From a virus (lineage: Duplodnaviria > Heunggongvirae > Uroviricota > Caudoviricetes), in IMG/VR virus record IMGVR_UViG_2563366888_000019, positions 1 through 40,901 of that record: a DNA stretch of 40,901 bases. One strand, given 5' to 3'. The position numbers were made by a program, and so were the translations under genes. The notes under the pieces are model-generated. The model was not told where the DNA came from. It saw only the letters and a program-made list of their open reading frames with translations, and made no database searches. Shown piece by piece: positions 1 through 40,901 of the stretch (the stretch's first letter is position 1; every line of letters starts with the position of its first letter).

Positions 1-516
1 ATGAAATTTAAAAAATGTCTTCTGCCTGTGGCAATGTTAGCGTCATTCACTCTGGCAGGATGCCAGTCAAATGCTGACGATCATGCTGCCGATGTTTATC
101 AAACCGATCAACTGAATACCAAACAAGAAACTAAAACCGTTAATATTATTTCCATTCTTCCCGCAAAAGTTGCCGTAGACAACTCCCAAAATAAACGGAA
201 CGCACAAGCCTTCGGCGCGCTTATTGGCGCAGTCGCTGGCGGTGTTATCGGCCACAACGTCGGGTCTGGCAGCAATTCCGGAACGACGGCAGGTGCAGTT
301 GGCGGCGGAGCTGTAGGCGCGGCAGCGGGTTCTATGGTGAATGATAAAACCTTAGTGGAAGGTGTTTCTTTAACCTATAAGGAAGGCACCAAAGTGTATA
401 CCTCTACCCAGGTGGGTAAAGAGTGCCAGTTTACGACAGGTTTAGCCGTTGTTATTACCACGACGTATAACGAAACGCGTATTCAGCCAAATACCAAATG
501 TCCTGAAAAGAGCTAA
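1..516 (+). CDS. glycine-zipper lipoprotein (171 aa)
   Basis: ATG at position 1; signal peptide ending in lipobox LAGC; Gly/Ala-rich AVAGGVIGHNVGSG zipper segment; lies outside the phage late block. Confidence 0.6.
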   Translation: MKFKKCLLPVAMLASFTLAGCQSNADDHAADVYQTDQLNTKQETKTVNIISILPAKVAVDNSQNKRNAQAFGALIGAVAGGVIGHNVGSGSNSGTTAGAVGGGAVGAAAGSMVNDKTLVEGVSLTYKEGTKVYTSTQVGKECQFTTGLAVVITTTYNETRIQPNTKCPEKS

Positions 517-531
517 TAATCAGGAGGAGTC

Positions 532-1071
532 ATGAAGAAAGTTTTTCTTTGCGCCATCTTAGCCTCCTTAAGCTATCCGGCTATCGCCTCATCATTGCAG
601 GATCAACTCTCTGCTGTCGCAGAAGCGGAACAGCAAGGTAAAAATGAAGAGCAAAGGCAGCATGACGAATGGGTCGCGGAGCGCAACAGGGAAATCCAGC
701 AAGAGAAGCAACGTCGCGCAAATGCCCAGGCCGCCGCTAACAAAAGAGCGGCAACGGCAGCGGCAAATAAGAAAGCTCGTCAGGATAAACTGGACGCCGA
801 AGCCTCTGCGGACAAAAAACGCGATCAAAGTTATGAAGATGAGCTACGCAGCTTAGAGATTCAGAAACAAAAACTGGCGCTGGCGAAAGAAGAAGCCCGC
901 GTTAAGCGAGAAAACGAATTTATCGATCAGGAACTGAAGCACAAAGCTGCGCAAACCGATGTGGTGCAATCTGAAGCTGACGCCAACAGAAATATGACTG
1001 AAGGCGGTCGCGATCTGATGAAAAGCGTGGGCAAAGCAGAAGAGAACAAATCGGACAGCTGGTTTAATTAA
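532..1071 (+). CDS. secreted Ala/Lys/Glu/Gln-rich coiled-coil protein (179 aa), function unknown
   Basis: AGGAGG 6 nt upstream of ATG; N-terminal signal peptide; highly charged helical body. Confidence 0.55.
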   Translation: MKKVFLCAILASLSYPAIASSLQDQLSAVAEAEQQGKNEEQRQHDEWVAERNREIQQEKQRRANAQAAANKRAATAAANKKARQDKLDAEASADKKRDQSYEDELRSLEIQKQKLALAKEEARVKRENEFIDQELKHKAAQTDVVQSEADANRNMTEGGRDLMKSVGKAEENKSDSWFN

Positions 1072-1110
1072 TCGATGTTAGTAACTTCAATCCTATAATT
1101 CTTGAAGATA

Positions 1111-1142
1111 AAAAACCCTCTGTAGTAACAGAGGGTTTTGTT
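1111..1142. terminator. rho-independent terminator, bidirectional type
   Basis: A-run, stem CCCTCTG/CAGAGGG with 6-nt loop, then TTTTGTT. Confidence 0.6.
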
Positions 1143-1288
1143 CATTCATAGTGCAGGGTCAAATCATTCCCACTCAATTATTTACGATAACCATAACCAA
1201 TTGAGTGATAACATTTTTCCAAATCTCAATTTTTATCGTACCGTTTTATATACCGTCACCGGAAATCAGTACCATGAAAAATGCCATG

Positions 1289-1771
1289 CTATCTGGTCAG
1301 GGTGTCGTACTGTTTTTCACAGACTCTTCCGGCTTCGGCTGCCCGGTCAGCATACTCTGCCAGTTGTCTGTTTCTCTCGAGAGATTTACTGAGCACGTCG
1401 GCAAGCAAAACTCCGGTGTCTGCGGCTGACGTCCCAGCGCCGACAATGGCGTTATACTGCCTGAGCTGCTCACGGATGGCAACGAGCTGTTGCTGCAACC
1501 GGCCAGCGCGAGCGGCAGCATCAAGAGCATCATTGCGCGCCTGGTCGATCCTCTGCTGCGCTTCACGTTCATTGATCGCTTTCTCCTGTTCGTAGTGCTG
1601 ACGAATTCTCTCATCTTCGGTTTTGCGGTCTTCTTTCGCCTGCGCATACCCGGCGTCGTACTGACGACTGCCGTGTACACTCCAGGCAACAACTCCTGAT
1701 ATGACCAGAACAGCAAGCACCGCCATGATAATCAACTGTTTCCGGTATGCTTTTACGAATGCCCAGATCAT
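1289..1771 (-). CDS. Rz-like i-spanin (160 aa)
   Basis: N-terminal TM helix then Gln/Arg/Ala-rich coiled coil; ATG overlaps endolysin stop (ATGA); last gene of lysis cassette. Confidence 0.7.
1297..1533 (-). CDS. Rz1-like o-spanin lipoprotein embedded in +1 frame of Rz (78 aa)
   Basis: ATG-ATG start, lipobox LALAGC, Ser/Pro-rich mature part, wholly inside Rz and nearly co-terminal with it. Confidence 0.5.
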   Translation of the reverse strand: MMLLMLPLALAGCSNSSLPSVSSSGSITPLSALGRQPQTPEFCLPTCSVNLSRETDNWQSMLTGQPKPEESVKNSTTP

Positions 1772-2397
1772 ACCGCCAGCACCTTACTGGCATTGATGTA
1801 TCGCGCGCGCCGGTCGTCGATGCCGTTCCGGCCACCATTGATAATCAGAGTTACACGTGCAATATCGCCGGTATACTTCATGCATCCTTTGCTGGCAAAG
1901 AACCACGCCGCGCTACGAGCCGCGTATTCGTCCTGCGCCAGCAGTTCAGGACTCTCCAGCAGGTCAACCTTAAGACCGTTTCCACAGTCACGATAGTTAT
2001 TCAAACCGGTAACCTGGATAAGCCCGCGCCCACGGTAGTTCCAGCCATCACCAGGGGCATTGTTCCCCATGCGTTTGCTGTACACCAGATTGGCAATCGC
2101 TCTCTGGCGCTCAAGTGGCAATGGTGGTTCGCCTGCACGTCGCCCCAATGCGTTGGCCTGTCCCTGAGTGAGACGCCCAGCCCGAACAAAGTTAGCCAGT
2201 CCGCTGACGCTGTAGTTGAAATTCTCCTGCAACCGGGTGAAGCCTCCAGACTCATGCCCGACCTGAGCAATAAACATAGCCTGATCTTCTGGTTTGCTGA
2301 TACCAAACTCTTTCATCGCAGAAGTTATATGCGAGAACCAGCGTGCGGCCAGTGCCTCGCTGATACCAGCAGCTCGCTGGAATTGTTTAATCTCCAT
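1768..2397 (-). CDS. endolysin, glycoside hydrolase family 19 type (209 aa)
   Basis: [12 protein letters not shown] and [15 protein letters not shown] match GH19 signatures; GAGGT 6 nt upstream of ATG; no signal peptide. Confidence 0.85.
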
Positions 2398-2695
2398 GTT
2401 TAGACCTCGATACTTTAAAAATTTGAACGACGTTACCGCGCGTTTTAATAACCGCAGCCAGCATGACAGCGTTGATAATGACCTCAGATAAATCCACAGC
2501 CATTGGCGTACGTAACCAGATTGCATAGGCGACACGAACAGGAATACTGGCCGCAGCAACAATCAGGAAATAAGCAAGCCATCCTCCCCACCTTCGGTGT
2601 TGAGAGCCGTTACGCCGGAATGTGACAACGCGAATTGCTATGCCAGTGCAAATAACTGCATTGGTGATAAGCAAAAAAAACTCATGCGTTACCAT
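2387..2695 (-). CDS. holin-like small membrane protein (102 aa)
   Basis: 2-3 hydrophobic helices and charged C-terminus; immediately upstream of and overlapping endolysin start. Confidence 0.5.
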
Positions 2696-3086
2696 CGTCT
2701 TTTCTCCCCGGAATTAACTCGCGTGGATTATCGGAACGGTGATAGAGCCATATACCAATACGCACAGCGACAATTGCTGACACGAATGCGCCTGCAGAGA
2801 AAACAATCCCTTTTTCAAAAGAGTCCTGCGTGATGGTAGGGATCAGGCTGGCTATGCCGATAAGAATTGATGCTGCTGGTTTGTAAAAGAGAAGGCCGCA
2901 AAGAAAGCTGAGCATCGACAGGAGCACCCGGCGACGGATGGGGTACTCTACTGCAGAGGTAACAAAAATTACCGCTCCAGCCAAAGCACCCAAAGCAACC
3001 TCAGGAGGAACTCCTGCTATCACCGCCGCCAGAGAACTCATGCTAAGCCACTGATTTAAAGTTTCACTGGTTAGTTGAGCTGACAT
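2682..3086 (-). CDS. holin-like membrane protein (134 aa)
   Basis: 3-4 TM helices, charged tail [19 protein letters not shown]; GGTGG before ATG at 3086 (track start at 3095 is GTG). Confidence 0.55.
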   Translation of the reverse strand: MSAQLTSETLNQWLSMSSLAAVIAGVPPEVALGALAGAVIFVTSAVEYPIRRRVLLSMLSFLCGLLFYKPAASILIGIASLIPTITQDSFEKGIVFSAGAFVSAIVAVRIGIWLYHRSDNPRELIPGRKDDGNA

Positions 3087-3288
3087 GTTTTCCACCGTTT
3101 ATATGCATAACAACCTCCTGAACAGTAAAGCATTACGCATAATAAACCATTTATGGTTTTTTGTTACTTTAACATCGTCAATTCCCTGTTTTTCATGCCG
3201 AGAATAAAGCTCACCTTTTACATGACTCTGAAGAAACAAACAGTGAAGAGCAGGTTGAATACCGCACCATTTAATGGCGCGGTAGCAG

Positions 3289-3585
3289 TCAAATAGAGAA
3301 ATAAACACAAAAACAAAAAACAACAGGAACAGCAAAATCCAACAGACTTCCCACATCCCACACGCGTGGATCAAAACCTCCCCACCACGGCATGTTGATA
3401 CGTTTCCCTTTCCCAAACTTTTCTATCCAGCGATATTCTGCCTGGGTGTGTTCACGCGCAATGAAGAACGTACAACCGGCTATCGCACCGTAAGCCCAGT
3501 TTCCGGTAAAAATACCAACCAGTACCTGAGCCGCAAAAGCGCAAAGCGAGTGAAGAAATGGAGTGACATCAATGCTCTTAATCAT
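3289..3585 (-). CDS. small membrane protein translationally coupled to tailspike (98 aa)
   Basis: ATG overlaps tailspike stop (ATGA); hydrophobic helices. Confidence 0.45.
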   Translation of the reverse strand: MIKSIDVTPFLHSLCAFAAQVLVGIFTGNWAYGAIAGCTFFIAREHTQAEYRWIEKFGKGKRINMPWWGGFDPRVWDVGSLLDFAVPVVFCFCVYFSI

Positions 3586-5771
3586 GAAACTTCCCCATTG
3601 GTTGAAAATATGGCTCCTCCAACGCCAAGTGTATTTCGTGTTGTGCTCAACCTCAGAGGGCTGGAGTCAGAATTAGAATATCCTGTAGCAGAAATAAAAG
3701 ATCCTCCACTAATAGTCAACTGCGGAACATCGGCTATATCTGAATAAGTTCTGTCAGCAACAGTATTATTTATAGCCACATATGATCCAAAAAAACTTCT
3801 TATTGTTTGGTTTTTAACTTTACTTCCTTCAATGGTTATCCTACTACCACAGTCGGCAATAAATCCTGAATCTGCATCCAGCGTTGCATTCATAAAAGAA
3901 GCTTCAGATCTCTCTACATCAATCCATCTAATATCTTTTGTGGGATTTGCACCAAATACATGACAAATATTAGAGTTAAACCTTACACCATCTTGGAGGT
4001 GCATTAATTTTTTTATATCTGTACCCCATAGCCTTGGAAAATTAACAGATGCTCCTGCATGGCAATCAAATCCCAGCTCAGCCCCTGAGATATCTACAGC
4101 CTTTCCTGAAATAACAGCACCAGTGTCTGCATTAACGGCTGTTCCACAATTGCGCATATCATTACCAGCAACATCAACGCAACCCGCACCATCAATACGC
4201 ACACCAAGTGCACATCCATAAAAACCTTTTTCAATATTTGGTTCAAGGACTTTACCACTTGTTTCTGCATCACTTTCTTCAACGTCATGTCGTCTTGCAT
4301 CAACATATGCTGTATGAATGCAGGTTAATCCACGATATGAGCAATGTATAGTTTTATGGTCGCGTATATTAACATTTGAACCATCTCTTACATTCCATCC
4401 TATATAACAATAGATTGCACTTGACCCCTGAAAATCTGCTTTAACATTATAAATACAATTAACTGACGCAACCGTACTCTCTGTGCACCGTTCAAACTTG
4501 CTTACAGGCATTGATGCCTTGACATTATTTACCAGTTGCAGGGAAGAGTATCTGCTATAAGAAAAATCACATACGTAATATCCTTCTGGCATATATGCAG
4601 CAACACTTTCCTCATCAGGAGCACATCCGGTATGATATGCACTAATTTTTGCACCAAAACTACCATGAATTCCAACGTAGAACTTTCGAGCACCTGAATA
4701 CGGATAGAAATTAAGTTCAGCTTTTTGAGTTACAATAAATGCACAAACATCGCTATCATCTCTATTTTCTTCGATCTGAATAGCAAATACAGGACTTTTT
4801 GCTGCATCGCAAATGTAAAATAAATACTTGTATTCGTAATACGTTCTAACGATTTTAGTAAACAAACGAGTGTCAGAGAAAACCACTGAGTCTTCTGATG
4901 TTATTTTAATCCAAGACAAATCAACACCTGAACTGAATTCAATTTGATAGTTGATAATATGCCCGGTCTTAATTCTTATTTCGCAGAAAGCATTACCACC
5001 ATCCCACATAGGTCTCATTGACTGGGCTGCAATGATTGCATCTTTGAGTGTAGGGTAATCACCCCATTCGCCAACAGTAATAACAAAAGTATAATATGAG
5101 TTAAAAACAGCGGCATTTTTGCCTTTGGATATCAACTCCTTAATCATAAAAATATTATCTTCGTAATCACAAGGAGAAATTATATCCCTCATTTTGCTTT
5201 GAAATGTTCGTTGTCTTGCCCCGCTTCCTGACGGTATAAACCAACCAAAACCACCAACAACCCCGGCGATTGCAGCATCGACATAATTACGCATTGAGCG
5301 ATTATTTACAGCGTCCTGCTCAAATGATGGATCTGCAAGGTTAGAAATTTTGTTTTGCTTTGCATCGTAATATTTTGCAAGCAAAGATGGTTTCATCAAT
5401 GCACGTCTGAACCACCCAAAACATCGCTGGATCAGCATCGTCAGGTAGTCAAATGCATCTTCATGAACTTCGGGGAAAAATTTTCCCTGATTGCGAAGAT
5501 CAGTCTCCTGCACCACATCAAGCACACGCTCTATCGTAATTCGCCAGCCAGCAGCAAGCGGCGACGGGAGAACCACTTCACCGCCACTATAAGTGCCCGC
5601 TCCAGTTACCTTATAACCGGTATCCAGAACCAATTCTGTTACGTTCCCGTTCAGGTCAGACACCTGAACAACCAGGTCTGATTTTTTGAAAATACGGAAG
5701 GTATACGGAAACGATGTCGTAACGCCGTTACCGGTGTATTCGTTGTGGTCAACTTCGGTTGAGACCGTCAT
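3582..5771 (-). CDS. tailspike / tail fibre with T7-type N-terminal adaptor and beta-helix-like C-terminal domain (729 aa)
   Basis: N-terminal ~120 aa resemble the conserved podovirus tail-fibre adaptor domain; C-terminal part AT-rich, Gly/Asn/Ser/Cys-rich. Confidence 0.8.
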   Translation of the reverse strand: MTVSTEVDHNEYTGNGVTTSFPYTFRIFKKSDLVVQVSDLNGNVTELVLDTGYKVTGAGTYSGGEVVLPSPLAAGWRITIERVLDVVQETDLRNQGKFFPEVHEDAFDYLTMLIQRCFGWFRRALMKPSLLAKYYDAKQNKISNLADPSFEQDAVNNRSMRNYVDAAIAGVVGGFGWFIPSGSGARQRTFQSKMRDIISPCDYEDNIFMIKELISKGKNAAVFNSYYTFVITVGEWGDYPTLKDAIIAAQSMRPMWDGGNAFCEIRIKTGHIINYQIEFSSGVDLSWIKITSEDSVVFSDTRLFTKIVRTYYEYKYLFYICDAAKSPVFAIQIEENRDDSDVCAFIVTQKAELNFYPYSGARKFYVGIHGSFGAKISAYHTGCAPDEESVAAYMPEGYYVCDFSYSRYSSLQLVNNVKASMPVSKFERCTESTVASVNCIYNVKADFQGSSAIYCYIGWNVRDGSNVNIRDHKTIHCSYRGLTCIHTAYVDARRHDVEESDAETSGKVLEPNIEKGFYGCALGVRIDGAGCVDVAGNDMRNCGTAVNADTGAVISGKAVDISGAELGFDCHAGASVNFPRLWGTDIKKLMHLQDGVRFNSNICHVFGANPTKDIRWIDVERSEASFMNATLDADSGFIADCGSRITIEGSKVKNQTIRSFFGSYVAINNTVADRTYSDIADVPQLTISGGSFISATGYSNSDSSPLRLSTTRNTLGVGGAIFSTNGEVS

Positions 5772-5874
5772 GTTAAATCTCCAGATAGTCGCAGCACCCG
5801 TTGCGCCGCATATCTGGCTATTCTATTACCTGAAAAACCACATATGGATAGAAAGACTGTGAATACGAATAGAT

Positions 5875-5891
5875 ATTACCTTTCAGGTAAT
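5875..5891. promoter_or_regulatory. operator-like 17-bp palindrome ATTACCTTTCAGGTAAT (site 1, perfect)
   Basis: perfect 7-3-7 inverted repeat in divergent intergenic region between tailspike and antirepressor-like gene. Confidence 0.6.
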
Positions 5892-5927
5892 TTGCAAAAC
5901 GTGCTGGATAGCAAACAAATTATTTGC

Positions 5928-5947
5928 TACTGTATAAATATACAGTT
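5928..5947. promoter_or_regulatory. LexA (SOS) box TACTGTATAAATATACAGTT
   Basis: CTGT-N8-ACAG, 18/20 match to the E. coli consensus as recalled; ends 20 bp upstream of ATG 5967. Confidence 0.7.
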
Positions 5948-5966
5948 ATTGCATGGAGAAGATAAG

Positions 5967-6224
5967 ATGCAGCAGTATCACTATCCACTGGAAGACGGAT
6001 TTACCGAAAGGATTCACACGCCGGGAGGCGTCAGGTCACTGGTGGAGGGATCGCATTTGATGAAATTACTCCGGGATCTCGATAAGGATGGATTTAATGT
6101 CGATGGCCCACTTGCCGAACTGACTGCACTGATTAACTACGTCACCAGCTCACAGATGTCTATGCAGGATCTGCAAACACATCTCGACTATTGTGCCGAA
6201 CAATTACGAAAACAAACCACATAA
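5967..6224 (+). CDS. small antirepressor-like protein (85 aa), probably SOS-controlled
   Basis: GGAGAAG SD; LexA box in its promoter; ~40% identity by eye to the C-terminal domain of the Bro-N protein at 7693..8388. Confidence 0.55.
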   Translation: MQQYHYPLEDGFTERIHTPGGVRSLVEGSHLMKLLRDLDKDGFNVDGPLAELTALINYVTSSQMSMQDLQTHLDYCAEQLRKQTT

Positions 6225-6230
6225 AGAAAA

Positions 6231-6246
6231 GGCCGCGAAAGCGGCC
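6231..6246. terminator. hairpin GGCCGCGAAAGCGGCC (copy 1 of 2)
   Basis: perfect 6-bp stem with GAAA loop between convergent genes; T-run on minus strand; identical copy at 9289..9304. Confidence 0.55.
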
Positions 6247-6247
6247 A

Positions 6248-6754
6248 TTAACAGTCGTAAAATTCTGGGTCCCACAAACTTGCATCGCGCGGCATGGATT
6301 CTAACTTTTTCAGCCGCAAAATTCTGTCACACTCGACAACTAATTTTTGCTTCTGCTCGTCAATTTCTACTGTCTTATGCGCTGGTTCATCCCAATAATC
6401 CAGAAGGAAGGCATGGCGTTCAGATGTGACCAGATAAATCACATACACGTCACTGGTTGGGATCTTTTTATGCTTGTTAGTGGTCTTGTCTTTCTTCCCA
6501 GACGCCCAGTTTTTCCAGCATTGTTCCGTACCGCTCTCACCAAACTTGTCAGTATAGTTTCCGATGTTTAAGTGAACGTGGCGTATGTGATATTCCAGCA
6601 TCTCTTTCGGTGGATCTCGAAACAGAGTGTCCTTTCCGAAATCCTTATGATGACCGTAGCGCCAGTGATCTATGAACGCGTTTTTGATAGGTATTAGCTC
6701 AGGGTCCTTCCCAAAAATTCCAGGGTGAACCAACCCCTGGAATTTATTCGGCAT
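6248..6754 (-). CDS. YafO-toxin-like protein, candidate toxin/abortive-infection effector (168 aa)
   Basis: IFGKD, YHIRHVHL and DEPAHK segments resemble the YafO mRNA interferase family as recalled from memory; overlaps upstream gene by 11 bp. Confidence 0.45.
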   Translation of the reverse strand: MPNKFQGLVHPGIFGKDPELIPIKNAFIDHWRYGHHKDFGKDTLFRDPPKEMLEYHIRHVHLNIGNYTDKFGESGTEQCWKNWASGKKDKTTNKHKKIPTSDVYVIYLVTSERHAFLLDYWDEPAHKTVEIDEQKQKLVVECDRILRLKKLESMPRDASLWDPEFYDC

Positions 6755-7271
6755 CGTCGTAGAGCTCCTGAGCCATGTCTTCAGCAGTGCGTGCAAACAT
6801 CCTGCGCGAGATTGCATGGGATTTCTCTACGGACATCTTTGGGACCTCATGCATAACAAGTTGATGAGTTTTCTCATCAACTTGAAGTGGCTTGTATAAA
6901 CGTTGCCACCTTTCGTTAATTTTATCCTTAAAGCCAGCGAAACCACTTTCCTGACTCTTGTATCCAAAATGAGATAAAGCCAAATTCCTTTCCATTTCAT
7001 TCCTAATGTACTCAGCAAGGTTGCAGTGGAATACTTCCCCTTGTTTTTTTAGGCATGCTTCATGGTCTGTAACACTGTGACGGCTCTCATATAAGTAAAT
7101 GCGATAGGAATTTTTATTATCCTCTTCTTCATAATTTCTAATCGCATCAGCAGTTGCCATAGCTGCAGCATAAGCGGCTGCTTCAATCACCATCTCTTGC
7201 TCTTTTTCTTTTTCAGGCCTTTTCAAGGCAAAGCGTCTATGCCTCATCGCTGTAACTCTCTTCGTGTTCAT
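6744..7271 (-). CDS. hypothetical protein, upstream partner of YafO-like gene (175 aa)
   Basis: AT-rich ORF, ATG at 7271 preceded by palindrome site 2; no recognisable motif. Confidence 0.5.
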   Translation of the reverse strand: MNTKRVTAMRHRRFALKRPEKEKEQEMVIEAAAYAAAMATADAIRNYEEEDNKNSYRIYLYESRHSVTDHEACLKKQGEVFHCNLAEYIRNEMERNLALSHFGYKSQESGFAGFKDKINERWQRLYKPLQVDEKTHQLVMHEVPKMSVEKSHAISRRMFARTAEDMAQELYDDAE

Positions 7272-7282
7272 GGGCACCCCCA

Positions 7283-7299
7283 ACTACCTTTAGGGTAAA
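7283..7299. promoter_or_regulatory. operator-like palindrome ACTACCTTTAGGGTAAA (site 2, degenerate)
   Basis: 12 bp upstream of ATG of 6744..7271. Confidence 0.45.
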
Positions 7300-7454
7300 C
7301 ATTCTATCGAAAGTATACGCTCACTGGCAAAAAAATAGGCAGGTATTTTCTGAAATGGGATCAATCAAACCACATAGGGTTGAAATGACGTGAGTTATGC
7401 ATTTATCATTACCTTTGCGGTAAATTTACATTGCACTCCTCTTGTGCCATAGTA

Positions 7455-7540
7455 ATCGGGCACTGGCAAAATCCAGTGCCGGGATTGGCGTTCCGGATTA
7501 CTAAAAGGCGCATTCACCGCGCAAGCGGTTTTTTTATGCG
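7455..7540 (+). ncRNA. candidate structured RNA / leader element with terminator
   Basis: 10-bp-stem hairpin CGGGCACTGG-N6-CCAGTGCCGG followed by ACCGC-GCAA-GCGGT plus T7 terminator; no credible ORF. Confidence 0.3.
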
Positions 7541-7692
7541 TATAGCACGGCCACATTCGTATTATGGTGGGCTGTGTGGGGGCACCGAAAGGTGCGCCGG
7601 GTCCTTTTAGCCGGTTACGCCAACCCTGCACAGTTCACCACCAACCGATTGGCGTCGGTAGTGGTGATTAACCAGACTAAAAGGTAACCACT

Positions 7693-8388
7693 ATGACAGC
7701 TACAAAAAGCACGTCCATTTTTTCTTTCGAATCCCAAGCCGATATACGAGTAATCGTCATAAATGGTGAGCCATGGTTTATCGCTTCAGATGTTTGTCGG
7801 GCTATAGGCATAGCAAACCATCGAGATGCTGTTCGAAAACTTGATGATGATGAGAAGGGCGTCGCTTCAACCGACACCCCTGGCGGTGAGCAAGAATCGA
7901 TCATCATCTCCGAGTCAGGCCTCTACACACTGATCCTCCGCTGCCGCGACGCAGTGACACCAGGCACTATCCCCTACCGCTTTCGTAAATGGGTTACAGG
8001 TGAGGTTCTTCCTCAGATCCGCCGCACCGGAAGTTACATTAAAAACTCGCTCCCGCAGGAAGAACGCATAAAGATGGTTGCCGACCAGGTAGCCAACGCC
8101 ACAGCATCAGCAGTGATGCAGGCAATGAAGATAGAGAACAAAACCTACAGCGCCCCACTGAAGCCCGGCTACCGCAGTTTGATTCACTCGCCGTCTGGTG
8201 TTCTCGGCCTGACGGAGAACTCACTGCTGATGAATCTGCTGAACCAGTTACAGGAAGACGGGCACGACGTATCGGGCGCGGCGGCGGAGCTGACCACCAT
8301 GTTCTGCTACATCGTCGGTGTGAGTAAATGCCTGCGTGATATCCAGACCCACGCGGAATACATCAACGACAAAGCAGGGTTCTTCTGA
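7693..8388 (+). CDS. Bro-N domain antirepressor-type protein (231 aa)
   Basis: N-terminal region matches BRO-N pattern; C-terminal domain paralogous to 5967..6224; AAAAGG SD. Confidence 0.7.
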   Translation: MTATKSTSIFSFESQADIRVIVINGEPWFIASDVCRAIGIANHRDAVRKLDDDEKGVASTDTPGGEQESIIISESGLYTLILRCRDAVTPGTIPYRFRKWVTGEVLPQIRRTGSYIKNSLPQEERIKMVADQVANATASAVMQAMKIENKTYSAPLKPGYRSLIHSPSGVLGLTENSLLMNLLNQLQEDGHDVSGAAAELTTMFCYIVGVSKCLRDIQTHAEYINDKAGFF

Positions 8389-8458
8389 CAGCGGCGGCAC
8401 AGGGATGTGCCTTTAAATAATTCGGTACAGATTGCAGACAGGGGGTGAATAGAGTACT

Positions 8459-8475
8459 ATTACCCCAAAGGTAAA
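8459..8475. promoter_or_regulatory. operator-like palindrome ATTACCCCAAAGGTAAA (site 3)
   Basis: 26 bp upstream of ATG 8501. Confidence 0.5.
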
Positions 8476-8500
8476 CCGAGAGTTTACATGAGGGGGAAAC

Positions 8501-8689
8501 ATGGAAATCAACATCATTACATTGCTGAAGGCCATTATTGGCGGAGCGGGCTTAGGCTTTGCCCTACCAGGCGGATTATCTTTCCTGCTTCCTGCTTTTA
8601 CTGTTACAGCTGGGATAGCCTATGCATTTGCTGTGGCTGGTGCTGTTGCACTCCCTGCTATCTATGCCGCAAAGAAGTTAGCCAACTAA
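8501..8689 (+). CDS. small Gly/Ala-rich hydrophobic peptide (62 aa), possible membrane-active peptide or toxin
   Basis: GGGGG SD; N-terminal 15 aa end in GG (double-glycine-leader-like), rest is GxxxG-rich hydrophobic with KKLAN tail. Confidence 0.45.
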   Translation: MEINIITLLKAIIGGAGLGFALPGGLSFLLPAFTVTAGIAYAFAVAGAVALPAIYAAKKLAN

Positions 8690-8690
8690 A

Positions 8691-9023
8691 ATGCCTGATT
8701 TATCTTGGCTTGCGCCCAGAGATGCACAGCAATTGACAAGGTTTTATTTCATACTGTGCATTGCTTATCTTGCTGTTCATCTGATATGGGATGCCGTTTG
8801 CAAAGATACGCCTCCTTTTTCTTTGGATAAGTTGCAATACAAGATGAATGAGGTTTATTCATCATCTACTTTTGCAACCAGCGCATTCTTCATTGTTATT
8901 CTGTTCGATATGAAGAATCCACTGAGAACTTCAGATGCTTTCATATTCCCATTAATTATTGCTGCTCTAACTGGCTTTATGATCTCATTATCAGCAATAG
9001 TGCCAAAGAAAGTAAATAACTGA
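8691..9023 (+). CDS. 3-TM membrane protein (110 aa), possible immunity or partner protein
   Basis: start 2 nt after stop of 8501..8689; three hydrophobic helices; terminator follows. Confidence 0.5.
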   Translation: MPDLSWLAPRDAQQLTRFYFILCIAYLAVHLIWDAVCKDTPPFSLDKLQYKMNEVYSSSTFATSAFFIVILFDMKNPLRTSDAFIFPLIIAALTGFMISLSAIVPKKVNN

Positions 9024-9026
9024 ATA

Positions 9027-9049
9027 AGCCCGCGTTGCGGGCTTTTTTA
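9027..9049 (+). terminator. rho-independent terminator
   Basis: AAGCCCGC-GTTG-GCGGGCTT stem-loop plus T6. Confidence 0.7.
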
Positions 9050-9120
9050 TGGACGAAACAAAAGTCAGTGCTACACTCATTGACGCCACATTGAGGTGGT
9101 TTATAGATGGAAATTTCACA

Positions 9121-9282
9121 ATGAAAAAAGCATTTGCTGCACTGTTCGTTTTGTTGTCTCTGGTAGCTTCAACTCAGGCCTTTGCCGGTCGTTGTCAGCA
9201 CGACAGCGACACTGCTGCTGACGGCTCCCGCTGCGGTGGGCGTTCTGCGGATTCCCGCCCAGGCGGCGGTGGCATTCGTTAA
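9121..9282 (+). CDS. small secreted Gly/Arg-rich peptide precursor (53 aa)
   Basis: Sec-type signal peptide ending AFA; mature ~31 aa with 2 Cys; TTGACG-N16-TATAGA promoter-like upstream; weak SD. Confidence 0.35.
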   Translation: MKKAFAALFVLLSLVASTQAFAGRCQHDSDTAADGSRCGGRSADSRPGGGGIR

Positions 9283-9288
9283 AAACAA

Positions 9289-9304
9289 GGCCGCGAAAGC
9301 GGCC
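9289..9304. terminator. hairpin GGCCGCGAAAGCGGCC (copy 2 of 2)
   Basis: identical to 6231..6246; between convergent 9121..9282 and 9319..9768. Confidence 0.55.
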
Positions 9305-9318
9305 TGTGACATGTCACG

Positions 9319-9768
9319 CTACTTGCGAAATCTTTCTTTACCCTTCCAGCCAGTAGATGTTAGTTCAGGATGAATGGTTCCCAATATAAAGCCAACCATA
9401 GCGGAGCGAGGATCTTCTATTTTATCCGTTAATTCTTCGGCATAACTCACAGGCAACCAAGCAACAAGATCACCAATCCTCAGCTTTGGTCCTTTGCTGT
9501 AAGATGAATCGGCAATAACAAAAAATCCACCATCAGCTGAGCACACCTTCAGCATTGCCCTTTGTCTTCCAGAATCTAGCAAAACTGGCTGTTCCCCACT
9601 TGGACCAGGTATGATGATGGCTGGCATTGGTTTATTGGCTGAAAGGCTTGTGTCAAGATACTTACACGCATACTCAAAAGCTGAAAAGTTATCCTTAAAG
9701 ATAAGAGGTTGAATTTTATTGCTAACCTCCTTACCACCGATTAATCTGTTGATCATCTTCTTGAACAT
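9319..9768 (-). CDS. hypothetical protein (149 aa)
   Basis: AGGTGA SD before ATG 9768; no recognisable motif; part of cargo island. Confidence 0.5.
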   Translation of the reverse strand: MFKKMINRLIGGKEVSNKIQPLIFKDNFSAFEYACKYLDTSLSANKPMPAIIIPGPSGEQPVLLDSGRQRAMLKVCSADGGFFVIADSSYSKGPKLRIGDLVAWLPVSYAEELTDKIEDPRSAMVGFILGTIHPELTSTGWKGKERFRK

Positions 9769-9780
9769 AAAGGTCACCTA

Positions 9781-10221
9781 ATGATTAAGCCGATGCACGC
9801 TATTACAGCTACCGTTTTGTTTATCCTACCAATTTTTTCGTTTGCAAACGACATATGTTTTAAGAATTTAATAAATGAGGATATGTGTGCACATGCAAAC
9901 AAAATTGCATCAGAAGCAGGAAAGTCACTTCCCATAAAATTGAATGATAATATGTCTATTGTTTCAATAAATGCAATACTAAACAAACTTTTAGTTGTAG
10001 CGCATCTTAATTACAACAACAGCTATTTATCAAAAGTTTATAACGGTGATGTAACCTTAGAAAATAAATTAAAGAGTGTAATGCGAAATTATTCAAAATC
10101 GAGCATTTGCTCCAACAGGCAAATGAAAGCATTTATTCACCTTGGCGGAGAGATTGAATATAGATATGTATTTAGTGATGGCAATATATTTGATACATAC
10201 GCCATCACTAATTGTGAATAG
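9781..10221 (+). CDS. secreted hypothetical protein (146 aa), very AT-rich
   Basis: N-terminal signal peptide; Asn/Ile/Lys-rich; composition unlike the flanking structural genes. Confidence 0.5.
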   Translation: MIKPMHAITATVLFILPIFSFANDICFKNLINEDMCAHANKIASEAGKSLPIKLNDNMSIVSINAILNKLLVVAHLNYNNSYLSKVYNGDVTLENKLKSVMRNYSKSSICSNRQMKAFIHLGGEIEYRYVFSDGNIFDTYAITNCE

Positions 10222-13200
10222 CTATTTCATCTGCTCTTCAACTTTATTTAGTAACGGTGATATCGCCCACAGGTTCTGAAAAGGTAGCATTTTACGGACC
10301 GCGTGGGTTTGCTGGCTGTCAAATTCTCCGTTAAGTACACCATTCGCAACCGTCGCGGCATCACCGCCAAGATCAAAGGTAGGACCAAGTAAAGCACCAA
10401 TAGCATTACGACTCTGAAACCTTGATACCGGAGGCGCACCAAACATCGCGCCAAGACCAAACCTACCGCCGCTTATGTTCTCAACGGTATTCAGCGGCTC
10501 AGAGAGCCAGCCAAGCATTCCGCCCCGGTCGATCCCCTCTTTCACAAGGTTATTCCAGCTGTAGTCGATATCGCGACCGCTTAACTTCTGTTTCATCATA
10601 TAGACCATTGAGCCAAGCGCAATCGTGCCAAGCGCACCAAGATAGAATGCAGCATCGCCCTGCTGGATACCAGATACTAGCACCCTGTTATGCTGTGCGA
10701 AGATAAACGTTTTGAACTGCGTGATCATCTTCCAGCCTTCTTTACTAAAAAACAGCGGTGTATCACCTACGCCAGGCGTTACAATCACTGAGTCTACATC
10801 TTTCAGCACTGCAGACTGGAAAATCTCTCTAGCGAAACGGTCATCCCACAGATGACTATGCCCGGTTAACAGCCCGTCCATATCCTCTCCGTGCTTCCCG
10901 AATTGCTCCCCGATTCGGCGCAGAACATCTTCATTGATGCCGACCTGTGCCATCTTCCGCATTTCACTTTTGGAGAGCGTGCCACCAGCAGAAACTTGGC
11001 GAGCCGCGTCAAGTATCCTCGACTGCACTATCATCCCGGACCATGATTTAAGTGCGCTGTTCCACTGATTCATCAGCGTCCAGTTACCGAATTTCTGCGT
11101 CATCCAGTTCAGACCTCGCTCAGCGGCGCTTCTCCGGCTATAGGGGTCAGTAAGATCCGCTATAGCCTTTGTACGCGTAGACAGGACATAATCAAGCCCA
11201 ACGGCCATTTCTCGCAAATCCCTGGTTGCAATTTTCACTGAGTCCATATTTTTAAGCATGCTTACCATTGGTCCGAGAGATTTTCTCAGGCCATGCTGCA
11301 TCATCGGTCGCATCAGATCAGTTGCAGCGGAGACAGTCATTCCACCAAGCAAACGGAGGAAGTTAATATTCCTAGCAACTCGCCCGGCACGAACAAAGAA
11401 ACTGCGTGGATCTTGAGGTGCACCGTAAGTACCAAGCAGTCGATCACGCATAGCCGTAATATCCCTAATATCAGCCTCCCGTTGCTTCTCAAGAACTGCA
11501 CGTCGTTTAGGTGTTTTAGCCTCTTTTATTAGCCGGGTATATTCCTCACTAACCTGACGGATTTGCTCCCCCATATCTTTACGGCCAAACTGCGCAGTCA
11601 GCTCAATTTCTGGTGCCACCTGCCGGAGATAACTTTCCATGATGTAGTTAACATCTGATTCAAGAAAATCTTCTATACGCTCATCAGGAATAAGCAGCGT
11701 TCTGCTTTTAGTGAAACCAGCCCGACCAACGAGTCTCTCTGGGATAATATCGGCTGGTACAAGCCCGGAAGGTGCGCCTATTATTTTATTCACGATCTCG
11801 TCAGCAGCGTCCTCTGCTTCCTCTCGGGATAGAGGCTCCATCTGCTTCAGTGCTCGTTCGCGGCTTGCATTCAGCCTTGTGGTTGAATTTGCCCGTTTTT
11901 GCAGTCGGCGAAGCTCAGAACGATATTTCCGTGGATTATCCAGCAACTCCATATGGCGCTGATAGACAGGAAGCTCACTCTTTGCCTGCGCTATATCATC
12001 AAGGCGTGTTTTAAGGTCAGAGCTTTCTTTCATCATTCTTGCCTGAAGTTTTTCTGATGAAGTCTCGGCCAACTCTTTTTCTATTCTTGTAAGACGCGCC
12101 TGTGTGTCAGTCTCCTGAGATATAAGCTTATTTCGTTTATCCAGTTCTTCCATGAGTAGAATTTTTTTACCAGACCATTTCTCCGCTTCAGCGATTTCAC
12201 TAGCGAGAGCATCAGCGCGCGGTGCCGATTCCTCTGCAGTTTTTAGCAATGAATTTATCCTTTCAATTCGCTGACCTGCTTTGTCAGCACCTTTGGCACT
12301 AATCCCTTGTATCCAGTTGGCAATTCGCCCTCTGAATTCAGTGCGGTCGGAAAGTATCTTATCGAACTTATAAATGCGGGGAAGATAACTTTTCGCCGTC
12401 ACGACATCGATATCCTCAGGAAGGATCCCCAGTTCCTGCATACGGGCTTTTGTGGTCTCGAAAATGGGGCGGATTCTGGCGGCTGCTTGTGAAACCTCAG
12501 GAATATCACTCTGATCACCACGGCGCATAGCCATGCCAACAGCTTCATTGAAATCAATAAAGTTCATCCTCTTCACGCCGCGGGCGCTAACAGATTTGCT
12601 GTACTGCTGGTAAGCATCACGAGTGGCTTCCATCTGCTTATAAAGCATGGCGTCGTATTGCTTAATCTTAGTCTCGACTGCCGTAAACGTAGCCAACCCC
12701 TCATCATTTTTGGCGAAGAAATAGTTATTTTCGGCAAGCTGCTGGTTAATCTGACGGGAGACAAGAGATGGTGATTGAGCCAAGCGGCCAGCAGGAGTGA
12801 CACTCAACGTTTTGTTAGCAAGTCCAAGTCCAGCGAGCTGTTCCTGATCGAGTGTGGTATTGAAAACCTGAGCTGCACCAATGCTTTGAGGAGAATCCAT
12901 ACCTCGCAAATGATTACCTACTGAGTTAACCACTGCCTCGCGCGCGCTAGGTCCAGCAAGTAGCTGTGCACCAGCACCAAGGATCCCACCAACGAGAGCA
13001 TCAACAACAACGTTCGATACGCTCTCCATCGGTGAGCGAGCTTCCTGAGTGGCCTGTAATGCGGCTTCTGATACTCCCCCACCAGCAGCATTCGCCAGGG
13101 CAAAACGCCCTGCCGTCTCAGCAATACTTCCTCCACGCGCTACCGCCCCTACAGGGATAAACATTGCAGCCACATTAACCGGGTCTATCATTCCCATTGC

Positions 13201-13611
13201 TAAGCTTGAAATAGTACCAGCACCACCCATTTCAGATAGATATTCTCTATCTGTTCTTTGCTTATCGATTCGATGTTTAATTGCCATTGTTTCTTCATGC
13301 GAACCGGAGTTGATAAACGAATCTGCAAAATCTTCATAGCCTTTAATATCTGCTGCATCGTTATCAAATGGGTTATATCCTTCAACCCTGTCAAACTGAC
13401 TGAAAGGAGCACTGGCAATAAAGCTACCCAGCGTGTTATCTATACGAAATGCTGCTTGTCTAGACCTTTGAACGCGTTGATCACTGGTAAATGGGTTCAC
13501 AGCAGAAAGCAAAGAAGGTGTTTCCATATAGAAATTACTGTCATCAGGTGCTGCTATTTGCTGAATATCCTCGCCAAGCAACTCTTTAGGATCCTGTTCA
13601 TATATCGGCAT
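10222..13611 (-). CDS. large internal virion / ejection protein, gp16-like by position (1129 aa)
   Basis: size and position downstream of gp15-like gene; ATG overlaps upstream stop; coiled-coil-rich. Confidence 0.55.
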   Translation of the reverse strand: MPIYEQDPKELLGEDIQQIAAPDDSNFYMETPSLLSAVNPFTSDQRVQRSRQAAFRIDNTLGSFIASAPFSQFDRVEGYNPFDNDAADIKGYEDFADSFINSGSHEETMAIKHRIDKQRTDREYLSEMGGAGTISSLAMGMIDPVNVAAMFIPVGAVARGGSIAETAGRFALANAAGGGVSEAALQATQEARSPMESVSNVVVDALVGGILGAGAQLLAGPSAREAVVNSVGNHLRGMDSPQSIGAAQVFNTTLDQEQLAGLGLANKTLSVTPAGRLAQSPSLVSRQINQQLAENNYFFAKNDEGLATFTAVETKIKQYDAMLYKQMEATRDAYQQYSKSVSARGVKRMNFIDFNEAVGMAMRRGDQSDIPEVSQAAARIRPIFETTKARMQELGILPEDIDVVTAKSYLPRIYKFDKILSDRTEFRGRIANWIQGISAKGADKAGQRIERINSLLKTAEESAPRADALASEIAEAEKWSGKKILLMEELDKRNKLISQETDTQARLTRIEKELAETSSEKLQARMMKESSDLKTRLDDIAQAKSELPVYQRHMELLDNPRKYRSELRRLQKRANSTTRLNASRERALKQMEPLSREEAEDAADEIVNKIIGAPSGLVPADIIPERLVGRAGFTKSRTLLIPDERIEDFLESDVNYIMESYLRQVAPEIELTAQFGRKDMGEQIRQVSEEYTRLIKEAKTPKRRAVLEKQREADIRDITAMRDRLLGTYGAPQDPRSFFVRAGRVARNINFLRLLGGMTVSAATDLMRPMMQHGLRKSLGPMVSMLKNMDSVKIATRDLREMAVGLDYVLSTRTKAIADLTDPYSRRSAAERGLNWMTQKFGNWTLMNQWNSALKSWSGMIVQSRILDAARQVSAGGTLSKSEMRKMAQVGINEDVLRRIGEQFGKHGEDMDGLLTGHSHLWDDRFAREIFQSAVLKDVDSVIVTPGVGDTPLFFSKEGWKMITQFKTFIFAQHNRVLVSGIQQGDAAFYLGALGTIALGSMVYMMKQKLSGRDIDYSWNNLVKEGIDRGGMLGWLSEPLNTVENISGGRFGLGAMFGAPPVSRFQSRNAIGALLGPTFDLGGDAATVANGVLNGEFDSQQTHAVRKMLPFQNLWAISPLLNKVEEQMK

Positions 13612-16358
13612 TATTTGCCCCCTGCGTATATATTGCTCGGAAGGTAATTGGCTGAACCATAACCGAATGGTTTGGTCAGATCTGGAGGAGTATATCCATC
13701 TTTATTGCTGAACTGCGGCAGCGGATTGCCTTCTCTCCGCACTCTAGCCTCATCAACACGCTGTTGCTGGAACTGAATGGTTTGCCTGTACATTGGAGAT
13801 GTCAGCTGATCCGGCTTGAAACGAACAGGGAGACCATTTTCTCCAATATAATTTCTCGGTTCTATCGCTCCGTTTGCGTCAGGCTGTAAAACCATAACAG
13901 CATAACTCCTATCCCTTGCCGTAAGGCCATCAGAAACAAGTATTAAGTCCGTATCACTGCGAGGACCGCCAAAGGATTTTGATTTAAGCTCGCGTTTTTC
14001 CTGCTCCCACTGCCCCTGTATCCAGTTACCAGCACCATTATTTACTCCGTACAATGCCTCAGGTGCATACTTCATAACCTCTGCTTTGCCATTAACCGTA
14101 GAAACTCCCCAGGTGGTTCTGATCATGGCATTGGTCATTTTCTCAGCCTGTTCTGCATCGCCACCTGTCTGTACAAAGTTAGCATCGTAAATTGTCTGGT
14201 AATCTCGCTGATAGGCCGCATTTGATTTTCCTGGATCGGTAATATCCGGAGACCACGAACCAAAGGAAGTCAGACTGCTGGCGTTATTTTGTGCAGCAGT
14301 TGCCCTCGCCGCGACATATTTTTTGTCTCGCATGGCAGTGGAAAGCATCTGTTTCATTCGGTCATCCTGTTGGAACACCTGGCTGTAAGCCATATCAACA
14401 GCCTTATCCTCCGGCACGCCAGCGCGGGAATAATCGTAAACCTTGCCGTAAAATGCCATCGTACTTTTATCAAGTGTTGCCGCTGCCGCCGGATTATTAT
14501 CGAATAACTGACCGTAGAATTTTGCCATCGGGACAACCAGCGCAGGATCTCTTGATGTTGCTCCACTGTTAAGCATTGTTTTAACCTGAGTTGGTATCAT
14601 GCCGCTTTTAGTTGTGACGGTGACCAGTGTATTGATGCTCTGCGGATCAGATATGGAAAACGAAGGCGCGATATCCTGCGCGAAATAACGGTCTACCGCT
14701 GCCTGATTGTTTTTGTCGTTCGGGTCCAGCGGGAAGTTATTTTGCATTGAAGACACGAACCTGTTTCTTCCCTGCTGAATCTCCCACTCCCTATCCATCT
14801 CTTTAAATTTGGCCTGCATTTTCTCCCAGCGTTGCTGGTTAGCTGCAAATCCAGGAGCATTTGGATCCTGTGGACGTAAACGTTCAAGAATGTCTTGTCG
14901 TCCTTCTGGAGTGAGGTCTTTAGCGGCACCAATGACACCTCCATATTGTATCTGCGCCTGCATATCCTTCCACTTCATAGCGCCAATGCGCGGACCATTG
15001 GCCCGGATAAAATCGTCCTCAGAAGGTAACTTCTCAGGTTTCAATCCTTCATCAAGGGCTGAATATGCATCTTTAACTACGGTGCTAAGCTGGTCCGCAT
15101 ACTGCTGGCGGTACTGATTTCTCAGCTCATTAGCCTGCCTCAATGCCTGTATTTGCATTTGAGGGCTCATAGCATCAAATGCCGCATTGCCCGTATAACG
15201 CTTAGGTGAATCAAGGTTAGTTAGACCAAGGGCTGCCGAGATACCAGTTTCAAGCTGTTCGGTGCTATAAGGCATACTGCCATTTTCGTGTTTAATAATC
15301 CCAGCACATAAAGCAGCTAGTGTCTTTGGGCTAGAGATATCAAGCTGATCATTCTCCCCAACACCAAGCTCACCACACAATGCCCTAATATAAGCATCAG
15401 TATTATTACCATCACTAGCCGGAGCATAGCGATTAACAATCTCGCTAACGGTGTCATAGCCTTGACGCTGGTAAGACAACATATTTTTACCCAACGCGCG
15501 GATTCCATGCTCAGGGGTAGCAAACGTTGCAAAACGTCCATCGCTACCGATCTGACCTTCCCACGGGTTAGATTTGCTCGCTTCAATATTACCAGGGTTA
15601 TTATTACGTAAACCACGAGCATCCAATGAATTACCATGTGATATTGCACGACTCACACCATCAAGATCCCCTGGCTCTCCATTAACCTGAAGAAACTCGT
15701 TGTATTTTTGAGCGATATTTCCTATCCATGCTTGCTGCCCCATTTGTTCCTTGAGCTGAGTTTTCTGCTGAACACGCCACTCATCAGGAAGCCCATGCGC
15801 ATCAGCGTATTGATCAATAGATTCAAATCGCTGCTTGGCTAAATCGACAAATGCTTGGTTATCGCTATATAGCCCCGCAGACTGAGTGACAGCCAATGCA
15901 TTTCCTGACAAATACGTTTGATCTTGGAATTGCTGAAACTGCCCAACTTCATATCGACGTGCCTGATTGTAATAAGACTGCATAGACTGCTGGAGTTGAA
16001 AGGATAATTTATTCCTTTCCTCACTTTCAGGAATTGAGCCTAATAATGCCTGAGCCCTTTCCTGCATATTTTTCATAACAGCGTCACTCTGACCAAGAGC
16101 GTTTTTACCCTGTTTAGAAATCAGCCCACTTTCAGGGTTGTTAATCTGGTCATCTGCAAATTGGTTAAATTGCAGTAACGCCTCCTGGGACATAGCAACA
16201 TTCGCTTTCTGCCTGGCTTCACCATATGCCACCGCATACTGATCTGCGACATTCGCCAGCACCTGACCTGCTTGAGGAACATCGAAGATCTGAAAACCAC
16301 CGGTTTGCACACCACGACTTTGCACCTGACGTCCGGATACTGTTGGTACGACTGGCAT
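13611..16358 (-). CDS. internal virion / ejection protein, gp15-like by position (915 aa)
   Basis: ATG at 16358 overlaps upstream stop (TAATG) with GGAGG SD; track start at 16433 is an upstream extension. Confidence 0.55.
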   Translation of the reverse strand: MPVVPTVSGRQVQSRGVQTGGFQIFDVPQAGQVLANVADQYAVAYGEARQKANVAMSQEALLQFNQFADDQINNPESGLISKQGKNALGQSDAVMKNMQERAQALLGSIPESEERNKLSFQLQQSMQSYYNQARRYEVGQFQQFQDQTYLSGNALAVTQSAGLYSDNQAFVDLAKQRFESIDQYADAHGLPDEWRVQQKTQLKEQMGQQAWIGNIAQKYNEFLQVNGEPGDLDGVSRAISHGNSLDARGLRNNNPGNIEASKSNPWEGQIGSDGRFATFATPEHGIRALGKNMLSYQRQGYDTVSEIVNRYAPASDGNNTDAYIRALCGELGVGENDQLDISSPKTLAALCAGIIKHENGSMPYSTEQLETGISAALGLTNLDSPKRYTGNAAFDAMSPQMQIQALRQANELRNQYRQQYADQLSTVVKDAYSALDEGLKPEKLPSEDDFIRANGPRIGAMKWKDMQAQIQYGGVIGAAKDLTPEGRQDILERLRPQDPNAPGFAANQQRWEKMQAKFKEMDREWEIQQGRNRFVSSMQNNFPLDPNDKNNQAAVDRYFAQDIAPSFSISDPQSINTLVTVTTKSGMIPTQVKTMLNSGATSRDPALVVPMAKFYGQLFDNNPAAAATLDKSTMAFYGKVYDYSRAGVPEDKAVDMAYSQVFQQDDRMKQMLSTAMRDKKYVAARATAAQNNASSLTSFGSWSPDITDPGKSNAAYQRDYQTIYDANFVQTGGDAEQAEKMTNAMIRTTWGVSTVNGKAEVMKYAPEALYGVNNGAGNWIQGQWEQEKRELKSKSFGGPRSDTDLILVSDGLTARDRSYAVMVLQPDANGAIEPRNYIGENGLPVRFKPDQLTSPMYRQTIQFQQQRVDEARVRREGNPLPQFSNKDGYTPPDLTKPFGYGSANYLPSNIYAGGK

Positions 16359-16903
16359 TATAATCCTCCGGGTAATCTGGTTCCTGCTGCTGCCCCGATT
16401 GGCGCAGGAGTGCTTTGAGTAAACGGACTCCACGTCCCACCAAACATCTGGTACGCACCGTATGCCTTCAGAGGCGCAGTGAGCAATGTTGTTGCTGCTC
16501 CCACATTCCCCTGTTTACGGGCTGAACTGGCTTCTGCTTTATAGTTGGCAGCCTGAACCTGATAACCGTAAGCCTCGCGTTGCGCGTTATTCACCGTCGT
16601 CAGCGAATCAAGAGCGCCAAACTGGGCAGTGTCGCCAAATATATCCAGCGCGTTACCTGTAGATAAATCAGCGCCGGTAGCCCCCATTGTCGCCGCCTGT
16701 GTACCAAGCCGCTGTCGGGTCTCTCTGCGTCGTTGCTCAGCTTCAGCGTTACCTCTGTTTATTGCATCATTTGCCTGAGCTGTGGCTATATCTGCGTTCG
16801 CTTCTGCAACCTTCGAGGCATACTTTCCCTGTTGGTACTGGGTGTATGCCTGAATGCCACTCATGGCGAGCATTGCGCCACCAGCAATAACCGGATCGCA
16901 CAT
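16358..16903 (-). CDS. internal virion protein, gp14-like by position (181 aa)
   Basis: Ala/Gln/Gly-rich; translationally coupled chain. Confidence 0.45.
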   Translation of the reverse strand: MCDPVIAGGAMLAMSGIQAYTQYQQGKYASKVAEANADIATAQANDAINRGNAEAEQRRRETRQRLGTQAATMGATGADLSTGNALDIFGDTAQFGALDSLTTVNNAQREAYGYQVQAANYKAEASSARKQGNVGAATTLLTAPLKAYGAYQMFGGTWSPFTQSTPAPIGAAAGTRLPGGL

Positions 16904-17367
16904 TATTTTCTCTCCATGTGAAATCTGTGGAAATTAAGACCAAGAGCACCATAAGGCGCGGCTTCTTCAAGCCTGAACCCAAGCCAGTGCAGCCATGCTT
17001 TGGCAACATGGTTTCGCTCGTCGACGTAGTTTTCCAGGCGCGGATAAACTGCCAGCATCTGCTGCAATACAGGGCGGCAGTGGCGCAGAAATGTCTTCTG
17101 ATATTTTTCAATACGGCTGGTTCCTACCAGCCAGGGCGTACCATTGCCACCGATCATTGACGCCGGAGATACACCAAACATGGTTACCAGTTCTCCGTTC
17201 GCGAACCCTGACCAGGCCATAGTCGCAGTGCGAAGACCAACGCGCAGCGCATCTTCGGTAGTCATCAGCGATACCGCATACAGTTCGTCAATATCAGCCT
17301 GACGAACATCCGGCAAAATCATCTGAAGATGCTCTTCGGTAGCGGGAATAATTTGAACATCGATCAT
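16903..17367 (-). CDS. virion-module protein (154 aa)
   Basis: ATGA overlap with upstream gene. Confidence 0.45.
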   Translation of the reverse strand: MIDVQIIPATEEHLQMILPDVRQADIDELYAVSLMTTEDALRVGLRTATMAWSGFANGELVTMFGVSPASMIGGNGTPWLVGTSRIEKYQKTFLRHCRPVLQQMLAVYPRLENYVDERNHVAKAWLHWLGFRLEEAAPYGALGLNFHRFHMERK

Positions 17368-19838
17368 CAGAATCCCCCAACAGTAAGGCGAGGAATAACG
17401 GCAAGAACAGACAGCGGCAACGGGTCAAGCTGACGGATTTTTACACGCCCGTTTTTGCCCCAGTTACTGTCCAGTTTCACTTCTACTTTTCCGGTAGCAT
17501 CATCAACAGGATCATCGTAGAACTCGAATTCACGCTGTGGATATTCGTACCATTTACCGCCGGGCGTAGTCGCCCAGATGCCGCGACTGGCATTCACAAC
17601 CAGAGTAACGGACGGGATCACCTGTTTTTTGTCCAGCAGCGTTTCCTGTCCGTTAATGTTGATATCCAGTGTTTCGAATTCAGCAGTTATTGGCAGGCCG
17701 ATGTGCACAACAGCCCCCGGTGATTCCAGCGTGACGGCACCTCCGGAAACCACTTTTTGTGGTTCCACGTTCGCATCAGAGAGGATGTTTACGGTCTGGC
17801 CTTCAAGATGAGACAAGCCGCCAAATGTCCGGCGCGCCATCTGCCAGTTCGTGGTGGCCGCATTCCTGAGGGGTGGCGGGACGTTCCTGTTGGCACGAAC
17901 CACTACAGCGGTATTGCTGGTTACAGAAATAATGTCGCAACGTAATTCTTTTGACACTTCATCGCCAGCATCAGGAACAGTTCCGGTATAAGGGAACTGT
18001 AGTTGTGCGCCGACATCACTACTGGTGAAGTACGCACCACCAGAAACACTGATTGTATATTCCGCACGGTAATCCCATTCACCAGAACCACCAGTGATGG
18101 TCATCGTTCTGTCAGACGTATTTCTTCCATCATAGCTAAGGCCAGAATCAACAAAGAAAGCATCTTCATCGCTGGTAAATAAACGGCTGGACAGCCGCTC
18201 GATGTATCTCACTGTTTGCCCGTTAACGGTTCGGTTAACGACGAAATACACCGCATCTTCATTTCCTTCGCTGATACTGCATGTGCTTTCATATTTTCCG
18301 GTACTGGACTGTGGTGCCCATGCAAAAACCTGCTGATCACGCAAATAGGTCATCACGAGTAATTTACCGTCATCACGAATGCAGAAGGCACTGGAGTAAG
18401 GGACAATCGAGAAGCACCAGTCAACAATGCTGTGCTTCTGAAAAAGATGATTGGCAAGGATGGTCAGGTCGTTCCCCTGATAGCCGTCAACATCGAATGA
18501 GTAGGCCAGATCACGGACAACGCTGCCTTTCTCCTGGACGAACAAAGCAATATTCGCCACGGCAATTGGCGGGACGTTGCTTGAGCCATTTGATCCCTGA
18601 GAGCTGAATGCAAATGATGATGGGGTTAACACTTTGTTCTGGTCGCCGGTGATGACGTACTCACCTCCGGAAGTCAGCGCCACCAGCGAACCAACATCAA
18701 TCAGGTGACGGATCTCATTAACCTGACGCCCGGCATAGGTGTAGATAATTCTGTCATCATCCTGCGTAGGATTGCTTTTGCCAAAATCCTTATAATCCCC
18801 AGTACGGCTGGCCCAGATAGTCTGAGGGAACGCAGTCGATGCGGCGAAGTAAAGACGTTGTTGATAATAAACAACAGTGCCAGGATAACCATTAACACTG
18901 TTCCAGGCATATTTAGCCCATTTATAGCTGGCATTATCCTCGCCAACGACCTGCGAAGGGATATAGGAAATCACCTCAGCTGTTGCAGTAGTGCCATTTA
19001 CAGCAGTTATACGGGCAATGCCAAAACCACTGTGCAGATACTCCCACTCAATGCCAGTATCATCATCACCCGATCCACCCCAGCCATCCCATGATGTGCC
19101 TTCTGTATGCGAAGGGCGCAAAGTGCCTGTTTTGCCTGCTGTAACGGCGCGATAGTAGTTACTGTCTGCACGGCGAATATCGCCAATCGACGTACTCTTA
19201 CTGGTTTCCCATACCGGCACTGAATCCACTGCAGGCTGTTCCAGATAGAACAATTTGCCTACCTGCTCCGCGCCAAAAATAGAGGCGCTTGCCGTTAACG
19301 TAATTGTCCCGGTGCTGGCGCTGGCATAAACCGTCACTGACTCGTCAATATTGATATCTTCAAATGGCCCGTTCTTCGTTACCACATCAACCAGTTGCCA
19401 GTTGTCATGCGCATAGCGACGCAACTCTTTCGGCGGGTATGCCGGATGAACAAGCGTAAGCACGTCTGCGCTTTGCGTGAATTTAATTCGGAACAGATCG
19501 GCTTCAGTATATGGCGTGGCAATTTCATAAATAACATTGCTGCTGTTCAGCACCAACGCACCATCTTTGATAACGCGCATGTACTGGTGTCCGAACTCCA
19601 GAGCATAAGTCTGAACCGTCGAGAACTGGAACGGTATCAGGCGGCATTTCCGATTTGGGTATTTGGCGGCACCGACAAAACGCGTACCAGGTCGATTCTC
19701 AACGCCGCCATACTGCCGCACGATAAAGTTATCGCACTTGCGCAATGCCACCTGGTACTTCGCCATGTCGATACGACCGTACAACGACGGTCCAATCTCA
19801 CCACCGGCAAAGCTGGGCTGGATCCAACTGATAGCCAT
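17367..19838 (-). CDS. tail tubular protein B-like (gp12-like) (823 aa)
   Basis: size and order match T7 gp12; ATGA overlap with upstream gene. Confidence 0.5.
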   Translation of the reverse strand: MAISWIQPSFAGGEIGPSLYGRIDMAKYQVALRKCDNFIVRQYGGVENRPGTRFVGAAKYPNRKCRLIPFQFSTVQTYALEFGHQYMRVIKDGALVLNSSNVIYEIATPYTEADLFRIKFTQSADVLTLVHPAYPPKELRRYAHDNWQLVDVVTKNGPFEDINIDESVTVYASASTGTITLTASASIFGAEQVGKLFYLEQPAVDSVPVWETSKSTSIGDIRRADSNYYRAVTAGKTGTLRPSHTEGTSWDGWGGSGDDDTGIEWEYLHSGFGIARITAVNGTTATAEVISYIPSQVVGEDNASYKWAKYAWNSVNGYPGTVVYYQQRLYFAASTAFPQTIWASRTGDYKDFGKSNPTQDDDRIIYTYAGRQVNEIRHLIDVGSLVALTSGGEYVITGDQNKVLTPSSFAFSSQGSNGSSNVPPIAVANIALFVQEKGSVVRDLAYSFDVDGYQGNDLTILANHLFQKHSIVDWCFSIVPYSSAFCIRDDGKLLVMTYLRDQQVFAWAPQSSTGKYESTCSISEGNEDAVYFVVNRTVNGQTVRYIERLSSRLFTSDEDAFFVDSGLSYDGRNTSDRTMTITGGSGEWDYRAEYTISVSGGAYFTSSDVGAQLQFPYTGTVPDAGDEVSKELRCDIISVTSNTAVVVRANRNVPPPLRNAATTNWQMARRTFGGLSHLEGQTVNILSDANVEPQKVVSGGAVTLESPGAVVHIGLPITAEFETLDININGQETLLDKKQVIPSVTLVVNASRGIWATTPGGKWYEYPQREFEFYDDPVDDATGKVEVKLDSNWGKNGRVKIRQLDPLPLSVLAVIPRLTVGGF

Positions 19839-20443
19839 CAGGACAACCTCGCAATGGTAAACTCGTCAACCGGTGGCTGTGGTTCCTGTGATTCATTCTG
19901 GCTATGCGAGCCAGCACTAAGAATCACGCGATTGTACATATTGAGGGCAAACGTACCGAGGTCTGCATTCCCAGTCAGCGCCATGTTAATAGCTGCCGCA
20001 AGACGCCAGGCCAACGCCTCCATAAAAATGGCATCAAACATGTTCACATCTGAAACGCGAGAGACATACTTGAGCCATGCCTGCGGCTGGTCTGTGTAGA
20101 TCAACTTTCCTGTTCCGTTGGTGTCTGCACCAACTTCGTACTGAACGCGCATTGCTGCTGTTGGATTGCGTACACCAGGAAGCATAATTTCAGTAATGCG
20201 CAGACAATCGGACGGGTACTGGTACGCATATTCCCAGTCAGGCGGTGGATTGTTCGTATCTGCAAGCGCCACGCGTTTGGTAGCAAAGTTCCAGTCAAAA
20301 TCAGAAAGCACAGCATCACGGCAGGCCTCAAAGTGCAGCGAACATTCCCCTGCTTCCTTGCTGGCTTCCGTCAGGCTGTTAATGCTGCGGCTGTTGCCAA
20401 TATTGGACAGCGCACGATTACAGATCTCTACTACAGAGGACAT
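19838..20443 (-). CDS. tail tubular protein A-like (gp11-like) (201 aa)
   Basis: size and order match T7 gp11; ATG at 20443 overlaps upstream stop. Confidence 0.45.
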   Translation of the reverse strand: MSSVVEICNRALSNIGNSRSINSLTEASKEAGECSLHFEACRDAVLSDFDWNFATKRVALADTNNPPPDWEYAYQYPSDCLRITEIMLPGVRNPTAAMRVQYEVGADTNGTGKLIYTDQPQAWLKYVSRVSDVNMFDAIFMEALAWRLAAAINMALTGNADLGTFALNMYNRVILSAGSHSQNESQEPQPPVDEFTIARLS

Positions 20444-20766
20444 CACTCACCCCCGTTACCGTAGAGGGTTTCAGCCGCTGATTTTTCTACATCACCGGAA
20501 ACAGGAGCGATTGCCATATCAGTGATCTGCAGATCGGCGCTGCGATTAACACCATCGTCAGTTTCTCTGGCAGACAGGCCTCGAATAACAGCCTTTGCAG
20601 TTATCATCACTTCTGTTCCGACGCCCTGAGGTTGCGCCTTCAGCTTATTCAATGTGTCGTTATTCAGCGTGATGCACAGCCCCCACGGGTATTCATCGCG
20701 AGTTCTGGTTTCTCCGCTCTCATCCTGGTAGCTGTCAGTGCCGGTTTTGAGGTTTACGAGTTCCAT
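20443..20766 (-). CDS. virion-module protein (107 aa)
   Basis: GGAG SD before ATG 20766. Confidence 0.45.
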   Translation of the reverse strand: MELVNLKTGTDSYQDESGETRTRDEYPWGLCITLNNDTLNKLKAQPQGVGTEVMITAKAVIRGLSARETDDGVNRSADLQITDMAIAPVSGDVEKSAAETLYGNGGE

Positions 20767-20776
20767 ATACACTCCT

Positions 20777-20800
20777 GCAATAAAGGGGCCGAAGCCCCTT
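20777..20800 (-). terminator. intra-operon terminator/attenuator hairpin
   Basis: GGGGC-CGAA-GCCCC then T-rich on minus strand, between 20817..21152 and 20443..20766. Confidence 0.45.
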
Positions 20801-20816
20801 GTCTGATTCGCGAGGC

Positions 20817-21152
20817 TTACACGCCCAGTTCTTTACGCTTATCTGCGATCTTCTCGCGGAGCGTTTCGGCTTTGGCGTTATGGTGTGGCTTCTCGTTAAA
20901 GAGCAATTCGTACTCTTCACGGAGCTTATCCAGTTCACCATCATCTGACACATCGTTGATGATTTTGGTGCTGGTTGCTGCCATTGACACCTTTCCTGCA
21001 ACTTTTGCTTTTTCCTGTCTGGCTGCATCGTTAACAGGTTCCAGTGCGCTACCAGGCTCACCTTCGTATTCGATTTCTGCCCCCTCCGGCCACAGAGTGT
21101 TATGGATATGAGAGAGGCGCAGAACGCGGTATCTTGGTTTCTCACCTGACAT
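20817..21152 (-). CDS. virion-module protein (111 aa)
   Basis: AAGGTGA SD before ATG 21152. Confidence 0.45.
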   Translation of the reverse strand: MSGEKPRYRVLRLSHIHNTLWPEGAEIEYEGEPGSALEPVNDAARQEKAKVAGKVSMAATSTKIINDVSDDGELDKLREEYELLFNEKPHHNAKAETLREKIADKRKELGV

Positions 21153-21162
21153 CGATATCACC

Positions 21163-21600
21163 TTAACCAGTTACTTTTGAGCGGATCGGATACGGCGTAT
21201 TGGCATCAACATCAAGACTGATACCAGCAGTGAATTCGCCAGCCGTTAGTGGGCCAGTTGCGACGGAGTAGTTAACACGCAGATATCGCTGAACACCGGC
21301 AGGCACCTTTGCAGAAACAACTCGTTTACCTGCTGTCAGGGTGGTCTTTGCCAGTGCACCACTATCATAAATAGTGGTCCATGAGCTGTTATCCTCACTC
21401 GTCTGCAACTGGATGTTTACAGTTGCATCACCGCTTGCTGCGGCGGCTGTGTTAACCAGCGCCCAAAACTCAAGCGGGTAACCCACGCCGATATCACGAC
21501 GTTTTCCGTCAATTGGACCGAGATCGATTACGTCAGTAGAAGCCGCGGTATCAGTTACCGCCTGTGCTTCGGAGAACATCAACAGTTTGTCGGTGATCAT
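21163..21600 (-). CDS. virion-module protein, possible head decoration or accessory (145 aa)
   Basis: directly downstream of capsid gene; Thr/Ala/Gly-rich. Confidence 0.45.
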   Translation of the reverse strand: MITDKLLMFSEAQAVTDTAASTDVIDLGPIDGKRRDIGVGYPLEFWALVNTAAAASGDATVNIQLQTSEDNSSWTTIYDSGALAKTTLTAGKRVVSAKVPAGVQRYLRVNYSVATGPLTAGEFTAGISLDVDANTPYPIRSKVTG

Positions 21601-21651
21601 CTTCTTTCTCCATTAGTGGGTCTGTTACGACCCACAGGTTAATAACAGGCG

Positions 21652-22635
21652 TTACACCACGCGGGCTTCTGTTTCCAGAAGCGCATCAGTTTCACGGATT
21701 GGTACACCACGGAATGACGTCCACCACTCGCCTTCAGTCTCTTTTACGCTGATCGCCAGAGATGTTTTCTCCAGAGACTGCAAATCAAGAGCCTGGCCTA
21801 CAGTGCGGTTCATGTAGAACACCGGGCGCCCCATGCCACGGTTCGGAATGCGATGCAGTGCTTTAACCATCAACTTCGCAATATTTGCGGCAGAGGAAGG
21901 TTCTGAAAGATTGCTGACATCGATGTTTGCAATGCGAACAACATAACGCCAGTCACGCAGAGCAAGTCCGTTATCCCATTTGTAATGGGTGCGATAGCCT
22001 TCGTACTTGCCGCCATTAGCATCTTCCAGTGTCACCTGGCCTTTATCTTCCATCTGGATGCCAGCCTTCTGCCCTTTCGGGAAGATGCCATGCACGGTGT
22101 TTTCGCCCCACACCACTAACCAGATTGAGGTGTTATCTGTACCCGTGCCACCAGCATCAATGATGTTCTGAGCATTACCCGCAGACAGGCTGGAATAGCG
22201 GGAGGACAGTCCCATAAACTGCTGAGGGTTAACGCTGGAATCACCATAAAACAGCGTCTGCGCCATCTGCTGATTCATCGCTTCAATAAATGCGCGGTCT
22301 TCAGACAGGCGGAATTCGGCGGTATTGCCGTTCAGATCAGCCAGTGACTTATCGACTTCAGCATAGGTTTCCAGCATGCCAACGGAATCGGTGACCTGCA
22401 CCGTGGTTGATTTGCTTGGCTGTACGCCATAGTTCAGCAAACGCCAGGTAGCAGAAGGTAAACCAGAACGAATGGTGGTTCGGTGTCCGGTAGGAAGGTT
22501 TCCTTCAACAAAAGGCATATCCTGAAGAATTGGGTTAGTTTGATTGAGAAGCTCGATAATCTTATCGACTTTCCCATTTGGATCGACGCGCTTACCCCAG
22601 TCAGCCAGCGTTAGCGCAGTTAAGCCTTTAACCAT
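21652..22635 (-). CDS. major capsid protein (327 aa)
   Basis: position after scaffold, size, strong GGAG SD, hairpin immediately downstream. Confidence 0.7.
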   Translation of the reverse strand: MVKGLTALTLADWGKRVDPNGKVDKIIELLNQTNPILQDMPFVEGNLPTGHRTTIRSGLPSATWRLLNYGVQPSKSTTVQVTDSVGMLETYAEVDKSLADLNGNTAEFRLSEDRAFIEAMNQQMAQTLFYGDSSVNPQQFMGLSSRYSSLSAGNAQNIIDAGGTGTDNTSIWLVVWGENTVHGIFPKGQKAGIQMEDKGQVTLEDANGGKYEGYRTHYKWDNGLALRDWRYVVRIANIDVSNLSEPSSAANIAKLMVKALHRIPNRGMGRPVFYMNRTVGQALDLQSLEKTSLAISVKETEGEWWTSFRGVPIRETDALLETEARVV

Positions 22636-22649
22636 TGTTATCTCCTCTC

Positions 22650-23345
22650 TTATTTGCCATAGAGCACTTCGGCCGCACTACGCTGGCCTTCATTACCACC
22701 GGTGACCATGCCATCTTCAGACATCGCCTTTCCGATTTTCACGAACGTTTTGACCAGATCAGGGTGATTACCCAGCCCGGTGGTGTTCAGATATTCTTTG
22801 AGTTCAGGTGTCCCGAACTGGTCAAGCGCACGCTGTGCGGAGCTAAGGTTAGAAATCAACTTGTCGCCACCGATTTCTTTGTCAGCTTTTACATCCGCAG
22901 CCCACTGCTCGGTTGTTTTCTGCCAGGCTTCTGCCTGGCGCTGCTGAACACCTGCCAGAATCTTCGGATAAGCATCAACCAGCTTTTGCGCTTGCTCGTT
23001 GGTCAGGTTTAGTTCTCGCGCCACCGGCTCGAATTCCTTTAACGCTTCTGTATCCAGCTCTACGCCTTCGGCAGCCTGAAACTCGTACTTCTCCGGCGCA
23101 CCATCCGGTTTATCGCCGTCCTTTTTTTCACCCTGCTTATCGCTTTCAGGCTTTTTGTCATCAGCAGGTTTATCGCCATCAGCAACAGGTTGCGGCTTAT
23201 CACCTTCTTGTTGTGATGGATCACCAACTGGAGCAGGGTTATCACCTGCAGGCGCTGACGGTTCTGACGCAGCCGGAGCTGCTCCACCATCGACTGGTTG
23301 CTCATTGCAAAGACGGCGATACAGCAAACGCTCAAATAAATTCAT
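22650..23345 (-). CDS. scaffolding protein (231 aa)
   Basis: acidic Pro/Asp/Lys-rich low-complexity N-half; between portal and capsid; AGGAG SD. Confidence 0.55.
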   Translation of the reverse strand: MNLFERLLYRRLCNEQPVDGGAAPAASEPSAPAGDNPAPVGDPSQQEGDKPQPVADGDKPADDKKPESDKQGEKKDGDKPDGAPEKYEFQAAEGVELDTEALKEFEPVARELNLTNEQAQKLVDAYPKILAGVQQRQAEAWQKTTEQWAADVKADKEIGGDKLISNLSSAQRALDQFGTPELKEYLNTTGLGNHPDLVKTFVKIGKAMSEDGMVTGGNEGQRSAAEVLYGK

Positions 23346-23347
23346 GA

Positions 23348-23644
23348 TCACTCCTGTTCACTGGCCTCTTTGGCCATCTTCAAATACTGTTCAGGGCAAT
23401 GCGCCATAACGCGCTGAAACAGTTCCAGCGCCAGATTGCGTTGCCCCTCATTAAATGCCATTGCCATAGCGTCCATCGGTGAGATAGCGGAAAACACACG
23501 GCCTTTCTCCAGCACCGACCAGACAACGCGACGCCCCTGTTCACTGCTCATGACAAAGCGAATGTCATCAATTTCACGCTGTGCCATGTCACGTTGCTTA
23601 CGGGCGTTTTCTTCTTTCAGTTGATCATCTTCGTAATCTGTCAT
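23348..23644 (-). CDS. hypothetical head-module protein (98 aa)
   Basis: ATG overlaps portal stop. Confidence 0.45.
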   Translation of the reverse strand: MTDYEDDQLKEENARKQRDMAQREIDDIRFVMSSEQGRRVVWSVLEKGRVFSAISPMDAMAMAFNEGQRNLALELFQRVMAHCPEQYLKMAKEASEQE

Positions 23645-25320
23645 TGTGATTGCCCACCCTGACCACTAACTGCATTCGCCATAGCTGACAAAACACTCGG
23701 ATCCGAAGTTTTAGCTTCGCTTAGCGTCTTGGCACCCTGTGCCGCCGCCATCCCCATCGCCATCATTTGTTGCTGCTGTTGTTGCTGTGCCCGTTGCTGG
23801 CGAGCCTGCTCAACCTGTTCCTGCGGAACAATGACGGTTGGAGACACTCCGGACATATCAGCGAATGCATCGATCGCCTGATCAACGTTGAGTTTGTCGA
23901 GAGCTTCTGGTTTCGCTTGCGCAAGTTGACCAATGAAGTTAACCGTGGACGCCAGACTGGACAGGCCGATAGACTTCTGCGCCTGAGCCATGACGGAAAT
24001 GTATTCGACCTTCAGGGGCATACCTTCCATCGCGTCAGGCGGTGGCGGCAGCATGTTTTTACGCACCATCATCGAGAAAGCGCGGTCAATGAGAGGGTTA
24101 AGACATTCGTCGTTCAGACGCTCCAGAACCGGCCCCAACATCAGAAGTTTTTCTTCTTTCATTTCGATCACCGCTTCAACAGGCATCGAGCGGGTATTGA
24201 TGTTCTGCAACATCATGAACAGATCGACAAAGTAGGCGCTGTTAATGATTTGACGAGTGTCCTGAATGTCTGCTACCAGATCTGCTGTACTGGGGTTAAC
24301 CAGATAAGCAGGCCTGAAACCATCCTGACCAGTAATCTGATCGATATACGTGATGTCGCCAGGAAGAAGGGAGGCGCGCTGATTCTTGAGGGAATTCGGA
24401 GCAACCATCGGCGGATTGGTGGCTTTATCAATCAACTGCGACTTGCGCTTCTGGAGAAGCTGCAATGCCTTAACAGGTCCAAGCGCCAGCATACCCGGGC
24501 ATGATGATCCATAAACATCTTCGCCATTAACTTCCCAGCGCGGAGCCATAATTGGAAACTCATCAAATCCGGACTCACGCAACAACTTGTCGTTATCGCC
24601 ACCAACCTCGTAATAAACCGATTTGAATGGCTTGTTCTTGCTATCCAGCTTCGATGTATCGCGGTCAATGTTCGGGTAAACCGAATGCATCACGTCAATC
24701 CACTTCTCGTAGGTGCCGCTTTCCCACATGCTTTTTACGGATTCGCTGACGTTATTTAGCCCGAACTCCTGAACAAGCTGACGAACAGTCATAGAGAACT
24801 TGCGAAAACAGGTGTCCACACTGCCACGAGGTGAGTTAGCCAGGTAGTAACTGCCTATCGGGAATGGCATTGTGCGAATGATGTCCTCGTCATCCTCCAG
24901 CACCGCCATTGCACCAGTGCTGTATGTGCCGAGGCTTCCGTATAACTGCGGAAGAGACTGGTAGAGATTCGACTTATTGAACATATCGTTCATGCGGTTC
25001 TGCACCGCCTCAAGCCACAACTTAACAGGGCCATAATCCATCATTTCAGGATCTGGCGTAGCCAGGCGAAACCACGGACGCGCTGGGCTTGTGATGCCTG
25101 ACATCATGCCGCTGGCGAGAGTGCGCGCCGCCATAGTCCCGGTCGAATCAATAATGCGTGTATTGCGTCGATCGTTACGGTTGACCTCAGAAGTCAGAAA
25201 GCGGGAACCACGCGGGTTGATGTAATCACTCAACTCGCGCCAGTGCGGCTCGAACGACTGACGCTCGCTTTCAAGTTGTGCGAACTGTTTGTTCAATCGC
25301 TCTTTAGTTGTTTCCGCCAT
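23641..25320 (-). CDS. portal protein (559 aa)
   Basis: size and position as first large head gene after terminase; GGAG SD; acidic Gln-rich C-terminus. Confidence 0.75.
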   Translation of the reverse strand: MAETTKERLNKQFAQLESERQSFEPHWRELSDYINPRGSRFLTSEVNRNDRRNTRIIDSTGTMAARTLASGMMSGITSPARPWFRLATPDPEMMDYGPVKLWLEAVQNRMNDMFNKSNLYQSLPQLYGSLGTYSTGAMAVLEDDEDIIRTMPFPIGSYYLANSPRGSVDTCFRKFSMTVRQLVQEFGLNNVSESVKSMWESGTYEKWIDVMHSVYPNIDRDTSKLDSKNKPFKSVYYEVGGDNDKLLRESGFDEFPIMAPRWEVNGEDVYGSSCPGMLALGPVKALQLLQKRKSQLIDKATNPPMVAPNSLKNQRASLLPGDITYIDQITGQDGFRPAYLVNPSTADLVADIQDTRQIINSAYFVDLFMMLQNINTRSMPVEAVIEMKEEKLLMLGPVLERLNDECLNPLIDRAFSMMVRKNMLPPPPDAMEGMPLKVEYISVMAQAQKSIGLSSLASTVNFIGQLAQAKPEALDKLNVDQAIDAFADMSGVSPTVIVPQEQVEQARQQRAQQQQQQQMMAMGMAAAQGAKTLSEAKTSDPSVLSAMANAVSGQGGQSQ

Positions 25321-25334
25321 TTCAATGACTCCGG

Positions 25335-25541
25335 TTACTGACCAAGCAGCGTTTTACCGCTGGTATTAGCGGTTGATGTGTCACCCTGAGAACCGGTAAG
25401 CAGCGTAGAACTACGACCAGCAGCAGCGCGACGGCGACGAGTTTCTTCGTCGCGGGCATCAACAACGGCGGCATCCTGCTCCTGTGGTGCTGCCTGAACT
25501 TCTGGTGTTGCAGGCACTGATGGTGAGCTACCCATGCACAT
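25335..25541 (-). CDS. small acidic low-complexity protein (68 aa)
   Basis: initiation region CGGAGTCATTGA-ATG almost identical to that of the portal gene. Confidence 0.35.
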   Translation of the reverse strand: MCMGSSPSVPATPEVQAAPQEQDAAVVDARDEETRRRRAAAGRSSTLLTGSQGDTSTANTSGKTLLGQ

Positions 25542-25609
25542 ATCAATGACTCCGTACGCAATTAAATTATTACCAATTTAACCACATATGATTTATTTAT
25601 CGTAGATGG

Positions 25610-25638
25610 TTGACATTTAACGCACAAATTATTACCTT
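25610..25638 (+). promoter_or_regulatory. candidate promoter (-35 TTGACA) facing the tRNA
   Basis: TTGACA at 25610-25615; poor -10 (TACCTT) overlapping palindrome site 4. Confidence 0.3.
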
Positions 25639-25647
25639 TCAGGTAAC
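25631..25647. promoter_or_regulatory. operator-like palindrome ATTACCTTTCAGGTAAC (site 4)
   Basis: same core as site 1; between head operon start and tRNA. Confidence 0.55.
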
Positions 25648-25968
25648 CAAAGAGTTCATTCCGGTTACTAACCTGACTGGCTTGTCGTTAAATTGAACAG
25701 GTGGAGTGAGCTTTTATTTTGAGCAGTACGGCGTATGGCACATGCGCCGATAGCGGTCTGGATACGTTTAAGGGGCACCCTCCCTTGCTCGGGCAAACGA
25801 ACCAGGTAGCCGGAATGTGCAAGTCGAGCGGTTTTATTCCGCGCACGGGGATTCACCATCCCGGCGATTCGGTGTGACGCCTCGGAAGAGACGAGGGTAC
25901 AACGATGAGAGCATTTATGGAGCCGCGACAAAGTGTGGCGCCTTAACAGGCTAAGTGCTCTCAGCGTT

Positions 25969-26045
25969 GTGGCATTAGCTCAGTTGGACAGAGCAACCGC
26001 CTTCTAAGCGGTTGGTCGCAGGTTCGAATCCTGCATGCCACGCCA
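25969..26045 (+). tRNA. tRNA-Arg (anticodon UCU)
   Basis: 77 nt; acceptor stem GTGGCAT/ATGCCAC, T-loop GGTTCGAATCC, anticodon loop CTTCTAA, discriminator G and encoded CCA; close to host argU-type tRNA as recalled. Confidence 0.85.
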
Positions 26046-26088
26046 GAATCACGCCTAAGGACCGTGATGCCAGAAGTTCCAGGGGCTT

Positions 26089-26131
26089 GGCGGTGATGGT
26101 TTCCCTTGAAGGACTATCACCGCCCTTTTTA
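26089..26131 (+). terminator. rho-independent terminator after tRNA
   Basis: GGCGGTGAT...ATCACCGCC stem then CTTTTTA. Confidence 0.55.
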
Positions 26132-26208
26132 CAGCAGGACGCCATTGCGATGACTTCATGCTGTAAACCAGTACAGCCACGGAAGGCATAACTCATTGCT
26201 TCCAGTTC

Positions 26209-26232
26209 GCCCGGTTCGCCGGGCATTTTTTT
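26209..26232 (+). terminator. second rho-independent terminator
   Basis: GCCCGG-TTCG-CCGGGC then ATTTTTTT. Confidence 0.65.
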
Positions 26233-26243
26233 AAGGTGAGATT

Positions 26244-26615
26244 ATGAACGACCAGTAAATCGAAAAAGAAATCGCAGCCAAGGGTAAGACGGCGGCTCGC
26301 GTTACTCCTGAACACATTGCCAGCATAATCGCCAGCGAACATTACTTTACGGCCGCTGATGGTGCTCGCTTTGCTCATGTGCAGAGAAGCGAAACATACA
26401 GCGTAAAAATCCCAGACCAGCCTGACGAGCTGGAGCTGCTGACATTCTGCGTACTGGTGCTGAAGAATGGCTTCACTGTCACCGGAGAGAGTGCCTGTGC
26501 AAGTCCGGAAAATTTTGATGCAGAAATTGGTCGGAAGATTGCCCGGCAGAATGCTGTAAACAAAATCTGGATGCTTGAAGGTTACTTGCTGAAGCAGAAG
26601 TTAAGCGAGCAATAA
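26244..26615 (+). pseudogene. 123-codon ORF interrupted by in-frame TAA at codon 5 (alternatively a 78-aa CDS from GTG 26379)
   Basis: AAGGTGAG SD then ATG AAC GAC CAG TAA; same frame stays open and protein-like for 119 codons. Confidence 0.4.
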
Positions 26616-26635
26616 CACATTGACATGTCACAAAC

Positions 26636-26663
26636 AGCCAGCCGATGAGCTGGCTTTGTTTTA
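26636..26663 (+). terminator. rho-independent terminator
   Basis: AGCCAGC-CGATGA-GCTGGCT then TTGTTTT. Confidence 0.6.
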
Positions 26664-26705
26664 TCCTCATCAGAGGATATCAACGACATTATCCCCACCA
26701 GCGGA

Positions 26706-28181
26706 TTAAGCATACGGGTCATAATCTGTGATGGCCTTGCCTTGCTGGTTCTGCTGCCAGGGAAGTCGCAGGCGCTTCGACACCGGGAAAGCAAACGTCA
26801 GCAGCAGCGCATCGCCTTTACCCGGCGAACGCCCAAGTCGCTCTTTGATATCTTCCTTCGGTTCGATAACGATTTTACCGTCCACTCGAACTTTGTACTC
26901 TGCCGCCGACAGGTCGTCTGCAGTTTCCTGGTCATCCAGCATGCCGCCCAGCCTCAGCCATGTCTTACATGAGTTGAACATCTCCCCACGCTTGTTGAGC
27001 ATCTGCGGGTCAGTAGACGCGCCACCGAACGGAACAAGTTGCCATGTACGACCCCAGCCGTCACCGATTGACTTCAGACCAGTTCCGTAACCGAAGTCGA
27101 TGAACACTGCGTCAGCCTGGTACTGGTCTTCAAAGTCAGCGATACGCTTCGCCATAATCAGATCGTCAGTGGTCTTGTTGCCAGTCCACAGCACCTTACT
27201 GTGCAGCCCCTGCCGCAGGTATATCACAGCGTCATCAACGCCTGAGTATGCCGGGTCAACGCCGATTATCACCGGAGCATGTGCAACCTGCGCAGCGGTG
27301 ACCACCCGTTTCATTGCCTCGTCAGTAAGTCCGGTAGGGATAAACTGCAATTCAGATGCATCCGGGAATATGCCGCGCACACGGATTTTAACGAAGTCGC
27401 TGTCTTCCCCGTAGTCATCAACCCATTTCTGCAACTGCTGTTTGTTGGTGCCTTCCACCGTCCGGCTGTCAATCTGCGCAGTTTTCCAGCGGTGTTTATA
27501 TTTGCGGAAACATTCGCGGAAACGTCCGGTATTACGCGTCGGGTTTCCGAACGCCACCCAGATAATCTCAGTGTCTTCGTCCGTTAGCGCACCCTCGGCA
27601 ACTTCCCACACCAGATCCGCAATGTTCGACGCTTCATCGAATACCACGATGATGCGTTTGCGCTCGTTGTGTAGTCCGGCGAATGCCTCAGTGTTGTGCT
27701 CAGACCAGGGTATTGCGTCAGCTCGCCACCGCTTGTCGTGTCCAGGATCATTGCTGTACATCGCGGTAGCGGTACAGGTAAACCAGTCTTTCGTGATAGC
27801 AAGGTTCGACCACTTGATAATTTCCGGCCAGGTCTTCGTTCGTAGCTGGTTGTCGGTGTTGGCGGTCACCACAACCTTACAATCCTCGCAAGTGGACATG
27901 CCCCAGTTGATCAGCATTGAGATGAATGCGGATTTACCAATACCGTGACCCGAAGCGCGTGCCAGCATAAGCGGCTGATAGCGCGTCTCTGGATTCTGCA
28001 GGTGATCACGTATCTCTCGGAACGCATCAGCCTGCCACTGACGTGGACCGGTGGCATGTGCCAGTTCAGTCCCATCTTCCCCCCACGGGAACGCATAGAG
28101 GGCATAGCCAAGCGGATCGTGAGTGAACCCTGCAATATCCTCGATTAACTGCTCTTCAGGAGATAACGCTGTATCTGTCAC
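26706..28181 (-). CDS. terminase large subunit (491 aa)
   Basis: Walker A-like SGHGIGKS; GTG start overlapping TerS stop; position before portal. Confidence 0.8.
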   Translation of the reverse strand: MTDTALSPEEQLIEDIAGFTHDPLGYALYAFPWGEDGTELAHATGPRQWQADAFREIRDHLQNPETRYQPLMLARASGHGIGKSAFISMLINWGMSTCEDCKVVVTANTDNQLRTKTWPEIIKWSNLAITKDWFTCTATAMYSNDPGHDKRWRADAIPWSEHNTEAFAGLHNERKRIIVVFDEASNIADLVWEVAEGALTDEDTEIIWVAFGNPTRNTGRFRECFRKYKHRWKTAQIDSRTVEGTNKQQLQKWVDDYGEDSDFVKIRVRGIFPDASELQFIPTGLTDEAMKRVVTAAQVAHAPVIIGVDPAYSGVDDAVIYLRQGLHSKVLWTGNKTTDDLIMAKRIADFEDQYQADAVFIDFGYGTGLKSIGDGWGRTWQLVPFGGASTDPQMLNKRGEMFNSCKTWLRLGGMLDDQETADDLSAAEYKVRVDGKIVIEPKEDIKERLGRSPGKGDALLLTFAFPVSKRLRLPWQQNQQGKAITDYDPYA

Positions 28182-28774
28182 TGATTACCATCCTGACGTT
28201 CTTTGAGTCGCTTCCTGGCTGCTGCTATGCGATCAGCAATTGTCACATTCACATTAACATCCAGACGTTCTTTGAATGCGTTGACATCAACATGCTTACC
28301 AATCAGCTCAAGGTTCTTCACCTTGTCAGGCCATTTAATTTTTTTGAGGATTGTCTCTATCGAATCCTCGTTCATGTTCATGATGGTCGATGACAGATCA
28401 AAGCCGCTAAGCGTAGTGCGCCAGATTTTCGGCCACTCGCGGATTGGCTTAAGGCTCCCATCGTCGTTGAGGATGTCGATCACGTCCATCTGGTCGATCT
28501 CCACCAGGCGCATGAGAACGTAATCAGCACTGACGCGCATTCGTTTGTTGCGCTCCTCCATCAACTCGGCAATCCGTTTCTGAATGCGTTCATCGCGCAT
28601 CATGACACTGGCTTTAACTGCCGCTGTATTTGGGGAGAATCCTGCGTTAATCGCAGCCTGAGTCTGATTTTCAGGCGTTTTGATGTATGACTGGCAATAA
28701 GCCTCCTGCATTGCTGTTAGTGGCTTAAATTGCGTTGATTTGCGTTTATAGGTTTTAGGTTCAGCAGGCATCAT
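28178..28774 (-). CDS. terminase small subunit (198 aa)
   Basis: HTH segment LTAMQEAYCQSYI...TQAAINAGFS typical of small terminases; ATG-ATG at 28774 after GGTGG SD; track start 28852 is a TTG extension through a terminator. Confidence 0.7.
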   Translation of the reverse strand: MMPAEPKTYKRKSTQFKPLTAMQEAYCQSYIKTPENQTQAAINAGFSPNTAAVKASVMMRDERIQKRIAELMEERNKRMRVSADYVLMRLVEIDQMDVIDILNDDGSLKPIREWPKIWRTTLSGFDLSSTIMNMNEDSIETILKKIKWPDKVKNLELIGKHVDVNAFKERLDVNVNVTIADRIAAARKRLKERQDGNQ

Positions 28775-28789
28775 AACCACCGTGGTAAT
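28773..28789. promoter_or_regulatory. operator-like palindrome ATAACCACCGTGGTAAT (site 5a)
   Basis: overlaps TerS start codon and SD. Confidence 0.45.
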
Positions 28790-28790
28790 A

Positions 28791-28807
28791 GTTACCGTTG
28801 TGGTAAT
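28791..28807. promoter_or_regulatory. operator-like palindrome GTTACCGTTGTGGTAAT (site 5b)
   Basis: adjacent to 5a; near-identical to site 13 in reverse. Confidence 0.5.
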
Positions 28808-28816
28808 AGTACCATG

Positions 28817-28843
28817 CAAAATAAAGCCGCCATAGTTGGCGGC
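28817..28843 (-). terminator. rho-independent terminator upstream of terminase genes
   Basis: GCCGCC-AACTAT-GGCGGC then TTTATTTTG on minus strand. Confidence 0.65.
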
Positions 28844-28848
28844 AGTAT

Positions 28849-29061
28849 TCAAAGTCCATCAAATTCATCGTAAAAACTCTCGTCAAGATACCCTTTCCAT
28901 TTACCGCGAATGAAAATTACATCCTCGCCGCAAGGGTGCTGACTGTCGATAACTATATCCCTCCTGGCGCAACCATACTTATGCATGAGAAATTTAACCT
29001 CTTTCGGAAAATTAGCTGAGTTATCTCTCATATCTTCAAGGTCGTAGCGTATTTTTGGCAT
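28849..29061 (-). CDS. hypothetical protein (70 aa)
   Basis: GAAGGTG SD before ATG 29061. Confidence 0.4.
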   Translation of the reverse strand: MPKIRYDLEDMRDNSANFPKEVKFLMHKYGCARRDIVIDSQHPCGEDVIFIRGKWKGYLDESFYDEFDGL

Positions 29062-29078
29062 AACACCTTCGTGACATG

Positions 29079-29417
29079 TCACACTATTAATTTCGTTTCA
29101 TGCCAGCCTTTGGTCACCCAGCATTGCGAGTCACCATTACACGGGCATGAATTAACTGGAACTCTCTCGCCGCACTTACCGCAACGTTTTCTGCTGATCG
29201 ATTTTATACGCCCGCGCACCCGGGCATCATCCTGGCGGATCAGCAGCGCGATGTACTCGGCCATTTCATAGGGATCTCGACCAGGGCGCCGGGCGGCGCA
29301 GTTCCGCTCCAGCATTTCAATTTCCTGAGCATCAAGCACAATCTCCAGCTTACGCACACCAGATGCAGCTTGTCTGGCTCTCTGAGCGGCTTTGCGCTCT
29401 GCTGCTGATTTAGCCAT
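29079..29417 (-). CDS. hypothetical protein with C-terminal Cys-rich zinc-ribbon-like motif (112 aa)
   Basis: basic Ala/Arg-rich N-terminus; CGKCGERVPVNSCPCNG. Confidence 0.45.
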   Translation of the reverse strand: MAKSAAERKAAQRARQAASGVRKLEIVLDAQEIEMLERNCAARRPGRDPYEMAEYIALLIRQDDARVRGRIKSISRKRCGKCGERVPVNSCPCNGDSQCWVTKGWHETKLIV

Positions 29418-29691
29418 CAATATTTACCTTTATCGCGTATACCTTTACCGGTTTATCACCGAAGTGTGGATGTATGATTGTCTTGATTTCATACCCTTCA
29501 TACGGGACGTCTATTCTGCGACTGGAATCGTCGCGCTTCGGATATCCCTTTGTGATAATCAGTCGGTCATACTCCCGGAACATAATTCGCTTATTCCAGT
29601 AGTCATTACACAGGCGATACTCTTCCGTTTTATCTCCGCGAATCATGGCATCGAAGTATTCACCTTTGAGGATAAGTTGCAGGTTAGCCAC
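29410..29691 (-). CDS. hypothetical protein (93 aa)
   Basis: GTG start 7 nt after AAGGAG. Confidence 0.45.
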   Translation of the reverse strand: MANLQLILKGEYFDAMIRGDKTEEYRLCNDYWNKRIMFREYDRLIITKGYPKRDDSSRRIDVPYEGYEIKTIIHPHFGDKPVKVYAIKVNIDG

Positions 29692-30424
29692 GGTTAACTC
29701 CTTGCTGTGTGGCGTCGAGTAATAAATCCCACAACCGCTGAGAGCAATTTCCGCATGTACAGCGTTGACCCACAACGTTTATCGCGTTGCTGATTTCCGG
29801 CGTTACCTGTTTAGGAACCATAACCCAACCATCCGGAGTTACCGGAAGCGAGAACGGCAGCACATCTCTGTGAACAAGTTTTTGCTGTGACAGGTTATCC
29901 AGAACTTTCTGTACTGCTACATCACCGAATACACCAAGCGCATCTGCCATAACTCCTACAACCTGATAAGCCTCAGCGCATACCGTGGATAAACCATCCG
30001 GAATTACCGGAGAGTTGCCGGGTTCTTTAATGTGCAAGCGAGGCTCACCATCTTTTGGCTCAGGCCACTGGCGCTCCATGTTGATCTTCAATTTATCTTC
30101 CATAGCAACGTTAATTTCAGCATCGCTGATGCCAGCACGGCGCTGTGCATCCCACAACAGAAACTGCATATCAGCCCACTCGCTAAGATCGTCTGGTTCG
30201 GCTGCGGCTTCCAGTGCCTCTTTTGAGAGGTGTTTCAGTGGACCAATGGGGCCAACGCAGCCAAATGTGGAGTCAGACCATTTGGCATGCTCGTGGCGAA
30301 TCTGTTCGCGTTCCAGTGATGCCAGTGCAATTCGTGCCAGTTCCATTTGTTCGCCACGAGTAAGCCCGTTTTCAAGCGGATTTTTAATGAACAATTCAAT
30401 ACGTTCTTTGGTAATAGTGGTCAT
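29684..30424 (-). CDS. nin-region-type phage protein (246 aa), possibly DUF550/DUF551-like
   Basis: ATG overlaps upstream stop; family assignment from memory, tentative. Confidence 0.5.
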   Translation of the reverse strand: MTTITKERIELFIKNPLENGLTRGEQMELARIALASLEREQIRHEHAKWSDSTFGCVGPIGPLKHLSKEALEAAAEPDDLSEWADMQFLLWDAQRRAGISDAEINVAMEDKLKINMERQWPEPKDGEPRLHIKEPGNSPVIPDGLSTVCAEAYQVVGVMADALGVFGDVAVQKVLDNLSQQKLVHRDVLPFSLPVTPDGWVMVPKQVTPEISNAINVVGQRCTCGNCSQRLWDLLLDATQQGVNRG

Positions 30425-30630
30425 GTGTTAATCCTCAAAACTTTATGCCCGGGCGCAAAAGTACGTGTTTTGTCTTTGCTTATTCGCCACCCGTCTTTAC
30501 GGGCCTCTTTTGCACAACCAGACCATGACGTACCGATATACTCACCGAAGTCTGGCACTGGATATACACCTTCCGTACACTGGCGACAATCACAATAGAG
30601 ATGCATGGTGTAACTTGCGGCAATAGCCAT
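30421..30630 (-). CDS. small Cys-rich protein (69 aa)
   Basis: ATG 30630 two nt after upstream stop; CDCRQC motif. Confidence 0.4.
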   Translation of the reverse strand: MAIAASYTMHLYCDCRQCTEGVYPVPDFGEYIGTSWSGCAKEARKDGWRISKDKTRTFAPGHKVLRINT

Positions 30631-30631
30631 A

Positions 30632-31240
30632 TCAGTCTCCTTTGATGCGAATGCCAGTAGCGCGGATTGCATCGATGACTTCAGAAACTTTGTATGCCAT
30701 TACCGTTTGGTAATCATCGTGAAAATCTGTTCGATGAAGCATGCTGCTACGTTCTGGGAGCGATATTTCCCGTGCTTCCAGTTCTGCAATGCGCTTCTCT
30801 GCGGCTTCCAGCTTCTCGCGCATATCGTCAACGTACTCGACCAGAGAACCGCCAGCAGGAATTTCGCACTCCTCGACTAGTTGGAAGTAGATATCCGCTG
30901 CGGCCCGTGTGTTGCTATGCCTAGCGTCGCCCATCTCACCTTCACGAAGAGCATCGCGTTCGGCGGTAAGATTGGCTATTTTGCTGTCTTTGCCTTCCAG
31001 CTCAACGCGCAACTTCCCTACCGTTAGCGCAATATCCTCGTTCTCCTGATCGCGGCTTTTGATGTATTGCAGGTTTCTTTCCCGTTCATCCAACAATGCC
31101 AGCGCGATATCTGGCGAAAAGTGCTTCATAAAATCGTTAAGCGCATTAATTCGCTGATCGAAAGGCATTACAGGTGCTTCACCAGCAATTTTTGTTTTTT
31201 CAGCGATTTCACGAAGCTTTTGATAATCAATCTTGCTCAT
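30632..31240 (-). CDS. Ead/Ea22-like protein (202 aa)
   Basis: N-terminus MSKIDYQKLREIAEK resembles Ea22-like family; coiled-coil centre. Confidence 0.55.
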   Translation of the reverse strand: MSKIDYQKLREIAEKTKIAGEAPVMPFDQRINALNDFMKHFSPDIALALLDERERNLQYIKSRDQENEDIALTVGKLRVELEGKDSKIANLTAERDALREGEMGDARHSNTRAAADIYFQLVEECEIPAGGSLVEYVDDMREKLEAAEKRIAELEAREISLPERSSMLHRTDFHDDYQTVMAYKVSEVIDAIRATGIRIKGD

Positions 31241-31812
31241 TGGATGACTCCTTTACGAAGCTGTTCGGCGATATCTTCGAGAACGCCATCAGAGAATGAA
31301 CGGTCAAAATCGCCTTCCGGCGCATTAGCCATAAACTCAGTAGAGGTAAGAATCATCCGGGCAATATCCGCGGCGTTCTTCGCAGTATCATCAATAAAAC
31401 CAGCTTCCCAGGCAGCCAGCATTCTGTTCGCCACAAAGTAAGCGCCCTCCTTGCGTGCTTCAGTCTTCACTTCAGCCAGGAAAGCATCGGTGGCTGGGGT
31501 GTCTGATTGCAGAGACTTTGCGCGATAGTCATTCCACCCTCTTGCATACATGGGATTAACTTGCACTCCATCTTTTACGCAATATGCCTGCCCTCCACGG
31601 TTGATAACCTTGATTTCGTCCATAGCGCCAGACTTCATCCCCGCATTCTCCGCAGCCAGCGCATTAGCACGCACCAGTTGCACTTCCAGTTGCGTTGCCA
31701 AATCGCTGATCAGTTTTGCCACACTACGCATATCAACGGCACCACATTCTGCTTTCAGTTCCGAAGCCATCTCATGCCCGGCGGCAACTAACCCTTTGAT
31801 ATTACTTTCCAT
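31237..31812 (-). CDS. hypothetical early protein (191 aa)
   Basis: ORF with ATG start; stop overlaps the downstream start (ATGA). Confidence 0.5.
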   Translation of the reverse strand: MESNIKGLVAAGHEMASELKAECGAVDMRSVAKLISDLATQLEVQLVRANALAAENAGMKSGAMDEIKVINRGGQAYCVKDGVQVNPMYARGWNDYRAKSLQSDTPATDAFLAEVKTEARKEGAYFVANRMLAAWEAGFIDDTAKNAADIARMILTSTEFMANAPEGDFDRSFSDGVLEDIAEQLRKGVIQ

Positions 31813-31873
31813 CTTTACCCTCGCTTATCCACATAACTTATTGATTACATTGATAACTAAAAAGATCGTCGAT

Positions 31874-32221
31874 TCAGAACTCTTCGATGTTCCAGCCACC
31901 ACCTGCTTTCTTTGGCTTAACCGTTACCCCGATGATTCGGAACGGATACTGATCTGCGGCGACTTTGGTTTTCACTCTGGCGTCATCGGTCCAGAATCCC
32001 CCTTTCACTTCGTGCAGTTCCATCTCGCCGGTGGCGAGCATCACAGCAAAATCTGGCGTATAGAACGTGTTGTCAGCTAACCGCAGCTTGATACCCTCAA
32101 ATCGATACCAGACGATTTCTCCTGCACGTTTACGCAACTCAAGGTGCTGGCAATACGCAGATTCTGTTTTGTTCATCTGGCCTGTTTTGAGTCGACCAAG
32201 AGCCTGCATCTGTTTTCTCAT
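31874..32221 (-). CDS. DUF1064-type phage protein (115 aa)
   Basis: family assignment from memory; GAGG SD inside palindrome site 6. Confidence 0.5.
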   Translation of the reverse strand: MRKQMQALGRLKTGQMNKTESAYCQHLELRKRAGEIVWYRFEGIKLRLADNTFYTPDFAVMLATGEMELHEVKGGFWTDDARVKTKVAADQYPFRIIGVTVKPKKAGGGWNIEEF

Positions 32222-32223
32222 GA

Positions 32224-32240
32224 TTTACCTCTGAGGTAAT
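32224..32240. promoter_or_regulatory. operator-like palindrome TTTACCTCTGAGGTAAT (site 6)
   Basis: 3 bp upstream of ATG 32221; candidate minus-strand promoter (TTGATT-N17-TTTAAT) just upstream. Confidence 0.55.
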
Positions 32241-32285
32241 TAAAAACCACATAAGACACGAAATCAATAGAGTTTAGAATATTTT

Positions 32286-32302
32286 ATTACCTGATGGGTA
32301 AT
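32286..32302. promoter_or_regulatory. operator-like palindrome ATTACCTGATGGGTAAT (site 7)
   Basis: centre exactly 62 bp from site 6. Confidence 0.55.
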
Positions 32303-32338
32303 TATTTGAGCGTAAAAAAATGCGCTATCGCGCTGGTA

Positions 32339-33139
32339 TTACTTGATAAATCCTGCCGCCTTTCCCCGCCTGTATTCCTCCATCAGCCACTGCGCCGGTG
32401 TTATTCCCCCAAGGGTGGCGGCGTTAGGCATGCACCCGAAACTTCGCCCAGGTGGATGGTAAACGTCTCTCCCTGTGTCCGGAGGTGTACTCATGGGCTC
32501 TGGCTTTGCCTGTATGCTGATCACCGGATCGGGTATCTGCTGTCCGGAAGCCACCTTTTTCGCCCAATCATCGAGCAGCCTGCGCGCGTGTTTCTCAACC
32601 TCAATCTCGCTAAGCTGGCGCTGATACATTGCACGGCGGGTATCACATACGACCCAGTACATAACCGGATGTCGCCACGGGAATCTTTCGGGACCACCAG
32701 GATATAAACTTTTTTCCTTGCTGTACCGGTGAAACTCCGCCATCACATCGTCAATGGTGACGCCAAGAACCATCTTGCTGTCTTTACACCACTTGATGAA
32801 TTGCCCTGGCGACGGCCAGAACGGAGACTCACTGGCGCGGGCGTGGCGCATACCAGCAGAAACCTGTTCACGGGTTCGGATCCCCCCTTCGGCAAACGCA
32901 GCAATCCACTGCTGTTTTGCAGCAACTTCCTGCTCTGGCGTCTTCAGGTTGGTTACCACTGCCGCCGGAAACAGTTGTTTCAGCTGTTTGAAAAGGGCAT
33001 CAACAAGCCTCTCTGCTGACATGTTCACCACGTTGTCATTGTTGGTGTACTGATGCTCATAACCTGACATGCGAGAAAGGGCTTCTCCGTCACGGTTTTG
33101 TATCGCGGTAAAAACGTTGTTCACAAGAAATCCTCCCAT
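32339..33139 (-). CDS. replication protein P-like helicase loader (266 aa, start uncertain)
   Basis: SPFWPSPGQFIKWC matches the lambda P PFLPSPGQFVAWC region as recalled; follows O-like gene. Confidence 0.7.
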   Translation of the reverse strand: MGGFLVNNVFTAIQNRDGEALSRMSGYEHQYTNNDNVVNMSAERLVDALFKQLKQLFPAAVVTNLKTPEQEVAAKQQWIAAFAEGGIRTREQVSAGMRHARASESPFWPSPGQFIKWCKDSKMVLGVTIDDVMAEFHRYSKEKSLYPGGPERFPWRHPVMYWVVCDTRRAMYQRQLSEIEVEKHARRLLDDWAKKVASGQQIPDPVISIQAKPEPMSTPPDTGRDVYHPPGRSFGCMPNAATLGGITPAQWLMEEYRRGKAAGFIK

Positions 33140-33936
33140 GCTTCAGGGCTGTTCCAGTGCGGAACGTTGTTATCAGGTAATGTTGATTGCTTCTGTCTGC
33201 TAATCTGCAGCCGCCTTGCCAGCTTCTGCTCCCACTGTGCCTGATGGTATGCCTTACCCTCAGCCATCCAGTAAATTCTGAACTCTGCAAGTTCCTGTGC
33301 CGTTGGCAGACTGTCCAGGTAGATCCCCTGCAATGAGCTTTTCCGAAGAAAGTCATCTGATGGTTGCCATTGTTCATGCATGACAAATTTGCCTAATTGC
33401 CCTAGCCCACCAGGAGGAATAAAGTTATTCATCACGGCGTTGTTTGCGCCGGGGTCATGAGGCACAGAATCCCCGTTTTTTGTCCTGCTCTCCCTCTCTT
33501 GGTTAAATGACTGGTTATATGACTGGTTCTGGATCCCGTTTTTGGGATCATTCAACATCCCGTTTTTGGGATCATTCAACATCCCGTTTTTGGGTATATT
33601 CCCTTTTTCGGTAACATTACCGTTTTCGGGTTCATTGCCACCCTCACGGTTGCCTTTAATGTTCCCGTTTTTGGTTATATTAAGAGAGAAAACCCGCACT
33701 CTTTTTGTCGCTCCCTTTCTCTCTCCGGTATCTGAAATAAGCCCCATTTTCATGAGCGATATAAGCCCGGCCTGCACGGTTTTTTTATTCAGGCAAGTGT
33801 CTTTAACGAGGCGTTCTATGCTGGGGTAGCAGAGGTTATATTCATCGGCTCTGTCAGCCATCGAGAGCAGTATGAGCTTTAATGATGAGCTACCTGGATC
33901 TGTCTCCCAGGCCCAATCTGTTGCATGTCTGCTCAT
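33121..33936 (-). CDS. replication initiator O-like protein with internal origin (271 aa)
   Basis: N-terminal HTH-type domain; iteron array inside the CDS encodes PKNGMLND repeats; GGAG SD. Confidence 0.7.
   Translation of the reverse strand: MSRHATDWAWETDPGSSSLKLILLSMADRADEYNLCYPSIERLVKDTCLNKKTVQAGLISLMKMGLISDTGERKGATKRVRVFSLNITKNGNIKGNREGGNEPENGNVTEKGNIPKNGMLNDPKNGMLNDPKNGIQNQSYNQSFNQERESRTKNGDSVPHDPGANNAVMNNFIPPGGLGQLGKFVMHEQWQPSDDFLRKSSLQGIYLDSLPTAQELAEFRIYWMAEGKAYHQAQWEQKLARRLQISRQKQSTLPDNNVPHWNSPEAWEDFL
33533..33680. repeat. origin iterons (3 near-perfect 24-bp repeats plus about 3 degenerate copies)
   Basis: ATCCCGTTTTTGGGATCATTCAAC x2, ATCCCGTTTTTGGGTA, then degenerate CCGTTTT-containing copies; each has internal dyad ATCCC-N6-GGGAT. 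Confidence 0.7.
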
Positions 33937-33951
33937 GATTAATCTCCGCTA

Positions 33952-34152
33952 TCAGCTTGAGTGTTGTGGGGAGGAATTAATCATGATCTGCTTAATCTCT
34001 GCCCTGATGCGACGGTTTGATTCCATGGTGCACTCAACACAGTGTCCGTTGTAAACCCAGCGTTCACTGTCATGTCCGTGCTTACATGTTTTTCCGGTGT
34101 AGTAGCGTTTAAGTCCGCGCTTTGCGGCATCAATACGTGTAATGATTTCCAT
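33952..34152 (-). CDS. small basic Cys/His-rich protein (66 aa)
   Basis: ATG at 34152; CKHGHDSERWVYNGHCVEC motif; between Cro-like and O-like genes. Confidence 0.4.
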   Translation of the reverse strand: MEIITRIDAAKRGLKRYYTGKTCKHGHDSERWVYNGHCVECTMESNRRIRAEIKQIMINSSPQHSS

Positions 34153-34231
34153 GGTAAGCCCTGTTATTAGTATTGGGATTACGGTTATTTTGTGCTGACA
34201 CAAAAAAAAGATCAACCATATTTGGTTTTTT

Positions 34232-34248
34232 ATTACCTTTGAGGTACG
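34232..34248. promoter_or_regulatory. operator-like palindrome ATTACCTTTGAGGTACG (site 8)
   Basis: between Cro-like gene stop and the 33952..34152 gene. Confidence 0.45.
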
Positions 34249-34302
34249 AATAGATATGAAAAGACCGCCGGATGGCGGTCTACAGAGGGTTGTGGCTGGA
34301 TA

Positions 34303-34533
34303 TCATGAGTAGAAGAAGTATGCCAGTTCTGCTTTTGAGCGCAGCCATTGTCTTGTTTTACAGGCTTTAAAAAGCCCATTCATCAATACCTTACCTGGCA
34401 TTTTGCGCTTACCTGTTAAGTGAGTCTGGATATAGTGACTCGTCGTTCCGGCTTCCTGTGCGAAGGCTTCACGCTCATCCGGAGTAAGTGCAAGCCAGTG
34501 CTTTTTGAAATCGAAATGTCCGTTATCGCTCAT
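34303..34533 (-). CDS. Cro-like HTH regulator (76 aa)
   Basis: first gene of minus-strand early operon, divergent from repressor; HTH-like EAFAQEAGTTSHYIQTHL. Confidence 0.5.
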   Translation of the reverse strand: MSDNGHFDFKKHWLALTPDEREAFAQEAGTTSHYIQTHLTGKRKMPGKVLMNGLFKACKTRQWLRSKAELAYFFYS

Positions 34534-34545
34534 AGCTATTGCCTG

Positions 34546-34569
34546 ATATTTATTTCAGATAATAAATAT
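34546..34569. promoter_or_regulatory. AT-rich inverted repeat ATATTTATT-N6-AATAAATAT
   Basis: perfect 9-bp arms adjacent to Cro-like start; not a LexA box. Confidence 0.35.
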
Positions 34570-34585
34570 TCACCTATAAGGTAAC
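34569..34585. promoter_or_regulatory. operator-like palindrome TTCACCTATAAGGTAAC (site 9)
   Basis: divergent immunity region. Confidence 0.45.
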
Positions 34586-34599
34586 AAAAATCAAGGATA

Positions 34600-34616
34600 G
34601 TTACCCATGAGGTGCA
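34600..34616. promoter_or_regulatory. operator-like palindrome GTTACCCATGAGGTGCA (site 10, degenerate)
   Basis: divergent immunity region, abuts site 11. Confidence 0.4.
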
Positions 34617-34633
34617 TTTACCTGTTGGGTAAT
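34617..34633. promoter_or_regulatory. operator-like palindrome TTTACCTGTTGGGTAAT (site 11)
   Basis: divergent immunity region, ~55 bp upstream of repressor ATG. Confidence 0.55.
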
Positions 34634-34687
34634 ATTGCTTTAAATTGAATCATCTTCTGATTCAGATATGAGGCGATTTTCCAGAAA

Positions 34688-35272
34688 ATGAAAAGTATCC
34701 AGGACGTCCGCAGGCAAAATCTCAACGACTTGATCGACCGTGAATTCAATGGTGTTCAGACGCGGATGGCTGAAAAACTTGGAACTCAGGCAAATCTGGT
34801 AAACCGCTGGGCTCTTGGCAAGAAGGTTATCGGCGACCAGGTTGCGCGAAAAATTGAAGCTGCCGCCAATAAACCCCGTAACTGGCTTGATATCGATCGC
34901 TCGCTTTCTCAGGAAGGTTTTCAGCCTGTCGGACCAAGCGACATTGGTCAACTGGCGGCTCACAACCTGGAACGCTGGATGAGCGAAAGCCGCGACCTTT
35001 CAACGCAGGGAAAACTTCACCGCGCATCCGGCGTCGCCCAGGTGACAATCAGCCGCCTGTTAAACAATGAGGTCAGCGTTTCCATTTCCACCCTGGAGAA
35101 TGTTGCATCCGCATTCGGGCGTCACGGCTATGAATTACTGATTCACCCGCACGACCCTGCGACTATCAACTATGACCGCTCGCGCTACGCTTTGTTACCC
35201 GAAACCGAGAAAGCAAAGATCGAAAGTTACATTGAATTTGTCATCAACCAGAACGAAAAAAACAAACAATAA
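34688..35272 (+). CDS. prophage repressor candidate, tandem HTH, no S24 peptidase domain (194 aa)
   Basis: two HTH-like segments (QTRMAEKLGTQANLVNRWALG and ASGVAQVTISRLLNNEVSVS); no Ser-Lys autocleavage motifs; divergent from Cro-like; weak SD; terminator follows. Confidence 0.55.
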   Translation: MKSIQDVRRQNLNDLIDREFNGVQTRMAEKLGTQANLVNRWALGKKVIGDQVARKIEAAANKPRNWLDIDRSLSQEGFQPVGPSDIGQLAAHNLERWMSESRDLSTQGKLHRASGVAQVTISRLLNNEVSVSISTLENVASAFGRHGYELLIHPHDPATINYDRSRYALLPETEKAKIESYIEFVINQNEKNKQ

Positions 35273-35292
35273 AATCATATTTTTCAGTAAGT

Positions 35293-35318
35293 AAGCCGCC
35301 TTATGGCGGCTTTTTTAT
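35293..35318 (+). terminator. rho-independent terminator
   Basis: GCCGCC-TTAT-GGCGGC then T7. Confidence 0.7.
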
Positions 35319-35328
35319 TGCCTATTCT

Positions 35329-35345
35329 ATTACCTAACGGGTAAT
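35329..35345. promoter_or_regulatory. operator-like palindrome ATTACCTAACGGGTAAT (site 12, perfect half-sites)
   Basis: 19 bp upstream of -35 TTGACA. Confidence 0.6.
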
Positions 35346-35363
35346 TTTTTTAACTCATATCTA

Positions 35364-35392
35364 TTGACACCAAACCAGATACGCATAATTAT
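35364..35392 (+). promoter_or_regulatory. early-left promoter candidate
   Basis: -35 TTGACA at 35364-35369, AT-rich -10 region about 17 bp later, flanked by sites 12 and 13. Confidence 0.45.
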
Positions 35393-35407
35393 TACCTCAA
35401 CGGTAAC
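35391..35407. promoter_or_regulatory. operator-like palindrome ATTACCTCAACGGTAAC (site 13)
   Basis: overlaps -10/+1 of the early-left promoter; centre 62 bp from site 12. Confidence 0.6.
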
Positions 35408-35425
35408 AGACCGAGGTAACAAGTT

Positions 35426-35578
35426 ATGCAGTGGAAAATCATCAACGGTTGGTACTGCGTTACTGCATGCGGATTCATGAGCTGGAAGTTCCGCACCTTA
35501 CAGGAAGGCATTAAGTGGGCTTTCGTCAGCAAAGAAGCTCGCGATGTAGCCAACGATAACGAGATATGGGAGGGCTGA
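35426..35578 (+). CDS. small hypothetical protein (50 aa)
   Basis: GAGGT SD 8 nt upstream of ATG; first gene of plus-strand early operon. Confidence 0.4.
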   Translation: MQWKIINGWYCVTACGFMSWKFRTLQEGIKWAFVSKEARDVANDNEIWEG

Positions 35579-35580
35579 TA

Positions 35581-35880
35581 ATGAACGTTAATCAGCAGAA
35601 AAATCTTCAAAAAATCATGCTGGCATTCGACAAGGACTACCGCCTGTCAGAACAGCTATATGACCGACAAGTTGAACTGATTGAGAGCATCCGACTTCAT
35701 CAACTGTCCTCAACTTTTGACGTTGTAACAGGCAAAGGCGTTCGTCAGGAAGTACTGGAGGCTGCTAAAGACAGCCCTGAGTTCGAAGAACTGATGGATG
35801 CCTATCGGCGAGAGGCAATGGCAATTATCGCCCGCTGGGATCTGGCGGATCAGCTTGATGGACAGAGGGACGCGGCATGA
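35581..35880 (+). CDS. hypothetical early protein (99 aa)
   Basis: GGGAGGG SD; stop overlaps next start (ATGA). Confidence 0.5.
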   Translation: MNVNQQKNLQKIMLAFDKDYRLSEQLYDRQVELIESIRLHQLSSTFDVVTGKGVRQEVLEAAKDSPEFEELMDAYRREAMAIIARWDLADQLDGQRDAA

Positions 35881-36698
35881 AACCGGGAATTTATTTCGAC
35901 ATCAGCAACGAAGACTACCACGCCGGTGACGGCGTGAGTAAGTCGCAACTGGACATGGTTGCCAAGAATCCGGCGCTTCTTAAATGGGTCCAGGCAGCAC
36001 CAGAAGACGAAGAGAAAAAGTCTGCACTGGATATGGGAACCGCATTGCACTGTCTGCTTCTGGAGCCTGGAGAGTTCGACAAACGCTTCATTGTTTCACC
36101 GAAATTCGATCGTCGGACGAAACAAGGTAAAGCTGACGAAGAGGAATTTCTTCGTGATGTGGCGGATATGGGGATTACGGTACTTGATGCCGAGCAGTGG
36201 CGGAAACTGGAGCTGATGCGTGATAGCGCAATGGCTCACCCGGCGGCACGCTGGATGCTGGAAGCACCTGGTTACTGCGAAGCATCAATGTACTGGAACG
36301 ATGAAGAGACGGGGGAGTTGTGCCGAATTCGTCCAGACAAATGGCTGAACGAGCACAACGTGATCGTCGACGTGAAAAAGGTTGCAGATATGGACCGTTT
36401 TGCACGCCACATCGAGGAATTCCGCTACCACGTGCAGGACGCAATGTACCGCGAAGGCGCAATGAGGGTTACTGGTCAGCCGCATGGTTTTTTCTTTCTT
36501 GCCGTGAGCGAAAGCATTGATTGTGGTCGGTATCCGGTACGCGTGTTCGAGCTGGATGCGCCGGATGTCGATGCCGGGCACGCTCTGTTCCGCCGGGATC
36601 TGAATACCTATCACGAATGCCGCATAAATGATGAATGGGGCGGTGTGGAAATCATTAAACGCCCTGAGTGGGCACGCAAACAGGATATGTACATATGA
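35877..36698 (+). CDS. PD-(D/E)XK-type exonuclease, partner of annealing protein (273 aa)
   Basis: RPDKW...IVDVKKV resembles a PD...(D/E)xK nuclease core; immediately upstream of and overlapping Bet/RecT gene. Confidence 0.6.
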   Translation: MKPGIYFDISNEDYHAGDGVSKSQLDMVAKNPALLKWVQAAPEDEEKKSALDMGTALHCLLLEPGEFDKRFIVSPKFDRRTKQGKADEEEFLRDVADMGITVLDAEQWRKLELMRDSAMAHPAARWMLEAPGYCEASMYWNDEETGELCRIRPDKWLNEHNVIVDVKKVADMDRFARHIEEFRYHVQDAMYREGAMRVTGQPHGFFFLAVSESIDCGRYPVRVFELDAPDVDAGHALFRRDLNTYHECRINDEWGGVEIIKRPEWARKQDMYI

Positions 36699-37636
36699 GC
36701 AACGACATCGCAAACATCAACGCACCAGTAGACACAGCAATCGCTGGAACTGCTGCAACTATTTTCAGCCCAGACGGCTTGAACCAACTGATGAAATTCG
36801 CCGAGGTAATGGCGCAAAGCCGCGTAACGGTACCGGCGCACCTCGCCGGGAAACCAGCTGATTGCATGGCCGTGGCAATGCAGGCTGCGCAGTGGGGAAT
36901 GAACCCGTTTGCCGTGGCTCAGAAAACCCATGTTGTGAACGGCACGCTAGGTTATGAAGCCCAATTAGTAAACGCAGTTATCTCAACGATGTCGCCAACA
37001 AAAGATCGCATCAACTACGAGTGGTTCGGGCCGTGGGAACGCGTGATCGGTAAGTTTGTTGAGAAAACATCCAAAAACGGCAATCCATATATCGCACCAG
37101 GCTGGACTCTAAAAGACGAAGAAGGCTGCGGTGTTCGCGTATGGGCAACCATGAAGGGCGAGGATCAACCTCGAGTGCTTGAGTTAATGCTGTCTCAAGC
37201 ACAGGTAAGAAACTCCACACTTTGGGCCAGTGATCCGAAACAACAACTCGCATACCTTGCGACAAAACGCTGGTCTCGCTTGCACTGTCCTGACGTAATC
37301 ATGGGCGTCTACACACCAGACGAATTACAGGAAACGGCACCGCGCGTTGAGCGAGACATTACTCCGCAAACGACCACTGCTGCGGGAATGAACAGTCTGA
37401 TCAACGCTAAACCAGTGAAAAAGCCTGATGAGCAAACTCGTAAAGCGGATAGCCGTGATCCAGAAGAAATGCTGATGGCCTTTACCAGCGCAGCGATGAA
37501 TTACAGCACTGTCTCCGAACTGAATAAGGCTTACAAATACATTGCACAAAAACTTTCAGATGATGACGAACTGCTGGCAAAAGCCACCGACGTTTACAGC
37601 GTTCGTCGGGAAGAATTAAACGAAACATCTATGTAA
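36695..37636 (+). CDS. Bet/RecT-family single-strand annealing protein (313 aa)
   Basis: ERDITP segment and overall resemblance to lambda Bet as recalled; exo-SSAP gene pair. Confidence 0.7.
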   Translation: MSNDIANINAPVDTAIAGTAATIFSPDGLNQLMKFAEVMAQSRVTVPAHLAGKPADCMAVAMQAAQWGMNPFAVAQKTHVVNGTLGYEAQLVNAVISTMSPTKDRINYEWFGPWERVIGKFVEKTSKNGNPYIAPGWTLKDEEGCGVRVWATMKGEDQPRVLELMLSQAQVRNSTLWASDPKQQLAYLATKRWSRLHCPDVIMGVYTPDELQETAPRVERDITPQTTTAAGMNSLINAKPVKKPDEQTRKADSRDPEEMLMAFTSAAMNYSTVSELNKAYKYIAQKLSDDDELLAKATDVYSVRREELNETSM

Positions 37637-37644
37637 CCACCACC

Positions 37645-37663
37645 GCGGCGCCACACGCGCCGC
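37645..37663. other. GC-rich hairpin GCGGCGC-N5-GCGCCGC
   Basis: perfect 7-bp stem between RecT-like and AlpA-like genes; no T-run. Confidence 0.4.
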
Positions 37664-37685
37664 ACTGCAACCAAGAGAGGTATTT

Positions 37686-37934
37686 ATGAAAGGTGCATTA
37701 GGTAAGAAGGAACTCCTGGCGGTGGTGCCACTGTCATGGAGCACTATCGACCGTATGGAGCGCGCAGGGGAATTTCCTAAACGCTGGTATATCACTGACA
37801 AACGCTGCGCATGGAACCGTGACGAAGTTGAGCGTTGGCTTGATGAACGTCAGGCAGCAAGCCCGGCAGAGTTCCAGGGTAAAAAACCTCCTGTTCAGCA
37901 ACGTGTATATCGTCCCGTGAGCAACGCTGCATGA
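37686..37934 (+). CDS. AlpA-family DNA-binding protein (excisionase/regulator type) (82 aa)
   Basis: VPLSWSTIDRMERAGEFPKRW...WNRDEVERWL matches AlpA/Xis HTH pattern. Confidence 0.6.
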   Translation: MKGALGKKELLAVVPLSWSTIDRMERAGEFPKRWYITDKRCAWNRDEVERWLDERQAASPAEFQGKKPPVQQRVYRPVSNAA

Positions 37935-38091
37935 GTGCGCTGCTAAGGCACTGGAGCAAATGGTCAGGATGGTACTTATTCCTGGCCTCTGTTTCAGCAT
38001 GGCTTTATCTGCTGGCATTAATTTTCAGAGAGGGTTGGATTAAGTGAGAAAGTTAAGCCGACTTGAAAAATATCACATGAATAAGGTTTCA

Positions 38092-38343
38092 ATGCGCAGT
38101 CCGTCAAAGATTGTCGCCGTTACTCCTGCGGCGATAGAGATCGAAAAACGCGCGATTGAAAGAGAGAAAAAAGGGCAGTTCCGCATTGCCGCTCACCTTT
38201 GGCTTCAGTGTATGGATGTTGCTTCTGGTGATGTTGAACGTGCAAGGATCGCGGTTCGCAGGGACCAATGTATCACAAAAGGTAACGGCCTTCGCCGTGG
38301 CGACTATAGCGGCATAGGATGTTGTGGGGTGGTTTATGACTAA
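38092..38343 (+). CDS. PerC-family transcriptional regulator-like protein (83 aa, start uncertain)
   Basis: GQFRIAAHLWLQCMDV...RDQC resembles PerC pattern; AAGG SD before ATG 38092. Confidence 0.5.
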   Translation: MRSPSKIVAVTPAAIEIEKRAIEREKKGQFRIAAHLWLQCMDVASGDVERARIAVRRDQCITKGNGLRRGDYSGIGCCGVVYD

Positions 38344-38986
38344 GAAATACACACTAATCTATGCAGATCCACCCTGGGTATACCGTGACAAAGCCGCAGA
38401 TGGTAATCGCGGTGCCGGTTTTAAATATCCGGTTATGAGTGTGCTGGATATCTGCCGCCTTCCTGTGTGGGATTTGGCCGATGAAAACTGTCTGTTGGCC
38501 ATGTGGTGGGTGCCAACACAACCACTCGAAGCACTAAAAGTTGTTGAAGCCTGGGGATTCCGTCTGATGACCATGAAGGGCTTCACGTGGATAAAATGTG
38601 GTAGTCGACAACCAGATAAACTGGTTATGGGTATGGGACACATGACTCGCGCCAATAGTGAAGATTGCCTGTTTGCAGTAAAGGGAAAACTACCTCCACG
38701 CATTAATGCAGGGATCGTTCAGTCATTTACCGCACCGCGGCTTGAGCATTCAAGAAAACCAGATGTCGTTCGTGAAAAACTTGTGCAATTGTTAGGCGAT
38801 GTTTCTCGCATTGAACTGTTCGCCCGCCAGACGTCTCATGGCTTCGATGTTTGGGGTAATCAGTGCGAAGACCCGGCAGTGCAACTACACCCTGGATACG
38901 CGTTGGATATTGGCGGATTAACAAATGCATTCAGCAATGCTCCGCTGTCACCAACAGACAACCAGGGGCGGGAGCGTGCAGCATGA
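38336..38986 (+). CDS. MT-A70-family N6-adenine DNA methyltransferase (216 aa)
   Basis: DPPW motif in IYADPPWVY; ATGA overlap with next gene. Confidence 0.8.
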
Positions 38987-39642
38987 ACCTATATCAACGC
39001 ATCAATGGCGCTGACTGGTGCAATATCTTCGTCGTCGGCGATCTGCATGGGTGCTACACGCTGCTGATGAACGAACTCGACAAAGTTTCATTCGACCCGG
39101 CGCGCGATTTGCTTATTTCCGTTGGTGACCTTGTTGACCGCGGCGCTGAAAACGTCGAATGCCTGGATTTGATTACTATGCCGTGGTTCCGAGCTGTTCG
39201 TGGCAACCATGAGCAGATGATGCTGGATGCACTGGTCAACGGCGGAAGTTTCGGACATTGGATGTCAAACGGCGGTGGATGGTGGCACCAACTTGATTCT
39301 GAGCAGGATGTGCAACTCAAATACCTTCTGCCAAAGGTTACCAACCTCCCGATGATTATCGAACTGGTTACCGGCAATAAGAAGGTCGTCATCTGCCACG
39401 CAGACTACCCGCACAACGAATACGCATTCGATAAGCCAGTACCGGAAGAAATGGTGATATGGAATCGTGAGCGGGTTAGCGACGCGCAGGACGGTATTGT
39501 CTCGGAGATAACCGGTGCCGATTTGTTCATCTTCGGTCATACGCCAGCACATCACCCACTAGTGTATGCAAACCAGATGTACATCGACACCGGCGCAGTG
39601 TTCTGCGGAAATCTGACGCTTACCAAAGTCCAGGAAGGATAG
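38983..39642 (+). CDS. lambda-type Ser/Thr protein phosphatase (219 aa)
   Basis: metallophosphatase motifs GDLHG, GDLVDRG, RGNHE. Confidence 0.8.
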
Positions 39643-39644
39643 AA

Positions 39645-40901
39645 TTATTTATTACTGTCTTCCATCCACCTCTCAAACTTCGACGGGGAGAACGGAATCA
39701 GATCCGTATGCTCCCCATTAATCCAGGAATCAATCATATCGGCCCACTGCTGCAACATGTAGGCGCGCTGTCTGGCGTATTCCGCTTTGTTATATACGGC
39801 GCGCACACCTTTCTGCTCATGTGCCAGAGCCTTTTCAATCCAGTCTGAAGGATAACCAGCCTCATGCAACAACGTACTTGCTGTACGGCGCATATCGTGT
39901 ACGGTGAAGCCCTGAATATGCTCACCATCTTCATTTATTATTTTCACCGTTCTGTCGATCAGAGAGTTCAGCGCGGCATTAGATAATGGCTTCCGGAAAT
40001 TGTAACGACCAGGAACCAGATATTCACTTCCACCAGCGCACATCTGCAACCCGACCAATATATCCTGAGCCTGTTTAGGCAGGTAAATAACGTGCGCCCG
40101 GCTTCCCTTCATGCGGTCTGAAGGAATTGTCCATGTCCATTTTTTAAAATCTATTTCATCCCACGTTGCGTTGGTGAATTCGCCTTTACGAACCATAGTG
40201 ATAAGCACCAGCTTTAAAGCCATTTTCATAGTGCCCATAGCACCAATGGCATCCAGCGTGCGGAAGAACAGGCCAATTTCTTCTGGTGTCAGTGTTCGCT
40301 CTCGTGGTTTAAATATGGCGATAGACGAAGGTTTAATGTCAGCCGCAGGATTAAACAAACCATGACCACGGTCATTGGCGTGACGGTATACGCTGCTGAT
40401 GATCTCCCTGGCCTGTACTGCTGTTGCCCGACCACCGCGTTCGACAATCCGGTCACACAAATCACGAACCATCGATGTGGTAATTTCAGCCATCATTTTG
40501 TTGCCAAGAACCGGAAGTATGTCACGGTCGATCACCGCCTGCTTCATTGCGCGGGTACTGTCAGCCAGGATGACGTGTTTCATATAACTGTCGGTATGTA
40601 CCGCAAACGTCTCAGCACCACGAATCTTTTTGATACCGTCACGTTTAGCCGCAGCCGGTGACTGGCCTGCTTTAAGCAGCTTCTTTGCAGCAATCAGTTC
40701 TTCCCGCGCTTCTGCCAGGCTGATACCGTCACGCCCATACTGCCCGATTACCAGTGTTTCGCGGCGACCGTTGATACGGTAGTCATAGCGAAACGAGACC
40801 GTGCCTGACGTAAGTACAGCTACATACAGCCCGTCACGATCGGAGACCTTGTACAGTTTGTCCTGCGGCTTGAGGTTTTTTAATTTTGTATCGGTAAGCA
40901 C
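39645..40901 (-). CDS. int: tyrosine integrase, 5' end at or beyond window edge (at least 418 aa)
   Basis: C-terminal H-x-x-R (HDMRRTAST) and catalytic Tyr region (VRAVYNKAEY); first codon in window is GTG at the edge; convergent with phosphatase gene. Confidence 0.85.
   Translation of the reverse strand: MLTDTKLKNLKPQDKLYKVSDRDGLYVAVLTSGTVSFRYDYRINGRRETLVIGQYGRDGISLAEAREELIAAKKLLKAGQSPAAAKRDGIKKIRGAETFAVHTDSYMKHVILADSTRAMKQAVIDRDILPVLGNKMMAEITTSMVRDLCDRIVERGGRATAVQAREIISSVYRHANDRGHGLFNPAADIKPSSIAIFKPRERTLTPEEIGLFFRTLDAIGAMGTMKMALKLVLITMVRKGEFTNATWDEIDFKKWTWTIPSDRMKGSRAHVIYLPKQAQDILVGLQMCAGGSEYLVPGRYNFRKPLSNAALNSLIDRTVKIINEDGEHIQGFTVHDMRRTASTLLHEAGYPSDWIEKALAHEQKGVRAVYNKAEYARQRAYMLQQWADMIDSWINGEHTDLIPFSPSKFERWMEDSNK

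Follow-up and report, generated by a model that had tools for sequence, protein, structure and literature searches.

PerC of EPEC and the Pch proteins of EHEC activate transcription by competing with H-NS for AT-rich DNA; binding of Pch to DNA was observed by ChIP, and its co-precipitation with H-NS failed (PMC4764244). Activation of LEE is limited to some of the PerC homologues, most of those tested (PchD, PchE) being inactive on LEE (PMC6265319). METTL3 and MTA1, both MT-A70 proteins, depend on accessory binding proteins and on partner subunits that are inactive. Lambdoid phages encode the protein phosphatase NinI in their early-right operon, within the nin region and adjoining NinH or NinE; ninI of lambda is nonessential (PMC10695390). 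Relatives of PerC, of the MT-A70 proteins and of NinI are encoded next to each other in the prophage described here.

The DNA analysed, a stretch of 40,901 nucleotides referred to as the window, covers nearly the entire length of a Uetakevirus (phiV10/epsilon15-like) prophage of E. coli that adjoins guaA. The first genes of the window are two host-like ones, coding for a glycine-zipper lipoprotein and a DUF5384 protein, followed by the phage genes for spanin, endolysin, and holin; yfgI-like host genes flank the prophage on one side and guaA on the other. The 2.1-kb stretch from 37600 to 39700 shares 99.9% DNA identity with a prophage of E. coli KC-Dl-1 (NZ_CP063046), in which the integrase gene is followed by guaA-guaB-xseA, and 99.1% with Escherichia phage vB_EcoP_PAS61 (OQ921333). 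PAS61 and the KC-Dl-1-type prophages contain the genes for the AlpA-family protein, a small membrane protein, the PerC-like protein, the MT-A70 methyltransferase, the phosphatase, and a convergent integrase in the same order as the window, from which they show essentially no difference; only the annotated start codon of the PerC-like gene varies among the records. The corresponding genes gp36–gp31 of phiV10 (NC_007804), comprising those for AlpA, the membrane protein, the PerC-like protein (gp34), the methyltransferase (gp33), and the integrase, are 99.2% identical outside the phosphatase segment, which phiV10 lacks; a 64-aa DUF1382 gene (gp32) is found in its place.

Among 5426 complete E. 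coli genomes, 641 contain the module, and in 143 of these (about 22%) the phosphatase gene is covered as well. The sequence-only reading had named a PerC-like regulator, an MT-A70 methyltransferase, and a Ser/Thr phosphatase, and all three genes exist as named on the plus strand, as indicated by profile matches and by the RefSeq and GenBank annotations at the corresponding coordinates. The RefSeq products of KC-Dl-1 are “PerC family transcriptional regulator”, “MT-A70 family methyltransferase”, and “serine/threonine protein phosphatase”, and the GenBank annotation of PAS61 is the same. The three-gene module is already public: a sequenced phage and about 143 complete genomes of E. coli have been deposited with these genes annotated by name.

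Gene layout at the distal end of the operon

We consider it fairly probable that the segment 38044–39642 represents the distal end of a repressor-controlled delayed-early operon of the Uetakevirus prophage, resembling the PL operon of lambda. This operon would comprise, in order, two small ORFs, the genes of a RecE-like nuclease and RecT, the AlpA/Xis-like gene, the gene of the 38-aa membrane protein, and the PerC-like, MT-A70, and phosphatase genes (Table 1). The earlier placement of the three genes, last in the early-left-type recombination operon and directly before the integrase gene, is borne out, the latter being convergent. Their description as the three genes between the recombination genes and the integrase was correct as to their presence but not as to the count, since five genes lie between RecT and the integrase; those of the AlpA/Xis-like protein and the membrane protein had been omitted.

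Table 1 Features of the putative early-left promoter region and of the distal end of the operon
Feature	Position	Strand	Basis and remarks
Operator-like palindrome TTACCTAACGGGTAA	35330..35344		Precedes the -35 hexamer of the putative early-left promoter
Sigma-70 promoter-like site, TTGACA-17-AATTAT	35364..35392	+	Match to the consensus only (10 of 12 positions); heads the operon
Second operator-like palindrome TTACCTCAACGGTAA	35392..35406		Overlaps the -10 hexamer as well as the probable start of transcription (near 35395)
AlpA-family regulator/excisionase-like gene, 82 aa	37686..37934	+	PF05930, 24.2 bits; phrog_66; phiV10 gp36
Gene of 38-aa membrane protein	37931..38047	+	phrog_17484, E=3e-27; phiV10 gp35, epsilon15 gp32; start overlaps AlpA stop as ATGA
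Putative PerC-family small helical regulator, 99 aa	38044..38343	+	PF06069, phrog_868; GTG start overlaps upstream stop as GTGA
Putative orphan MT-A70 (beta-class) N6-adenine methyltransferase, 216 aa	38336..38986	+	PF05063, phrog_359; 8-nt overlap with PerC-like gene
Putative Mn-dependent Ser/Thr protein phosphatase of the lambda NinI type, 219 aa	38983..39642	+	1G5B, phrog_246; ATG overlaps methyltransferase stop as ATGA
Exchangeable cassette, 673 bp	38989..39661		Alignment with phiV10, where about 203 bp with the DUF1382 gene are found
P4-type tyrosine integrase	39645..40901	-	Convergent with the operon; stop 2 nt from phosphatase stop

The successive genes from AlpA to the phosphatase overlap by 4–8 nt, the junctions being ATGA, GTGA, the 8-nt sequence ATGACTAA, and again ATGA. 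Such a pattern of overlapping starts and stops is typical of translational coupling, and the genes of the operon would be read as one translationally coupled unit following induction or infection. Three antisense ORFs of 82–114 aa (38359–38703, 39054–39392, and 38104–38352) gave no family match in a Pfam search, and we rejected antisense ORFs in 38044–39642 as real genes.

The PerC-like gene is annotated with different starts, at 38092 in RefSeq and at 38077 in phiV10; a further alternative is a GTG at 38044. The sequence-only reading let the region begin at 38092, in agreement with RefSeq, but the true start is probably the upstream GTG. The phrog_868 match spans all 99 residues counted from 38044, and in tblastn comparisons the conservation begins at residue 1, or 3–4, in every relative. 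The first codon, GTG in E. coli, is ATG in the relatives from Salmonella and Enterobacter, and the internal Met codons at 38092 and 38077 are replaced by Gln and Leu codons in epsilon15. In three pairwise comparisons, 8 of 12, 6 of 9, and 6 of 9 substitutions within the first 16 codons affected the third position. Because these codons behave as coding, because of the ATG in relatives and the loss of the Met codons in epsilon15, and because of the GTGA overlap with the preceding gene, a 99-aa gene at 38044–38343 with a GTG start is most likely, and the true start probably lies 48 nt upstream of the RefSeq start and 33 nt upstream of that annotated in phiV10.

Promoter-like site, operator motifs and predicted expression

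The promoter-like site at the head of the operon is preceded by a terminator-like hairpin at 35293–35312 and is flanked by two exact palindromes of the form TTACC-N5-GGTAA (Table 1). The window contains 14 occurrences of this motif, as compared to 0.53 expected, and the epsilon15 record annotates it as binding sites of the lysogeny repressor before the homologous operon. A 194-aa double-HTH protein encoded at 34688–35272 is a candidate for binding to the palindromes in the window. A consensus-based scan of the plus strand from 35392 to 39642 revealed neither a further promoter-like nor a terminator-like site; a promoter and a terminator of their own, as required of a moron, were thus not seen for the three genes in these consensus scans. 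Since the sole promoter-like site is flanked by operator motifs, internal promoters were not detected, and the genes overlap, we expect the PerC-like, MT-A70, and phosphatase genes to be expressed on induction or infection and to remain unexpressed as long as lysogeny is stable. Through spontaneous induction or leaky repression, lysogens may show low-level expression of the operon.

An alternative to which we give little credence is that the module serves lysogenic conversion, the resident prophage expressing all three genes so that the PerC-like protein would act on host transcription, the methyltransferase on the methylome, and the phosphatase on signalling. The PerC/Pch homologues of other prophages do control host virulence and biofilm genes (PMC4764244, PMC6265319), but the PerC-like and MT-A70 genes are kept across four host genera without a common virulence regulon, and other E. 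coli prophage methyltransferases are reported to be silent in lysogens (PMC5778455, PMC4659465). The epsilon15 serotype-conversion gene after the methyltransferase indicates that the operon end can hold host-directed functions; however, in the window the three genes are not set apart from the overlapping genes upstream by any promoter-like site or terminator, and the operator motifs bracket the only promoter-like site of the operon. With expression in the lysogen predicted to be absent, the earlier proposal of a PerC-like protein made by the prophage and influencing the expression of host genes is weakened and not favoured. The reading preferred here, expression as part of the delayed-early operon, places the action of all three proteins in lytic development.

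The MT-A70 methyltransferase and the PerC-like protein

The 220-aa ORF of the methyltransferase matches PF05063 with 78.8 bits, residues 9–180 aligning with positions 1–172 of 172 and hence with the full domain, and it matches the methyltransferase family phrog_359 with E=2e-120. The catalytic motif IV, DPPW, is located at residues 11–14; among 25 homologues, P12 and W14 do not vary, and D11 and P13 hardly do. Of the solved structures, those of Tetrahymena MTA1 and of the catalytic domain of METTL3 are closest both in sequence and in fold (Foldseek, E about 1e-9, TM about 0.6, with a query model of moderate confidence, pLDDT 62). The full-length PF05063 domain, the DPPW motif, and the fold are shared with METTL3, MTA1, and the MT-A70 proteins of the lambdoid nin region; a gene for a partner subunit, as METTL3 and MTA1 require, is not evident in the window. 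The 216-aa protein consists essentially of the catalytic domain alone, followed by a variable C-terminal tail of 30 residues, which is missing in most homologues; this is suggestive of an enzyme that lacks a target-recognition domain. A literature search for the target specificity of this methyltransferase family did not yield a published motif. The non-specific prophage enzymes M.EcoGI and M.EcoGII were ruled out as relatives, as they belong to another family (349 aa, DPPY), and M.EcoGIX was ruled out as a precedent because it is plasmid-borne and single-strand-specific.

MT-A70 genes were present in phiV10, epsilon15, BUCT554, and SPNIS2, i.e. in all four genus members examined. The family is large (2238 clusters). 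Homologues of about 70% identity and 190–200 aa are located between NinB and NinD in delayed-early operons of lambdoid phages, and another phage type carries a homologue of about 70% identity at a different position. Within Uetakevirus the methyltransferase thus appears to be largely a lineage gene, though mobile between phage types.

All neighbours of the methyltransferase gene could be identified. None of the adjoining genes, namely the PerC-like gene, the phosphatase gene and then int, codes for a nuclease, so a cognate restriction endonuclease is absent from its surroundings and the methyltransferase is regarded as an orphan. This makes a role in anti-restriction plausible, and self-methylation during lytic replication would be the most economical explanation: the enzyme would N6-methylate adenines of the replicating phage DNA, shielding the progeny from some restriction systems. 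In a PADLOC scan, the methyltransferase matched a generic Type II methyltransferase model (256 bits), and the AlpA-like protein, the membrane protein, the PerC-like protein, and the phosphatase gave no match. Interpretation of the module as a prophage defence system was rejected, since it was the methyltransferase alone that matched, and this to a generic model.

The methylation might instead mark phage DNA or RNA mainly for internal use, such as expression timing, replication, packaging, or the lysis-lysogeny decision, and possibly in conjunction with the PerC-like protein; we rate this as improbable. The roles of METTL3 and MTA1, which are regulatory rather than defensive, with METTL3 acting on RNA, would agree with such a function, as would the bare catalytic domain without an obvious target-recognition domain, but the match to the PADLOC model points to a Type II DNA methyltransferase. 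The PerC-like and MT-A70 genes, which overlap by 8 nt, are kept together in phiV10-type phages; however, the linkage is not obligatory, as DUF1317 separates the genes in epsilon15 and BUCT554 and the lambdoid MT-A70 genes occur without a PerC-like gene. For the same reasons, the idea of an obligate PerC-MT-A70 pair, prompted by one cluster with a 297-aa fusion protein, was rejected.

The PerC-like protein matches the Pfam family PerC (PF06069) with 30.1 bits, exceeding the cutoff of 22.6, residues 35–80 aligning with positions 5–50 of the 90 profile positions; the match to the PerC-like family phrog_868 had E=6e-62. BLASTP against authentic EPEC PerC (pMAR2) gave 40% identity over 60 aa (PerC residues 5–64, E=2e-10), and hhalign assigned a probability of 95.6% to the alignment of the two proteins. 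These comparisons show the PerC-like protein to be a homologue of EPEC PerC, as judged by its alignments. Using the PerC-like protein as query, all tblastn matches at E≤1e-3 were in phages of the Uetakevirus type, and pMAR2-type perC was not matched in plasmids at E≤0.01; the relationship to PerC is therefore a distant one. Compared with PerC, the phage protein has 33 additional N-terminal residues and lacks the last 25. Like EPEC PerC and EHEC Pch, it is a small, helical member of the PerC family encoded on a mobile element; in contrast to these, which have their own promoter, it is encoded inside a repressed phage operon.

In the phage collection, a match was obtained in 36 records, which without exception are of the Uetakevirus type and contain the gene in full length, with 64–99% amino acid identity; their hosts are E. 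coli, Salmonella, Enterobacter, and Klebsiella. This presence throughout suggests a conserved lineage gene, not cargo. The PerC-like subfamily is narrow, comprising 134 clusters; the best 120 of the 134 are all at least 55% identical to the window protein. A search of the literature on the epsilon15 PerC-like gene returned nothing relevant.

By analogy to Pch and PerC, we infer that this small phage protein would act against silencing of the H-NS type or as an activator of transcription. Likely targets would be AT-rich promoters of the phage itself or of the host in lytic development; as PchD and PchE do not activate LEE, the targets cannot be deduced from family membership.

Alternatively, and in our view rather doubtfully, the protein would work by protein–protein contacts and not by binding DNA, like the ANR/Aar family, whose members bind AraC-type activators and H-NS: the core residues 35–77 show a weak match to the NCBIfam “ANR family transcriptional regulator” (E=3e-5), though its 23.6 bits fall below the curated cutoff of 32 bits, and the AlphaFold model (four helices, pLDDT 73) is a small helical bundle without a recognisable DNA-binding fold, though the best, MIT/TPR-like matches in the PDB are not significant (E above 0.4; best E=0.46) and provide no mechanistic clue, and Pch, as mentioned above, was found on DNA by ChIP and was not co-precipitated with H-NS (PMC4764244).

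A more speculative reading, which we would put forward as an outside chance, combines both proteins. The PerC-like protein would be an anti-silencing switch of the Uetakevirus lineage itself, which on induction might displace H-NS from AT-rich regions of the phage genome (the GC content of the window at 3–6 kb is 38–43%), and the minimal MT-A70 enzyme encoded by the overlapping gene would lack a target-recognition domain and have relaxed specificity, resulting in broad protection from restriction. Near-non-specific methylation by a prophage, as known from M.EcoGII, would then have a second architecture.

The phosphatase and the slot before the integrase

The phosphatase aligns without gaps over 217 residues with lambda phosphatase (1G5B, E=7e-100) and matches the Metallophos profile (58.9 bits) and phrog_246, “NinI-like” (E=9e-108). 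With the NinI-type phosphatases encoded by HK446, IME10, and DE3, a phage derived from lambda, it shares about 65–68% amino acid identity. The motifs GDxHG, GDxVDRG, and GNHE and the distal histidines are conserved; D20, H22, D49, R53, N75, H76, H139, and H186, which following the lambda phosphatase structure we take to be the catalytic and metal-binding residues, are all kept. Identification as the E. coli phosphatases PrpA or PrpB was rejected, since the scores remained under the cutoffs of both NCBIfam equivalogs (NF008516, 266 bits versus 326; NF007425, 221 versus 332). In contrast to the lambdoid ninI genes of the early-right operon, the phosphatase gene is the last one of an early-left recombination operon of a podovirus, situated between the MT-A70 and integrase genes. 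The phosphatase is a NinI homologue in a new context; by its position it is not a nin gene.

The copies of the phosphatase gene in E. coli genomes that are at least 95% identical all adjoin MT-A70 among the matches listed, and the next-closest copies, with 79% nucleotide identity, adjoin NinE in lambdoid elements. Alignment with phiV10 delimits the exchangeable cassette (Table 1). Its left breakpoint directly follows the ATGAA start junction, and the right breakpoint falls within the last codons of int, the C-terminus of the integrase being ...ERWMEDSNK in the window versus ...EKWMAGE in phiV10. In epsilon15, it is the serotype-conversion gene that occupies the slot after the methyltransferase. 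The alignments show that the phosphatase gene was acquired in a minority of E. coli copies, by what appears as a cassette exchange.

The designation of all three genes as cargo holds for one of them only. Among near-identical phages, the phosphatase gene is variably present, occurring in 143 of 641 copies and being absent from phiV10, whereas the PerC-like gene, present in full length in 36 of 36 matching phage records, does not vary and the MT-A70 gene, found in four of four genus members, largely does not. The slot between MT-A70 and int is, as far as these alignments indicate, the only true cargo position. In the lytic cycle, the phosphatase would dephosphorylate host phosphoproteins and, like lambda ninI, it would be dispensable. 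A literature search on NinI phosphatases of phages in defence or counter-defence retrieved only the nonessentiality of lambda ninI.

As the module has already been deposited and named, its analysis has little importance beyond annotation. For this very common prophage, the label “PerC family regulator” should not be read as denoting a virulence regulator that is active in the lysogen. The specificity of a widespread and very small phage MT-A70 enzyme constitutes a reasonable, if small, experimental question, and the slot between MT-A70 and int provides a defined point of exchange at which accessory genes of lambdoid phages may enter a podovirus.

Gene content of the early-left operon

The two last genes of the early-left operon both have relatives in the nin regions of lambdoid phages: beside the NinI-type phosphatase, the MT-A70 methyltransferase has a homologue of about 70% identity in three lambdoid prophage contigs (L011–L013), encoded at 4001–4591 and flanked by NinB and NinD. 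In a relative, Salmonella phage SPNIS2 (L005, 3448–5324), the methyltransferase slot of this operon holds a longer adenine methylase of 270 aa, immediately preceded on its 5' side by a DGQHR-domain protein of 355 aa; these two proteins may constitute a different modification-related pair. The phosphatase gene itself belongs to a cassette exchange, with a DUF1382 cassette occupying its place in phiV10 (L001, about 5390–5592). The left breakpoint of the exchange is located directly 3' of the overlapping stop-start junction, while the right one falls within the final int codons and alters the C-terminal tail of the integrase.

The start codons of the PerC-like gene assigned in RefSeq (38092) and in phiV10 (38077) are probably too far downstream. 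The 16 codons 5' of the RefSeq start (38044–38092) are conserved as coding sequence, and relatives carry an ATG start where the window has GTG (38044). A sub-threshold match to the NCBIfam model ANR (AraC negative regulator) covers the PerC core (residues 35–77), which hints at a possible relationship between the PerC and ANR families.

The RecE-like nuclease and RecT are encoded by two separate ORFs, whereas a single 1761-nt RecE-RecT fusion is annotated in phiV10 (L001, 2277–4037); this difference reflects either a true fusion or a frameshift in one of the records. The ORFs overlap by 31 nt when counted from the mechanical GTG start of RecT, but only by 4 nt from the RefSeq start, about 27 nt further downstream.

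Features located in the window
Feature	Position	Strand	Size
Glycine-zipper/TraT-like lipoprotein	within 1–1071	+	171 aa
DUF5384 protein	within 1–1071	+	179 aa
RecE-like nuclease	35877–36698	+	
RecT	36668–37636	+	
ANR match	38146–38274	+	
Phosphatase cassette	38989–39661		
TTACC-N5-GGTAA sites, first seven	5876, 7284, 7409, 8460, 25632, 28774, 28792		
TTACC-N5-GGTAA sites, last seven	32225, 32287, 34233, 34570, 34618, 35330, 35392		

Integrase junction and probable insertion site

The convergent int gene and early-left operon have stop codons only 2 nt apart, and no terminator-like site was found between them (39640–39647); transcripts reading through the operon end would be antisense to int. 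The corresponding junction of epsilon15, in contrast, comprises about 150 nt, within which an RNase III site is annotated; control of int may thus vary among these phages.

Two genes precede the phage spanin at the left end. Judged by the K-12 gene order, they resemble the host genes yfgH and yfgI; given this identity, the prophage would sit between yfgI and guaA.

Operator-like palindromes along the prophage

With at most one mismatch allowed, the palindrome TTACC-N5-GGTAA occurs 14 times in the window, as compared to 0.53 expected copies, and none of 100 shuffled sequences contained more than three. The same motif is annotated as repressor operators in epsilon15. The sites are scattered along the entire prophage, apparently mostly between gene blocks, suggesting that many transcription units are under the control of one regulator, the immunity region not being its sole target.
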